A stretch of 64,000 bases of DNA from Gammaproteobacteria bacterium (GTDB lineage Bacteria; Pseudomonadota; Gammaproteobacteria; Burkholderiales; SG8-39), in the NCBI GenBank assembly GCA_041499655.1, contig JBGQKQ010000001.1, positions 255 through 64,254 of the forward strand, read 5' to 3'. The translations under genes were made by a program, and so were the position numbers. The notes below the pieces were generated by a model that saw only the letters and a program-made list of their open reading frames with translations, was not told the origin of the DNA and did not search any database. Shown here in pieces: positions 1 through 64,000 of the stretch (positions are counted from its first letter, which is position 1; every line of letters starts with the position of its first letter).

Positions 1-148
1 CGCGGAAACGCGGGCTGACCGGGGTCTTTTCCTCCGGGAACTGGATCGTGATCTTGCGCCTGAACAGGTGGCGACCGGTAAGCGCCATGCCTTTCACCAG
101 CTCCACGAGCAGGAAGGCCTTGAAGAAATCGCGCAGCTTGTCGATCAT
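1..148 (-). CDS. nuoI: NADH-quinone oxidoreductase subunit I, 5' part only (gene runs off the left edge)
   Basis: Minus-strand ATG at 148..146 overlaps the nuoH stop (ATGA). The translation [49 protein letters not shown] looks like a NuoI N-terminus, and the position after nuoH fits nuoA-N order. Confidence 0.85.
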
Positions 149-1236
149 CGCCAGATATTCCAGGGTGTCTGCATCCACACCGCGATCACCACCAGCCAGA
201 TGATGGTCGCCGGGATGAATACCTTCCAGCCCAGGCGCATGATCTGGTCGTAGCGGTAGCGCGGGAACGTCGCCCTGGCCCACAGGAACAGCGATACAAC
301 GAAGAAGACCTTGGCGAACAGCCACGCGAACGGCGGGATCGCGCTGGTAAGCGCGCTGTCCCAGGGGGGCGCCCAGCCGCCGAGGAACATGACCGTGGCG
401 AGCGTCGACACCAGGATCATGTTGGCGTACTCGCCCAGGAAGAAGATCGCGAAGGTCATGCCGGAGTACTCGACATGGAAGCCGGCGACGATCTCCGATT
501 CGCCCTCGGCGACGTCGAAGGGCGCGCGGTTGGTCTCGGCGATGCCGGAGATGAAATAGACGAGGAACATGGGAAAGAGCGGCAACCAGTTCCACGAGAG
601 GAAATTGATCCCCTTGTGCGCGAACCAGCCGCGGTTCTGCCCCTCGACGATGTCGACCAGATTGAGGCTCTGCGACACCAGCAGCACGCACACCAGCGCG
701 AACCCCATCGCGATCTCGTAGGCGACGATCTGCGCCGCCGAGCGCATCGCGCCGAGAAAGGCGTACTTGGAGTTCGACGCCCAGCCGGCGATGATCACAC
801 CGTAGACGCCCATCGAGGTGATCGCCATCACGTACAGGAGCCCGGCGTTGACGTCCGCGAGCACTACCTCGGGACCGAAGGGGATCACCGCCCAGGCGGC
901 GAGCGCCGGCATGAGCGTCAGCATGGGCGCGACGATGAAGAGAAACTTGTTCGCTCCGGTCGGAACGATCAGCTCCTTGAACATCAGCTTGATCGCGTCG
1001 GCGATCGGCTGCAGCAGCCCGATCGGCCCGACGCGGTTCGGCCCGATGCGGATCTGCATCCAGCCGATCAGCTTGCGCTCCCACAGCGTGAGGTAGGCGA
1101 CCAGCCCGAACAGCGGCAGCACGATGCACAGGATCAGGATGGTGTTCTTCACCAGCATCCAGACGGGGGGTCCCCACTCCGGACCCAGCCAGGCGGTCCA
1201 CAGGTCCGCCCAGACGTCGAACACGCTCTTCACCAT
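145..1236 (-). CDS. nuoH: NADH-quinone oxidoreductase subunit H
   Basis: 363-aa polytopic membrane ORF. The [20 protein letters not shown] motif is typical of NuoH/ND1, and it sits between nuoG and nuoI. Confidence 0.97.
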
Positions 1237-1237
1237 G

Positions 1238-3571
1238 TCACGCGCGCTCCAGCGAGATCGTGCCGAACATCGGACCCAGGCCCGCGGTGTGCCGGTGCGC
1301 GGTGGCGAGCCTCACGCAGCCGGCGGGGAGGCGCTCGTCGATGCCGACCTCGACGATGACCGTGCCTTCGCCCTGGCGCACCCTCACCCGCTCGCCCGCC
1401 TTGACGCCGACCTGCTCGGCAAGTGCTGAACCGAGCCAAGCGCGCGGCGGCAGCGCGTCGCGCGTCCTCTGCAGGGAGCCTGCGCGGCGCACGATCGGAT
1501 CGCCGAAGTAGATGGGCACGTCCGCGATGCGCTCGAGCCCGTTGGCCGGCGGCGCCGAATCGAGCTTCACGGTGATGCCGTCGACACGGTTGGCCAGCCT
1601 GCCGGCGACGGTGTCAGCCCGGCACACCTCGTCGCGTATCGCCTCGGTCGACTCGTGGTCGAAACCGGGAAGGCTCATCAGGTTGCCGAGCACGCGGAGT
1701 ACCTTCCAGGCCGGACGGGCTTCGCCGAGGGGCTTCACCGCCGCGTTGAAACTCTGCATCCTGCCCTCGCAGTTCACATAGGTGCCGGAGGTCTCGGTGA
1801 ACGGCACGACCGGAAGCAGCACGTCGGCGTAGTCCGCCGCAAAGCTCCGGTACGCGGCGAGAGCCACGACCAGGTCCGCAGCCGCCATCGCCTTGGTCGC
1901 CTCGCGCGGGTCGCCGCAGTCGAAATCGGGCTCCGCGTGGAGCAGCAGGTAGGCGCGCCGCGGCTGCGCCAGCATCGCTTTGGCGTTCATGCCGCCTTCC
2001 GAGGGCACGCAGCCCGCGAGATAGCCGCCGACGCTGTTCGCCGCCTCGCCCAGGAATCCGAACTTGCCGTCGAGCAGGCCCGCCAGGTCCTGCGCAAGAC
2101 GTTGCAGCTGCGAGGCCTGGGGGTGCTGCACGGCGAGGTTGCCGAGGAGCACCGCGACGCTCTTTCCCGACGCGAGGCTCGCGGCGATCGCCTTGGCTTC
2201 GCCACCGACCCTCACCGAAGCGAGCTCGGCCGGCGCGGCCTTCTGCCTCGCCTCGGCGGCTCCTTTCACGACCTGCGCGAGCGCCGCGACCAGCTCGCCC
2301 GGCCGGACGATCGCCTTGTTCGCCACCGGCATCAGCAGCTCGTCGTCGGCGCAGTGCAGGATATTCATCTGCGTCTGACGCTTGGCGAGCTGACGCAGCC
2401 GCGAGGCGAGCAGCGGATGGTCCTTGCGCAGGAAGGAGCCGATCACCAGCACGCGGTCGGCCTGCTCGAGCTCGGCGAGCTTCATCCCCAGCCAGGGCAC
2501 GCCAGCGCGCTTGCCGTCGGCGGAGAAGTCCGACTGGCGCAGCCGGAAATCGACGTTGTCCCCCCCCATCGCGCGCACCAGCTTCGCGAGCAGGGCCATC
2601 TCCTCGAGCGTGGAGTGCGGGCCGGCGAGCGCGCCGATCTCCCGCGGGTCGTACTTGAAGCGGGTCTCGGACAGGCCCCGCGCGACGTGCTCGAGGGCGA
2701 CCTGCCAGTCGACATCGCGCCAATGGCCGTCCTCCTTGATCATCGGCTTGGTCAGCCGCTCCTCGGAGTTGAGGCCCTCGTAGGAGAACCGGTCGCGGTC
2801 GGAGAGCCAGCACTGGTTCAGCTCGGCGTTCTCCAGCGGCAGCACCCGCATCACGCGGTTCTGCTTGACCTGCACGGCGAGATTGGAGCCGAGGCTGTCG
2901 TGCGGGCTCACGGACTTGCGCCGCGACAGCTCCCAGGTGCGCGCCGAGTAGCGGAAAGGCTTGGAGGTGAGCGCGCCCACCGGGCACAGGTCGATCATGT
3001 TGCCGGAGAGCTCGGAGTCCACCGTCTTGCCGACGAAGGCGAGGATCTCGGCGTGCTCGCCGCGGCCGATCATGCCGAGCTCCATGACGCCGGCGAGCTC
3101 CTGGCCGTAGCGCACGCAGCGCGTGCAGTGGATGCACCGCGTCATGTCGGTCGAGATGAGCGGACCCAGGTTCTTGTTGAGCACCACGCGCTTTGCTTCG
3201 GTGAAGCGCGACGCGCTCTTGCCGTACCCGACCGCGAGGTCCTGGAGCTGGCACTCGCCGCCCTGATCGCAGATCGGACAGTCGAGCGGGTGGTTGATCA
3301 GGAGAAACTCCATCACGCCGTCCTGCGCCTGCCTCGCGTAGTCCGAGCGCGTCGATACCTTCATGCCGTCGGTGACCGGCGTCGCGCACGCGGGCAGGGG
3401 CTTGGGGGCTTTCTCGACCTGCACCAGGCACATGCGGCAGTTGGCGGCGATCGAGAGCTGCTTGTGGTAGCAGAAATGCGGGATGTAGATCCCCAGGCCG
3501 TTCGCGGCCTCCATCACCGTCGCGCCGTTGCGGACCTCGGTCTCGGTGCCGTCGATGATGACTTTGGGCAT
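1238..3571 (-). CDS. nuoG: NADH-quinone oxidoreductase subunit G (777 aa)
   Basis: The real start is the ATG at 3571 ([23 protein letters not shown]...), 3 nt after the nuoF stop. It has an N-terminal 2Fe-2S/4Fe-4S Cys pattern ([29 protein letters not shown]). The 1152-aa track ORF is a spurious upstream extension. Confidence 0.95.
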
Positions 3572-3573
3572 GT

Positions 3574-4902
3574 TCAGGCGGCCTGCCGCTCGGGGAGGCC
3601 CGGGGAAGTGGAGTAGCCGGGGAGCGTCACCATGCAGCGCTTGTGATCGATGTGGTGCTGGAACTCGCTGCGGAAGTGCTGGATGAAGCTCTTCACCGGC
3701 AGCGCCGCCGCGTCGCCGAGCGCGCAGATGGTGCGTCCGGCGATGTTGTCGGCGACATTGACGAGGAGATCGAGGTCCTCGCCTTTCCCTTTTCCGTGCT
3801 CGATGCGGTTCACCATGCGGTAGAGCCAGCCGGTGCCCTCGCGGCAGGGCGTGCACTGCCCGCAGGATTCCTCGAAATAGAAATACGACAGGCGCTCCAG
3901 CGCCTTGACCATGCAGGTGGTCTCGTCCATGACGATCACGGCGCCCGAGCCGAGCATCGAGCCGGCCTTGGCGATCGAGTCGTAGTCCATGTCGGTGCGC
4001 ATCATGATCTCCGCGGGCAGCACCGGCATCGACGAGCCGCCGGGAATCACGGCCTTGAGCTTCCTCCCGCCGCGCATGCCTCCGGCCATCTCGAGGAGCT
4101 TCGCGAACGGCGTCCCCAGCTTCACCTCGTAGTTCCCGGGGCGCGCCACGTGTCCGGTCAACGAGAAGATCTTGGTGCCGCCGTTGTTCGGCCGCCCGAG
4201 CGCGAGGAATGCGTCGGCGCCGTGGTTGACGATCCAGGGCACGGCGGCGAAGGTCTCGGTGTTGTTGATGGTGGTCGGCTTGCCGTACAGCCCGTAGCTC
4301 GCCGGGAAGGGCGGCTTGAAGCGCGGCAGGCCCTTCTTGCCCTCGAGTGACTCGAGCAGCGCGGTCTCCTCGCCGCAGATGTAGGCGCCGTAGCCGTGAT
4401 GGTTGTAAAGCTCGAAGGAGAACCCGCCGCCGAGGATGTTCTTTCCGATGAATCCGGCGGCGCGTGCCTCGGCGAGCGCCTGCTCGCAGCGCTCGTAGAT
4501 CTCCCAGATCTCGCCGTGGATGTAGTTGTAGCCCGTGCCGATGCCCATCGCGTAGGCGCCGATGGCCATGCCCTCGATCACCGCGTGCGGGTTGTAGCGC
4601 AGGATGTCGCGGTCCTTGCAGGTTCCGGGCTCGCCTTCGTCGGAGTTGCACACCAGGTACTTCGCGCCGGGAAACTGGCGCGGCATGAAGCTCCACTTGA
4701 GGCCGGTGGGAAAGCCCGCGCCGCCGCGTCCGCGCAGCGCGGACTTCTTCACCTCGGCGATGAGGGTCTCGGGGGAGATCTTCTCGCGGAGCACCTTTGT
4801 CAGGGCCGAGTAGCCGCCGCGCCTGACGTAGTCGTCCAGGCGCCAGTTGGCGCCGTCCAGCCCCTTCATCACGATGGCGTCGGGGCCGTAGTCGAGGATC
4901 AC
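3574..4902 (-). CDS. nuoF: NADH-quinone oxidoreductase subunit F
   Basis: 442 aa with the NADH/FMN-binding motifs [13 protein letters not shown] and [10 protein letters not shown], plus the C-terminal [12 protein letters not shown] 4Fe-4S motif. Confidence 0.97.
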
Positions 4903-5372
4903 TTCAGTTCCCTAAGCCAGGTGTCGATGTTCTCGGAGGTCATCGAGGACAGCATCGTCTTGTTGTTGACCAGCATCACCGGCGCTTCGGCGCAGGCGCC
5001 GAAGCACTCGCCCTCTTTCAGCGTGAAGCGTCCGTCCGCGGTGGTCTCGTTCCAGTCGATGCCGAGCTTCTTCTTCAGGTGCTCGGCGGCATCCTCGGCG
5101 CCCGAGAGCGCGCACGGCAGATTGGTGCAGATGCACAGCTTGTACTTCCCGGACTTCTTCAGGTCGTACATGGTGTAGAACGTCGCCACCTCGTAGACCG
5201 CGATCGGCGGCATGCCGAGATGGCCCGCGACGAAGTCCATCACCTCGGTCGACAGATGGCCCTTCTCGTCCTGGGCGACGGTGAGCGCCGCCATCACCGC
5301 CGACTTCTTCTGGTCGGGCGGGTACTTGGCGACCGCCTGGTCGATCTTCTTCAGCGAATCGGGGCTTAGCAT
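4899..5372 (-). CDS. nuoE: NADH-quinone oxidoreductase subunit E (157 aa)
   Basis: The start ATG at 5372 overlaps the nuoD stop (ATGA). [18 protein letters not shown]... with the CICTNLPC....CFGAC thioredoxin-like 2Fe-2S pattern. The longer track ORF is an upstream extension into nuoD. Confidence 0.95.
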
Positions 5373-6625
5373 CAGCGGTCGATCTCCCCGAAGACGATGT
5401 CCTGTGTGCCGATGATCGCCACCACGTCGGCGAGCATGTGGCCCTTGGACATCTCGCTCAGTGCGGCGAGGTGCGGAAATCCCGCCGCGCGGATCTTCAT
5501 CCGGTAGGGCTTGTTGGCTCCGTCGGAGACGATGTAGATGCCGAACTCGCCCTTGGGGTGCTCGACCGCCGCATAGGCTTCGCCCGGAGGCACGTGGATG
5601 CCCTCGGTGAAGAGCTTGAAGTGGTGGATCAGCTCTTCCATGTTGCTCTTCATCTCGACGCGCGTCGGCGGAGCGATCTTGTGGTTGTCGGTGATCACCG
5701 GCCCGGGATTCTTCCGGAGCCAGCCGATGCACTGGCGCACGATGCGGTTCGACTGCCGCATCTCCTCGACGCGCACGAGATACCGGTCATAGCAGTCGCC
5801 GTTCACGCCCACCGGGATGTCGAAATCCATCTTGTCGTAGACCGCGTAGGGCTGCTTCTTCCTCAGATCCCATTCGACGCCCGAGCCGCGCAGCATCGGC
5901 CCGGTGAACCCGAGCGCAAGCGCGCGCTCCGGGGGCACGACCCCGATGCCCACCGTGCGCTGCTTCCAGATGCGGTTGTCGGTCAGCAGCGTCTCGTACT
6001 CGTCGACGTATTTCGGGAAGCGGCGGGTGAAATCCTCGATGAAATCGAGCAGCGATCCCCGGCGGTTCTCGTTCAGCCTTTTCAGGTCCGCGGCGTTCTT
6101 GTACATCGAGGCGCGGTATTGCGGCATCGTTTCGGGCAGGTCGCGGTAGACGCCGCCGGGGCGGTAGTAGGCGGCGTGCAGGCGCGCGCCGGACACCGCC
6201 TCGTAGCAGTCCATCAGGTCTTCGCGCTCGCGGAAGCAGTAGAGGAATACCGTCATCGCGCCGATGTCCAGTCCGTGCGCGCCCAGCCACAGTAGGTGAT
6301 TCAGGATGCGCGTGATCTCGTCGAACATCACGCGGATGTACTGCGCGCGCACCGGCACTTCGACCCCCAGCAGGCGCTCGACCGCCAGACAGTAGGCATG
6401 CTCGTTGCACAGCATCGAGACGTAGTCGAGGCGGTCCATGTAGGGCAGCGCCTGGATGTAAGTCTTGTGCTCGGCGAGCTTCTCGGTCGCGCGGTGCAGC
6501 AGGCCGATGTGCGGGTCGGCGCGCATGATCACCTCGCCGTCCAGCTCGAGCACCAGGCGCAGCACCCCGTGAGCCGCGGGATGCTGCGGTCCGAAGTTGA
6601 GCGTGTAGTTGCGGATCTCGGCCAT
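5372..6625 (-). CDS. nuoD: NADH-quinone oxidoreductase subunit D
   Basis: 417 aa starting [24 protein letters not shown], a typical NuoD/49-kDa subunit N-terminus. Confidence 0.97.
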
Positions 6626-6627
6626 GG

Positions 6628-7236
6628 TCAGGGCTTCGCGCCCAGGTCGCCGTACTCGTCCTCGCGGATGATCCGCGGCGTGATCTCGCGCGGCTCGATC
6701 GTCACCGGCTGGTAGATGACGCGCTTCTGCTCCGGGTCGTAGCGCATCTCGACATTGCCCGAGAGCGGGAAATCCTTGCGGAAAGGATGGCCGATGAAGC
6801 CGTAGTCGGTGAGGATGCGGCGCAGGTCCTCGTGCCCATTAAACATGATGCCGAACAGGTCGAAGGCCTCGCGCTCGTACCAGTTGGCGTTGGGCCAGAT
6901 CCCGGTGAGCGAATCGACGACGGGAAAACCGTCCTCGGGCGCGAACACGCGCAGCCGCAGCCGCCGGTTGTGCCCGATCGAGAGCAGCTGCGAGACCGCC
7001 GCGAAGCGCCGCCCTTCGCGAACGCCCTCGCCATAGCCCGAGTAGTCCACTCCGCACAGATCGATGAGCTGCTCGAACCGGGTCGCCGGGTCGTCGCGCA
7101 GGCAGCGCGCGGTCGCCGCGTAGTCCCCGGCGTCGACCACCAGCGTAAGCTCTCCGAGCGCTTCCGTGAGGGAAACGATCTTGCCGCCGAGAGCGGCGGT
7201 GAGCGCGGTTTTCAGTTGCTCGAGCTTGGCCGACAT
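6628..7236 (-). CDS. nuoC: NADH-quinone oxidoreductase subunit C
   Basis: NuoC-like sequence ([32 protein letters not shown]). I prefer the ATG at 7236 (MSAKLEQL) over the TTG at 7242 used by the track, which overlaps the nuoB stop. Confidence 0.92.
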
Positions 7237-7238
7237 GA

Positions 7239-7715
7239 TCAACGCGCGATCGTGTTAGTTCTCTTGATCTTGTTCTGCAATTGCACGATTCCGTAGAGCA
7301 GCGCCTCGGCCGTCGGGGGACAGCCCGGGACGTAGATATCCACCGGAACGATGCGGTCGCAGCCGCGCACCACCGAATAGGAGTAGTGGTAGTAGCCGCC
7401 GCCGTTCGCGCACGAGCCCATCGAGATCACCCAGCGCGGCTCGGCCATCTGGTCGTAGACCTTGCGCAGCGCGGGCGCCATCTTGTTGCACAGCGTGCCC
7501 GCGACGATCATCACGTCGGACTGCCTGGGGCTCGGCCGGAAGACCACGCCGAAGCGGTCGAGGTCGTAGCGCGCCGCGCCGGCGTGCATCATCTCCACGG
7601 CGCAGCAGGCGAGCCCGAAAGTCATGGGCCAGAGTGAACCGGTGCGAGTCCAGTTGATGAGGTTGTCGAGGGTGGTGGTCGCGAACCCTTGCTCGAGGAT
7701 GCCTTCGATGCTCAT
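7239..7715 (-). CDS. nuoB: NADH-quinone oxidoreductase subunit B
   Basis: 158 aa with the [10 protein letters not shown] and GCPP cluster-N2 Cys motifs. Confidence 0.97.
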
Positions 7716-7728
7716 GTCGGCCTCCGGG

Positions 7729-8085
7729 CTATTCCCACTCCAGAGCGCCTTTCATCCACTCGTAGACGAAGCCCACGACGAGGATGAGAAGGAACACCAT
7801 CATCGACCAGAAGCCGAAGCTCCCGATCTCGTTCAGCGTCACCGCCCAGGGAAACAGAAACGCAATCTCCAGATCGAACAGGATGAAAAGGATCGCGATC
7901 AGGTAGTAGCGCACGTCGAACTTCATGCGCGCGTCTTCGAAAGCCTCGAATCCGCACTCGTAGGGGGACAGCTTTTCGCTGTCGGGCCGGTTCGGCCCTA
8001 AAACCGTGCCGAGAGCGACCATGATGCCCCCGAACACGAGCGCGATCGCGATGAAGAGCAGGACCGGAAAATAGTTCTCGAGCAC
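7729..8085 (-). CDS. nuoA: NADH-quinone oxidoreductase subunit A
   Basis: 118-aa three-helix membrane protein with a GTG start at 8085. The SPYECGF motif marks it as first gene of the nuo operon. Confidence 0.95.
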
Positions 8086-8169
8086 GGATCAGCCCGGGGC
8101 CGGAGAGCAGCGCGCCGAGCCGGTGGCTCCCGCCTGCACGTACGCTCTCACAGGAAACATAGCTCTCTC

Positions 8170-8198
8170 AAAATAGAGGACTTGGGCCGGAAGTCCTC
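8170..8198 (-). terminator. Rho-independent terminator downstream of tRNA-Leu
   Basis: In the minus sense: GAGGACTT-ccggccc-AAGTCCTC (8-bp stem) followed by TATTTT. It lies 28 nt after the tRNA 3' end and ahead of the nuo leader. Confidence 0.55.
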
Positions 8199-8225
8199 CG
8201 CTTCCGATCCAAGTCCCCCTTTGTC

Positions 8226-8310
8226 TGGTGCCGACGGAGAGACTCGAACTCTCACGGCTTTCGCCACCGCCCCCTCAAGACGGCGTGTCTACCAATTTCA
8301 CCACGTCGGC
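8226..8310 (-). tRNA. tRNA-Leu (anticodon GAG), 85 nt with encoded CCA
   Basis: The reverse complement reads GCCGACGTGGTGAAATTGGTAGACACGCCGTCTTGAGGGGGCGGTGGCGAAAGCCGTGAGAGTTCGAGTCTCTCCGTCGGCACCA. It has a 7-bp acceptor stem, an anticodon stem CCGTC/GGCGG with loop TTGAGGG, a long variable arm (class II), and a GTTCGAGTC T-loop. Confidence 0.93.
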
Positions 8311-8372
8311 ATGATTGGCTTTGATGCGTCGCCGCGTCGAAATACGAGCCCGCCTCAAGCCGGCAGATTTTA

Positions 8373-8747
8373 CTACTTCGGAACCTCGTTTGCTTTCGAT
8401 TTCTCGGCTTCCGGCGCCTTGGCTGCGTCGGGCACCGCCGGGGAGGCGGGGACCTGCTGCACCGGCTGTTCCTTGACCGTGTCCATGACGCCCCCGCTGG
8501 TGCGCGGCTTGTGCGTCACGAGGTAGGCGAGAACGAAAGTCGTCAGAAAGAAAACGGCGGCCAGGACACCCGTGGTTCGGGAGAGAAAGTTGGCCGAGCC
8601 GCTCGCGCCGAACAGGCTCCCGGATGCGCCACTGCCGAAGGCGGCGCCGACGTCCGCGCCCTTGCCGTGCTGGAGCAGGACCAGACCGATGATGATGAGC
8701 GCGACGATGACGTCGACGACGAGAATCAGCGTGAACCAGAAATCCAT
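8373..8747 (-). CDS. secG: Preprotein translocase subunit SecG
   Basis: 124 aa, MDFWFTLILVVDVIVALIIIGLVLLQHGKGADVGAAFGSGASGSLFG... The typical SecG Gly-rich loop is present, and the tpiA-secG-tRNA-Leu synteny fits. Confidence 0.93.
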   Translation of the reverse strand: MDFWFTLILVVDVIVALIIIGLVLLQHGKGADVGAAFGSGASGSLFGASGSANFLSRTTGVLAAVFFLTTFVLAYLVTHKPRTSGGVMDTVKEQPVQQVPASPAVPDAAKAPEAEKSKANEVPK

Positions 8748-8783
8748 GGTAGTTCCTTTCAGATGAACTTTGCCGGCGATCTT

Positions 8784-9539
8784 CTAGCGGCGGGCCGCCG
8801 CGCAGATCGCAATGAAATCTTCCGCCACCAGCGACGCCCCGCCGATCAATCCTCCGTCGATGTCGGGCATCGCGAACAACTCGGCAGCGTTTGCCGCCTT
8901 GACACTGCCGCCGTACACGATCGTCAGCTTCTCGGCGAGAGCCCTGTCGTGCGCCGCGAGGCGCGCGCGCGCGAAGGCGTGCACGTCCTGGGCCTGTTGC
9001 GGCGTGGCGTTCCTGCCCGTGCCGATCGCCCACACCGGCTCGTACGCGAGCACCGCCTCGCCGAGCGCGGCGGCGCCCGCCGCGCCGAGCACCGCGTCGA
9101 GCTGGCGCCCCACGACCTTCTCCGTGTCGCCCCGCTCGCGCTGCTCCAGGGTCTCCCCCACGCACAGAATCGGCGTCAATCCGGCGCGCCGGGCCGCGAG
9201 GAACTTGGCCGCGACCCGGGCGTCGTCCTCGCTGTAGAAGGTGCGCCGCTCCGAATGCCCGACGATCGCGAAGCGGCAGCCGAAGTCCCGGAGCATCGCC
9301 CAGGAAACCTCGCCCGTGTAGGCCCCCGAATCGTGCTCGTTCAGATTCTGCGCGCCCCAGGCGATGGCGCTGCCAGCGAGAGCGGCGGAAACCTGTCCCA
9401 GATACGGAAACGGGGCGCACACCGCGCAAACCACACCGTCGGAGTTCCTGAGGCCCGCCTTGAGCGCATCGAGCAGGCCCGAGTTGGCGCGCAGGCTGCC
9501 GTGCATCTTCCAGTTGCCTGCAACGAGCCGCGCGCGCAT
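8784..9539 (-). CDS. tpiA: Triosephosphate isomerase
   Basis: Motifs AGNWKMHG, VGHSERR and GGASL are present. I prefer the ATG at 9539 (MRARLVAGNWKM, 251 aa) over the TTG at 9557 used by the track. Confidence 0.93.
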   Translation of the reverse strand: MRARLVAGNWKMHGSLRANSGLLDALKAGLRNSDGVVCAVCAPFPYLGQVSAALAGSAIAWGAQNLNEHDSGAYTGEVSWAMLRDFGCRFAIVGHSERRTFYSEDDARVAAKFLAARRAGLTPILCVGETLEQRERGDTEKVVGRQLDAVLGAAGAAALGEAVLAYEPVWAIGTGRNATPQQAQDVHAFARARLAAHDRALAEKLTIVYGGSVKAANAAELFAMPDIDGGLIGGASLVAEDFIAICAAARR

Positions 9540-9633
9540 CCGTCTGGCTTCAGCCAAAAGGGGGAAATTTTACCGCCTGAGCGCTGCGAGGGTCAACAAA
9601 AATACCGGGAATTCAGGATCTTGCCGCTGTTTC

Positions 9634-10983
9634 TCAGGCTGCTTTCTGTACCGCCTCGGCGATTTGTTTGGCCAGCCGGCGCACGGCCGCGTCGTCCTTC
9701 CCTTCGACCATGACGCGCAGCACCGGCTCCGTCCCCGAAGGGCGCAGCAGCACGCGCCCGTCCGCGCCGAGCGCGCGCTCGGCTTCCTGCTTCGCCTTGG
9801 CGATCGCGGGCTGCTTCTGCCAGTCGAAACCGCTCGGCACCCGCACGTTGAGGAGCTCCTGCGGATAGAGCGTCAATTCGCTGCACAGTTTTCCGAGCGT
9901 GGTCGCGTTGGCCCGGATCGCCGAGAGCACCTGCAGGGCAGACACGATACCGTCGCCGGTGGTGTGCTTGTCGAGGCAGATGATGTGCCCCGAGTTTTCG
10001 CCGCCGAGCTGCCAGGACTTCTCCTGGAGCATTTCCAGCACGTAGCGGTCGCCGACCTTGGCGCGCGCGAAGGAAACGCTCATTTTGTCCAGCGCGCGCT
10101 CGAGCGCGAGATTGGTCATGAGCGTGCCCACGACGCCCTTCAGGCCGCCCTCCTTCGCGCGCTCGCGCGCGATCACGTAGAGCAACTCGTCGCCGTCATA
10201 CAGCCTGCCGTCCGCGTCGCACACCAGCACGCGGTCGCCGTCGCCGTCGAGCGCGATCCCGAGATCGGCCTCGTGCTCGGCCACGGCTTTTCTGAGGGCG
10301 TCCGGGTGCACGGTTCCCGCTTTGTCGTTGATGTTGAAGCCGTCCGGGTGCACGCCGATGGTCTCGACGTCGGCGCCGAGCTCGTGGAACACGTGGGGCG
10401 CCACCTGATAGGTCGCGCCGTGGGCGCAGTCGACCACGAGCCGCATCCCGCGCAGGTCGAGCGCACTGGGAAAGGTGCTCTTGCAGAACTCGATGTAGCG
10501 GCCCGCCGCGTCGTCAACGCGCCGCGCCTTCCCGAGGCTCGCCGACTCCTTGCAGCGGATCGGGCTGCCGAGCCGTTCCTCGATATCCGACTCGACGGCG
10601 TCGGGCAGCTTGCTGCCGTCGGCCGAGAAGAACTTGATGCCGTTATCCTCGTAGGGATTGTGGGACGCGCTGATGACGACCCCGGCCTGCAACCGCAGGG
10701 CGCGAGTGAGGTAGGCAATCGCCGGGGTCGGCAGCGGGCCGGTGAGCATCACATCCACCCCGGCCGCGGCGAAACCCGCTTCCAGCGCGGCCTCGAGCAT
10801 GTAGCCGGAGATACGCGTGTCCTTGCCGATCAGGACCGCGGGGTGCGCGCCCTTGGGCAGCGCCGAGCGCCGCACCAGCACCTCGCCGGCGGCGAACCCG
10901 AGCCGCATCACGAATTCCGGCGTGATCGGCGACTCGCCCACCCTGCCGCGCACACCGTCGGTTCCGAAGTATTTTCTGCCCAT
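9634..10983 (-). CDS. glmM: Phosphoglucosamine mutase
   Basis: 449 aa, [14 protein letters not shown]-terminus, with the phosphoserine loop [15 protein letters not shown]. Confidence 0.96.
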
Positions 10984-10987
10984 GTCG

Positions 10988-11764
10988 CTAGCTTTTTCCT
11001 TCGAGCGCCGCGAGGACCTCGAGCGCGTCCCGCGTCGCGGCGACGTCGTGGACGCGCACGATTCTAGCGCCGCGCTGCGCCGCGAGCAAAGCCGCGGCGA
11101 GGCTCGCCGCGAGGCGACCCTCCGCGCCCCGCCCCGTGACCGCGCCCAGCGTCGACTTGCGCGACCAGCCTGCCAGCACTGGAAGGCCCATCGCGGTGAA
11201 CCGGTCGAGGTTGCGCAGCAGCTCGAAATTGTGCTCGACGCTCTTGCCGAATCCGAAGCCCGGGTCGATGACGATGCGCTCGCGCGAGATTCCGGCGGCC
11301 TCGGCCGCGGCGACGCGCTCGGCGAGGAACGCGCCGACCTCGGCGACTACGTCGTGGTAGCGCGGCTCACGCTGCATGGTGCGCGGCTCGCCCTGCATGT
11401 GCATCAGGCACACGGCGACATCAGAAGTCGCGACGGCGCCGAGCGCGCCCGGAGCGCGCAACGCGCCGATGTCGTTGATCATCGCGGCGCCCGCCGCGAT
11501 CGCGGCGCGCATCACCTCGGGCTTGACGGTGTCGACCGAGACGGGAACCGCGCACTCGCGCAGACCCTCGAGCACCGGCATCAGCCGCGACAACTCCTCT
11601 TCGGCGGACACCGGTCGCGCCCCGGGCCGGCTCGATTCGGCACCGATGTCCAGCAGGTCGGCGCCCTCTGCGACCAGCGCGCTCGCGTGCTCGAGCGCGC
11701 CTTCGGGATCGAGAAAGCGCCCGCCGTCGGAAAAGGAATCAGGCGTGACGTTGACCACGCCCAT
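10988..11764 (-). CDS. folP: Dihydropteroate synthase (coordinates given to the first canonical start; the true start is probably upstream, see findings)
   Basis: [11 protein letters not shown] motif and a pterin-binding barrel sequence. The frame stays open upstream and encodes the conserved LRCGRFRLELSRPLV segment, but has no ATG/GTG/TTG there. Confidence 0.85.
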
Positions 11765-11834
11765 GACGAGCGGGCGCGAGAGCTCGAGCCTGAAGCGGCC
11801 GCAGCGGAGCGTGGACTGGGACGCGAGGATGGGG

Positions 11835-13712
11835 CTAGGCGACGGGAGCCGGCTCGGGCGCGCCGGGCGCGCCCGTCTGGGGCGGCTGCTGCGGCGCCTG
11901 GGCGGGCTTGGGCGAACGCGGCGGCTTGCCGGCCATGATGTCGTTCAGCTGGTCGGCGTCGAGCGTTTCCCATTCGAGCAGCGCGTGCGCCATGGCCTCG
12001 ACCTTTTCGCGATTCTCCTCGATCAGGCGGCGCGCGAGTCCGTATTGATCGTCGATGATCCTGCGGATCTCCGTGTCGACGAGCCGCATCGTTTCCTCGG
12101 ATACATTCTTGTGCGTGGTAATCGAGCGTCCGAGGAAAACCTCGCCCTCGTTCTCGCCGTATACCATCGGCCCCAGTTTTTCGGACATGCCGAAGCGCGT
12201 GACCATGTCGCGCGCCATGCGCGTGGCGCGCTCGAAATCGTTGGAAGCGCCCGTGGTCATCTGGTTCATGAAGATTTCCTCGGCAATGCGCCCGCCGAAC
12301 AGGATGGCGATCTCGGACAGTATCTGCACCTTGTCCTTGGTGTACCGGTCCGTCTCGGGAAGCTGCCAGGTGACCCCCAACGCCCGCCCGCGCGGGATGA
12401 TGGTCACCTTGTGCACCGGATCGGCCTTGGGCACGAGCTTCGCCACCACCGCATGGCCCGACTCGTGAAAGGCGGTGTTGCGCAGTTCTTCCTTGGTCTG
12501 GACCATCGACTTGCGTTCGGCCCCCATGTAGATCTTGTCCTTCGCGCGCTCGAAGTCCTCCATGTCGACCAGGCGCTTGTTCTTGCGCGCGGCAAACAAG
12601 GCCGCTTCGTTCACCAGGTTGGACAGGTCCGCGCCGGAGAATCCCGGCGTGCCGCGCGCGATGATATCCGCCTTGACGTCGGGCGCGACCGGGACCTTGC
12701 GCATGTGCACGAGCAGGATCTGCTCGCGGCCGCGGATGTCGGGAAGCGGCACGACCACCTGCCGGTCGAAACGGCCCGGACGCAGCAGCGCCGGGTCGAG
12801 CACATCGGGGCGGTTGGTCGCTGCGATCACGATCACGCCGGTGGTTCCCTCGAAGCCGTCGAGCTCGACCAGCAGCTGGTTGAGCGTTTGCTCGCGTTCG
12901 TCGTTTCCGCCGCCCAGGCCCGCGCCGCGCTGGCGGCCCACCGCGTCGATTTCGTCGATGAAGACGATGCAGGGCGCGTGCTTCTTGGCCTGGTCGAACA
13001 TGTCGCGAACGCGCGCCGCGCCCACGCCGACGAACATCTCGACGAAGTCCGATCCGGAGATCGAGAAGAAGGGCACCTTGGCTTCGCCCGCGATGGCGCG
13101 CGCGAGCAGCGTCTTGCCGGTGCCGGGATTGCCGACCATCAGCACGCCTTTCGGGATGCGTCCGCCGAGTTTCTGGAACTTGGCGGGGTCGCGCAGGAAA
13201 TCAACGAGCTCGGCGACCTCCTCCTTCGCTTCCTCGCAGCCGGCGACGTCCGCGAAGGTGATGCTGTTGTTCGATTCGTCGATCATCCTGGCGCGCGACT
13301 TGCCGAAGGAGAACGCGCCACCGCGCCCGCCGCCCTGCATCTGGCGCATGAAGAAGACCCACACGCCGATCAGGAGCAGCATCGGGAACCAGGACACGAA
13401 GATGTTCATGAGCAGCGACGGCTCTTCTTCGCGCTTCGCCTTGATCTTGACGCCGTACTTGAGCAGGTCGGAGACGAGCCAGATGTCCCCCGGCGAGTAG
13501 CTGTTGACGGGCTTGCCGTCGGTGGTCTTGGCCTTCAGGTCGCGTCCTTCGATCACAACCTCGGCGATGCGGCCGGCCTTGACCTCCTCCATGAACTGCG
13601 AGTAGTCCATCACCGCCTGGACCTGCTGGCGTGTGTTGAACTGATTGAACACGGTCATCAGGACGAGCCCGATGACGAGCCAAATCACTAGGTTCTTGAA
13701 CAGGTTATTCAA
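11835..13712 (-). CDS. ftsH: ATP-dependent zinc metalloprotease FtsH
   Basis: Walker [14 protein letters not shown], an SRH region, and the Zn site HESGHAVV. I prefer the TTG at 13712 ([25 protein letters not shown], preceded by GGAAAGGAAAG). The track ORF starts at the upstream ATG 13760. Confidence 0.94.
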
Positions 13713-13766
13713 CTTCTTTCCTTTCCCGCTCTCTGCGTCTGGCACCCATTCTATGCCCAAGCAGGC

Positions 13767-14399
13767 TCAAGGGACAGTGCCGTTCCTCAAGCCCTTGCCC
13801 AACAAATACATCTCCTTCGACTCGCCGCGCGAAGCACCGGGCTTGCGCGAGGTGACCGAGACGAAAACCCGCTTCATCGCCGCCAGAAACTCGGGATAAC
13901 CCGTGCCCTGAAACACTTTGACCAGGAAGGCACCGCCCGGATTCAACTGGGTTTTGGCGAAATCGAGCGCCAACTCGCACAAATGGATGCTCCGGGCCTG
14001 GTCGGTCGCGCGCACGCCGCTAATGTTGGGGGCCATATCGGAGACTACAAGGTCGATTTTTCGCCCTTCCAGCGCGTCCTCCAGCCGCCTTAGCACCGCT
14101 TCTTCCCGAAAATCCCCTTGAATTACCGTGACTCCCGCGATCGCGGCGACTTCCAGCGGATCGACCGCGATCACCCTCCCGGATTTCCCCACGCGCCCGG
14201 CGAGCACCTGCGACCAGCTCCCGGGCGCGGCGCCGAGATCGACGACACAGTCGCCGCGACGCGCCAACCCCTCCTTCTCGACGATCTCGAGCAGCTTGAA
14301 AGCCGAGCGCGCGCGATAGCCCTGCGCGCCCGCCTTGCGCACGTAGGGATCGTTCACGTGGCGCTTCAGCCATGCATTGCTGGATTTGCTCCGGGCCAT
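13767..14399 (-). CDS. rlmE: 23S rRNA (uridine2552-2'-O)-methyltransferase RlmE/FtsJ
   Basis: 210 aa, SRSAFKL..., SAM motif DLGAAPGSWSQV, with ftsJ-ftsH synteny. Confidence 0.95.
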   Translation of the reverse strand: MARSKSSNAWLKRHVNDPYVRKAGAQGYRARSAFKLLEIVEKEGLARRGDCVVDLGAAPGSWSQVLAGRVGKSGRVIAVDPLEVAAIAGVTVIQGDFREEAVLRRLEDALEGRKIDLVVSDMAPNISGVRATDQARSIHLCELALDFAKTQLNPGGAFLVKVFQGTGYPEFLAAMKRVFVSVTSRKPGASRGESKEMYLLGKGLRNGTVP

Positions 14400-14415
14400 T
14401 GCCTACACTCCCTCA

Positions 14416-14847
14416 ATGCCCGGATTATCGCGTGAACTGATACTCGCCACCCTGCTGCTCGCGGCCTGCGCCTCCGCGCCGCCAGGTCCGCCCCCGCTCG
14501 GCGGCACCTCGTGGCAGCTCGTCAAGTTCCAGGGCGGCGACGGCAAGACCCTGGCGCCGGACGACAGGTCTAAATACACCCTCGCGTTCGGCGGCAACGG
14601 CGTCTTGAGCGCGCGCATCGACTGCAACCGGGGCCGCGGCGGCTGGACATCACCCGGGCCGGGACAGGTCAGGCTCGGACTGCTTGCCCTTACGCGCGCC
14701 ATGTGCCCGCCGGGGTCGATGCACGACCAGGTCGTGAGGCAATGGAGCTATGTCCGCTCGTACGCCGTGAAAGACGGCCACCTGTATCTGTCGCTGATGG
14801 CGGACGGCGGCATCTACGAGTTCGAGCCGATCGCCGCCCCGCGGTAG
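14416..14847 (+). CDS. META/HslJ-domain lipoprotein
   Basis: ATG at 14416 gives MPGLSRELILATLLLAAC (lipobox LAAC). The WQLV.F....L......YTL.F...G.....DCN pattern is typical of META (DUF306) domains. Confidence 0.8.
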   Translation: MPGLSRELILATLLLAACASAPPGPPPLGGTSWQLVKFQGGDGKTLAPDDRSKYTLAFGGNGVLSARIDCNRGRGGWTSPGPGQVRLGLLALTRAMCPPGSMHDQVVRQWSYVRSYAVKDGHLYLSLMADGGIYEFEPIAAPR

Positions 14848-14858
14848 GGACGGTTCCG

Positions 14859-15164
14859 ATGGCCGAACTCTCGCCCGCCCGCCGCCGCGAGCTCAAGGCC
14901 CGTGCGCACGCCCTCGACCCGGTCGTGCTGGTCGGCGGAGCCGGGTTGTCGGGTCAAATGCTCGCGGAAATCGACCGCAGCCTGAAAAGCCACGAGCTCA
15001 TCAAAGTGCGCGTGAACGCCGAGCGAGCCGTCCGCGACGCAGTGTTTCAGGAAATCTGCAGGCAGACCGGAGCGCAGCCGGTGCAGCACATCGGGAAGAT
15101 ACTGGTCTTGTTTCGCGAGGAGCCCGCGTCTTCCGATCCCGGGAAGAGTCGCGTCGTGGGATAA
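14859..15164 (+). CDS. yhbY: Ribosome assembly RNA-binding protein YhbY (CRM domain)
   Basis: The 101 aa from ATG 14859, MAELSPARRRELKARAHALDPVVLVGGAGLS...ELIKVRV, match the YhbY pattern. The upstream part of the track ORF overlaps the META gene. Confidence 0.88.
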   Translation: MAELSPARRRELKARAHALDPVVLVGGAGLSGQMLAEIDRSLKSHELIKVRVNAERAVRDAVFQEICRQTGAQPVQHIGKILVLFREEPASSDPGKSRVVG

Positions 15165-15638
15165 CTACTCGTACCTCACCTCCAGCACCTCGTACTTCCT
15201 CACCCCTCCCGGGGTCTGCACTTCAACCCGGTCGCCCGCGTACTTGCCGATGATCGCGCGCGCGATGGGCGAGCCGACGGAAATTTTTCCCTTCTTGATG
15301 TCCGCCTCGTCGTCGCCGACGATCTGGTAAGTGACGGCCTCTCCGTTCTTCTCCTCCAGATCGACGGTCGCGCCGAACACACAGCGCCCTTCCGCGTCGA
15401 GCAGCTTCGGGTCGATCACCTGCGCGTTGCCGAGCTTGGCCTCGACCTCCTTGATCCGCCCCTCGATGAAGCTCTGGCGCTCCTTGGCCGCGTCGTACTC
15501 GGCGTTCTCCGACAGGTCGCCGTGGGTACGCGCTTCCGCGATCGCCGTGATCGCGTTGGGACGTTCGACGGTCTTCAGCCGCTGCAGCTCCTGCCGCAAC
15601 AGCTCCGCTCCGTTCGTCGTCAGCGGTATCGTGCTCAT
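15165..15638 (-). CDS. greA: Transcription elongation factor GreA
   Basis: 157 aa from ATG 15638, [22 protein letters not shown]...[16 protein letters not shown], a canonical GreA coiled-coil plus C-terminal domain. Confidence 0.95.
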
Positions 15639-15641
15639 ATC

Positions 15642-15674
15642 GAAAATAAGCATCCCGGCGCCCTGGGCGCCAGG
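15642..15674 (-). terminator. GC hairpin plus T-tract between carB and greA (terminator/attenuator-like)
   Basis: In the minus sense: CCTGGCGCC-cag-GGCGCCGGG (8 of 9 pairs) followed by atgcTTATTTTcgat, directly before the greA ATG. Confidence 0.3.
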
Positions 15675-15720
15675 CTGCGGCATCGGTTATTCAAGGCAGA
15701 AGAAGGTCGTGAAACGCAGT

Positions 15721-18961
<3,241 letters not shown>

Positions 18962-18969
<8 letters not shown>

Positions 18970-20098
18970 GTCCGCGCTCCTCCATCATCTTCGCGAAGCG
19001 GTCGAAGAGGTAGCCGATGTCGTGCGGTCCGGGGCTCGCCTCGGGATGTCCCTGGAAGCAGAACGCCGGCCGGTCGGTGCGCGCAAGACCCTGGAGGCTG
19101 CCGTCGAAGAGCGAGACGTGGGTCGGTCTCAGGTTCGCAGGCAGCGTCGCCGGATCGACCGCGAAACCGTGATTCTGGCTGGTAATGACCACCGAGCCCG
19201 TATCCAGGTCCTTCACCGGGTGGTTGGCGCCGTGGTGACCGAACTTCATCTTCACGGTCTTCGCTCCCGAGGCGAGGCCCATGAGCTGATGGCCGAGGCA
19301 GATTCCGAACGTCGGAACGCCCGTATCCATGATTTCACGGATCGCGCGGATGGCGTAGTCGCAAGGCTCGGGATCGCCCGGTCCGTTGGACAGGAATACG
19401 CCGTCGGGCCTCGACGCGAGCGCTTCGGCCGCCGTCGTCTGCGCGGGAAGCACCGTCACCCGGCAGCCGCGCTCGACCAGCAAGCGCAGGATGTTGCGCT
19501 TCACGCCGTAGTCATAGGCGACCACATGGAAACGCGCGGAGCCGGCCTTGCTGAATCCCTCGCCCAAGCGCCAGCGCCCTTCCGACCATTCGTAGGGCCT
19601 GGCGGTGCTCACGACCTTGGCGAGATCCATCCCGGCGAGCCCGGGAAAGGCGCGCGCCGCCGCCAGCGCCCGTTCCGCGTCGTCGGAACCCGCGAGCAGC
19701 GCGCCGTTCTGGGCCCCCTTCTCGCGCAGGATCCGGGTGAGCCGGCGCGTGTCGATGCCGACGATCGCGGGCACGCCGTTCCCGGCCAGAAAATCCGGGA
19801 GACTGCGTTCGGCCCGCCAGCTGGAAGCTCTGGCGGGGATATCCCGAACCACCAGTCCCGCGGCGTAGACCTTGGCCGATTCCATGTCTTCGCCGTTGGT
19901 GCCGGTGTTGCCGATGTGGGGGTGCGTCAGGGTGACGATCTGGCGGCAATAGGAGGGATCGCTGAGAATCTCCTGGTATCCGGTGATCGCCGTGTTGAAA
20001 ACCACCTCCCCGGCGGCGAGGCCCGTCGCGCCGGCGGATGTGCCGCGAAACACCGTTCCGTCGGCTAATGCGAGCAGGGCGGGCGGGGTGACGGGCAC
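18962..20098 (-). CDS. carA: Carbamoyl-phosphate synthase small subunit
   Basis: GATase motif GICLGHQL. I prefer the GTG at 20098 ([19 protein letters not shown], 378 aa). The track ATG at 20164 would place a 15-bp-stem hairpin inside the coding sequence. Confidence 0.92.
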
Positions 20099-20126
20099 GG
20101 CGGAGGGCTCATTGGGGGCCAGATGT

Positions 20127-20162
20127 GCAGAGCGGGACCGGCTCACGCCGGTCCCGCTCTGC
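20127..20162. promoter_or_regulatory. Perfect 15-bp inverted repeat in the carA / histidine-kinase divergent intergenic region
   Basis: GCAGAGCGGGACCGG-ctcacg-CCGGTCCCGCTCTGC with no adjacent T-tract on either strand, 29 nt upstream of the preferred carA start. Confidence 0.45.
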
Positions 20163-20301
20163 AACCCGAAGAGTATATCGTTATTTCCCCGGCCCCATCA
20201 AACTTCGCACGCCGAACACGGATCGCTCGCGCACGGCACGGCATCGCTTGCCAAACCGTGCCAGAATTGGTGGTTCGCTATTCGCACGCCCGACGGAAAA
20301 C

Positions 20302-22056
20302 GTGGCCCAGTCGCGCACTTCCATCACCGCCCTGTCATCGGCCGAATTCCTGCCTCAGCGCGTCTCGCTGCTGTACCGGCTGGCGGGAAGCGACGTACCC
20401 GCCATTTTCATCGTTTCTGCCATCGCCGGCTTCGCCCTGTGGGGTTATATCAGCGATGCGCTCCTCGCGGCCTGGTTCATATGGCTGGTCGTGGCGAGTC
20501 TGGTACGCATCGCCCTCAACCGCGCCTACCGCTTGCGGCAGCCCGGCCCGGAAGGCGCGCAGCGCTGGGAAGGGTTTTTCTGCCTCGCCAGCGCTGGCGT
20601 GGGCGCGACCTGGGGCCTGACCGTTATGCTGCTCTATCCGGCGCACGGCCAGCTTCACGAGGTACTGATTCCGTTCCTCATCGGCAGCGTCGCGATGGGC
20701 CTGCCCCCCGCGCTCGCCCCCAGCCCCAGGGCCTTTGCCTGCCTGATCGTGCCGATCTTCGCACCCATGATCGGCCTGCTGTTTTCGCAAGGCGGGGATT
20801 TCAATACCTCTGCCGGGATCCTGATCCTGGTATTCGCCGCGGTGCTTCTCGCGCTCTACCTGTCCTCGAGTCGCGCGCTGACCGAGACCCTTCGCTTCGG
20901 CCAGGAAAACGAACGCCTGCTCGAACAGGTCAAGGAAGCCAAAGAGCGCCTCGATCTGGCGCTGCAGGCGGCCAACATCCTCACCTGGGACTGGGACGTA
21001 CGCCGGCGCGACGTCTTCCTGGGCGGCAGCTGGGCGATCATCCTGAGAGTGGGCAGGGAAACCACCGCCCTCACGCTGGAAGAACTGGCGCGTATGCTGC
21101 ATCCCGACGATCTTCCGAAAGTGAAGCAGGCACTGGCGCGATGCCTGAACGGAGGGGAGACCGAGTACATGGCAGAGCACCGCATCAAGACCCTCGCCGG
21201 GGGCTGGGTATGGAGTCTCTCCCGCGGAAGGGTCGTCGAGCGCGATGCGGACGGCAAGGCGGTGCGCATGACCGGCGTCAACGTGGATATCGATGACCGC
21301 AAGCGCGCGGAGGCCGAGCTGCTCGCCGCCGTGCAGCGCGAGAAAGAGCTGTCGGAGATGAAATCGAAATTCGTTTCCACGGCCTCGCACGAGTTCCGCA
21401 CGCCCCTCGCCACGATGCTGTCCTCGGCGGAGCTGCTCGAGCACTACTCCGAGAGCCTGGGCCAGGACGAAAAGCGCAACCTCCTGCAGACCATTCAGAG
21501 CAGCGCCAAGCGCATGAGCGAGATGATCGACGACGTACTCACGCTGGGACGCGCCGAGTCGGGCGTGCTCAAGCTGAACCTCGGCCCGACTAACCTGCGC
21601 GAGCTTTGCAGCCGGGTGGTTTCCGAGTTTCGCATCGCGCAAGGCAAGCAGCACGTCATCACCCTGGACGATCGCTTCGATCGCCTCGAAGCTTTGATGG
21701 ACGAACGCCTGCTGCGCCACATCCTGAACAACCTGCTGTCGAACGCGGTGAAGTATTCGCCGCCGGGTAGCGAGGTCACTTTTTCGCTCGAGCGGCGCGA
21801 CGAGAAGGCCGCGATCGAGATCCAGGACCGGGGAATCGGCATTCCGCCCGAGGACCAGCCGCGGATGTTCGAGAGCTTCCACCGCGCGTCCAACGTCGAG
21901 AATCGCCCGGGCACGGGCCTGGGCCTCGCCATCGTCAAGAAAGCGGTGGAGCTCCATGGCGGCGAGATCAGCCTGAAGAGCGCGGTCGGCGCCGGAACGC
22001 GGTTTACGATCGTGCTTCCGTTGCAGCCGGCGGACCAGCCCGCGAGGTTGAGCTGA
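20302..22056 (+). CDS. Membrane-bound PAS sensor histidine kinase
   Basis: Several N-terminal TM helices and a PAS-like segment (ILTWDWDVRRRDVF...HPDDLPKV...WVWSLSRGRVVERDADGKAVRMTGVNVDI). H-box SHEFRTPL, N/G boxes NLLSNAVKYS, DRGIGIP, GTGLGLAIV. The start is uncertain: GTG 20302 is preferred, and the track ATG 20125 lies inside the hairpin. Confidence 0.85.
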   Translation: MAQSRTSITALSSAEFLPQRVSLLYRLAGSDVPAIFIVSAIAGFALWGYISDALLAAWFIWLVVASLVRIALNRAYRLRQPGPEGAQRWEGFFCLASAGVGATWGLTVMLLYPAHGQLHEVLIPFLIGSVAMGLPPALAPSPRAFACLIVPIFAPMIGLLFSQGGDFNTSAGILILVFAAVLLALYLSSSRALTETLRFGQENERLLEQVKEAKERLDLALQAANILTWDWDVRRRDVFLGGSWAIILRVGRETTALTLEELARMLHPDDLPKVKQALARCLNGGETEYMAEHRIKTLAGGWVWSLSRGRVVERDADGKAVRMTGVNVDIDDRKRAEAELLAAVQREKELSEMKSKFVSTASHEFRTPLATMLSSAELLEHYSESLGQDEKRNLLQTIQSSAKRMSEMIDDVLTLGRAESGVLKLNLGPTNLRELCSRVVSEFRIAQGKQHVITLDDRFDRLEALMDERLLRHILNNLLSNAVKYSPPGSEVTFSLERRDEKAAIEIQDRGIGIPPEDQPRMFESFHRASNVENRPGTGLGLAIVKKAVELHGGEISLKSAVGAGTRFTIVLPLQPADQPARLS

Positions 22057-24122
22057 TGGACGCCCCGGCTCCGAAGAAAGTCCTCATCATCGAGGACGAG
22101 CCCAGCATCCGCAACAACATCATGCTGATGCTCAAGGTAGAGCGCTACGCCGCCGTCGGAGCCGAGAACGGCCGCGTCGGGCTCGAACTCGCCCGCAGCG
22201 ACCCGCCGGACCTGATCCTCTGCGACGTGATGATGCCGGAAATGGACGGGTTCGCCGTGCTCGAGGCCCTGCGCGCCGAGCCGCGCTTCGCCGAGATCCC
22301 GTTCATCTTCCTCACCGCGCTCGACGACCGATCCAGCATGCGCCGCGGCATGAATCTCGGCGCCGACGACTACCTTCCGAAGCCCTTCACGCGCAACGAG
22401 CTCCTGGAAGCGGTTAACAGCCGCCTGAAGAAATTCGAGACCCTGACCCAGGCCCTCGCCGCCAGGCTCGTCCCGGAGCAGGACCGGCTGACGCAGAAAT
22501 TCCGCGAGAAGATCCTGGGAGGCGACGGGTCCGCTGCTCTCGAGGACACCGACTCCGCGAGCCTCACCGGAAAGATCACCAACGCCACCGTCCTTTTCTC
22601 GGACATCCGCAACTTCACCACCTATTCGGAGCGGCTCACCAGCGACGAGATCGCGGAGCTGCTCAATGCCTATCTCGCGACCGCGTGCGCGCCCGTCATC
22701 CGCTACCGCGGCGTGGTGATGAAGTTCATCGGCGACGGAATCATGGCCTTGTTCGAGGGGTACCCGAACGAGAAAAGCGGCGATCACGCGCAGCGCGCAG
22801 TGCGCGCCGGCCTCGCCATGCAGCTCGCAGCGCTCGAGTTCCGCAAGTGGGTCGCCAAGCGCCATGCCTCCGGAAGCCTCCCCGAATTCTCCATAGGTGT
22901 CGGCATCCACACGGGCGAAGTCCTGCTGTGCCACGTCGGCGCCCCCGGTCGCGGCGAGCTCACCGTGGTCGGCGATACCGTCAACATCGCCTCCCGGCTG
23001 GAAGGCCAGACCAAACAGCTGGGCTGGGCGCTGGTCGCGAGTGACGTCACGTACAATCTGGCGCGCTCGGTGATCTCGGTCGGCTCGCAGCGGGAGGTGC
23101 AGCTGCGCGGACGCAGCGCGCTGGTCCAGGCCTACGAAGTGATCGGCATCGCGGCCAGTAACACCGACGACGTTTCAGTGCACATCCCCGAGGAGATGCG
23201 GCAGGCGCTCGCGGCGAACGCGAGAATCGCCGCCGAGGCGGCCAAGGCGGCCCTGGGGATCACCTTGAGCATCATGACCGGCGACCTCGGCGAGAAGCTC
23301 CTGTCGGTACAGGGCTACCGCGTGGTCTCGAAGATCGGTCGCGGCGGCTCCTCGGTGGTCTACCTCGCCGAGCGGGAAAGCGACCAGCAGCAGGTCGTCC
23401 TCAAGATCCTCGACGGCAGGGCCGGACTGGACGAGATCCTGCTGCAGCGCTTCGTGCAGGAATTCGACATCATCTCCTCGATCGACCACCCGAACGTGGT
23501 CAAGATCTACGACCGCGGCTTCAGCGACCGGCACGCGTATATCGCGATGGAGTACTTCCCCAACGGCAGCCTGGTCGAAGTCATCCGACAGGGCCTGAGC
23601 GGGCGGCAGGCCCTGTCGCTTCTGGCGCAGGCGGCAAGCGCCCTGCGCGAGGTCCACAATCGCGGAGTGATCCATCGCGACATCAAGCCCGGGAACCTCA
23701 TGGCGCGCGGCGACGGCAGCATCGTGCTCGCCGATTTCGGCATCGCGAAGCGCCTCGACGACAACCTGGGCCACACGCGGCATGGCGAGTTGTACGGGAC
23801 GCCCTATTACGTTTCGCCGGAGCAGATCGAGGGCAATCCGGCAACGGCGCAGTCGGACATCTATTCCCTGGGAATCATTTTCCACGAGATGCTGACGGGG
23901 CAGCGCCCGTTCGAGGCGGAATCGGTGTCGGGCCTCATCGCGCTGCACGTCAGCGCGCCGCGGCCGAAGCTTCCGGAAGCGCTCGCCGAGTACCAGACGC
24001 TCCTCGACCGGATGATCGCCGTCGATCCCCGCAAACGCTACAAGAACGCAGAGGAACTCCTCGAGGGCATCGACAAGGCGTGGACGGACCAGGCGGTGCG
24101 CGCGTTGAAGCAGACTAGCTAG
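22056..24122 (+). CDS. Response-regulator receiver / class III adenylate-guanylate cyclase / Ser-Thr protein kinase fusion protein (688 aa)
   Basis: Its ATG overlaps the kinase stop (ATGA). REC motifs: IIEDEPS, DLILCDVMMPEMDG, LTALDD, KPF. Cyclase motifs: FSDIRNFT, KFIGDGIMALF, GIHTGEV, GDTVNIASRLE. Hanks kinase motifs: GRGGSSVVY, VLK, HRDIKPGN, DFG, YVSPE. Confidence 0.9.
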   Translation: MDAPAPKKVLIIEDEPSIRNNIMLMLKVERYAAVGAENGRVGLELARSDPPDLILCDVMMPEMDGFAVLEALRAEPRFAEIPFIFLTALDDRSSMRRGMNLGADDYLPKPFTRNELLEAVNSRLKKFETLTQALAARLVPEQDRLTQKFREKILGGDGSAALEDTDSASLTGKITNATVLFSDIRNFTTYSERLTSDEIAELLNAYLATACAPVIRYRGVVMKFIGDGIMALFEGYPNEKSGDHAQRAVRAGLAMQLAALEFRKWVAKRHASGSLPEFSIGVGIHTGEVLLCHVGAPGRGELTVVGDTVNIASRLEGQTKQLGWALVASDVTYNLARSVISVGSQREVQLRGRSALVQAYEVIGIAASNTDDVSVHIPEEMRQALAANARIAAEAAKAALGITLSIMTGDLGEKLLSVQGYRVVSKIGRGGSSVVYLAERESDQQQVVLKILDGRAGLDEILLQRFVQEFDIISSIDHPNVVKIYDRGFSDRHAYIAMEYFPNGSLVEVIRQGLSGRQALSLLAQAASALREVHNRGVIHRDIKPGNLMARGDGSIVLADFGIAKRLDDNLGHTRHGELYGTPYYVSPEQIEGNPATAQSDIYSLGIIFHEMLTGQRPFEAESVSGLIALHVSAPRPKLPEALAEYQTLLDRMIAVDPRKRYKNAEELLEGIDKAWTDQAVRALKQTS

Positions 24123-24912
24123 CGGGTTCCCTCAGCCCCAGCACGTCCTGCATGTCGTACAGGCCGTTCCGCTTGCCAGCCAGGAAGCGCGCCGCTCTGA
24201 GCGCTCCCGTGGCGTAGGTAGCGCGACTGCTCGATCGCACGGTGATCTCGAGACGCTCGCCCTCGCCGGCGAACAGGACCGTGTGCTCGCCGACGATATC
24301 CCCTCCGCGAATGGCGTGAAACCCGATCGCCCTGGAATCGCGCTCGCCGACCTCCCCTTTTCGCCCATGAACCGCGTCGCGCTCGAGATCCCTGCCCAGG
24401 GCACGGGCGATCACCGCACCGAACCTGAGCGCGGTCCCCGAGGGTGCATCGATCTTGTGCTTGTGGTGCGCCTCGATGATCTCGACGTCGTAGCTCTCGC
24501 CCAGCGTGCGCGCGGCCGTCTCCGCGAGCGTGAATGCCAGGTTGACCCCCGCAGACATGTTCGGCGCCTGCACGATCGCGATCCGCTTTGCCGCTGACAC
24601 GATGTGCTCGCTCTGCCGTTCGGAGAAGCCGGTCGTCCCTATGACCATGCGCATTCCCTTGACCAGGCACTGATCGAGATGCTCGAGCGCGCCCTCGGGA
24701 CGGGTGAAGTCGATCAGGCAGTCGCCGTTCACGAACTCGCGGGAGATCTTCACGCCGCAAGGCAGCCCGACGAGCTCCCCTGCGTCCTTGCCGATCAGGG
24801 GACTGCCGAGAACCTCGACCGCCGCGGCGAGCTCGAGATCACCGGATCGCAACACGGATTCGATCAGGGCGCGTCCCATGCGCCCGCCCGCACCCGCGAT
24901 GACGACCTTCAT
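24115..24912 (-). CDS. dapB: 4-hydroxy-tetrahydrodipicolinate reductase
   Basis: 265 aa, MKVVIAGAGGRMG, EAHHKHKIDAPSGTA. Confidence 0.96.
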   Translation of the reverse strand: MKVVIAGAGGRMGRALIESVLRSGDLELAAAVEVLGSPLIGKDAGELVGLPCGVKISREFVNGDCLIDFTRPEGALEHLDQCLVKGMRMVIGTTGFSERQSEHIVSAAKRIAIVQAPNMSAGVNLAFTLAETAARTLGESYDVEIIEAHHKHKIDAPSGTALRFGAVIARALGRDLERDAVHGRKGEVGERDSRAIGFHAIRGGDIVGEHTVLFAGEGERLEITVRSSSRATYATGALRAARFLAGKRNGLYDMQDVLGLREPAS

Positions 24913-25247
24913 CCCCCGGTCTTTCCCGGAGCGGCAGCCACAGTATCTCCGTCCACGCGCTTCAGCTTGCCGTCCTCGAAAAATACCGCGATGCGACGAC
25001 GCTCGACCTCCCGGCTGTTGGCGCGCTGGCGCGAGAAAACGTAGTCCCAGCGCTCTTCATGGAAAATGTCGCTCACCAAGGGGGTGCCCATGACGAACCG
25101 CACCTGATCGCGGGTCAGGCCGGGCTTGAGCTGGGCGACCATCTCCTGGGTCACGTAGTTTCCCTGCTGGATTTCGATCCGGTAGGGTGTGAGCCAGCCG
25201 CAGGCCGCAGTAAGGAGCGACAAAGTGACGACCAAGGTTCGCGGCAC
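24909..25247 (-). CDS. bamE: Outer membrane protein assembly factor BamE (SmpA/OmlA)
   Basis: 112-aa lipoprotein (LLTAACG), Q.GN......V..L.PG.T..QV...MGTP pattern, with bamE-fur divergent synteny. Confidence 0.88.
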   Translation of the reverse strand: MPRTLVVTLSLLTAACGWLTPYRIEIQQGNYVTQEMVAQLKPGLTRDQVRFVMGTPLVSDIFHEERWDYVFSRQRANSREVERRRIAVFFEDGKLKRVDGDTVAAAPGKTGG

Positions 25248-25311
25248 GATCTTTCCACGGGGGCAAAACGCTATATGATAGCGGAAACGTCCTACCTCTC
25301 CGAAGCATCCC

Positions 25312-25749
25312 GTGACGAACGTTCATGACCTGAAGACCAGCGGACTGAAGGCAACCGGTCCGCGCCTGCGTATCCTCAAGCTGTTCGAGGACAGCAAGGT
25401 CCGGCACCTGTCTGCCGAGGACGTCTATCGGATACTCATCGGCGAAGGGTTGGACATCGGGCTGGCCACGGTATACCGCGTGCTCACCCAGTTCGAACAG
25501 GCCGGCATCCTCAAGCGCCATCATTTCGAGTCGGGCAAGGCGGTTTTCGAGCTGAACGAGGGCAGCCACCACGACCACCTCGTGTGCGTCACCTGCGGAC
25601 GCGTCGAGGAGTTCTACGATGCCGAAATCGAGAAGCGCCAGACCCGGGTAGCGAAGGAGCGCGGTTTTGCGATTCGCGACCATTCGCTGCAGCTCTACGC
25701 CGACTGCGTCAAGCCCAGTTGCCCCTACAAGGGCGGCCCGCGGACCTAG
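25312..25749 (+). CDS. fur: Ferric uptake regulator
   Basis: 145 aa, GTG start, [14 protein letters not shown]...[14 protein letters not shown]...[16 protein letters not shown]. Confidence 0.95.
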
Positions 25750-25758
25750 GCAGGGCAG

Positions 25759-25784
25759 GTCCGCGGCTCCCGCGGACTTTTTTT
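25759..25784 (+). terminator. Rho-independent terminator after fur
   Basis: GTCCGCG-gctcc-CGCGGAC followed by seven T, starting 10 nt after the fur stop. Confidence 0.75.
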
Positions 25785-25852
25785 ACCCCGGGCGGAATAT
25801 TGTGGGCCGGCGCCCAGTCTAATCCGCACCCTTGCGCGTAACACCCTTGAGG

Positions 25853-25881
25853 TTCAGAGCGCCTCGCTATCTGTCTATAAT
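25853..25881 (+). promoter_or_regulatory. Candidate sigma70 promoter for the DUF3365-HAMP / kinase pair
   Basis: TTCAGA, 17 nt, then TATAAT (perfect -10 at 25876..25881), 46 nt upstream of the ATG, which has a GGGAGAAA Shine-Dalgarno sequence. Confidence 0.35.
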
Positions 25882-25927
25882 GGGGTCCTGCCCTCGCGCC
25901 GAACCCTGAGGGAATTAGGGAGAAATC

Positions 25928-26800
25928 ATGGGCTTGAGACTGAAGTTCAATCTGGTACTTCTCTTCGTGTTCATCCTGGGGCTGGGCGTTTCCGGATACG
26001 TGTCCTACGACCTGCTCCACAAGACCGCGCGCGACGAGGTGTTGCGCAACGCAGGGGTGATGATGGAAGCGGCGCTCTCGATGCGCCAATACACCGTCAG
26101 CCAGGTACGCGACAAGCTTGCGCAGAAGGAAGGCGAGTTCCTACCGCAAAGCGTTCCCGCGTTCGCGGCGACCGAGATCATGAACCAGCTGCGCAAGAAA
26201 TATCCCGACTACGCGTACAAGGAGGCCGCGCTCAACCCCACCAACCCGCGCGACCGCGCGGTCGAGTGGGAAGCCGACATCGTCAATGCATTCCGCAACG
26301 ACACCTCCCGCGGCGAGATCTCCGGCACCCGTCTCACGCCCACGGGCATGTCGCTGTTTCTGGCGCGTCCGTTCCAGATCAAGGACCCGGCGTGTCTCGC
26401 CTGCCACACGACCGCCGAGATCGCTCCCGCGTCGATGGTGAAACTCTACGGGACCAACAACGGCTTCGGCTGGAAGCTCAATGAGGTCATCGGCGCGCAG
26501 GTCGTCTCGGTGCCGATGTCCCTGCCCATCCAGAACGCGAACCGCGCCTTCTACACGTTCATGGCCTCGCTGACCGGCGTGTTCGTGGTGCTGTTCATCA
26601 TCCTGAACTTCATGCTGTCGGTGATGATCGTGCGCCCGATTACCGTGATGTCGGATGCCGCGGACCGCATGAGCACCGGCGACCTGGAGATTCCCGAATT
26701 CGAAGAGTCCGGCCGGGACGAGGTGTCGCTGCTGGCGAAGTCGTTCAATCGCATGCGCCGCAGTCTCGAAAAGGCAATCAGCCTGATCGACCAGAAATAG
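25928..26800 (+). CDS. Haem-c sensor-like (DUF3365/Tll0287-like) membrane protein with a C-terminal HAMP domain and no output domain
   Basis: TM1 (FNLVLLFVFILGLGVSGYVSY). The periplasmic region shows P..PAFAATE, NPTNPRD...WE and a single CxxCH (ACLACH). TM2 (FMASLTGVFVVLFIILNFMLSVMIV) is followed by a HAMP-like RPITVMSDAADRMSTGDLE...LAKSFNRMRRSLEKA, and the protein ends a few residues later. Confidence 0.8.
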   Translation: MGLRLKFNLVLLFVFILGLGVSGYVSYDLLHKTARDEVLRNAGVMMEAALSMRQYTVSQVRDKLAQKEGEFLPQSVPAFAATEIMNQLRKKYPDYAYKEAALNPTNPRDRAVEWEADIVNAFRNDTSRGEISGTRLTPTGMSLFLARPFQIKDPACLACHTTAEIAPASMVKLYGTNNGFGWKLNEVIGAQVVSVPMSLPIQNANRAFYTFMASLTGVFVVLFIILNFMLSVMIVRPITVMSDAADRMSTGDLEIPEFEESGRDEVSLLAKSFNRMRRSLEKAISLIDQK

Positions 26801-26807
26801 CGTAGCG

Positions 26808-28199
26808 ATGACCGCCGAGATTGCTCTCCCCAGAGGCTATGCGCTGCTCGAATACCAAATCGAGCAGACCCTGGGGATCGGCGGTTTCGGCCTGACCTAT
26901 CTGGCGACCGACTCGAACCTCAACCTCAAGGTCGCGATCAAGGAATACCTGCCCGGCGATCTGGCGCAACGGGGCGACGACCAGTCGGTCAGGCCGAAAG
27001 CGGAAACGACTCTCGAGTCGTTCAAGTGGGGTCTGTCGCGGTTCCTGGACGAGTCGCGTACCCTAGCCTCGTTCCGCCATCCGAACATCGTTCGGGTCTT
27101 GCGCTTCTTCGAGGCAAACCGCACCGCCTACATGGTGATGGAGTTCGTCTCGGGACAGCCCCTGGGAGAGTGGATTCGCAGCCGCAGGCCGCTCGGACAA
27201 GGCGCCGTGCTCGGAATCGCCGGACCGCTGCTCGATGGGCTCGAACTCGTGCACCGCACCGGCTACCTGCACCGCGACATCAAGCCCAGCAACATCTTCA
27301 TGCGTGAAGACGGCTCGCCGGTGCTGCTGGACTTCGGCTCGGCGCGCTCGACTTCGTCCGGCGGAGAACTCACCGCGATCGTCACTCCCGGATACGCACC
27401 GATCGAGCAATATCACTCGCAGGGACAGCAGGGGCCCTGGAGCGATCTCTACGCGCTCGGGGGCGTGATGTACTGGATGATCACCGGCAAGAGGCCGGTC
27501 GAAGCCGTGGCGCGGGTGCGCCAGGACATGCTGCCTCCGGCGGCACAGGCCGCGGATCGCAACCGCTACAGTGCGGATCTGCTGGCCGCGATCGATTGGG
27601 CACTGACACCGCACGAGGAGCGCCGGCCGCAATCGGTGCCGGACCTGAGGGCCGCGCTGCCGGGGCTCGCAACCGCCGACCAGAAGACCGTGAAGATCGA
27701 GCCCTCATCCCCGGTCTCCGCTCCCCTGACCACGCTGCCGACCGGAGTGACGTTCGACAGGGAAACCCTGAAGAAGGTCGAAGCCGAGCTTGCCAAGCAC
27801 ATCGGCCCCATCGCGCCGGTCGTGATCCGGGCCGCCGCGAAGAGAACCTACACCGTCGCAGGCCTCGCGGAAATCGTCTCGGCGGATATCGCCGACGACA
27901 AAGAGCGCGCCGCGTTCGTCAAGAAATTCTCGGGCGACAAATCGGTACCCATGGGCGACCCTACCCTGGCGCGCGCCACGCAGTCCGTGCCGTCGAATAT
28001 CGACCCGCAGACGCTCGCCAGGGCCGAAGCGGCGCTCGCCAAGTACATCGGCGCGGTCGCCAGAATCGTCGTGAAGCGCGCCGCCGCCAAGGCGCGCGAC
28101 CCCGGAGAGCTCTACCTGCTGATCGCCGAGGAAATCGAGGACAAGAACGAGCGGAAGGCTTTTATTCGCAAGGCCATCTCCGCTTCCGGCAAGGAATAG
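26808..28199 (+). CDS. Soluble Ser/Thr protein kinase with a tandemly duplicated C-terminal helical module
   Basis: Kinase motifs GIGGFGLTY, VAIKEY, HRDIKPSN, DFG, TPGYAPIEQ. The C-terminal repeats are ETLKKVEAELAKHIGPIAPVVIRAAAKR...DDKERAAFVKKF and QTLARAEAALAKYIGAVARIVVKRAAAKA...DKNERKAFIRKA. Confidence 0.88.
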   Translation: MTAEIALPRGYALLEYQIEQTLGIGGFGLTYLATDSNLNLKVAIKEYLPGDLAQRGDDQSVRPKAETTLESFKWGLSRFLDESRTLASFRHPNIVRVLRFFEANRTAYMVMEFVSGQPLGEWIRSRRPLGQGAVLGIAGPLLDGLELVHRTGYLHRDIKPSNIFMREDGSPVLLDFGSARSTSSGGELTAIVTPGYAPIEQYHSQGQQGPWSDLYALGGVMYWMITGKRPVEAVARVRQDMLPPAAQAADRNRYSADLLAAIDWALTPHEERRPQSVPDLRAALPGLATADQKTVKIEPSSPVSAPLTTLPTGVTFDRETLKKVEAELAKHIGPIAPVVIRAAAKRTYTVAGLAEIVSADIADDKERAAFVKKFSGDKSVPMGDPTLARATQSVPSNIDPQTLARAEAALAKYIGAVARIVVKRAAAKARDPGELYLLIAEEIEDKNERKAFIRKAISASGKE

Positions 28200-28214
28200 C
28201 CGGCACCGCGGATA

Positions 28215-28430
28215 CTACTTCGCGTACTTGAACGACAGCAGCACGCGCGTCCGGTAAGCCGCGACCTTGCCGTTTTCGATTTTCATGTCCTGCTTCACCA
28301 CTTCGGCAACACGAAGGTCGCGCAATGTCTTGGACGCGGTTTCTACGGCCCGCTTCGCCGCGTCCTCCCACGATGTCGTGCTCGTGCCGATTACCTCGGT
28401 GATCCGGTAGACTCCGTCAGCTTTGGCCAT
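28215..28430 (-). CDS. Dodecin-family flavin-binding protein (71 aa)
   Basis: The ATG at 28430 gives MAKADGVYRITEVIGTSTTSWEDAAKRAVETASKTLRDLRVAEVV..., a typical dodecin pattern. The rest of the 190-aa track ORF is an extension. Confidence 0.85.
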   Translation of the reverse strand: MAKADGVYRITEVIGTSTTSWEDAAKRAVETASKTLRDLRVAEVVKQDMKIENGKVAAYRTRVLLSFKYAK

Positions 28431-28490
28431 CGATCGTCTCCTTCGGTAGGTGTCGCCCTGTTCACGGGGGCGTTCCCGGATAATACTCCA

Positions 28491-28931
28491 ATGGATTTGA
28501 TTCTCTGGCGACACGCGGAAGCCGAGGACGGCAGCCCCGACTCCGCGCGAAAGCTGACCAGGCACGGCCGGGACCAGGCGCGACGCGTCGCGGCCTGGCT
28601 GAAGCCGTGTCTCCCGAAGCGCTGCGAAGTTCTGGTGAGCCCCGCGACCCGCGCCCAGGAGACGGCCTCCGCGCTTGGTCTCCGGTTCGAGACCACCGCC
28701 GCGGTCGGCACGAACGCGATTGCCGCGGAGGTCATTGCGGCGGTCGGCTGGCCGACGCGCCCGAAGGCGGTATTGATCGTCGGGCACCAGCCCACGCTCG
28801 GCCGCGTCGCCGCGTCACTGGTTTCGGGCGTGGAGGCCGACTGGCATCTCGCCAAGGGCGCAGTGTGGTGGTTGCGGCACGTCGACGGCGAAACCCGGCT
28901 CTTCGCCGTCATGCATCCGAAGCTGGCCTGA
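28491..28931 (+). CDS. sixA: Phosphohistidine phosphatase SixA family
   Basis: 146 aa with ILWRHAEA (RH catalytic motif), LVSPATRAQET and VGHQP. Confidence 0.85.
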   Translation: MDLILWRHAEAEDGSPDSARKLTRHGRDQARRVAAWLKPCLPKRCEVLVSPATRAQETASALGLRFETTAAVGTNAIAAEVIAAVGWPTRPKAVLIVGHQPTLGRVAASLVSGVEADWHLAKGAVWWLRHVDGETRLFAVMHPKLA

Positions 28932-28935
28932 TCGA

Positions 28936-30258
28936 CTAGAAGCCGTAGTGAAACCGCGCCGAGACGACGCTGACCGGACCGCGGTCGGCGTTGTAGGCGG
29001 GATTGAAGATCCTCTGGAAGTCCGCGGACAGCCAGACCTCCTTTACGATGCCCGCGCTGTAGAAGGTCTCGAAGATGTTCTCCGTGTCGTAGCGCAGCTG
29101 GCCGTCACCAATGAAGAACCCGAGCCCGCCTGCGGCCAGGTAGTCGCGATGCGGGCCCGAAATGCCGTTCCTCACGAGCGCGACGCCGAACGAATCCGAC
29201 GCGCGGTTCCAGGGCGCGCCCTTGATCAGCACTCCCACCGAAAACGAGCGGTCGATCTCGGTGAACGCGAATTCCTCGGCTTCGCCGTTGTTCCAGCTCG
29301 CCCTGGCGAATACGCCTGCCGCGGATGAGACGCTCTGCTCTAGGTTGACGCCGAACCCGTACTTCGCGCGCTTCTTGCGTGAGGTCGCGAGGTCGGGCGT
29401 ACCGCCGCTCGCGCTCGCGTCGGCGATGGAATCGCGGTATCCGCCCATGTCGGCCTGATTCCGGTAGGCGAGAACTCGCAGCTTGCCCGGCTGGCCGGCA
29501 AGGGTATGCGAACGCTCCAGCTCGATCTGGTCGCCGAAGCTCGCGAAAATACGCGGGTTGAGTGCCAGGCCGTTCGTCTGCTTGGGCATCATGAACCGCC
29601 CGGCGCGCAGCGCCCAGGCGTCGTCGAAATACTCGAGGGCGAAGCCCCAGGAATAGCCGCGCGCGTCGGCCGCATAGTCGTACGCGCCGTAGGTCATCAA
29701 CGACCAGTTCAGGAATTGCGTGCGCGGGTCGTGGCTGTAGGCGTTGTCGTCGAACAGGTCCTGGACGGAGAGCTTGCCCACAGTGAGGACAAGCCGGCGC
29801 CGCTCGACGCTTCCCGCGAGCTGATTGGCGTCCGATTCGGCCGCTTCCCGCCCGCCGCCCAGACCCCAGGTCTGGCGCACGAACAGGCGGGCCGCATAAA
29901 AGGTGGGGGTGGGACCCTCGGTGCGCTGGATTTCTCCGTTGGTAAACCCGCCCAGACCCGTCAGGCGGGACAGGGGCACGCCCTGCGCGACTTCGGGATC
30001 GAAATAGACCTCGCCTCCTCGCCAGGTCCGCGCGCCCAGCGCGGCGGTCGCGGTAAACGAATAGCTCTTCTCGATGTCCGGGGAAAGGCTGTTGGTACCC
30101 GTGTACGCGGCGCCGAAGGGATACTTGCGCTGCCAGACATAGGTCGTCTGGAATTTCGCACCGTACGCTTCTTCCTGGGTTTCCTGCGCCCGGCCGGTAT
30201 CGGAGAGCGCGAGCGTGATCGCCGCGAGAACACCAAGCGAGATTGCTTCCGTTCGCAC
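28936..30258 (-). CDS. Carbohydrate-selective porin, OprB family
   Basis: 440 aa with a signal peptide, an alternating beta-strand pattern and a C-terminal aromatic residue (HYGF). The FLNWSLM / GYSWGFALEY blocks are typical of OprB porins. Confidence 0.85.
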   Translation of the reverse strand: MRTEAISLGVLAAITLALSDTGRAQETQEEAYGAKFQTTYVWQRKYPFGAAYTGTNSLSPDIEKSYSFTATAALGARTWRGGEVYFDPEVAQGVPLSRLTGLGGFTNGEIQRTEGPTPTFYAARLFVRQTWGLGGGREAAESDANQLAGSVERRRLVLTVGKLSVQDLFDDNAYSHDPRTQFLNWSLMTYGAYDYAADARGYSWGFALEYFDDAWALRAGRFMMPKQTNGLALNPRIFASFGDQIELERSHTLAGQPGKLRVLAYRNQADMGGYRDSIADASASGGTPDLATSRKKRAKYGFGVNLEQSVSSAAGVFARASWNNGEAEEFAFTEIDRSFSVGVLIKGAPWNRASDSFGVALVRNGISGPHRDYLAAGGLGFFIGDGQLRYDTENIFETFYSAGIVKEVWLSADFQRIFNPAYNADRGPVSVVSARFHYGF

Positions 30259-30300
30259 GGCGGCATGCTATCAGTTACCATCAAATGAGAGGAGGCCGTC

Positions 30301-31053
30301 ATGAACCTGAACGGCAGAACCGCAATCGTGACCGGCGCGGGACGAGGTATCGGCAAGGCGATGGCGGCGCGTCTGGCGGCAGACGGGGCGAGCGTGGCAA
30401 TCGCCGATATCGCGAGCTACGACGTCGCTGCGGCCGAGCTCGCGAAAGCGGGGGGGCGCACGCTCGGGCTCAAGGTCGACGTCTCCTCGGAATCCGACAC
30501 GGCCTCGATGGCCGAGGAAACCTTGAGGGCATTCGGCCGCATCGACATCCTCGTGAATTGCGCGGCGATGTTCGCCACGGTCAAGCTGGGGCCGTTCGAG
30601 GAGATCCCGGTGAGCGAATGGAAGCGCCTGCTCGAAATCAACGTCCTGGGCGTCGCCCTGTGCTGCAAGGCCGTTACGCCGCAGATGCGAAGGCAAAAAA
30701 GCGGGCGCATCATCAACCTGGCCTCCGGCGCACCGCTGAAGGGTGTGCCCTACTTCCTGCACTACGTCGCGAGCAAGGGCGCGGTGATCGCGATGACCCG
30801 CGGCCTGGCGCGCGAGCTGGGCCGGGACGGTATTACCGTCAACGCCATCGCTCCGGGTCTGACCGTGTCCGAAGCGACTGCCGGGAGACCCGAGCACCTT
30901 CGCAATCACGCGGAGAGCATCCGGGCCCGTGCCATTCAGCGCGAGCAGCATCCCGAGGATCTGGTGGGAACGGTGGCTTTCCTGGCGGGCGACGACGCCG
31001 CCTTCATGACCGGCCAGACTCTGGCGGTCGATGGGGGCTCGGCGATGCTCTAG
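30301..31053 (+). CDS. SDR-family oxidoreductase
   Basis: 250 aa with TGAGRGIG Rossmann and YVASKGAV (YxxxK) motifs. Confidence 0.9.
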   Translation: MNLNGRTAIVTGAGRGIGKAMAARLAADGASVAIADIASYDVAAAELAKAGGRTLGLKVDVSSESDTASMAEETLRAFGRIDILVNCAAMFATVKLGPFEEIPVSEWKRLLEINVLGVALCCKAVTPQMRRQKSGRIINLASGAPLKGVPYFLHYVASKGAVIAMTRGLARELGRDGITVNAIAPGLTVSEATAGRPEHLRNHAESIRARAIQREQHPEDLVGTVAFLAGDDAAFMTGQTLAVDGGSAML

Positions 31054-31071
31054 CTGGCGACGAGAATGAGG

Positions 31072-31845
31072 CTATGCGGCCCGGACCAGGTCGCCGACCG
31101 CCCAGATCAGGCCGACGCCGAGCGCGATCAGGACGACCTGCTGCGCGGTAGCGCCCAGCTCAGGGCGCCGGTGCAATCCCGGGATGAGATCCGCGACAGC
31201 CACGTAGATCATGCTGGCGGCAGCGAGCGCGAGCACCGTGGCGATCCAATCCTGCGCCGCCTGCAGCGTGAAGTAGGCCAGCAGCGCGCCGATCAGCATC
31301 GCGAGACTCGACAGCAGATTGAGCGCGAGCGCCGCCGTCTTGCTGTAGCCGGAGTGCAGGAGAATCACGAAGTCGCCGATTTCCTGCGGAATCTCGTGGG
31401 CGATGATCGCCGCGGCGGTCACGACGCCCAGCTCGGTGCTCTGCAGGAACGCCGCCGCGATCAGTATGCCGTCGACGAAATTGTGAAACGCGTCACCAAT
31501 GATGATCATCAGGCCGCTGCGCCCATGATCGTTCGGATTGGCGTGATGGTCGTGGGCCTCGCAGTCCTCGACGTGGCAATGCCGCCACAGCACGAGTTTT
31601 TCCAGTACGAAGAACCCGAGAATGCCGCCGAGCACGGTGGCAAAGGTCGCCTGCAGGCTCCCCGCGCTGCCGATGGCGTGAGGCAGAATCTCCAGGAACA
31701 CCGCGCCGAGCAGCGCTCCGATGGCGAAGCTCACCAGCGCGGGAACCCAGCTCGCCGGCGCCGAAAGCGCAAACAGCGCGGCGATGGCAATGCTGATAAG
31801 GCCGCCGGCCACGGCAGCCCCGGAGATCCACGCGAGAACCGGCAT
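31072..31845 (-). CDS. ZIP-family divalent metal transporter
   Basis: 257-aa polytopic protein with a His/Cys-rich loop (HCHVEDCEAHDHHANPNDH), plus DAFHNFVDG and HEIPQEIGDF motifs. Confidence 0.9.
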   Translation of the reverse strand: MPVLAWISGAAVAGGLISIAIAALFALSAPASWVPALVSFAIGALLGAVFLEILPHAIGSAGSLQATFATVLGGILGFFVLEKLVLWRHCHVEDCEAHDHHANPNDHGRSGLMIIIGDAFHNFVDGILIAAAFLQSTELGVVTAAAIIAHEIPQEIGDFVILLHSGYSKTAALALNLLSSLAMLIGALLAYFTLQAAQDWIATVLALAAASMIYVAVADLIPGLHRRPELGATAQQVVLIALGVGLIWAVGDLVRAA

Positions 31846-31848
31846 ACG

Positions 31849-32592
31849 CTAAACATCCTCCAGCCAGATGAGGCTCGCCATTCTGCCCGTTGTGCGATCT
31901 CGCCGAAAGGAAAAGAAGCGTTCGTCGCTCGCTGTACAGAACCCTCCGCCATGGACTTCGCTGACCCCCGCCGTGGCGAGCCGTGCTCTGGCCAGCGCGG
32001 TGAGATCCGCGAAATACTTTCCGTCACGGCCCGGCGCAAACGAGGCCGCGGCGCTCGGGTCCTGATCCACAAAGGCCTTGCGCACGTCCTCGCCGACCTC
32101 GTAGCGAGGGGCCGAGATACCCGGTCCGATGTAGGCGATCAGATTTTCGGGGGACGTGTCCATCGCTCGCACGGTGCTCTCGATGACACCTCCCGCAAGT
32201 CCCCGCCATCCGGCGTGTGCAATCCCCGCCGATCGCCCCGTGCGCTCACTCAGGAGCACCGGCAGGCAATCCGCGGTCGTAACAGCGCACACCCGACCCG
32301 AAAGCCGGGTCACCACTCCATCTGCTTCCGTTTCCGATGTCGCCATCGCCACGTCGATCACCGCCGTCCCGTGCACCTGCCTGACCCACGCCGGTTCCGC
32401 GGGCAGACAGGCGCGAAGGATGGCGCGGTTGCGCGCAACGCTCCCCGGATCATCGCCGACACGCGCGCTCAGGTTCAGGCTCGTGAATGCCCCCGAGCTC
32501 ACCCCTCCGGCCCGAGTGGTGACGAGCGATCGAACCCGCTCTGCTGCGGGCCAATCGGGAACGATCCAGTCGGGATGCGGGGCGCCCCTCAC
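31849..32592 (-). CDS. pgeF: Peptidoglycan editing factor PgeF / YfiH (laccase-domain protein)
   Basis: The GTG at 32592 overlaps the rluD stop (GTGA). TADCLPV, GIAHAGWRG and CT...FFSFRRD motifs are present. The 543-aa track ORF is a spurious extension through rluD. Confidence 0.88.
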   Translation of the reverse strand: MRGAPHPDWIVPDWPAAERVRSLVTTRAGGVSSGAFTSLNLSARVGDDPGSVARNRAILRACLPAEPAWVRQVHGTAVIDVAMATSETEADGVVTRLSGRVCAVTTADCLPVLLSERTGRSAGIAHAGWRGLAGGVIESTVRAMDTSPENLIAYIGPGISAPRYEVGEDVRKAFVDQDPSAAASFAPGRDGKYFADLTALARARLATAGVSEVHGGGFCTASDERFFSFRRDRTTGRMASLIWLEDV

Positions 32593-33530
32593 TGGAGCGA
32601 GTTCAGCAGCGCCCGGAAATCCTCGGGCAAGGGTGCCGCGAAGCGCCTGCGCGCGCCGGAAACAGGGTGGGAAAACTCGAGCCGCGCGGCATGGAGTGCC
32701 TGGCGCTTGAGTTGCGCGTGCCCTGCTCCGTGCCCGCGCCCGCCGCGGTAAACGGGATCGCCCACCAGAGGATGACCGAGCGACTGCATGTGCACGCGAA
32801 TCTGGTGTGTCCTTCCGGTATCCAGGCTGCACTCGAGCAGCGAGGCGTGAGCGAAGCGTTTCGCCACCTTGTAACGGGTCAGCGCGGAGCGCCCCGCCGG
32901 CACCACCGCCATGCGCGTGCGGTTGCGCGGATCGCGGCCGAGCGGCGCGCTGACCTCTCCGCCCGCGCGGACTGCCCCGTGCACCAGGGCCAGGTATTCG
33001 CGCTTCACCGTTCTCGCCTGGATCTGTCGAACGAGCTCGGTCTGCGCTCTCAGAGTCTTCGCCACGACGAGGAGCCCGCTCGTGTCCTTGTCGAGCCGGT
33101 GTACGATGCCGGCCCGGGGAATCGCAGCGAGCTGCGGCGAGTGGTGCAAGAGCGCATTCAGCAGCGTTCCTTTCCAGTTGCCGCTTCCGGGATGAACGAC
33201 CAGGCCCGCCGGCTTGTTGATCACCAGGACCTCGTCGTCCTCGTAGATGATGTCGAGCGCGATGCGCTCGGGACGGTGCGCCGTTTCCCCAGGGCCCGGC
33301 TGCGGGAGGATCTCGACTCGCTCTCCGCCCCAGATTTTCTGCTTGGGCTCGGCCGAGTGCGAATCGAGGCTGACGTGCCCATCCCTCAGCCACTTCTGCA
33401 GGCGGTTTCGCGAATGCTCGGGAAACATCTGCGCGAGGGCCTTGTCCAAGCGAAGTCCGGCAAGGGTATCGGGAACGCATCGCGTTATCCTCGCCACGGT
33501 ATAATTTCCCGTTTCTTCCGACCGAACCAT
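32589..33530 (-). CDS. rluD: 23S rRNA pseudouridine(1911/1915/1917) synthase RluD
   Basis: S4-like N-terminus (RLDKALAQMFPEHSRNRLQKWLRDGHV) and catalytic HRLDKDTSGLLVVAK. The ATG at 33530 is preferred, giving 313 aa. Confidence 0.93.
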   Translation of the reverse strand: MVRSEETGNYTVARITRCVPDTLAGLRLDKALAQMFPEHSRNRLQKWLRDGHVSLDSHSAEPKQKIWGGERVEILPQPGPGETAHRPERIALDIIYEDDEVLVINKPAGLVVHPGSGNWKGTLLNALLHHSPQLAAIPRAGIVHRLDKDTSGLLVVAKTLRAQTELVRQIQARTVKREYLALVHGAVRAGGEVSAPLGRDPRNRTRMAVVPAGRSALTRYKVAKRFAHASLLECSLDTGRTHQIRVHMQSLGHPLVGDPVYRGGRGHGAGHAQLKRQALHAARLEFSHPVSGARRRFAAPLPEDFRALLNSLQ

Positions 33531-33531
33531 C

Positions 33532-34308
33532 GTGAAACGTAGTGTAGCTTTATTCGTCCTCGTCCTGACGGCGGCCTTGGCGGCGTGCTCGTTTATCGAC
33601 AAGCAGGATCCCACCAAGGGGATGTCCGTCGAAAAACTCTACGCCGAGGCGAAGGAGGCTCTCGACGGCGGCCAATACGACCTCGCGATCAAGCGCTACG
33701 AAACCCTGGAGGCGCGCTTTCCTTACGGGCGCTACTCACAACAGGGCCAGCTGGAGATCGCATACGCCTATTACAAGCAGAACGAACAGGCTTCCGCGGT
33801 CGCGGCTGCCGAGCGGTTCATGAAACTCCATCCCAATCATCCCAACGTCGACTACGCGTACTACCTCAAGGGTCTGGCTTACTTCAATGAGGACCTGGGC
33901 ATGCTGAGCAAGCTGTCCCAGCAGGATCGCACCGAGCGCGATCCCAAGTCGGCGCGGGAGTCGTTCGATGCGTTCAAGGACCTGGCTCAGCGTTTTCCCG
34001 AAAGCAAGTACACACCCGATGCGCTCGCGCGCATGAAATACCTTGTCAACGCGCTTGCTTCTCACGAGGTGCACGTCGCCCGCTGGTACATCAAGCGGGA
34101 GGCCTACGTCGCGGCGGCCAACCGCGCGCAATACGCGCTGAAGAACTACCCCGACGCGCCAGCCCAGGAAGAGGCCCTCCTCATCATGATCCAGGCCTAC
34201 AACGCGCTCGGAATGGCGGACCTGCGAGACGACGCCGAACGCATCCTGAGAAAGAATTTTCCCGACAGCGAGCAGCTGAAGAGCATGCTCAGTCAGCTCG
34301 GTCGCTGA
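33532..34308 (+). CDS. bamD: Outer membrane protein assembly factor BamD
   Basis: GTG start, lipobox LAAC, TPR-like sequence (YDLAIKRYETLEARFPYGRYSQQGQLEIAYAYYK), and rluD-bamD divergent synteny. Confidence 0.92.
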   Translation: MKRSVALFVLVLTAALAACSFIDKQDPTKGMSVEKLYAEAKEALDGGQYDLAIKRYETLEARFPYGRYSQQGQLEIAYAYYKQNEQASAVAAAERFMKLHPNHPNVDYAYYLKGLAYFNEDLGMLSKLSQQDRTERDPKSARESFDAFKDLAQRFPESKYTPDALARMKYLVNALASHEVHVARWYIKREAYVAAANRAQYALKNYPDAPAQEEALLIMIQAYNALGMADLRDDAERILRKNFPDSEQLKSMLSQLGR

Positions 34309-36256
34309 CGGCGGACCGGCCCGGAGCCTCGAAATTGGGCTTGAGGAAGAGCACGGCCTCGTCGAGCTCGCGCACGAGCCTCATCGGCGGCAGGCTGGCG
34401 AGGATTCGCCTGCCGTAGGGCTTTCCGAGCAGTCTCGGGTCGCAGATCACCAGCACGCCCCGGTCGTTCTCGTCGCGTATCAGCCTCCCCGCTCCCTGCT
34501 TCAACGCAATGGTGGCCTGCGGCAGCTGATAGTCGAGAAAGGGATTGCCCCCGCCGCGTTCCAGCGACTCGAGCCGCGCGGCGAGTACCGGATCGTCGGG
34601 CGGCGCAAATGGAAGCTTGTCGATGACCACCAGCGACAAGGCCTCGCCGCGCACGTCCACTCCTTCCCAGAAGCTGGCGCTTCCCACCAAGACGGCGTTC
34701 CCCAGCGTGCGAAAGCGCTCGAGCAGGTCGCTGCGGGAGCCCTGTCCTTGGAGCATCAGGGAAAACGGGAGCCCCGCACGGTCGAACTCCTCGCGCAAAA
34801 GCCGGTGAGCGAGGCGCATCGCGCGCAGGGTGGTGAACAGGACAAAGGCGCGCCCGCCGCTCGCCCGGATCAGGGGAAGCGAGGCTGCAATGACCGCGCG
34901 CGTGTGCTCCTCGCTGTTGGGGTCGGGAAGGTTCTTCGGAACATAGAGCAGGGCCTGGGACGCATAGTCGAACGGGCTGTCCCAGCAGGCCGTGCGAGCG
35001 TCGTGCAGACCCATTTCCTTGCTGTAGTGCCCAAAGTCGCCCGCGACGGCGAGCGTCGCGGAAGTAAAAATCCAGGAGCGTGGCCGGCTGTTGAGCTGCT
35101 TTTGAAAGATCTCGGCGACCGAAAGCGGCGTGGCGTTCAGCCTGAGCGCATGGCTCAGCACCTCTACCCACCGAACCAGGTCGGCGCGGTCTTCGTCCCG
35201 CCAGCGCTCGAGCATCGCCCGCGCCTGTCTCGCGCGCTCGGAGCACCGCGCGAGACCCTCGCTTCTTTCCGCTAGAACTTCGAGGGCGTCGTTCAGCGAA
35301 GCCAAGGCAGAGTCGAGCGCCGCGAGCGCGTCCGAGAACCCGTTCTCCCGGAAAGCCGATACGGCGGCGAGACGCGCGCCTTCCCTGGGCAGGACCAGGC
35401 GCAGGTCACGCGCCGCCTTCTCGAGGGCAGCGGCGAGCTGCTGCGCCTCCGGCGTGTCCCCGGCTCCCGCAAGCGTCTCGGCACGAACGTCGCGCGAAAG
35501 CTCGAGGAGCTGCGCAGTAGACAGGGTCTCGCCAAAAAAGAGGGTTGCCGTGTCCGGAAGCTGGTGCGCTTCGTCGAGAATCACCGTATTGCACGCAGGA
35601 AGGAGCTCCGTCATCCCCTCGTCCTTGAGCATCACGTCGGCGAAGAACAGGTGATGGTTCACCACGACGAAGTCGGCGCCAAGCGCCTCGCGCCTCGCGG
35701 CCATGACAAAGCAGTCGCGATGTCGCGGGCACGATTGCCCCAGACAGTTCTCCCGGGTCGAGGTCGCGAGATCCCAGGCACGAGCTTCCTCCGGCACCTC
35801 GCCAAGCTCGCTCTTGTCTCCAGTGCGGGTCACTCGCGCGAAGCTCGCGATCCGCCGCAGATCGGTTTCGACGTCGCGCCCGTGCAGATGGGCTTCGAGA
35901 TGGCGCTCCAGGTGATAGTGGCAAACGTAGTTGGCGCGCCCCTTGAGGAGAGCCGTGGTGGCCGGAACACCGAGGGCTGCACGCACTATCGGCAAATCCC
36001 GTCGGTAGAGCTGATCCTGTAGAGTCTTGGTGCCCGTTGAAATGATCACTTTGCCTGCGGAAAGAAGCGCCGGAACGAGATAGGCGAAAGTCTTGCCGGT
36101 GCCGGTTCCCGCCTCGCACAGCAGAACGGCGTTGTCCCGGATCGCCTCGGCAACCCGGGCGGCCATCTGGAACTGCTGCGACCTGACGCGGTACTCGGGG
36201 ATTTTCGCGGCGAGCGGCCCGGTCGGGCCGAAAATCACCTCGAGATGCTCACTCAT
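34289..36256 (-). CDS. ATP-dependent DNA helicase, DinG/YoaA (XPD-like Fe-S) family
   Basis: ATG at 36256 after a GGAGAA Shine-Dalgarno. Walker A CEAGTGTGKTFAY, DEAH box VILDEAHQL, and a Cys cluster (C...CLGQSCPRHRDCF). Confidence 0.9.
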   Translation of the reverse strand: MSEHLEVIFGPTGPLAAKIPEYRVRSQQFQMAARVAEAIRDNAVLLCEAGTGTGKTFAYLVPALLSAGKVIISTGTKTLQDQLYRRDLPIVRAALGVPATTALLKGRANYVCHYHLERHLEAHLHGRDVETDLRRIASFARVTRTGDKSELGEVPEEARAWDLATSTRENCLGQSCPRHRDCFVMAARREALGADFVVVNHHLFFADVMLKDEGMTELLPACNTVILDEAHQLPDTATLFFGETLSTAQLLELSRDVRAETLAGAGDTPEAQQLAAALEKAARDLRLVLPREGARLAAVSAFRENGFSDALAALDSALASLNDALEVLAERSEGLARCSERARQARAMLERWRDEDRADLVRWVEVLSHALRLNATPLSVAEIFQKQLNSRPRSWIFTSATLAVAGDFGHYSKEMGLHDARTACWDSPFDYASQALLYVPKNLPDPNSEEHTRAVIAASLPLIRASGGRAFVLFTTLRAMRLAHRLLREEFDRAGLPFSLMLQGQGSRSDLLERFRTLGNAVLVGSASFWEGVDVRGEALSLVVIDKLPFAPPDDPVLAARLESLERGGGNPFLDYQLPQATIALKQGAGRLIRDENDRGVLVICDPRLLGKPYGRRILASLPPMRLVRELDEAVLFLKPNFEAPGRSAVSDRAD

Positions 36257-36375
36257 GAGGATTTTCTCCGGGCTTGCCCCTCTAAACCCGATAACGTTGC
36301 AGGGCCGAAGTGAGTTCATCGGTGCGCCGTCAGCCGCTTTACAGTCATGGCACGATGGTCTAAGGTACTTTAATT

Positions 36376-36822
36376 ATGCGCTGCAACTATATGTTTTTCA
36401 GCGTTTTGGTGATCTGCGGCTGCGCAACCCCGCCGCAGCCGTCACCGCGCAGTCCTGAGCTCGTGTTTCAGGCGCTCGCTACGGCCGGGGTGCCTTATCG
36501 GCGCGGCGGAGAGTCGCCCGAGACCGGCTTCGACTGCAGCGGCCTGGTCGCCCACGTATACCGCGAGGCCTTCGGCGTTCAGTTGCCGCACAACGCCCTC
36601 GCGCAGAGCCGCATGGGGAAACACGTGACTCGATCGGGACTTGAAGCGGGCGACCTGGTCTTCTACAACACCGAGCGGCGCCCCTACTCTCATGTGGGGA
36701 TCTATCTCGGAGACCATCGCTTCATCCATGCGCCCAAGCCGGGAACCGCGGTGCGCATCGAGGACATGCGGACGGCTTACTGGAGCCGGCGCTTTGACGG
36801 GGCGCGGCGCGTCATGGAGTAG
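36376..36822 (+). CDS. NlpC/P60 (C40) peptidoglycan endopeptidase lipoprotein
   Basis: Lipobox VICGC, catalytic GFDCSGLVAHVY, and HVGIYLG...FIHAP. Confidence 0.88.
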   Translation: MRCNYMFFSVLVICGCATPPQPSPRSPELVFQALATAGVPYRRGGESPETGFDCSGLVAHVYREAFGVQLPHNALAQSRMGKHVTRSGLEAGDLVFYNTERRPYSHVGIYLGDHRFIHAPKPGTAVRIEDMRTAYWSRRFDGARRVME

Positions 36823-36838
36823 ATCGGCCCGACTCGAA

Positions 36839-37561
36839 TCACCCTGTCCTTAGCTCGAAAATCACCGGGACATCGACCGTGAACTCGCGTCCGCGCGGCG
36901 CCGGCTGAACCTGCGCCATGGCGCTGAACGCCTTTCTCACCATGTCGAGCGCCTGATCGTCCAGTATCTGATACCGGCTCGAGCTTTTCACGAGCGCGCT
37001 CTTGATCGTCCCGTTCGCATCGACCACAACACGAATCTCGACCCGCCCCTCCCAGCCTCTCTCCATCGCCTGCACCGGATAGCGCTTGTAACGCTTGGCC
37101 GCATTGATCAGCGCAAGGCGATAGGCGTCGAACAAATTCGAGTCGGGCGCCTCCGCCGAAACCTTGGCGGACACCGCACTCGGAGCCGGCTCCGGGGAAC
37201 TGGACGCAAGCAATGGTGGTGCCGCGGGCGGCGGGGTCGGCTCCTGGGTCGAAGTCGGCTCCACAGCCGTAGCGACGGGGGCGGGATCGACGGGCCTCTG
37301 GATCGGAACCTGGGACTCGGCTTCACGCCACTGGCGGGGCTTTCGTGGGACGGGAACCGGAGCAACGGCGGCGGGCTCGGTTCGGGACGCAAACAATGCG
37401 GTTAGCGCTCGCGCATCATCCGGGTGATCCGCGGGCCGCAAGGCCGGAAACGAGAACATTGCCAGTCCATGCAGCGCGACCGAGACGCCCAGGCACACGT
37501 ACAGCGTGCGCACCTGCCGATCGTGATTCAAGCGTACCGTGTCGGGATTGGGGTACCACAT
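36839..37561 (-). CDS. TonB-family energy transducer-like protein (240 aa)
   Basis: The ATG at 37561 is followed by an N-terminal TM helix, a Pro-rich spacer (PVPVPRKP...EPTPPPAAPP), and a TonB_C-like end (YPVQAMERGWEGRVEIRVVVDANG....V..SS....LD.A). The track ORF extends spuriously into the next gene. Confidence 0.8.
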   Translation of the reverse strand: MWYPNPDTVRLNHDRQVRTLYVCLGVSVALHGLAMFSFPALRPADHPDDARALTALFASRTEPAAVAPVPVPRKPRQWREAESQVPIQRPVDPAPVATAVEPTSTQEPTPPPAAPPLLASSSPEPAPSAVSAKVSAEAPDSNLFDAYRLALINAAKRYKRYPVQAMERGWEGRVEIRVVVDANGTIKSALVKSSSRYQILDDQALDMVRKAFSAMAQVQPAPRGREFTVDVPVIFELRTG

Positions 37562-37578
37562 TGACTCTAGTATTGCAC

Positions 37579-38592
37579 TTACGCCGACTTCCGGTAATAG
37601 CTCCGGTACCACTCGGCAAATCGCCGTACGCCGACCTCGATCGGCGTCTGTGGCTTGTAGCCGACCGCTTGCTGCAGCTCGCCGACGTCGGCAAACGTCG
37701 CGGGTACATCTCCCGCCTGCATGGGCAGAAGCTCGAGTTGAGCCTTCTTGCCGAGGCATTGCTCGAGTACCTCGATGTAGCGCATCAGCTTCACTGGCTG
37801 GTTGTTGCCGATGTTGTAGATGCGCCATGGCGCATAGCTCGTCGCCGGATCCGGCCGCTCGCCGCTCCAGCCTGCCGCGGGAGCGGCGGGCTTGTCCATG
37901 GTTCGGATAACGCCCTCGACGATGTCGTCGACATAGGTGAAATCGCGCACCATATCGCCGCGGTTGAAGACCGGGATGGGACGTCCGGCGAGGATTCCCT
38001 CGGTGAACTTGAACAGCGCCATGTCGGGCCGCCCCCAGGGACCGTACACGGTAAAGAAGCGCAGGCCGGTGCACGACATTCCGTACAAGCTTGCGTAGCT
38101 ATGCGCCATCAGCTCGTTCGCCTTTTTCGTGGCGGCGTACAGCGATACCGGATGATCAACGTTGTCGTGCTCGGAAAACGGCAGGCGGGTGTTCGCGCCG
38201 TAGACCGAGCTGCTCGAGGCGAAAACCAGGTGACCGACGCGCGCGTGGCGGCACCCTTCGAGCACGTGCAGGAACCCGACGAGGTTCGCATCGATGTAGG
38301 CGGAGGGATTCTCGATTGAGTAGCGCACTCCGGCCTGAGCTGCCAGATGCACAGCCGCATCGAACTTGGTCGCGGCGAACAGGTCGGCCATCGGGCCACG
38401 CTCGACGATGTCGACCTTCTGGAAAAGAAAGCCCGGGCGGGTCTTGAGGCGGTCGAGCCGTGCATGCTTCAGCCGCACGTCGTAATAGTCGTTCAGATTA
38501 TCGATCCCCACGACTTGGTCGCCGCGGTCCAGCAGGCGATGCGTCAGCGTAGACCCAATGAATCCCGCGGCCCCGGTAACTAGAACTTTCAT
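37579..38592 (-). CDS. NAD-dependent nucleotide-sugar epimerase, UDP-glucuronate 4-epimerase-like
   Basis: 337 aa with TGAAGFIGS, YAATKKANE (YxxxK), and LRFFTVYGPWGRPDMA, which is typical of the Cap1J/LpsL-type uronate epimerases. Confidence 0.85.
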   Translation of the reverse strand: MKVLVTGAAGFIGSTLTHRLLDRGDQVVGIDNLNDYYDVRLKHARLDRLKTRPGFLFQKVDIVERGPMADLFAATKFDAAVHLAAQAGVRYSIENPSAYIDANLVGFLHVLEGCRHARVGHLVFASSSSVYGANTRLPFSEHDNVDHPVSLYAATKKANELMAHSYASLYGMSCTGLRFFTVYGPWGRPDMALFKFTEGILAGRPIPVFNRGDMVRDFTYVDDIVEGVIRTMDKPAAPAAGWSGERPDPATSYAPWRIYNIGNNQPVKLMRYIEVLEQCLGKKAQLELLPMQAGDVPATFADVGELQQAVGYKPQTPIEVGVRRFAEWYRSYYRKSA

Positions 38593-38653
38593 CTTCGAAC
38601 GATTCCTCCCCGTGTATGCCCGGCGGCGCGCTCGCCGTCCGCCGATCCTTTGC

Positions 38654-39697
38654 TTACGCGCGAACCACCGCCTGGGTACCGGTCTCCCGGTACCCGTGGG
38701 GGTTCTGGCTTTGCCACCGCCAGGTGTCGCGGCACATGTCGTCGAGCCCGAAATGTGCCTTCCACCCGAGGAGGCTCTCCGCGAGCGACGGGTCGGCGTA
38801 CGATTCGGCTACGTCGCCCGCGCGTCTCGCGACCTTCTCCGTCGGAATCGATCGGCCGCTCACGCGTTCGAAGGCCCGTACCGCTTCGAGCACCGAGATT
38901 CCGTGCCCGGTGCCGAGGTTCACGGTGAACCCACGCTGATCGCGCCGCAGCGCGTCGAGCGCGGCCACGTGGCCGCGCGCGAGGTCCACCACGTGAATAT
39001 AGTCGCGCACCCCCGTTCCGTCGCGCGTCGGATAGTCGCTGCCGAACAGCCGTACCCTGTCGCGAAGTCCCGCGGCGACCTGGGCAATGTTAGGCATCAG
39101 ATTGTTCGGAACCCCCTGGGGATCCTCGCCGATCAGGCCGCTCAAATGCGCCCCGACGGGGTTGAAGTACCGCAGCAGGGCGACGCGCCAACGGTCCGGG
39201 TCGGAAGCCGAGAGATCCCCGAGGATTCTCTCGACCATCCACTTCGTCTGGCCGTAGGGATTCGTGGGGCCGAGCGGTGCATCTTCTCGGATCGGCATCG
39301 ACGAAGCGTTCCCATAGACGGTTGCAGAGGAGGAGAAGACCAACGTTCCCAGTCCTGCCTCCGCCATCGCCCGGCACAGCGCTAACGCCCCCTGCACGTT
39401 GTTGTCGTAGTATTCGATCGGCTTTTCCACCGATTCGCCCACCGCCTTGAGCCCGGCGAAATGAATCACCGCGTCGAATCGATGCCGGGCGAACACCTCC
39501 CGCAAGGCTCTCACATCGCGGACGTCGGCCTTTGCGAATTCGGGGGATGTGCCCACTATTCGCGCGATGCGCTCCAGCACCGCGGCGTGGCTGTTGCAGA
39601 GATTGTCCAGCACGACCACCTCGTGCCCCGCCTGCATGAGCTCGACGCAGGCGTGAGAGCCGATATAGCCGGCTCCCCCTGTTACCAGCACCTTCAT
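38654..39697 (-). CDS. galE: UDP-glucose 4-epimerase
   Basis: The ATG at 39697 gives MKVLVTGGAGYIGSH. SSSATVYG, YGQTKWMVE and LRYFNPVGAH motifs are present. Confidence 0.93.
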   Translation of the reverse strand: MKVLVTGGAGYIGSHACVELMQAGHEVVVLDNLCNSHAAVLERIARIVGTSPEFAKADVRDVRALREVFARHRFDAVIHFAGLKAVGESVEKPIEYYDNNVQGALALCRAMAEAGLGTLVFSSSATVYGNASSMPIREDAPLGPTNPYGQTKWMVERILGDLSASDPDRWRVALLRYFNPVGAHLSGLIGEDPQGVPNNLMPNIAQVAAGLRDRVRLFGSDYPTRDGTGVRDYIHVVDLARGHVAALDALRRDQRGFTVNLGTGHGISVLEAVRAFERVSGRSIPTEKVARRAGDVAESYADPSLAESLLGWKAHFGLDDMCRDTWRWQSQNPHGYRETGTQAVVRA

Positions 39698-39971
39698 GAC
39701 GGTTGCGCTCGCCCTCACATTCGGCGGAGAGGCCGTCCGGACCCGGACGAGCTCCGCAATTGAGCATCAAAGGAGATCGATTCCACGAGGGTTCTCGTGC
39801 GAGCGCGGAGTCTAGCCGATTTTTGCGGCGGTCGCCTCGACCGCCGAAGGGTACCCGAAAAGCGTTCTTCCGCTACGGGCTCAGGAAGTGTCGATGCTGG
39901 AGGCGAGTCGGCGTTGCCGCAGAAACCGGCACGGAAACGAAGAGCCTTCCGCCAGGGCGTGCCCGGAAATC

Positions 39972-40205
39972 TTAGTGGACGCGGCGCCCGCCGGTGGCCT
40001 CGCGCCGCGCTTTGATTTGGGCTGCCGCGCGCGACGGGACCCGGGCGCGCTTGGCGCGACGCAGGTAACTCAAGACTGGAGGAGAAAGTTGCCCGGCATT
40101 TCCGTAGACCTCGCCCCGGTGGGTAAAGCGCCCAAACAGATAGGCAACGGCCATCCCGACCAAAGGCCACGTAACCAGTACTGCCACCCACGTGATCCAA
40201 CTCAT
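39972..40205 (-). CDS. Hypothetical small membrane protein (77 aa), weakly supported
   Basis: The ATG at 40205 gives one hydrophobic helix (MSWITWVAVLVTWPLVGMAVAYLF) and a basic tail. I recognise no family, and the region otherwise has poor coding character. Confidence 0.3.
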   Translation of the reverse strand: MSWITWVAVLVTWPLVGMAVAYLFGRFTHRGEVYGNAGQLSPPVLSYLRRAKRARVPSRAAAQIKARREATGGRRVH

Positions 40206-40466
40206 AAGCCCCTTCCACGACAGGAAGTTAGACCCACCCCTTAGACCGGGCCAATCGGTAGCGCAATGACAATAGCATGAAGTTGCGGACGAAGCCAAGG
40301 GCTGGCCGGCCCCGGCTCGATACTTCCCAGCGCCGTGATGCGCATTAGTAACGGGATTTGAAGACCGGGGGCCGGTCCTGTCTCCTCCCGGCGACACAGT
40401 TCGTCCGGACCGCGCCGGGATGACGGCCCCTACCCCGGCGAGAGACTCGCACCGCCTGCCCGTCCG

Positions 40467-41318
40467 TCACTGAATGGGAAGGAGGTTCTTCTGCATCAAG
40501 ACCGAGTGCATGGTATCGAATTCGAAGTCCTCGAGCAGCCGGCCCAAGCGTTCTGCGCATCGGTCCAGGTTGAGATAGTGCCGAAAACGCGACAAGACAC
40601 TCGCATCGTTCACGCGCGGCTGCCCGGGATCGACCTCCCAAGGGTGGACATAGAAGACGAACTCCTGCTTCTGCTCGTTCAGCCGCCGAAGCGCCCAGCG
40701 CGTGAAGCTATACGGGAAAAGCCGGAAGTATCCGCCGCCGGCGACGGGAACCTTGGCGCCGTGATAGCGCAGCACCGATATCGGGAATTCGACCAGACGA
40801 CCGCCGCCGGGCGTTGTCAGGAGGTGCGGCCTAGGCTCCGCGTCGGGTATCCCATAACGGTCGTGGCGCATCGGGAATATGCTCGAGTCGTAGCGAAATC
40901 CCTCCTCGCACAGGATGTCGAGCGCCCAGAGGGAACGGCGCGTTATCGAATAGGTCGCGGCCCTGTAGCCTATTACGGGCTTCTGCGCCAAGTCCTCCAG
41001 CAGCGCCTTGGCGTCGCGCGTCTCGCGCTGAAATTCGACCGGGCTCTGGGTGTATATCAACCGATGGCTCATGCCATGCGAGGCGACCTCGTGACCCGAC
41101 GCAGCAATCTGGCGCACGATCTCCGGGTGCTTGCGGGCAACCCATCCGAGCACGAAGAACGTAGCGCGGACCTCGCGACGCGCAAGCAGCTCAAGAAGGG
41201 TCGACGTGCTCGCCCCTACGCGCGTTGGGAAATCTTTCCAGGTGTTCCGGTCAATCGCGTTTGCGAAGCCTTCGACCTGAAAATAGTCCTCCACATCCAC
41301 CGTGAAGGCGTTTTTCAT
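40467..41318 (-). CDS. Polysaccharide deacetylase (CE4), resembling the exosortase/PEP-CTERM-locus subfamily
   Basis: The ATG at 41318 gives MKNAFTVDVEDYFQV. ATFFVLGWVA and HEVASHGMSH NodB motifs are present. The subfamily assignment is from memory of the FTVDVEDYFQV signature. Confidence 0.85.
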   Translation of the reverse strand: MKNAFTVDVEDYFQVEGFANAIDRNTWKDFPTRVGASTSTLLELLARREVRATFFVLGWVARKHPEIVRQIAASGHEVASHGMSHRLIYTQSPVEFQRETRDAKALLEDLAQKPVIGYRAATYSITRRSLWALDILCEEGFRYDSSIFPMRHDRYGIPDAEPRPHLLTTPGGGRLVEFPISVLRYHGAKVPVAGGGYFRLFPYSFTRWALRRLNEQKQEFVFYVHPWEVDPGQPRVNDASVLSRFRHYLNLDRCAERLGRLLEDFEFDTMHSVLMQKNLLPIQ

Positions 41319-41334
41319 CGGAACCCCGGAGGAA

Positions 41335-42615
41335 TCAGAGCCTCCATACCGACAGGCCCGCTGCCCGCAAGGCCGAGGAATCAAAGCGCGCCTTCACGTC
41401 CAAGAAACAGCCGCTGGGCACAAGCTTCGCGGCCAGCTGCGCCGCAGACAATGCAACGAACTGCTTGTGGGCCACTGCGACGATCATCGCATCGGCGCGC
41501 GGCAGCGCCTCCCATGAGACCAGCTCAATGCCGTATTCATGGACCGCTTCCTGCGGGCTGGGCACGGGATCGTGGACTCGCACCTCGATCCCGAACGTCT
41601 TGAGTTCGTTGATAACATCGATCACCTTGGAATTCCGCAGATCGGGCACGTCCTCCTTGAATGTCAGCCCGAGCACGTTGACCTTGGCCCCTTTGACAGA
41701 GTGCCCGCTGCGAATAAGCTCCTTTACGGTCTGCTCGGCGATGAACTTCCCCATGTCGTCATTGATGCGACGGCCCGCGAGAATGACTTCGGGGTGATAG
41801 CCGAGCATCTCGGCCTTGTGCGTGAGGTAGTAGGGATCCACACCGATACAATGGCCACCGACCAGCCCCGGACGAAACGGCAGGAAATTCCACTTCGTCC
41901 CAGCCGCCTCCAGCACCTCGAGCGTATCGATCCCGATCTTGCGGAAAATGATGGACAGCTCGTTCATGAGCGCGATATTCAGATCCCGCTGCGTGTTCTC
42001 GATGACCTTGGCCGCCTCGGCAACCTTGATGCTCGATGCGCGGTAGACCCCGGCCTTGACCACGGCGGCGTAGACTGCGGCGACTTTTTCCAAAGTCTCC
42101 GGCGTGTCGCCTGAGACGACTTTCGTGATTCTGGTGAGGGTGTGCTCCTTGTCGCCCGGGTTGATACGCTCGGGAGAATAGCCGACGTTGAAGTCCTTGA
42201 GCCATTTCATTCCCGAATTCTTCTCGAGCACCGGAATGCACACTTCCTCGGTAGCGCCCGGATACACGGTTGACTCGTAGACGACGACAGCGCCGCGCTT
42301 CATATGCTTTCCCACAGTGGTGCTCGAGCCTACCAGCGGCCCGAAATCCGGCCGGCGGGCCAGGTCGATCGGGGTCGGCACGGCGACGATGATGACGTCC
42401 GCTGCCGCGAGATCCTTGGGGTCTGTGGTGACTGTGAGTTGCGATGCGCCTCGGAGATCCTCGCTCGAGATCTCGCCGGTCGGGTCAATGTGGCGACGAT
42501 AGCTCGCCACCTTTTCGGCGCTCAGGTCGTAGCCAATCGTCCGAAATTTCCTGCCGAACTCCACCGCAAGCGGCAGACCGACATAGCCAAGCCCTACGAC
42601 AGCTACTACGCTCAT
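41335..42615 (-). CDS. UDP-N-acetyl-hexosamine 6-dehydrogenase (TviB/WbpO-like nucleotide-sugar dehydrogenase)
   Basis: The ATG at 42615 gives MSVVAVVGLGYVGLPLA. The catalytic GGHCIGVDPYY motif is present, and the protein is 426 aa. Confidence 0.9.
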   Translation of the reverse strand: MSVVAVVGLGYVGLPLAVEFGRKFRTIGYDLSAEKVASYRRHIDPTGEISSEDLRGASQLTVTTDPKDLAAADVIIVAVPTPIDLARRPDFGPLVGSSTTVGKHMKRGAVVVYESTVYPGATEEVCIPVLEKNSGMKWLKDFNVGYSPERINPGDKEHTLTRITKVVSGDTPETLEKVAAVYAAVVKAGVYRASSIKVAEAAKVIENTQRDLNIALMNELSIIFRKIGIDTLEVLEAAGTKWNFLPFRPGLVGGHCIGVDPYYLTHKAEMLGYHPEVILAGRRINDDMGKFIAEQTVKELIRSGHSVKGAKVNVLGLTFKEDVPDLRNSKVIDVINELKTFGIEVRVHDPVPSPQEAVHEYGIELVSWEALPRADAMIVAVAHKQFVALSAAQLAAKLVPSGCFLDVKARFDSSALRAAGLSVWRL

Positions 42616-42733
42616 GCCCCTCCCAGATTTCCCGCGTTGGAGATGTGGCAACGACACCGTCGTCAGGCTGCCCCACCGCTTGCCTTTGCGATCTTACCGT
42701 TTCCCGGTTGAAACCGTTTTCCGGGCTCCTCGT

Positions 42734-43672
42734 CTACCCGTTGTGCCTCTTCCCATCCAGGGCGTTCTTGATCGCCCTCAGGCCGCGAACCGGCGTATCG
42801 GTCGGGACCGTGCATCCCGGTGTCACCATGAGACTCGTCGTTCCGACTTCCGCGAGCGCTCGCGCGACCTGATCCTCGACTTCCGATGGCGAACGGTAGT
42901 CTATCGTTGCTTCGTTGATCCCGCCAAGAAGGGTTTTCCCCGTTCGGGCGCGCGCGTCCCTCAGGGAAGGAGCGGTGGTGAAGTGCGACCAATTCATCGC
43001 CCGGACCGGGTAATCGAGGAGTGAATCGAAATGAATCCGCTTTCCGTGAATGTGCAGCACGTTGAAGGGTGCGTCCGCTACCGCGTTGAGAATCTTCAGA
43101 TCGAACGGCCTGCCCCAGATCTTGTACTCCTCGGTGCTCATCACATCGTCCGTCGCCGCACCCGTCGACAAGAATATTCCGGCGGCCCCCCTGGCAATCG
43201 CCTCAACCGCGTAGTTCGCCAGGGAGGTTGCGATCGCTTCCATTGCGCCCAGCAGGATTTCGGGACAGCGCACCCGAAATTCGGCCAGGTCGCCGGTCCG
43301 CGTAAGTCGCCGCGCGGTCGTCCAGGGACTGAATACCGTCTCGATGAACAGCGCCTCCTTGCCGATAGCGTCGTTAATGATCGACAGGGCCTCAAGCTGC
43401 GGAACCCAGCCCTTGTCCGTGCCCGCCAAGGGCTCGATCCGCTTCCAATCGTTCTCACTTGCCACCACATCGAGGCCGCGCGGCAGTGGATACGGGTAGT
43501 CGTTCATGACCTTGATGAAATCCGGGTCGAAGGCGCGATAGAAATCGATCTGCGCCTCCGCGTATTTCCGCCCAGGCATGTGCTGAAGTCCGAAGTGATA
43601 CCAGAAACTGAACGGCGGACGGTCGATTTCGTCGCCCTTCAGGGCGCGCGTAACGCGTTCGATCTTTTTCAA
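42734..43672 (-). CDS. Uroporphyrinogen decarboxylase (URO-D) superfamily protein of unknown role
   Basis: TTG start after GAGAGG. 312 aa, MKKIERVTRALKGDEIDRPPFSFW.., with ..VLHIHG.. and ..TPGCTVP.. blocks arranged as in URO-D/MtaA-type TIM barrels. Confidence 0.72.
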   Translation of the reverse strand: MKKIERVTRALKGDEIDRPPFSFWYHFGLQHMPGRKYAEAQIDFYRAFDPDFIKVMNDYPYPLPRGLDVVASENDWKRIEPLAGTDKGWVPQLEALSIINDAIGKEALFIETVFSPWTTARRLTRTGDLAEFRVRCPEILLGAMEAIATSLANYAVEAIARGAAGIFLSTGAATDDVMSTEEYKIWGRPFDLKILNAVADAPFNVLHIHGKRIHFDSLLDYPVRAMNWSHFTTAPSLRDARARTGKTLLGGINEATIDYRSPSEVEDQVARALAEVGTTSLMVTPGCTVPTDTPVRGLRAIKNALDGKRHNG

Positions 43673-43925
43673 CGCGACCTCTCGGCGCCGCGGGAAAGAA
43701 ACAGTCTAGAAAGCGGCAGCTAAGCCATCACCACCGTGCTCTATCGGCAAGGAAAGATAATAGGGAAATTCGGCAGGGAAATCAATTTGAAACACACACC
43801 ATTTATCGGCATGCGGCACAAGTTCACCGCGGCAGAGTGATCAGCCTGGCGAGGACGAAGAGACAGACCGGCACGCCCCACAGGACAATGGTTAGAATGG
43901 ATTTTGGCCAGAAAAGGATAAGAGC

Positions 43926-45602
43926 GTGAACGGCGCAACGCCAGGAACCCCGCAGCCCCCGGACTCTCTTCTCGCCTTGCTGCGCTGTCCAGGGTGCCGC
44001 AGCAATGTTTGCGCTGGGGGTGCCACACTGCAGTGCGCGGGCTGCGGGACCCTCTACCCGCTGATAAATGGTGTTCCAGTCCTCATCGACGATGCGCGCA
44101 GCGTCTTCCGCGCGGCCGATATCGCCGCAGAGATCAGCACTGGTTCAGAAGGTGGAGCGAAGGCCTCGCTATCCGACTTCATCCGCCGGTTCACGCCAAC
44201 GATCGATCACAATTACCGGAAGCGTCCCGCACTCTCGCGCATGGCGTCCTTATGCGAGGCCCGACATGACCGCCGCATGCGAATACTCGTGCTTTGCGGC
44301 CTACATGGGCGCAACGTGATGCGCGATCTGCTTCGATGGGAAAACGCCGAACTGATTCAGGCCGCCGTATTGCCGCAACCTGGTACGGCGGTCAGCTGCG
44401 ATCCCCAGAGATTGCCATTTGCGGACCAGTCCTTCGACGCGCTGATCGCGTTTGACGTTCTTCACCAGGTACTTGATCCCGATGCCTGCGCCGCGGAGAT
44501 CCACCGCGTGCTCGTGAGTCGTGGCCTCGTGTACGCGGAGACGCCGTTCATGCAGCCGGTGCACCAAAGCGCTTATGACTTTCAACGCTTCACACCCCTG
44601 GGGCATCGCCGCGTATTCCGTCAGTTCGAAGAAGTCGAAAGCGGAGTCGGTTCGGGGCCGGGTGCCGCCCTCGCCTGGGCATGGCGATCTTTCCTGGGCA
44701 GCCTGAGCCGATCGCGTCACTCGAGATTTGCGCTCCGGACCTGCGCAAATTTCACCGGCTTCTTCCTGCATTATCTGGACGCGGTACTGCACCGTCGGCC
44801 CGCGTCTCAAGACGCCGCAGCCTCCGTGTACTTTTTGGGCCATCGTAACCAGGCGGTGCTATCCGATCAAGAGCTCGTGGCCGGATACCGAGGCGTCGCG
44901 CGGACTCCGAAGACCGCGCGCGCGCTGCGACCCGCGACGGAAGTGTTCTCGGCATGGGCCGCCGCAGGGTGGGATCAAGGGATGGCGGAGACACACACTA
45001 CGGCAGTGCGCGAGATGCTCGAAGCGGCCATGTCGGCGCTGCGTGGCGCGACTAACGTTACGGCAATCGACATTGGATGCGGAAACGGCTGGGTCGTAAG
45101 AATGCTGCGGAAGCATTCCGCATGCAGCTCGGTCACTGGCGTGGACGGCTCCGCCGCGATGATCGCGAAGGCCCGTTCGCTCGATCCCGAAGGTGATTAC
45201 GTCCTTGCGGATCTCTCCCAGTGGACGCCATCGACACGCGTCAAATTGGTTCACGGCATGGAAGTGCTTTACTACCTTGTCGACCCGGTCGCCTTCCTGC
45301 GTCAAGTATGCAACGAATGGCTTGAGCCAGGGGGCGTCGTCATTCTGGGGATTGATCACTATGCGGAGAATGAGCCCAGCCTAGCTTGGCCCGGGCGGCT
45401 GGGAGTGCAGATGACCACCTGGTCGGAAGATGCTTGGCGCGCCGGGCTCCATGCCGCCGGGTTCTCGGATGTGCGAACCTGGCGCGCTGACTCCCGGGGC
45501 AAGGCTGGCACTCTTGCCATGCTCGCGCGCGCCCCGCTCAAGGGCCTTCGACCGGCTCCCACACCGGAACGCGATGGACTTGGCGGCTCACCAGCTCCAT
45601 GA
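43926..45602 (+). CDS. Zn-ribbon (Trm112-like) plus two class I SAM-methyltransferase-like domains
   Basis: GTG start. N-terminal CPGC...CAGCGTLYPLINGVPVLID. The first MTase-like half has a degenerate motif I (ILVLCGLHG), then FDALIAFDVLHQV. The second half is canonical (IDIGCGNGW, VTGVDGSAAMI, LEPGGVVIL). Confidence 0.75.
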   Translation: MNGATPGTPQPPDSLLALLRCPGCRSNVCAGGATLQCAGCGTLYPLINGVPVLIDDARSVFRAADIAAEISTGSEGGAKASLSDFIRRFTPTIDHNYRKRPALSRMASLCEARHDRRMRILVLCGLHGRNVMRDLLRWENAELIQAAVLPQPGTAVSCDPQRLPFADQSFDALIAFDVLHQVLDPDACAAEIHRVLVSRGLVYAETPFMQPVHQSAYDFQRFTPLGHRRVFRQFEEVESGVGSGPGAALAWAWRSFLGSLSRSRHSRFALRTCANFTGFFLHYLDAVLHRRPASQDAAASVYFLGHRNQAVLSDQELVAGYRGVARTPKTARALRPATEVFSAWAAAGWDQGMAETHTTAVREMLEAAMSALRGATNVTAIDIGCGNGWVVRMLRKHSACSSVTGVDGSAAMIAKARSLDPEGDYVLADLSQWTPSTRVKLVHGMEVLYYLVDPVAFLRQVCNEWLEPGGVVILGIDHYAENEPSLAWPGRLGVQMTTWSEDAWRAGLHAAGFSDVRTWRADSRGKAGTLAMLARAPLKGLRPAPTPERDGLGGSPAP

Positions 45603-47304
45603 GGGGCAGAAGGAACCATGCCCAGCGAACCGCCAGCGATCGGATGGACTTCGAGGCGGTGAGCATTAGCCGGCCTTTCGCGGTCAGCAATTCGCGAAGC
45701 TGCGGCATCGCACCGGCTGCATGGATTTCCTGCATTAACCGTTCAAGGCAGCGCGCCGTTCTGAGCTGATCGCGAGCCGGGGAACCGACCGGCATGTCAG
45801 GCGGGATGTCGCGATTGCCGCCGTAGCGGTAGAACTCCGGCCAGAATTCGCGCAGGCAGGAACGTTGGAGATTGGTCTTGTGCTTGTCCTCGGACGAGAG
45901 CGCCAAGGTTGCGCGCAGGTAATCGGTGTCGAGATACGGGTAGAGGGGCACCAGGCCCGGCGGAGCGAGCTGCTGAGTCCATAACGCAATAGCCCGCCGT
46001 TGCCGCAGCAGCAGAAAAGCAAGCTCCCCGAGGTTGGCCCGCTCGCGAAGGCTTCGAAGGTAGGTGCGAAGATCTTCCCTGAGATCTTCCGCGGACGGCC
46101 ACGCGGCAGGAGCGAGTACTCCGTCGAAGTCCGACCGGATGGCGTGTTGAACGATGCTCTCAATTTCGCTCTCGGACGTGCGTTCCCCGATCGTAAGCCC
46201 GGTCAGCTTCAGCCAGCCAACCGGATCCCCGAGAATGTCGCCGGCAATGCCATCGAGGAAGATATCGCAACCTTCGGAGAGCGCCGAATGGACGCGCATG
46301 GACCAAGTGTGCTCCCGGGTCTCTCCATCCACGAGCGCGCGGCGGGATATGTCGTCACTTACGTACTGAGCGTCACCCGCATCCACAACCATGTGAGGAA
46401 AGCCGAAGTCGCGCGCCATCTGACTTGCGAAGCGCGCATCGAGGTCCCGATGGCCTTGCTGCAAGGCGCGATAGGTCACTGCCTTGAAGGCGACTTTCCG
46501 CTGAAGCAGGGCCGCAAGAACACGCCGGCTGTCGAAACCACTGCTCAACGGAAGCATGACATTGCCGCCTCGCACCTTTAGGCAGCGGTCGACTGCCTGC
46601 TGAAACACCTGCTCGACTTCACCCAGCGTTCGGGAGTTGATGTGCCGCCTGCCCCCGGGCAGTGCAGCCCAGGCAGGGGACGACAGCACCGGTTCGCCGC
46701 TGCCGATAAAAGTCAGGGTGCGTCCTGCCGGCACCCGCTGAACCCCGGCCGTGAGACTGCGGTCGGACCCGATCCAGGAAGTCTGAACGAGGCAGCGCCA
46801 AGCCAGCCAATCGACCTGATCGCCGAGACACGCGAGATAGCGCGGGTTGGTGGCGAAGAGGACCAATTCACTAGGTAGCCGACGCCAATACAGCGTGCCC
46901 ATGCCGAGCAGGTCGGCGACGAGAGCGAGGGAGGCGCCGTTTCGGCCGATTACCGCGGCGGAAAATACGCCATTCCGCTCGGCTGTGGAATCGAGCCGGG
47001 ACGCGCGGATCGCCTCACTCGGTGAGTACGAGTGGACATCGGGCAGCACGTAGCCCCGGAACGCCGTAGCCCCGCCATCGGGGTCCGGGTGCACAAGCCC
47101 AAGCCCGTGGCAAGGCTCGATTGCGCTGGCGAGCACCCAATTGCGCCCGCCAATCCGCGTGACGGACGGGTGTTCGAAGGCGGTCCAGTCCACGGAAAGC
47201 GATCGCGCCGGATGCCACGCGCCAACGAAGAAGTTGTCGAGCCCCGCGCCCGGGCCCGGGGCGGGCCAGCGAACGCGCAGTCGCAGCGGAACCTCCTGCG
47301 TCAT
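45538..47304 (-). CDS. Asparagine synthetase B-like protein lacking the N-terminal nucleophile Cys
   Basis: 588 aa. GATase-II-like core (GVFSAAVI..NGASLALVADLLGMGTLYW) and a PP-loop variant LPLSSGFDSR, but the N-terminus is MTQEVPLRL rather than MCG. Confidence 0.8.
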   Translation of the reverse strand: MTQEVPLRLRVRWPAPGPGAGLDNFFVGAWHPARSLSVDWTAFEHPSVTRIGGRNWVLASAIEPCHGLGLVHPDPDGGATAFRGYVLPDVHSYSPSEAIRASRLDSTAERNGVFSAAVIGRNGASLALVADLLGMGTLYWRRLPSELVLFATNPRYLACLGDQVDWLAWRCLVQTSWIGSDRSLTAGVQRVPAGRTLTFIGSGEPVLSSPAWAALPGGRRHINSRTLGEVEQVFQQAVDRCLKVRGGNVMLPLSSGFDSRRVLAALLQRKVAFKAVTYRALQQGHRDLDARFASQMARDFGFPHMVVDAGDAQYVSDDISRRALVDGETREHTWSMRVHSALSEGCDIFLDGIAGDILGDPVGWLKLTGLTIGERTSESEIESIVQHAIRSDFDGVLAPAAWPSAEDLREDLRTYLRSLRERANLGELAFLLLRQRRAIALWTQQLAPPGLVPLYPYLDTDYLRATLALSSEDKHKTNLQRSCLREFWPEFYRYGGNRDIPPDMPVGSPARDQLRTARCLERLMQEIHAAGAMPQLRELLTAKGRLMLTASKSIRSLAVRWAWFLLPLMELVSRQVHRVPVWEPVEGP

Positions 47305-47317
47305 ATCTGAGCCGCGC

Positions 47318-48385
47318 CTACGCCTCGGGTGAGGTCTCGAGCGGTTGCAGCGTCCCTGCGGGCTCCGCGAAAATCACATGGTCGATTTCTCGGGGAAGGA
47401 GATCGGCAAATCGATAAGTGGAACACGTGTAGCGAGCGGCATTCGAGCTCGTCAGCAAGATGGGGTGCAGCGCCCCGCCCGCGTTGCGGGTCAAGACGAC
47501 CTGCCCGCTCTGGATCCGCGAATCCCCCCCAGGGAAGGGGCGGAAGCACATCGTGGTGCTGGAGGCGCGCTGGGTCATGTGGATGCCGTCGATGATGCGA
47601 TTGAGCAGGCGCTCCGACGCGCTGACGATGGAGTGGTACCGCACTTCGCGCTCCAGCGCCTCCTTCTCCGTGCACGGGCGCCCCAAAAACCGTTCCACGT
47701 TCCGGTGCCGCTTTTCGGTCATGGGCGCAACGTCTGCAGGTGGTTCGGCCAGAGCAGCGTTCGCCAGGTCGGTATCGGAGAAATGTTCGGACTCCACCAG
47801 AACGGATACGATATTTGTGAGTTGCAACTCCTCGATCAGGCGCCGCAGACGCGTACAGTACGCGAGCGTCTTGGCGAGCGGGATGTCGTTGACGAGAAGC
47901 GCGCAAAGGTTGTCAATGACGAGGCTGAAGCGCACATTGGGAGCGTAGAACCTCGCGGCAGCGTGGCGAAGGCGCGCTATCTGAGTCAACACGAAGAGCT
48001 CGCCCAGGCCGACATTGAAGCTGAAATCCTGCTTTCCGGGAAAAATTGTTGCGTGATAGCCGCCGCCGATGTCGAAGTAAAAGGGAATCGGGGCCCCGCG
48101 TTCCACAGCGCGGACAACGGTGTCGCGAATTCCATTTTCATAGACCCGCGCCCGCGAGCGTCCTAGGTAGGAAAACGGCCGGCTGAAGAGCAGGTCGACT
48201 ACCCCCGTCGCGACAGCAGCGGCGTCGGCATGCATATCACTCGGTGGGGTGGGCGCCCGAAGATCCGACATGACGTCCTGTAGGTAGGGAAGCAGATCCT
48301 GGGGCACGGGATCCCCCGCGCCCTCGCGCTCCTCAACCGACACGCCTACGTCGAACCGCGACGAACCGGGATATTCGGGACTCAC
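47318..48385 (-). CDS. Hypothetical protein (355 aa) with possible remote Dit1/PvcA-like motif order
   Basis: GTG start preceded by a strong GGGGAGG Shine-Dalgarno, and a 13-nt gap to the downstream AsnB-like gene. Coding character is good. I recognise no confident family. Confidence 0.65.
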   Translation of the reverse strand: MSPEYPGSSRFDVGVSVEEREGAGDPVPQDLLPYLQDVMSDLRAPTPPSDMHADAAAVATGVVDLLFSRPFSYLGRSRARVYENGIRDTVVRAVERGAPIPFYFDIGGGYHATIFPGKQDFSFNVGLGELFVLTQIARLRHAAARFYAPNVRFSLVIDNLCALLVNDIPLAKTLAYCTRLRRLIEELQLTNIVSVLVESEHFSDTDLANAALAEPPADVAPMTEKRHRNVERFLGRPCTEKEALEREVRYHSIVSASERLLNRIIDGIHMTQRASSTTMCFRPFPGGDSRIQSGQVVLTRNAGGALHPILLTSSNAARYTCSTYRFADLLPREIDHVIFAEPAGTLQPLETSPEA

Positions 48386-48678
48386 GACCGCCTCCCCTTA
48401 GACAGGATGACAAAATAACACGAGCAGCGATCTTCTCAGCAAGGAATGCGCCATGTTAGGCGTGCGAACAATTTGGCGTTTCTGTAAGGTTTCAGACAGC
48501 TTTGATTGGAATCCGTGCTAGCATCGTTTGCCAGAGAAACTACGCACTGCTTTGCTGGATTTGAGGGGGTAAGTGCGGCGCGTCAATCGAATCGAGCGCG
48601 TTGCCGAAATGTTAGGCAACGGCGACCGGCCTGGCTACTGACCCGCCGACTCGGCGCAGGGGGAGGCGCGACAGGCGA

Positions 48679-49212
48679 ATGAAGTTCCACACATGCGAAG
48701 TTGCTGGTGCTTGGGTCATCGATCCCAGCCCTATAGAAGACGCGCGAGGGCGATTCATGCGCGCTTGGTGCCAGCGAGAATTTGCCGATCACGGAGTCGA
48801 CTTCACCCCGGCGCAGGCTAACATGGGATTCAGTCCTCAGAAGGGGACGATTCGGGGCCTGCACTACCAGGTTGCTCCCGCGCTCGAGGCCAAGCTGGTT
48901 CGCTGCACTCGCGGCGAGATATTCGACGTCGTCGTCGATCTCCGGCCAATGTCGTCGACCTATCGGCGCTGGTACGGATCCTGCTTGAATTTCGGCAATG
49001 GCCGCATGCTTTACATACCGGAGGGGTGTGCTCATGGCTGTCAAACCACGCAAGACGACACCGAAATCCACTACATGACCTCAGCCTTTTATTCCCCCGA
49101 ACACGTCAGGGGTATTCGATATGACGATCCGGCATTCGCAATCCGTTGGCCCCTAGTGGCATCATCGGTCTCAGATCAGGACCGGAGCTGGCCCCTTTGG
49201 AAAGAAATCTGA
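48679..49212 (+). CDS. RmlC-fold nucleotide-sugar 3,5-epimerase (dTDP-4-dehydrorhamnose 3,5-epimerase family)
   Basis: 177 aa. The D.RG.F, RGLHYQ, KLVRCTRGEIFDVVVDLR and YIPEGCAHG motifs belong to the cupin epimerase family. Confidence 0.88.
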   Translation: MKFHTCEVAGAWVIDPSPIEDARGRFMRAWCQREFADHGVDFTPAQANMGFSPQKGTIRGLHYQVAPALEAKLVRCTRGEIFDVVVDLRPMSSTYRRWYGSCLNFGNGRMLYIPEGCAHGCQTTQDDTEIHYMTSAFYSPEHVRGIRYDDPAFAIRWPLVASSVSDQDRSWPLWKEI

Positions 49213-49226
49213 AACAGGAGGACGCC

Positions 49227-50600
49227 ATGGATCGCAACCGCATTGAGGGCTCTCTCAGCAACACGTCCGTCTACAGCGTGCTCCAGACGCGGGAGTCGGA
49301 GCGACGCCCCATCCGCGTTGGCGTCGTCGGCGCGGGCGCAACAGGCCGTGCCATCGCACTGCAATTGGGAACACCGGTTGCGGGAATTCGCCTTGCTGGT
49401 ATCGCAAACCGGACCCCGAAGCACGCCGAACGCGCATTTCGGGAGGCAGGCATCGGGGAATGGAAGGCCGCAGAGACCCCAAACGAGGCGCAGGCCAGTA
49501 TCGACAAGGGAGTCCCGGTGATTGCAGACGACCCCAGCGTCCTCACTCGTTGCGATGCCATCGACCTGATCGTCGAGGTAACGGGCACCGTCGATTTCGG
49601 CGCAAGCGTGGCGCTCGACGCATTTAGCCATTCCAAGCCCGTCGTCCTCGTCAACGCCGAGCTCGACTCGTTGATCGGTCCGGTCTTGAAGGCCAAGGCA
49701 GATCAAGCTGGAGTGGTGGTGACCCACACCGATGGGGACGAGCCCGGGGTGGCGATGACGCTCTTTCGCTACGTGCAGACCGTCGGCCTGCGTCCGGTGG
49801 CGGCGGGAAACATCAAGGGCATGGTCGATTACTATCGGACGCCCGATACGCAGCGAGAGTTTGCGGCCAAGCACGATCAGGATGTGAGAAAGGTCACTTC
49901 CTTCGCCGATGCCACCAAGCTCTCGATGGAAACGACCGTGCTTGCGAACGCGACGGGATTTGGCGTTGCCCGCCGGGGCATGTGCGGCCCGGCGTGCGGC
50001 TATGTTCGCGAACTTGCGAAGTTGCTTCCCGCCGAAGCGATGCTCAGCGGGGGGATCGTCGACTACTCCGTGGGCGCAGCACCTCACACCGGCGGCTTCG
50101 TCGTGGTCTACGAAGAGAACCCGTACAAGAAGACCCAGCTCGCCTACTACAAGCTCGGAGACGGTCCGTTTTATGTTTTCTACACCCCCTTCCACCTGCC
50201 GCATATCCAGCTCCCGTCGACGATTGCGCGTGCAGTCATTCATCGGGACCCGACCGTCGCTCCGCTTGCCGGACCGTCGTGCGAGGTCGTGACCGTCGCC
50301 AAGCGGCCGCTGAAGGCGGGCGAGCGCCTCGATGGCGTCGGCGGGTTCTGCGCCTACGGATTGATCGAGAATCGTGCTGCGGCACGTGCCGGTGACGCCC
50401 TTCCGATCGCGATGTCGGACGACTGTGTCCTGGTCCGGGATGTCGCCAAGGACGAAGTCGTCAAGTTCTCCGATGTCAGGATGCCTCCGTCCCGGCTACG
50501 GGACGAACTCTGGTCGGAGCAGCAGAAGCGCTGGCCCGTCGGCAGCGGGGCCAGCGGCCGCCGGGGCCAAAAATCACCGGACCTCGTTACTACAGAGTGA
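49227..50600 (+). CDS. NAD(P)-dependent oxidoreductase with a C-terminal SAF domain (COG4091-like, homoserine-dehydrogenase-like fold)
   Basis: ATG after AGGAGG. Rossmann IRVGVVGAGATGRAI, and a C-terminal SAF-like VVTVAKRPLKAGERLDGVGGF. Confidence 0.8.
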   Translation: MDRNRIEGSLSNTSVYSVLQTRESERRPIRVGVVGAGATGRAIALQLGTPVAGIRLAGIANRTPKHAERAFREAGIGEWKAAETPNEAQASIDKGVPVIADDPSVLTRCDAIDLIVEVTGTVDFGASVALDAFSHSKPVVLVNAELDSLIGPVLKAKADQAGVVVTHTDGDEPGVAMTLFRYVQTVGLRPVAAGNIKGMVDYYRTPDTQREFAAKHDQDVRKVTSFADATKLSMETTVLANATGFGVARRGMCGPACGYVRELAKLLPAEAMLSGGIVDYSVGAAPHTGGFVVVYEENPYKKTQLAYYKLGDGPFYVFYTPFHLPHIQLPSTIARAVIHRDPTVAPLAGPSCEVVTVAKRPLKAGERLDGVGGFCAYGLIENRAAARAGDALPIAMSDDCVLVRDVAKDEVVKFSDVRMPPSRLRDELWSEQQKRWPVGSGASGRRGQKSPDLVTTE

Positions 50601-50711
50601 GTTGCCGGGGCGGGAAGATTGCAGGCAGGCGGCCGTTGCTTCGCGCCTGAATAAACAAGAGTGGCAAGACCGTGACCGGGACAGCCATTTGCCTAAGGGA
50701 AGGCTCGCATA

Positions 50712-52019
50712 GTGAAGAATATCGTTGTTTGTGGAACGGGAATGGCGGGGTTTGGGGCAGCGAGTCGCCTTCGGGACGAGGGCATCCGGCCCATCGTGTT
50801 CGACAAGAACCCTTACTACGGGGGCCACACCGCTTCGTTTCGGGATAAGAACGGCTTCCTGTTCGACCTCGGCCCACACATCTCTTTCTCCAAGGATCCC
50901 CGGATCCAGGAGTTGTTCGCCCGGTACGTCGACCAGAAATACGAGGCCGTTCAGGTCAAGCTCGACAACTACTGGCGCGGCTTGAGGCTCACGCACCCGG
51001 TTCAGCTACACCTGAACGGGCTGCCCAAAGACCTCATCGTTGAAATCGTCGCGGACTTCGTGAAGGAGCACTCGGTCGAGCGCAAGATCGCGAATTATGA
51101 GGACTGGCTGATCGCCAGCTACGGAAGGAAATTTGCCGAGCTCTTTCCGATGCAATATACGCGCAAGTATCACCTTACATCGGCGAACAACATGACGACG
51201 GATTGGCTCGGTCCGCGCATGTACCGTCCCAGCCTCGAGGAGATGCTTCGGGGCGCGCTTGCCCCCTGGAAGCCGGACGTGCACTACATCACCAATTTCC
51301 GCTACCCGACCAACGGGGGGTTCGTTTCTTACCTGAAGGATCTCCCCGGCATCGCGGACATCCGGCTCGGGCACGAACTCGTGGCTGTCGACCCCGCGCA
51401 AAGAGAGCTTCGCTTCTCAAACGGCTTCGTCACCGGCTACGACGCTCTCGTTTCCTCCATTGCCCTGCCGGACCTCGTTCCGATGATCGCGGGGACGCCC
51501 GCCGACGTCGTCGAAGCCTCGGGTCGGCTTGCCTGTTCGACCTGCGTCCTCGTCAACGTCGGGGTCAACCGGTCGGACCTGTCGGAAGGCCAGATCACCT
51601 ATTTTTACGACGAGGACATCTGCTTCACCCGCTTGAGCTTCCCTCACATGCTGTCCAAGACCAATGTCCCGGCAGGCTGCGGCAGCATTCAGGCGGAGGT
51701 CTATTTCTCGGACAAGTATCGCCCGCTGACCCAGTCTCCGGAGAGCGTGGTCGACCAGGTGATTGCTGACCTTCTCAGGAGCGGAGCGTTGCGAGATGGC
51801 GATCAGATCCTCTCTCGCCACGCGAACGTGGTTCGTTACGCAAATGTCATCTTTGACCTCGATCGCACGGCCGCTCTGAAAACCGTCCACGGATACCTCG
51901 ACGACATTGGGATCCACTACTGCGGGAGGTACGGCGACTGGGGCTACATGTGGACCGACGAGAGTTACATCAGCGGAGAGCGTGCGGCCCAGTCCGCCCT
52001 TTCGCGGGCCTTTGCCTGA
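50712..52019 (+). CDS. FAD-dependent oxidoreductase of the HemY / amine-oxidase / UDP-galactopyranose-mutase-like fold
   Basis: GTG start. Dinucleotide motif IVVCGTGMAGFGAASRL plus YYGGHTASF..GF.FD.GPH. 435 aa. Confidence 0.8.
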   Translation: MKNIVVCGTGMAGFGAASRLRDEGIRPIVFDKNPYYGGHTASFRDKNGFLFDLGPHISFSKDPRIQELFARYVDQKYEAVQVKLDNYWRGLRLTHPVQLHLNGLPKDLIVEIVADFVKEHSVERKIANYEDWLIASYGRKFAELFPMQYTRKYHLTSANNMTTDWLGPRMYRPSLEEMLRGALAPWKPDVHYITNFRYPTNGGFVSYLKDLPGIADIRLGHELVAVDPAQRELRFSNGFVTGYDALVSSIALPDLVPMIAGTPADVVEASGRLACSTCVLVNVGVNRSDLSEGQITYFYDEDICFTRLSFPHMLSKTNVPAGCGSIQAEVYFSDKYRPLTQSPESVVDQVIADLLRSGALRDGDQILSRHANVVRYANVIFDLDRTAALKTVHGYLDDIGIHYCGRYGDWGYMWTDESYISGERAAQSALSRAFA

Positions 52020-52037
52020 AAGGCGGGCGGGCGCAAC

Positions 52038-53273
52038 ATGCACCGCGCAAGCTACTGGAAGACCACGGCGATCGCACTCGCCGGCGCAGCGCTGAGTTCT
52101 TCGGCCCTCCTCTGGTTACTCTGGCGATCTTCCGCGACGATGCCCCCGGCAGCCGTCGCGACGGGATATTTCCTGACCGCCTGTGCGCTCGCGGCAGCAT
52201 TGCTCGTTGCCGGCGGCGGCCTGGTTTGCCTCCTGCGTGATGCGCGGGAGACCTCGGGAAAGCGAGACTTGGTCGTTGCGTCTGCGAACCGGGTTCCCGG
52301 TCCGAGATCGAGACTCACTCTCAGATTTCTGCTGGGTCCGAAATTGCGGCCTGGGGATGTCGTTCAAGTCAAGACAATGGAAGAGGTAGCGGCGACCCTC
52401 GACGCCTCGGGGACGCTCGACGGTTTGCCGTTCATGGCTGAGATGGAAGCGTATTGCGGCAAGCTATTTCGGGTGCACCGACGCATCGACAAGATCAATG
52501 ACATGCGCCACAAGACCGGGCTGAGGCGCATGCACAATGCCGTAACGCTGACCGAGGTGCGGTGCTCCGGCTCCCACCACGACGGCTGCGACGCCGAATG
52601 TCAGATCATATGGAAGGACTCCTGGCTCAGGAGGCTGCCGGCCGGCCGGGCGACCGTTCCGAATCGAAGCCCCGCCGCACCCGAAGACCGGGCAGCAGGC
52701 AGCCCGCAAGGCAAGGCCCAGGAATATGTTTGCCAGATGACCCAGCTCTGGGAAGCGTCGCACCCGATGTCGCCGATCGACTTCCGGCAGGATGTACGGC
52801 CCCTGTTGCTGGGAAACATCGGCATCCGAGGCTGGGTCGTCGCCAACCTTACGCGAATCTTCAACAGCGTACAGCGGCTGCGCGGCGTAGCCCCCTACCC
52901 GTTCCTACCCGAGTCCCGGGTCAGAGGCCGCACCCCCACGACCGATTTGGACCTCCAGGCAAATGAGGCCGTCGTCGTCCGCACCAAGGAGGAAATCGCT
53001 CAAACCCTCCTGAACGGCAAGAACAGGGGGCTGTGGTTTGACAGGGAGATGGTGCGGTACTGCGGCGAGCCCGCCGTGGTGCGAAAGCGGGTGAACCGCG
53101 TTATCCACGAAGCTTCAAAAAAGATGATCGAAATGAAGACCCCCTGCGTCATGCTCGAGAAAGTCACGGCGACAGGTGAATTTCTCCGCCTTTGCCCACA
53201 GCACGATTACATCTTCTGGCGCGAGATCTGGCTCAAGCGTCCGGAAGGAATCCGGCAGGAAAGCTTCAACTGA
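52038..53273 (+). CDS. Membrane-anchored protein with two copies of an unrecognised ~98-aa domain
   Basis: Two N-terminal TM helices are followed by internally repeated segments (aa 102-200 and 305-402). They share V.V.T.EE.A.TL...G...F..EM..YCG....V..R......W...WL.R. Confidence 0.7.
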   Translation: MHRASYWKTTAIALAGAALSSSALLWLLWRSSATMPPAAVATGYFLTACALAAALLVAGGGLVCLLRDARETSGKRDLVVASANRVPGPRSRLTLRFLLGPKLRPGDVVQVKTMEEVAATLDASGTLDGLPFMAEMEAYCGKLFRVHRRIDKINDMRHKTGLRRMHNAVTLTEVRCSGSHHDGCDAECQIIWKDSWLRRLPAGRATVPNRSPAAPEDRAAGSPQGKAQEYVCQMTQLWEASHPMSPIDFRQDVRPLLLGNIGIRGWVVANLTRIFNSVQRLRGVAPYPFLPESRVRGRTPTTDLDLQANEAVVVRTKEEIAQTLLNGKNRGLWFDREMVRYCGEPAVVRKRVNRVIHEASKKMIEMKTPCVMLEKVTATGEFLRLCPQHDYIFWREIWLKRPEGIRQESFN

Positions 53274-53289
53274 CTCATCGGAAACCGCA

Positions 53290-54177
53290 ATGGCAGAACC
53301 ATCCCCGCTCGTAACCATCGGATTGCCCTGCTATAACTCTGAGCGGTACATAAGGCAATCCATCGACTCGCTGCTTGCGCAGACCTACTCGAACTTCGTG
53401 CTGGTGATCAGCGACAATGCGTCGGTAGACAGCACCGGAGAAATCTGCAGGCAATACGCCGCGTCCGATTCGCGGATCAAGTATTTTCGCAACGACGTCA
53501 ACATAGGGAATCCGCGCAACTTCAACCGGGTGTTCGAGCTGACTTCGACAGAATATCTCAAGTGGTCAACCGCCGACGACTTCTGGGAGCCGACCTTCCT
53601 GGAGCGTTCTCTGGAAATCATGGAACGCGATCCGAGCATCGCGCTGTGCTACCCTCAAGCAGTTCTCGTCGACGCCAACGGCGGCAACCCGCAGAACTAC
53701 GACGACGTGCTCCATCTCGTTCAAGAAGATCCTGCCGATCGCTTCTTGACGCTAATCACTCGCATCAAGCTCGCGCACCAGCACCTTGGGATGATAAGAA
53801 CGTCGCACCTGCGGCAAACACACTTGCTCGGCACCTACGTCGGCTCGGACAATAACCTGCTCGCAGAGCTGACCTTGTACGGAAAGTTTTTCGAGTTGCC
53901 GCACCGGCTGTTCTTCCGGCGATTCCACAAGGATTCCGGAAGCTGGAAACGCGGAGACGCGGCACACGACGCAAGGGTGTACCACGCCGCCGGCGCGAAA
54001 CGCGCCACCCTCACGAAATGGCGCATCCATCTGCATTTTTTTTCGGCTGTGAGCACCTCGCCCCTGCCGCTGCAGTCCAAGATGCGGATCTATCGCCACC
54101 TCACGCAGCGCATGATCTGGGATCGTCGTGAATTGGCCCTGGAATTGGCTCACTACGCGGGTATTTCCCCAAAATGA
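53290..54177 (+). CDS. Family 2 glycosyltransferase
   Basis: The ATG at 53290 gives VTIGLPCYNSERYIRQSIDSLLAQTYSNFVLVISDNASVDST, followed by a DD motif (STADDFW). Confidence 0.88.
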   Translation: MAEPSPLVTIGLPCYNSERYIRQSIDSLLAQTYSNFVLVISDNASVDSTGEICRQYAASDSRIKYFRNDVNIGNPRNFNRVFELTSTEYLKWSTADDFWEPTFLERSLEIMERDPSIALCYPQAVLVDANGGNPQNYDDVLHLVQEDPADRFLTLITRIKLAHQHLGMIRTSHLRQTHLLGTYVGSDNNLLAELTLYGKFFELPHRLFFRRFHKDSGSWKRGDAAHDARVYHAAGAKRATLTKWRIHLHFFSAVSTSPLPLQSKMRIYRHLTQRMIWDRRELALELAHYAGISPK

Positions 54178-54974
54178 AAGTCGTTCTGTTTTGCGGCGGT
54201 CTCGGAACGAGATTGCGCGAGCACTCGGACACCATCCCCAAGCCCTTGGTCAGCATCGGCTACAGGCCGATCATCTGGCATCTCATGCGGTATTACGCCC
54301 ATTTCGGACACAAAGACTTCGTCCTGTGCCTCGGCTACCGGGGCGATATGATCAAGGAATACTTTGTGAACTACGCGGAATGGATGTCCAACGACTTCAC
54401 CCTTTCCGACGGCGGGAGAACCATCAAGCCGGTCAAGAGCGACATACAGGACTGGCGGATCACGTTCGTCGATACGGGCCTGCACTCGAACATCGGAGAG
54501 CGCCTGCTCGCGGTGCGCGACCATCTGGACGGCGAGGAGCATTTTCTCGCTAACTACAGCGATGCACTGTCGGACCTGTCCCTGACGGAGTACTCGAGAG
54601 CATGCGAGACGAAGAATGCGGTTGCCAGTTTCATCGCGGTCCGAACCTGGCAATCCTTCCACGCCGTTACCGCCAGCGAGGACGGAATCGTGAGTCACTT
54701 CGGTCCCATGCGAAATTCAGGATTCTGGCTGAACGGCGGATTCTTCCGCTTCAGGCACGATATATTCGATTACATAAAGGCGGGCGAGGAACTGGTTGAG
54801 GAGCCGTTTCGCCGTCTTATTGAAAAACAACAACTGTATTCATACCAGCACCACGGATTCTGGGCCGCGATGGATACCTTCAAGGACAAGATCACGTTCG
54901 ACCGTATGAACGGGAGGGGCGAAACGCCATGGAAGGTCTGGGAGAAACCGGCTGGGAGCGGCACGGGCAGATAG
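54174..54974 (+). CDS. rfbF: Glucose-1-phosphate cytidylyltransferase
   Basis: MKVVLFCGGLGTRLRE..IPKPLV.IG.RPI.WH.M..Y, 266 aa. Its start overlaps the GT2 stop (ATGA). Confidence 0.93.
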   Translation: MKVVLFCGGLGTRLREHSDTIPKPLVSIGYRPIIWHLMRYYAHFGHKDFVLCLGYRGDMIKEYFVNYAEWMSNDFTLSDGGRTIKPVKSDIQDWRITFVDTGLHSNIGERLLAVRDHLDGEEHFLANYSDALSDLSLTEYSRACETKNAVASFIAVRTWQSFHAVTASEDGIVSHFGPMRNSGFWLNGGFFRFRHDIFDYIKAGEELVEEPFRRLIEKQQLYSYQHHGFWAAMDTFKDKITFDRMNGRGETPWKVWEKPAGSGTGR

Positions 54975-55002
54975 GCGTCGCCTGAAACCGGGAACAATAA
55001 CG

Positions 55003-56082
55003 ATGAATCCAAGCTTCTGGAAAGGCCGGAATGTGTTCATCACAGGCCATACCGGTTTCAAGGGGGGCTGGCTTTCCTTGTGGCTGCAGCGGTTGTCGGC
55101 GAACGTCGTCGGTTACTCGCTGCAAGCGCCGACGGTTCCGAGCCTGTACGAGACCGCCGGCGTAAAGTCCGGAATGGTGACCATAGCAGGCGACGTGAGG
55201 GATTACGCTCGTCTGCGGGAAAGCCTCGAGAAGCACCGGCCGGAAATCATCTTCCACATGGCGGCGCAGTCGGTGGTCAGGCTTTCCTACGAAGATCCCA
55301 TCGACACGTATTCAACCAACGTGATGGGCACGGTCAATTTGCTCGAGGCCGTGCGAAGGCTCCCTGGGAAGGCGGCGATCGTCAACGTTACGAGCGACAA
55401 GACCTACGAAAACAACGAGTGGGTCTGGGGCTACCGGGAAACGGATCGCCTCGGCGGGCACGATCCGTACTCCAATAGCAAGGCTTGCTCGGAATTGGTG
55501 ACCCAGTCCTTTCGAGATTCCTTCTTTGCCGGCGTTGCCGGCGAAGGGCCCGAGAAGTCGATTGCTACCGCTCGAGCAGGAAACGTCATCGGAGGCGGAG
55601 ACTGGACCCGCGACCAGCTCATTCCCGACGTGATGAACGCTTTCCACGAGGGGCGTCCTGTAGTCTTGCGCAACCCTCAGGCGACGCGTCCATGGCAGTT
55701 CGTCCTGGATTGCCTGGATGGTTATGTGACGTTGGCGGAGAAAATCACCGCCGACGGCGCAAAGTACTGCGGGCCGTGGAACTTCGGACCCCACCAGGAG
55801 GACACCCTCTCGGTGCAGAACGTGGTCGAACGGCTGATCGACAAATGGCCAGGCAAGGCGAGCTGGGTCCTGGATGCAAACGCGCACCCACACGAGGCCG
55901 GCAGCCTGCGGCTGGACACGAGTAAGACCCTTCTGCAGTTGGGATGGAAGCCACGCCTAAGGGCCGCCGAGGCCTTGGATTGGATCGTCGATTGGTACGG
56001 AAGATACTTCCAGGGCGCAGAATCCAAGACCCTGTGCCTCGAGCAGATCGAGCGCTTCGAAAAGAAGACACCGACCCGGTAA
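55003..56082 (+). CDS. rfbG: CDP-glucose 4,6-dehydratase
   Basis: 359 aa with FITGHTGFKGGWL, the PYSNSKACSE (YxxxK) motif and RAGNVIGGGDW. Confidence 0.93.
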   Translation: MNPSFWKGRNVFITGHTGFKGGWLSLWLQRLSANVVGYSLQAPTVPSLYETAGVKSGMVTIAGDVRDYARLRESLEKHRPEIIFHMAAQSVVRLSYEDPIDTYSTNVMGTVNLLEAVRRLPGKAAIVNVTSDKTYENNEWVWGYRETDRLGGHDPYSNSKACSELVTQSFRDSFFAGVAGEGPEKSIATARAGNVIGGGDWTRDQLIPDVMNAFHEGRPVVLRNPQATRPWQFVLDCLDGYVTLAEKITADGAKYCGPWNFGPHQEDTLSVQNVVERLIDKWPGKASWVLDANAHPHEAGSLRLDTSKTLLQLGWKPRLRAAEALDWIVDWYGRYFQGAESKTLCLEQIERFEKKTPTR

Positions 56083-56099
56083 CGTCCGAGGAGAGTCGC

Positions 56100-56759
56100 G
56101 TGCTGAGCCTGTTCCCGAAACATCTGAAGACGATCCTCTGCCTCGGCGCCCACTGCGACGACATAGAGATTGGTTGCGGCGGGACTCTGCTGCATCTGGC
56201 CAGAGAACGCCCCGATGTCAGCGTGTATTGGCTCGTCTTTAGCTCCGATTCCGTCCGCGCCAGCGAGGCCCGAGACTGCGCTGCGAAATTTCTCCGCGGT
56301 ATTCAACACAAGACAGTCGTCATCAAGGAATTCAGAAACGGATTTTTCCCTTACCATGGCGCGGAGATCAAGGAGTGCTTCGAACAACTCAAGAGCGAAG
56401 TGACGCCCGACATCATCTTCACGCATTTTCGCGAGGACCTGCACCAGGATCACAAGATTGTCTCGGAACTGACATGGAACACCTTTCGAGACCACCTTAT
56501 CCTGGAATACGAGATTCCGAAGTATGATGGCGACCTTGGTCACCCGAATCTATTTGTGCCGCTGACGGAAAGCGAATGGCGAGGGAAGATCGATCTCATC
56601 CTCGCCAGCTTCGAGAGTCAGAAGGACAAGCGCTGGTTTAGCCGCGATACCTTCCAGTCGATAATGCGCCTGAGGGGGGTCGAATCGAATTCGTCGAGCG
56701 GCTACGCTGAGGGGTTTTCTTGCAGAAAGATCACCTTTGACTGTGTTGCAAGCCCATGA
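56100..56759 (+). CDS. PIG-L/LmbE-family N-deacetylase
   Basis: GTG at 56100 after GAGGAGAG. LCLGAHCDDIEIGCGGTLL and HQDH motifs are present. 219 aa. Confidence 0.85.
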   Translation: MLSLFPKHLKTILCLGAHCDDIEIGCGGTLLHLARERPDVSVYWLVFSSDSVRASEARDCAAKFLRGIQHKTVVIKEFRNGFFPYHGAEIKECFEQLKSEVTPDIIFTHFREDLHQDHKIVSELTWNTFRDHLILEYEIPKYDGDLGHPNLFVPLTESEWRGKIDLILASFESQKDKRWFSRDTFQSIMRLRGVESNSSSGYAEGFSCRKITFDCVASP

Positions 56760-56940
56760 GCACTCGGCCATTCGTGTACCTGCTGCCACCCTCCGCTCCT
56801 ATTCTGACTTCCCATTCGATGTTCCCAGGCTCCTGAGCGCCTGGGTGGACTCCGGCGCTCAAAACTTGGTCACCGCCGGTTTGCACTCCCGCGACCGCAC
56901 CGACCGCGCGGTCGCTCGCGCTCACTAAGCGCGGAGATCC

Positions 56941-58716
56941 ATGTCCCTTTTTTGCGGGATCTTCGCTCTCGACGGAACCACGGAAATACCCCCGGAGTGG
57001 AGAGAGTTCCTCCGGCAAAACCTGAGCCGCTCGGGCTTGGGCCGCGTCACGGAGCATACGGACCGGCGTTTCTATCTGGCCAAGCTCGACTTGGGCGCTT
57101 TCGACGATCCGGGATGGCAGTCGGACGCGGCAGGCGTGACCGCTCTGTGCGGAGACGCTTTCCTCGAGGCGCGCAAGCCGCCCTCGACCCGGGCCGTCGA
57201 CGTGGGGCGACTGCACGCGCTGAGGGATGGTTCGGCCGATCTCGGCACCGCCCTGCGCAGTGCCAGAGGCACCTTCTGCGCGGCCGTGTACCGAGCGCAC
57301 AACGGTCAATTGGTGCTGGCCACCGATAAGGTTGGAGTACGGCCCATGTATTGGATGAGCGACGGCCGTTGTCTTGTGTTTGCCGGCGCCCTGCGACTCC
57401 TGGAGAACCTGCCGGATTTTCCGCTAGCGGTGGATCTGCGGGGCGCGCTGGAGATCGCGTGCTTTGGCTTTCCGCTGGCGGAACGCACGCAATACATTCA
57501 GATCCACTCCCTGCGTGGAGGGGACCTGCTGGTCTGCGACTCAACCGGCGGCGGGCGGGTCCGAGTGGCCCCCTACTGGCGCTGGGATCGGGATGCCTGC
57601 TCAGTCATCGAGGATGACGTCGAGCCGGCGATGCGCCGCCTCTACGAGACGTTCGCCAGGGCTGTGCAGCTGCGTTCGGGTGACCACAAGGCCGCGTTCG
57701 CAGCGCTCAGCGGTGGCCTGGACTCGCGAGGCGTGGTGACGCTGTTGAGGTCCGCAAATGTCGACGTTCACAGCATCAACGTTTCCTGGCGCGGATCGGC
57801 TGATCAAGTGCTGGGCGCAATGTATGCGAAGGCCATCGGGGCGATTCACCACGAAACATTCCTGCCCGAGAGCGAAACCGGACAGCAAGTCGTCGCGGCT
57901 CAGGCCTGGCGGACGATGTCGGATCTCGGCGAGCAACTGGCGAGCAAGGGCGGCAATCCACGCCAGCTCTGGGCGGGAGACGGGGGCAGCGTCGCTTTGG
58001 GACACGTCTACATCAAGCCCGCTGCAGTCCGAGCATTGCGTGAACAGGGGTCGCGCTCCGGAGCGCAACAATATCTCGAGGACAATTTTTTCGCGCTGAC
58101 GAAGCGCCCGTTCCGCGCGCAGTATGCGTCGTTCGCGCGCCGCTTGCCATTGGAGAGCGTAGCGGCCGAGCTCGAGCGGCTCGACTGCGCCGACCCCGCG
58201 CGGGCGCTATATGTTTTCCTGCTCGAGAACGACCAGCGTCGCCACCTCTCGAACCACTTCGAGAACCTCGATCGTCTGCCGATCGAATTTATCGAACCTT
58301 TCTTCGATGCCGAGGTTCTGGCCGCGGTATGCAGGCTGCCTTTGGACTATTGTCTGCGGCATCGAATGTACAACCAGTGGCTCCGCTGCTTTCCGCCGCA
58401 GATCATGCAGGTCCCCTGGCAGTATTATCCGGGTCATGAAAAATGTCCGATACCCATGCCTGCCGATTTGTCCACCCAATGGGACCAAGTCAATCGAGCG
58501 CTCGACCGGCGCCGGCGCCGGGATGCGCTGGACGGCCTGAGAGTCGCGCTGAAGAACCGTTCGCCCTTGAAACAGATAATGCGCGTGGATGTCCTGGCCG
58601 CAGCCTACGTGGCGATGAAACTGCACGCGACTGACGCCTTCTGGTTCAGCCAGCAGGTCGGCGCGCTGGCCAGGCCGCTCATCCACTGTAACGGCCGCTT
58701 TGAGGCGTCGATCTGA
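56941..58716 (+). CDS. Asparagine synthetase B-like amidotransferase (N-terminus MSLFCGIF)
   Basis: 591 aa. GATase-II region (CGIFAL...LATDKVGVRPMYW) and PP-loop ALSGGLDSRGV. The Cys is at position 5 rather than 2. Confidence 0.85.
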   Translation: MSLFCGIFALDGTTEIPPEWREFLRQNLSRSGLGRVTEHTDRRFYLAKLDLGAFDDPGWQSDAAGVTALCGDAFLEARKPPSTRAVDVGRLHALRDGSADLGTALRSARGTFCAAVYRAHNGQLVLATDKVGVRPMYWMSDGRCLVFAGALRLLENLPDFPLAVDLRGALEIACFGFPLAERTQYIQIHSLRGGDLLVCDSTGGGRVRVAPYWRWDRDACSVIEDDVEPAMRRLYETFARAVQLRSGDHKAAFAALSGGLDSRGVVTLLRSANVDVHSINVSWRGSADQVLGAMYAKAIGAIHHETFLPESETGQQVVAAQAWRTMSDLGEQLASKGGNPRQLWAGDGGSVALGHVYIKPAAVRALREQGSRSGAQQYLEDNFFALTKRPFRAQYASFARRLPLESVAAELERLDCADPARALYVFLLENDQRRHLSNHFENLDRLPIEFIEPFFDAEVLAAVCRLPLDYCLRHRMYNQWLRCFPPQIMQVPWQYYPGHEKCPIPMPADLSTQWDQVNRALDRRRRRDALDGLRVALKNRSPLKQIMRVDVLAAAYVAMKLHATDAFWFSQQVGALARPLIHCNGRFEASI

Positions 58717-60149
58717 TGAGCGTCGAAAAGCAGACTCTTACAGCGCTGAAGTGGACGAGCCTCGCCAAGCTGGCCGGGCAGATCGTCAGCTGGGGCGTGA
58801 CCCTAGTCGTATTGCGGCTCCTGCTACCTGCCGACTACGGCCTCATGGCGATCGTCTCGATGATCATCACGGTGCTCGTCAGCATCGCCGAGCTTGGACT
58901 GGGCGTATCGCTGGTACAGGCGCCCAAGCTGGAGCGGGACGATCTCAGCATCGTGACCGGCGCCGTGATCTTGCTGAACGTGTGCATCGGTGTCGTGGTC
59001 GCGCTATTGGCACCGCTGGCCGCGTGGTTCTACTCCGAGCCGCGCCTTACTCTGCTGATTCAGTCGGCGTCCCTGCACTTCCTTTTCGGCGCGCTCGGTA
59101 CCGTGCCGCAGGCCCTCGCCTACCGCGACATGAATTTCAAGTGGCTCGCCTGGGTGGAGTTGGCGGCCGTGGTGACGGGTGGCCTGGCGACCCTGGGCCT
59201 TGCCTGGCATGGGTACGGCGTGTGGGCGTTGTTGCTCGGCAGCCTGTTCCAGAATTTCGTTCGCACTGCCTTGCTCCTGCGCAAAGGGACGCCCCTTCCG
59301 GTCTTCCGGCTCCAGGGCCTGCGCAGACATCTGACTTTCGGGGGCACGTTTACGATCGCCCGCCTGATCACGCAGATGGTCTACCAGGCCGACATCTTCA
59401 TCGGGGGACGCATTCTCACGCAGCAGGCGCTGGGACTGTATTCCGTGTCGCTGCACCTGGCGACGCTACCAATGCAGAAGATCATGGGCGTGATAAACCA
59501 GGTCGCCCTGCCCGCGGTCGCCAGGCTCCAGGACGACCGCGCGCGCCTGCGGCTTCGCCTGCTGGAGGCCATTCGACTGCTGATGGTGTTCAGTCTTCCG
59601 ATGCTGTGGGGACTGTCGGCGGTGGCCCCTGAGTTCGTAGCAACGATCATGGGCCCCAAGTGGGAAGAAGCCGTGCTTCCCCTGCAGGCAGTTTGCTTGG
59701 TCATCCCGATGCGGATGTTGAACGCGACCTTCAACACGGTGTCGGTGGGCGTCGGCGACATGCAGGTCAACCTAATCAACACGGCGGCGAGCTAGGTCGT
59801 GCTACCCGTGTCGTTCTACGTCGGTGCGCACTGGGGCGTCAACGGATTGGCGTTCGCCTGGGTGTTTGCCATTCCCTTCATGTTCTTTTTCATATTGCCG
59901 AGAACCCTGCGGATCGTCGACCTGCGGGTCGCCGATCTGGTGACGTGCTTGCGCGTCCCGGTCGCTGCCGGCGCGGTCATGTATTTGGCTGTCAGCCTGA
60001 CTCGCTGGGGCTGCGAAGGCCTGGCACCGGCGGCAAGATTGCCGCTGCTGGTCGTGCTGGGCGCCGCCGCCTATATAGGGTCGGCGCTGCTGCTTGACCG
60101 GAAGATCATCCCGGACGTCCTGCGGGTAGTGCGCGGGATGCGCACATAG
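58716..60149 (+). pseudogene. Wzx/PST-type polysaccharide flippase interrupted by one in-frame TAG (59793..59795)
   Basis: Two same-frame ORFs (58716..59795, 359 aa; 59799..60149, 116 aa) are both polytopic. Joined they give 477 codons, the usual length for MOP-superfamily O-antigen/EPS flippases. A GTG lies 3 nt after the TAG. Confidence 0.7.
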
Positions 60150-60163
60150 CGAACGCCTGGGCC

Positions 60164-63100
60164 TCAGAGCCCGGAGGCGGTGAAGCTGGAAAAACCGAAG
60201 TCGGTGTTGGCCGCGGGGGCGCGGATGAAAAACCCCATGCCGGGATTGCCCGTCGCGTAGGTCGAATCGGTGGCCTGCGCGATCTGCGTGCCGTTGTAGA
60301 AAACGGTGATCACGTTGCCCACGACCGTCGCCTTCATTACGTCCCCGGTCTTGGGTTTGGGCAGATTCGTGACGCCGCCGATGATGGCAAAGTCGCCGAC
60401 AAGGCCGTTCCATCTGACGATCTGCGCGTACGCGCCCAAGTAGTGCAGGTTGATTTCATAGCCGGTCGCGCTGTGCGCCGAATCCGACCAGCGCAGCAGC
60501 AGTTCGACTTCCCGGCTCTCCGCATCCGTGGCGCTGGTATTGAGAACGATGGTGGCCGAGGCGCTCTGGTCGGCAGGGAAACCCGACAGATAGGCGTAGG
60601 AGTCGTCGTAGTTCCCGTCACCGGCCTGGGTCCCGTGCGCGAAGCCGCCCGCCTTGGCCACGAGCGTCCAGTCCAGCCCGTTGTGCTGCCACGCGCCATT
60701 CTCGGAGATCGGCGTCTCGGTGCCGCTGAAATTGGCAGTGTAGGTGATCGTGCCCGCGCTATTCGCAGAGCAGGCCACGCCGACGCCGGTGACGTTCGCC
60801 CCGCTCACCGTGCCCGTGCCGTTCGACACCGTGCAGGTCTGGCCCGCCGGCTGGCTCGCCACCGTGACGTTGTAGGCGCTGCCGTTGGCGAGCGCGGTGG
60901 TGAAGGTGAAGCCGCTGCTGCCAGTTATCGTGAGATCATTCGCGCCGTTGTCCCTGAGCACCAGAGTTCCCGAAAGCCCGGAGACCGTGCCCTCGACCGT
61001 GAAGGTGTTCACGGCGCAACTCACGCTCACGCTCGTAACGTTCGCTCCGCTCACGCTGCCTGCACCGCTGGCCACCGTGCAGGTCTGGCCCGCAGGCTGG
61101 GTTGCCACCGCGACGTTGTAGGGGCTGCCCGTCTGAAGCGCGGCGGTGAAGGTGAAGTTGCCGTCGCCCGCGATCGAGAGATTGTTCGCACCGTTATTCC
61201 GCAGCACCAGCGTTCCCGCAAGCCCCGAGACCGTCCCTCCCACCGTGAACGTGTTCACCACGCAGGTCACGCTCACGTTCGTGACTTTCGCCCCGCTTAC
61301 CGTGCCCAGGGCGTTGGTCACCGAGCAGGTCTGACCCACCGGTTGAGTCTGCACCGTCACGCTGTAGGAGCTCCCGGTCTGGAGCGCCGTGGAGAAGGTG
61401 AAGGCGGCATTGGCCACGATCGCGAGGTTGTCCGTGCCGTTGTCCTGCAGCACCAGCGTTCCGGCAAGCCCGGAAACCGTGCCGCCCACCGTGAACCTAT
61501 TCGCAACGCAACTCACGCTCACGTTCGTGATACTCGCCCCGGAGATCGTCCCCGTGCCGTTGGCGACGCTGCAGCCCTGGCCCGCGGGCTGCGTCAGCAC
61601 CGTGACGCTGTAGCCGCTGAGGTCGGCAAGCGGAACGCTGAACGTGAACGGCCCGCTTGCGGGAATGCTGAGATTGCTGCCTCCATTGAGTTGCAGGACC
61701 ACCGCGCCCGCGAGGCCCGAGACCGTGCCCCCCACGCTAAAAGTCCTGGTCGCGCAGGTCAGGGCGACACTCGTCACGTTCGCCCCGCCAACCGTGCCCG
61801 CGCCGTTGGTCACGGTGCAAAGCTGGCCCGCCGGCTGGCTCGCCACCGTGATGCTGTAGGAGTTACCGCTCTGAAGAGCGGCAGAGAAGGCGAAAGCGCC
61901 GATGCCCGTGATCGTGAGGTCGTTCGCGCCATTGTTTCTGAGCACCAGAGTCCCCGAAAGCCCGGAGACCGCGCCCCCTACCGTGAACGTATTCGCTGCG
62001 CAGCTCACGCCGACGCTCATGACGTTCGTCCCCGCGAGCGTTCCCGTCCCGCCGGTGATGCTGCAGCCCTGCCCCGCGGGCGGCGAGAGAATCGTCACGC
62101 TGTACACGCTGCGGTCCGCGAGCGGGACGCTGAAAGCAAACGGCCCGTTCGCAGATACGCTGAAGTTGTTGCCCCCGTTGAGCTGCAGCACCAGCGTCCC
62201 CGAAAGCCCGGAGACCGAACCCCCGACGCTGAACGTGTTCGTCGCGCAAGTTACGCTCACGTTCGTAACGTTCGCCCCGCTCACCGTGCCTGCGCCATTG
62301 GCTACCGTGCAGGTCTGGCCCGACGGTTGCGTCAGCATCGCTACGGTATAGCGGGCGTTGTTGGAAACCGCGTCCGGAAACAGGAACGTACCGTTCGCCG
62401 AGAGCGGCAAGGTACTGCCGCCATTGAGTTGAAGTACAACGCTCCCGGCAAGACCTGAAATGGTCCCGCCGACGGTAAAGGTATTTGCAACGCAGCTCAC
62501 ACCGACGTTGGTGACGTTCGCCCCTCCGATCGTTCCCGAGCCGTTGGCGACGCTGCAGCTCTGCCCCGTCGGTTGGGCCAACACCGTGATGCTGTAGCTG
62601 CCGAAGTCGGTCAGCGACGTGTTGAACGTAAACGGGCCGCTTGCAGGTACGCCGAGGTCGTTGCCCCCATTGATCTGCAGCACCACCGTTCCCGTGAGAC
62701 CCGAGACCGCGCCGCCCACGCTGAACGTATTCGATGTGCAAGTCACGGCGACGCTCGTGACATTCGCTCCGCCCACCGTGCCTGTGCCGCTGGCCACCGT
62801 GCAGGTCTGCCCCGCCGGTTGGGTCGCCACCGTGACGTTGTAGGCACTGCCGGGCTGAAGCGCGGTGGGGAAGACGAAGTTGCCGTCGCCCGCGATCGAG
62901 AGATTGTTCGCGCCGTTGTTCCTGAGGACCAGGTTTCCGGAGAGCCCGGCGACCGTCCCGCCCACCGTGAACGTATTCACCACGCAACTCACGCTCACGT
63001 TCGCGACGTTCGCCCCACTCACCATCCCCGTGCCGTTGGCCACCGTGCAGGTCTGGCCCGCCGGCTGCGTCAGCACCGTGACGCTGAAAGGGCTGCCGGT

Positions 63101-64000
63101 CTGAAGTGCCGTGGAGAAGCCGAAGGCGCCGCTGCCTGCGATAGAGAGATCGTCCGTGCCGCTGTCTTGCAGCACCAGAGTCCCGGATAAGCCGGAGACC
63201 GTGCCCCCCACCGCGAACCTATTCGCCGCGCAGCTCACGCCCACGTTCGTGACGTCCGCCCCCGCGAGCGTCCCTGTGCCATTAGCGACACTGCAGCTCT
63301 GCCCGGTCGGTTGCGTCAGCACCGTGACGCCGTAGCTGCTGAGGTCGGCGAGCTTGACTCCGAAAGCAAACCCTCCGCTTGCGGATACCGCGAGATCGTT
63401 GCCTCCGTTGAGCCGCAGGACCACAGTGCCCGCCAGGCCCGAGACCGCGCCCCCAACGCTGAACGTATTCACCGCGCAGGTCACATTCACGCTGTTCACG
63501 ACCGCTCCGCTTACGGTGCCTGCGCCGTTGGCCACCGTGCAGGTCTGACCCACAGGCTGGCTCGCCACCGTGACGCTGTAGGAACTGCCCGTCTGAAGCG
63601 CGGCGGCAAAGGTGAAGTTGCCGTCGCCCGCGATCGAGAGATTGTTCGCGCCGTTGTTCTGCAGCACCAACGTCCCGGCAAGCCCGGAGACGGCGCCGCC
63701 TATGCTGAACGTCCTAGCCGTACAGGTCACGGAGACATTTGTGATCTTCGCCCCGCTCACCGTGCCTGCGCCGTTGGCCACTGTGCATACCTGACCTGTC
63801 GGCTGCGTCAGTACCGTGACGCTGTAGGAGCTCCCGATCTGGAGCGTCGCAGAGAAGGTGAAGGCGGCATTGGCCGCGATCGAAAGGTTGTCCGTGCCGT
63901 TGTCTTGCAGCACCAGCGTGCCGGCAAGCCCGGAAATCCCGCCCCCTACCGTGAACCTGTTCGCGGCGCAACTGATGCTCACGTTCGTGACGCCCGACCC
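60164..64000 (-). CDS. 3' part of a very large repeat protein: Ig-like/beta-sandwich-type 82-aa repeats plus a C-terminal ConA/LamG-like domain (5' end outside the window)
   Basis: The frame is open to the window edge (GSGVTNVSISC continues the repeat). There are 13 complete repeats of consensus F.VGG.VSGL.G.LVL..NG...L.....G.F.F...L..G..Y.VTV..QP.GQ.C.V.NG.GTV.GA.VT.V.V.C. A 199-aa non-repeat C-terminal domain ends GNPGMGFFIRAP...FTASGL. Confidence 0.85.
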   Translation of the reverse strand, partial: GSGVTNVSISCAANRFTVGGGISGLAGTLVLQDNGTDNLSIAANAAFTFSATLQIGSSYSVTVLTQPTGQVCTVANGAGTVSGAKITNVSVTCTARTFSIGGAVSGLAGTLVLQNNGANNLSIAGDGNFTFAAALQTGSSYSVTVASQPVGQTCTVANGAGTVSGAVVNSVNVTCAVNTFSVGGAVSGLAGTVVLRLNGGNDLAVSASGGFAFGVKLADLSSYGVTVLTQPTGQSCSVANGTGTLAGADVTNVGVSCAANRFAVGGTVSGLSGTLVLQDSGTDDLSIAGSGAFGFSTALQTGSPFSVTVLTQPAGQTCTVANGTGMVSGANVANVSVSCVVNTFTVGGTVAGLSGNLVLRNNGANNLSIAGDGNFVFPTALQPGSAYNVTVATQPAGQTCTVASGTGTVGGANVTSVAVTCTSNTFSVGGAVSGLTGTVVLQINGGNDLGVPASGPFTFNTSLTDFGSYSITVLAQPTGQSCSVANGSGTIGGANVTNVGVSCVANTFTVGGTISGLAGSVVLQLNGGSTLPLSANGTFLFPDAVSNNARYTVAMLTQPSGQTCTVANGAGTVSGANVTNVSVTCATNTFSVGGSVSGLSGTLVLQLNGGNNFSVSANGPFAFSVPLADRSVYSVTILSPPAGQGCSITGGTGTLAGTNVMSVGVSCAANTFTVGGAVSGLSGTLVLRNNGANDLTITGIGAFAFSAALQSGNSYSITVASQPAGQLCTVTNGAGTVGGANVTSVALTCATRTFSVGGTVSGLAGAVVLQLNGGSNLSIPASGPFTFSVPLADLSGYSVTVLTQPAGQGCSVANGTGTISGASITNVSVSCVANRFTVGGTVSGLAGTLVLQDNGTDNLAIVANAAFTFSTALQTGSSYSVTVQTQPVGQTCSVTNALGTVSGAKVTNVSVTCVVNTFTVGGTVSGLAGTLVLRNNGANNLSIAGDGNFTFTAALQTGSPYNVAVATQPAGQTCTVASGAGSVSGANVTSVSVSCAVNTFTVEGTVSGLSGTLVLRDNGANDLTITGSSGFTFTTALANGSAYNVTVASQPAGQTCTVSNGTGTVSGANVTGVGVACSANSAGTITYTANFSGTETPISENGAWQHNGLDWTLVAKAGGFAHGTQAGDGNYDDSYAYLSGFPADQSASATIVLNTSATDAESREVELLLRWSDSAHSATGYEINLHYLGAYAQIVRWNGLVGDFAIIGGVTNLPKPKTGDVMKATVVGNVITVFYNGTQIAQATDSTYATGNPGMGFFIRAPAANTDFGFSSFTASGL
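60764..63961 (-). repeat. Coding tandem array: 13 copies of a 246-nt (82-codon) unit, with a further partial copy to the window edge
   Basis: The 3198 nt equal exactly 13 x 246. The repeats fall into three sequence sub-types in the order A B C A B C C C B C A B B, N-terminus to C-terminus. The antisense track ORFs recur with the same period. Confidence 0.88.

Follow-up and report, generated by a model that had tools for sequence, protein, structure and literature searches.

A conserved Burkholderiales response regulator that joins receiver, class III cyclase and Hanks-type kinase domains in one chain and is translationally coupled to a sensor histidine kinase

Introduction

Response regulators with enzymatic outputs normally have one output each, and unusual domain combinations are frequent in soil bacteria. 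A locus of a soil betaproteobacterium, lying within a 64,000-nucleotide stretch of contig JBGQKQ010000001.1 (the window), raises the question of whether one phospho-acceptor Asp could control both cyclic nucleotide synthesis and Ser/Thr phosphorylation in a single polypeptide. The original prediction, made from the letters of the window, described a histidine kinase followed by a 688-aa fusion of a receiver (REC), a class III nucleotidyl cyclase and a Hanks-type kinase. Here we ask whether this fusion is real, whether its catalytic residues are present, how it is linked to the upstream kinase and how far its architecture is conserved.

Results

Three domains in a single reading frame

The regulator gene and its parts are as follows:

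22056..24122, + strand: REC-cyclase-kinase response regulator gene (ORF list, Pfam, family alignment)
22080..22418, + strand: receiver domain, aa 9-121 (Pfam, motifs, alignment)
22419..22574, + strand: REC-cyclase linker, aa 122-173 (AlphaFold, family alignment)
22575..23123, + strand: class III nucleotidyl cyclase, predicted IIIb type, aa 174-356 (Pfam, CyaB alignment)
23124..23315, + strand: cyclase-kinase linker, aa 357-420 (family alignment, AlphaFold)
23316..24062, + strand: Hanks-type Ser/Thr kinase, aa 421-669 (Pfam, motifs, alignment)

The gene is a single ORF with an ATG start, and a Pfam profile search confirmed the triple fusion and fixed its boundaries, with Response_reg (PF00072; E 1e-27, 97 bits against a cut-off of 30.2), Guanylate_cyc (PF00211; E 1.5e-17, 64.3 bits against 21.9) and Pkinase (PF00069; E 1.5e-51, 175.7 bits against 31.7) following one another in this order, each above its curated cut-off. 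Every component belongs to a well-known family. The window has 64% G+C and many long spurious ORFs in other frames, as would suit an artefact in which separate genes are joined by a frameshift, through mis-assembly or as a shadow ORF of GC-rich DNA. However, the GC3 of the ORF is 0.89, typical for real genes in the window, and a collinear protein of 680-700 aa is found in >110 independent assemblies and in RefSeq isolate genomes. This recurrence, in >110 independent 90%-identity clusters as well as the isolates, rules out an artefact, which we regard as vanishingly improbable; this is a genuine fusion that is conserved in Burkholderiales. An AlphaFold2 model, built for the monomer only, has three confident domains (pLDDT 82.9) and a pTM of 0.45, so that it does not give the placement of the domains relative to each other.

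All of the motifs quoted in the original prediction lie where it had placed them. The receiver contains IIEDEPS (11-17), LILCDVMMP (53-61), FLTALDD (85-91) and LPKPF (107-111), and all checked REC residues are present, namely E13 and D14 of the acidic pocket, the phospho-acceptor D57, T87, Y106 and K109; its pLDDT is ~95 and its best NCBIfam match is the PleD family. In the model REC alpha5 is prolonged as a long helix (113-155) that is followed by a variable, low-confidence stretch, with pLDDT <50 at 148-169, and this linker is gap-rich in the family alignment. A second helix (379-407) precedes the kinase and carries family-conserved residues including a near-invariant N388.

The middle domain holds the class III motifs FSDIRNFT (181-188), KFIGDGIMALF (223-233) and GDTVNIASRLE (306-316), with the metal-binding pair D183/D227, phosphate-binding R185, substrate residues K223/T303 and transition-state residues N310/R314. 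Pseudomonas aeruginosa CyaB is a membrane MASE2-cyclase without REC or kinase domain. Among solved structures its catalytic domain (3r5g) matches the middle domain best (E 8.8e-26), and all seven of these residues are identical in this active enzyme. K223/T303 form a Lys + Thr (ATP) pair, as opposed to Glu + Cys/Gly (GTP), and the guanylyl cyclase Cya2 (2w01), aligned in the same search, has E and G there; the pair K223/T303 predicts an ATP-specific class IIIb adenylyl cyclase. D307 of GDTVN was discarded as the specificity residue, as T303, seven residues before N310, is the equivalent of mammalian Asp1018. The domain is thus apparently an active, cAMP-making cyclase.

Likewise, the C-terminal domain has the full Hanks set that had been predicted, with GRGGSSVVY (428-436; G-loop 428-433), VLK (448-450), HRDIKPGN (540-547), DFG (560-562) and YVSPE (585-589). 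Every checked catalytic residue is present (VAIK Lys K450, alphaC Glu E469, HRD 540-542, K544, catalytic-loop Asn N547, DFG Asp D560, SPE 587-589 with an APE-like Glu, D601 and subdomain XI Arg R661), and neither the cyclase metal Asp pair nor the kinase Lys/Asp (K450, D542) has been lost. Among solved structures StkP (6e-47) and PknB (2e-39) come closest, and the domain is apparently an active Ser/Thr protein kinase.

The regulator is coupled to a membrane histidine kinase

The upstream gene and the junction comprise the following features:

20302..22056, + strand: sensor histidine kinase gene, 584 aa, GTG start (ORF, Pfam, motifs)
20395..20862, + strand: membrane region, aa 32-187, six hydrophobic segments (Kyte-Doolittle scan)
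21064..21282, + strand: PAS_3, aa 255-327 (Pfam, E 5.7e-18)
21358..22026, + strand: transmitter core, HisKA aa 353-421 and HATPase_c aa 467-575 (Pfam, E 3.6e-18 and 4.8e-34)
22044..22058, + strand: coupling junction, GAGG (22044-22047), 8-nt spacer and TGATG (sequence)

The description of this gene as a membrane PAS-HisKA-HATPase kinase was borne out by the six-TM region, PAS_3, HisKA (65.8 bits) and HATPase_c (117.6 bits), while residues 1-250 matched no Pfam family at E<=0.01. The transmitter has an H-box (SHEFRTP at 362, with His363) and N, G1 and G2 boxes (NLLSNA at 477, DRGIGI at 509 and GTGLGL at 537, respectively), and its GTG start at 20302 is kept in six related loci, five with in-frame stops just upstream.

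The regulator had been said to start on a 4-nt ATGA, but the junction (...GAGCTGATGG...) shows a 1-nt overlap, TGATG, in which the stop TGA (22054-22056) and the start ATG (22056-22058) share one base, and a Shine-Dalgarno-like GAGG lies 8 nt upstream of the ATG. The CTGATG junction is identical in 7/7 close loci, and in three distant lineages (L017, L037 and L044) the regulator and an orthologous kinase overlap in the ATGA manner; the core of this kinase is 46-49% identical in L017 and L037 and 27% identical in L044 (tblastn), and its sensor part differs. Overlapping stop and start codons of HisKA kinase and regulator are therefore conserved in 10 loci, which is indirect evidence of phosphotransfer between the two, and the tight translational coupling that had been proposed stands. 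A scan for promoters and terminators across 19900..24500 returned no plus-strand sites, and is uninformative on operon structure beyond the overlap.

The neighbours of the locus include carAB, dapB, bamE and fur. In ten nearby ORFs, between 14377 and 36822, Pfam profiles identified housekeeping genes only, with no cNMP-binding protein such as a cAMP receptor, no FHA protein and no PP2C phosphatase, which counts against a cyclase/kinase dual output; the other nearby ORFs were assigned by synteny and similarity only. PpkA denotes a kinase that carries a von Willebrand A (VWA) domain at its C-terminus and occurs in a type VI secretion context. The exact 688-aa protein is named PpkA by JGI, and we reject this label since Pfam finds no VWA domain and the neighbours offer no type VI secretion context.

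A rare architecture forms a conserved family

An architecture search had been proposed as a check, in case the arrangement was common and already characterised; instead the triple fusion forms ~30 clusters at 50% identity, among 1.84 billion representatives at that level, and the clade to which the window belongs alone contains at least 113 clusters at 90% identity. The architecture is thus rare in absolute terms, yet it is a conserved Burkholderiales family and no one-off. RefSeq members carry generic names, and the orthologues in cultured Comamonadaceae (Caenimonas, Ramlibacter and Polaromonas; 43-49% identity) are annotated merely as "protein kinase". All sites are intact in cultured Caenimonas koreensis DSM 17982 (WP_153584935.1) and Ramlibacter albus (WP_187081979.1), and also in Caenimonas sedimenti, where a kinase is adjacent; most orthologues in Comamonadaceae lack a neighbouring histidine kinase. 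The conserved neighbours of the Comamonadaceae orthologues are a dehydrogenase-like and a TldD-like gene, as judged from N-terminal sequence only, and give no functional clue.

The close clade comprises 114 sequences of 65-93% identity. All of them have an intact kinase site, 113/114 an intact REC site and 105/114 an intact full cyclase site, and the cyclase has the lowest mean identity of the three domains (77%, compared with 86% and 92%). Of 28 representatives of the whole family, 25 retain an intact kinase site and 11 the full cyclase site; Pfam detects the cyclase domain in 18, and the other ten have no Guanylate_cyc match though they are collinear in the alignment (e.g. P0173). Two members, P0128 and P0143, have an intact cyclase site and have lost kinase catalytic residues, and REC-kinase forms without the middle domain occur in Ramlibacter sp. 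Leaf400 and at L079. As intact cyclase sites are scattered over a rough family-wide NJ tree, an active cyclase is suggested to be ancestral.

Discussion

Relation to known systems

In the literature that we searched we found no characterised REC-cyclase-Ser/Thr kinase protein, in line with the original prediction; this literature held fusions of kinase-then-cyclase order only (Myxococcus Pkn2, PMC1262709), in addition to REC-cyclase and REC-GGDEF systems. Both Pkn2 and the TOMM kinase/cyclase fusions (TIGR03903) combine an active-looking Ser/Thr kinase with class III cyclase homology in one chain, but in the reverse order to the 688-aa protein, with no receiver and with extra TM or AAA/TPR parts. 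Membership of NCBIfam TIGR03903 was rejected (165.1 bits against a cut-off of 705.75), with only the kinase part aligning.

The receptor guanylyl cyclases NPR-A and GC-C are dimeric and likewise join a kinase fold to a class III cyclase through a helical linker, and the present family shares their pairing of enzyme with pseudo-enzyme. However, they have a dead kinase fold, an active GTP cyclase and kinase-homology-then-cyclase order, whereas here the cyclase precedes the kinase, it is the kinase that is conserved and the cyclase that mostly decays, and a phospho-Asp receiver provides the input. The protein does not have a receptor guanylyl cyclase architecture, given its C-terminal kinase with all catalytic residues and its Lys/Thr ATP signature.

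Cyanobacterial CyaC is activated by phosphotransfer. The Spirulina enzyme has a Lys/Thr (IIIb) cyclase, as here (PDB 1wc0, matched at 4e-20), and both CyaC and Dictyostelium ACR (PMC3009899) place REC directly upstream of a class III cyclase; unlike the present system, they have no Hanks kinase and contain their own histidine kinase in-chain rather than in a separate, coupled gene.

A proposed two-component system and its alternatives

From the coupling and the residues retained, we infer a dimerisation-switched, dual-output response regulator that forms a two-component system with the upstream kinase, a proposal to which we give an even chance. Class III cyclases require a head-to-tail dimer for activity, and REC alpha5 extends toward the cyclase, which is why we propose a switch in the linker or dimer. 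The membrane PAS histidine kinase would phosphorylate Asp57, and this would alter the dimer or the register of the helical linker and so assemble the cyclase as a competent dimer. Dimerisation would likewise pair the two C-terminal kinase domains for trans-autophosphorylation of the activation loop (residues 563-584, containing T573 and T581). Each chain would then provide two enzymatic outputs, a class IIIb adenylyl cyclase and a PknB/StkP-like Ser/Thr kinase, and one stimulus would raise cAMP and Ser/Thr phosphorylation together. REC-GGDEF diguanylate cyclases such as PleD and DgcR (PMC8041772) offer a mechanistic template, in which phosphorylation changes dimer or register to give a competent catalytic dimer and a receiver and helical linker serve a nucleotide cyclase that requires dimerisation; they differ in having a GGDEF fold, a c-di-GMP product and a single enzymatic output.

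The family data weaken dual output as the conserved point of the fusion, because the cyclase site is kept so much less often than the kinase site (11/28 versus 25/28), and the frequent loss of this site, together with the existence of cyclase-less forms, indicates that the fusion can work without cAMP synthesis. The protein could then be in effect a receiver-controlled Ser/Thr kinase whose cyclase-homology domain acts chiefly as a dimerising transducer between REC and kinase, with cAMP either not made or of no importance. This is what the collinear members that escape the Guanylate_cyc profile, the REC-kinase forms and the low conservation of the cyclase in the close clade would also favour, yet we think it rather unlikely for the window protein, as all seven cyclase residues are identical to those of active CyaB and all seven are kept in 105/114 close relatives, where variation at the domain average would leave them together in only ~17% (0.77^7). 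The converse, a receiver-controlled adenylyl cyclase whose kinase domain is an ATP-binding or autophosphorylating regulatory module and not an independent output, would accommodate P0128 and P0143, in which a non-catalytic kinase-like domain is tolerated, and has an established precedent in receptor guanylyl cyclases, which pair a kinase-homology domain with a cyclase (PDB 9bcv was among the matches to the cyclase domain). We judge it improbable, since a kinase set that is invariant in the close clade and intact in 25/28 distant representatives is more than a purely allosteric module predicts, and the domain order is the reverse of that in the receptors.

Returning to the dual-output regulator, we tentatively extend it to the whole family, in what is a possible but less secure reading. 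A single phospho-Asp would switch on both outputs in a homodimer, the family would be a series of repeated decay to pseudo-enzyme at either centre, and the cyclase-homology dimer would act as the mechanical coupler between receiver and kinase, making these proteins a reversed-order bacterial counterpart of the pseudokinase-cyclase pairing of receptor guanylyl cyclases.

Significance

The finding is at the level of annotation, in that the parts are known and their activity is inferred from sequence. If the proposal is true, a His-Asp phosphorelay, cAMP and Hanks-type phosphorylation, three systems usually studied apart, would be physically joined. The system is tractable through cultured orthologues with all sites intact, and the family supplies natural variants in which both enzymes are active, a pseudo-cyclase accompanies an active kinase, an active cyclase accompanies a pseudo-kinase, or the cyclase or the receiver is deleted. 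This series could reveal how a signal is transferred from a cyclase-homology dimer to a kinase.

A three-domain response regulator and its upstream kinase

The triple fusion originally predicted at 22056..24122 is present as a 688-residue open reading frame in which the Response_reg, Guanylate_cyc and Pkinase matches all score far above the curated Pfam cut-offs. It follows a gene for a sensor histidine kinase that terminates at 22056 in the ORF list.

Features of the two genes (domain positions in residues)
20302..22056, + strand: upstream kinase, read from GTG 20302
Upstream kinase 255-327: PAS_3 (Pfam)
Upstream kinase 353-421: HisKA (Pfam)
Upstream kinase 467-575: HATPase_c (Pfam)
22056..24122, + strand: REC-cyclase-kinase regulator, 688 aa (ORF list)
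Regulator 9-121: Response_reg (receiver, REC; Pfam E 1e-27)
Regulator 174-356: Guanylate_cyc (Pfam E 1.5e-17)
Regulator 421-669: Pkinase (Pfam E 1.5e-51)

Six hydrophobic segments lie in the upstream kinase, all within residues 32-187. The start proposed for it, GTG 20302, aligns with a GTG in six related loci, five of which have in-frame stops a few codons 5' of it, and is therefore well supported. The original prediction had the two genes overlapping by four nucleotides as ATGA, but the junction (GAGCTGATGG) reads TGATG, in which the TGA that ends the kinase gene (22054-22056) and the ATG that opens the regulator gene (22056-22058) have a single base in common. A GAGG motif lies within the kinase gene, 8 nt upstream of the regulator ATG.

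Catalytic residues of the three domains

The receiver has an acidic pocket formed by E13 and D14, the phospho-acceptor D57, and T87 and K109. For the cyclase domain, the closest solved relative was the catalytic domain of P. aeruginosa CyaB (3r5g, E 8.8e-26), and the two are identical at the metal-binding D183 and D227, the phosphate-binding R185 and the substrate residue K223, as well as at T303 (seven residues before the transition-state Asn), N310 and R314. A Lys/Thr pair is the mark of class IIIb adenylyl cyclases, while in the same structure-match output the guanylyl cyclase Cya2 (2w01) shows Glu and Gly where the regulator has K223 and T303, and on this basis we predict ATP to be the substrate. 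The Asp of the GDTVN motif quoted originally is not the specificity residue, the Lys/Thr pair being K223 and T303. The kinase domain is most similar to StkP (6e-47), followed by PknB (2e-39), and carries the Gly-rich loop, K450, E469, H540-R541-D542, K544, N547, D560-F-G, S-P-E589, D601 and R661; the cyclase Asp pair and the kinase catalytic K450 and D542 are all kept. With the overlap and the specificity residue corrected, the original observation is confirmed.

Distribution and annotation of the family

Searched by word index, a set of 5.8 billion proteins yielded at least 120 clusters at 90% identity that are 65-93% identical to the regulator; nearly all have the same three Pfam domains, and those with a stated source come from uncultured metagenome-assembled genomes that carry the label "Burkholderiales bacterium". 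HMMER, run exhaustively against 1.84 billion representatives at 50% identity, found ~30 proteins of 650-730 aa that align in one collinear stretch from residue 8 or so to ~670 at 32-49% identity, together with a few longer forms, two of which, P0158 (958 aa) and P0163 (795 aa), have two receivers, a cyclase and a C-terminal kinase. Among GTDB species representatives, a scan identified orthologues over the full length at 37-49% identity (mostly 43-49%), all from Burkholderiales or unclassified Proteobacteria metagenome bins, and among them are the cultured Caenimonas koreensis DSM 17982, C. sedimenti, Ramlibacter albus, R. humi, Ramlibacter sp. WS9 and Polaromonas aquatica. An artefactual fusion is excluded both by coding statistics and by the fact that the protein recurs in isolates and in assemblies made independently.

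The exact protein is already deposited in NCBI and IMG, where the JGI name is 'serine/threonine-protein kinase PpkA'. That name is inappropriate for the regulator, which has neither a VWA domain nor a type VI secretion neighbourhood. RefSeq orthologues carry only the name 'protein kinase', and RefSeq and UniProt names together comprise "protein kinase", "protein kinase domain-containing protein" and "Response regulator". Among NCBIfam models, the whole regulator reaches the cut-off of none. Rare as it is in absolute terms, the fusion defines a family that is old and conserved within Burkholderiales, with members already in databases under generic names only.

Survival of catalytic sites across the family

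Catalytic positions were tabulated in an alignment of 27 collinear representatives and the query. The kinase catalytic set is intact in 25/28 sequences and the receiver Asp in 24/28, with the full cyclase set intact in 11/28 and the cyclase domain still found by Pfam in only 18/28; one member, P0173, is recorded with REC and Pkinase only. Two others, P0128 and P0143, show the reverse, an intact cyclase and a degenerate kinase. On a rough neighbour-joining tree of the REC and kinase columns, built without bootstrap, intact and degenerate cyclases are interleaved, which suggests that the cyclase site was lost several times independently. All seven cyclase residues are kept in 16 of the 29 full-length species-representative orthologues, including those of C. 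koreensis, C. sedimenti, R. albus and Ramlibacter sp. WS9. In the clade of the window protein (113 relatives and the query, n=114) the receiver site is intact in 113, the kinase site in all 114 and the cyclase site in 105, and mean identity to the query falls from 92% in REC to 86% in the kinase domain and 77% in the cyclase.

The family shows cyclase activity to be dispensable in many relatives, and decay of the site family-wide, as well as the existence of variants without a cyclase, favours the reading that this domain is only a dimerising transducer in a REC-controlled kinase. For the window protein we consider this unlikely, since its own cyclase site is intact and retained in 92% of its clade. 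Conversely, the kinase domain might serve to regulate a REC-controlled cyclase, much as its counterpart does in receptor guanylyl cyclases; the two dead-kinase family members favour this, but with the kinase site invariant elsewhere it is quite improbable. From its conserved residues, the window protein falls among those family members in which each of the three centres looks functional.

Several relatives have other domain complements. REC-kinase genes without a cyclase are found in Ramlibacter sp. Leaf400 (L056 8001-9308) and in a Gammaproteobacteria metagenome-assembled genome (L079 7992-9242), and pseudo-cyclase-kinase relatives without a receiver occur at loci L046-L055 and L057. In the Ramlibacter genes of this receiver-less type (L048 7851-13845; L057 8001-14120; L046 6388-10067) the first metal Asp and the Asn are replaced, and a second kinase gene follows, beyond which lies what by eye is a chemosensory-like cluster (PilG-like receiver, CheY-like, CheA-like, MCP). 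At L046 the pseudo-cyclase-kinase gene is in tandem with a full REC-cyclase-kinase gene.

Pairing with the upstream kinase and genomic context

The block carB-carA-kinase-regulator-dapB-bamE-fur is conserved across the seven closest loci, with the CTGATG junction identical in 7/7. At three loci from distant lineages (L017, L037 and L044) the stop of a histidine kinase gene overlaps the start of the regulator orthologue as ATGA; the kinase core at L017 and L037 is 46-49% identical to that of the window, with a different sensor part that is soluble and has two PAS-like segments (read by eye), and L044 has a short kinase of 27% identity by tblastn. Most Comamonadaceae orthologues are orphans, flanked, as read from sequence, by an NAD-binding dehydrogenase-like N-terminus on one side and a TldD-like gene on the other; the orthologue of C. 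sedimenti retains a neighbouring kinase. The conserved overlap, and an orthologous transmitter core whose sensor can be exchanged, provide good comparative evidence that the upstream kinase and the regulator are a cognate pair, with phosphotransfer itself putative.

In the window the pair sits within a housekeeping block (15721..25749) of greA, carB and carA on one side and dapB, bamE and fur on the other, with nuo genes, secG, tpiA, glmM, folP, ftsH and rlmE further upstream (most names by eye); seven metagenome-assembled genomes of soil Burkholderiales share the whole block at 76-97% protein identity. The regulator gene (stop 24120-24122) and the convergent dapB (24115..24912, - strand) overlap by 8 nt at their 3' ends. 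No terminator can fit between them, and a scan for terminators gave none on the plus strand.

A second signalling pair (25928..28199, + strand) lies ~1.8 kb downstream of the regulator, with 7 nt between its two genes, followed by a short ORF on the opposite strand.

25928..26800, + strand: Tll0287-like and HAMP protein, 290 aa, without an output domain
26808..28199, + strand: second Hanks kinase, Pkinase at residues 16-274
28215..28787, - strand: ORF of 190 aa, Dodecin match in residues 126-188 only

The first two genes may encode the halves of a split sensor/kinase pair. In the second kinase, the last ~130 aa form a tandem ~60-aa repeat (LAKHIGPIAPVVIRAAAK / LAKYIGAVARIVVKRAAAK) that has no Pfam match. 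The Tll0287-like sensor gene is present at related loci L001, L040 and L027 and absent at L003, L005 and L006, where the second kinase comes directly after fur. The true start of the 190-aa ORF is probably much further downstream than its first start codon.

Structural model and proposed switch

AlphaFold2 on the family alignment gave a monomer model with a mean pLDDT of 82.9 and a pTM of 0.45, in which all three domains are confident and the inter-domain geometry is not informative. Helix alpha5 of REC runs on as one helix over 113-155, with confidence dropping after ~135, and a second helix (379-407) stands just before the kinase; segments 148-169 and 403-414 and the activation loop (564-579) are of low confidence. 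The family alignment shows N388, in the second linker helix, to be near-invariant. The consensus of this helix is R-x-A-L-x-x-N-x-x-x-T-A-R-A-x-K-x-A-L, and at least 90% of the 28 divergent representatives keep Asn388 (window 23217..23219), including ones whose cyclase site has decayed; the motif, or Asn388 itself, may be a coupling element.

Active sites of class III cyclases are formed across a dimer interface. In REC-GGDEF enzymes such as DgcR the switch is a rearrangement of the REC dimer and its helical linker that depends on phosphorylation (PMC8041772), and by analogy the best-supported model is that the regulator would use a switch of the same kind. Phosphorylation of D57 would change the REC and linker dimer, which would in turn give a competent cyclase dimer, and the two C-terminal kinases would come close enough to autophosphorylate in trans.

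Relation to known systems

Cyanobacterial CyaC has REC next to a class III cyclase, as the regulator does, and is not known to carry a Hanks kinase. The same pairing occurs in Dictyostelium ACR, which lacks the Hanks kinase (PMC3009899), whereas Myxococcus Pkn2 combines a Hanks kinase and a cyclase-like domain in the opposite order and without a receiver (PMC1262709). The TOMM kinase/cyclase family also has the opposite order and no receiver, and the regulator scores far under the TOMM cut-off. Animal receptor guanylyl cyclases are its mirror image both in domain order and in pseudo-enzyme partner. In agreement with the original statement that no characterised example was known, full-text literature searches returned no description of a REC-cyclase-Ser/Thr kinase protein, though an earlier census may mention one.

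The original interpretation is partly supported: the fusion architecture is real, as are the intact sites and the coupling of the genes, and control of both outputs by one Asp is plausible. Judged by its domains and residues, the protein is a response regulator that combines two enzymatic outputs and draws only on textbook domains. Unusual multidomain signalling proteins are commonplace in soil bacteria, which tempers the interest of the finding; what adds to it are the reciprocal pseudo-enzyme pattern within the family and the presence of orthologues in cultured strains.
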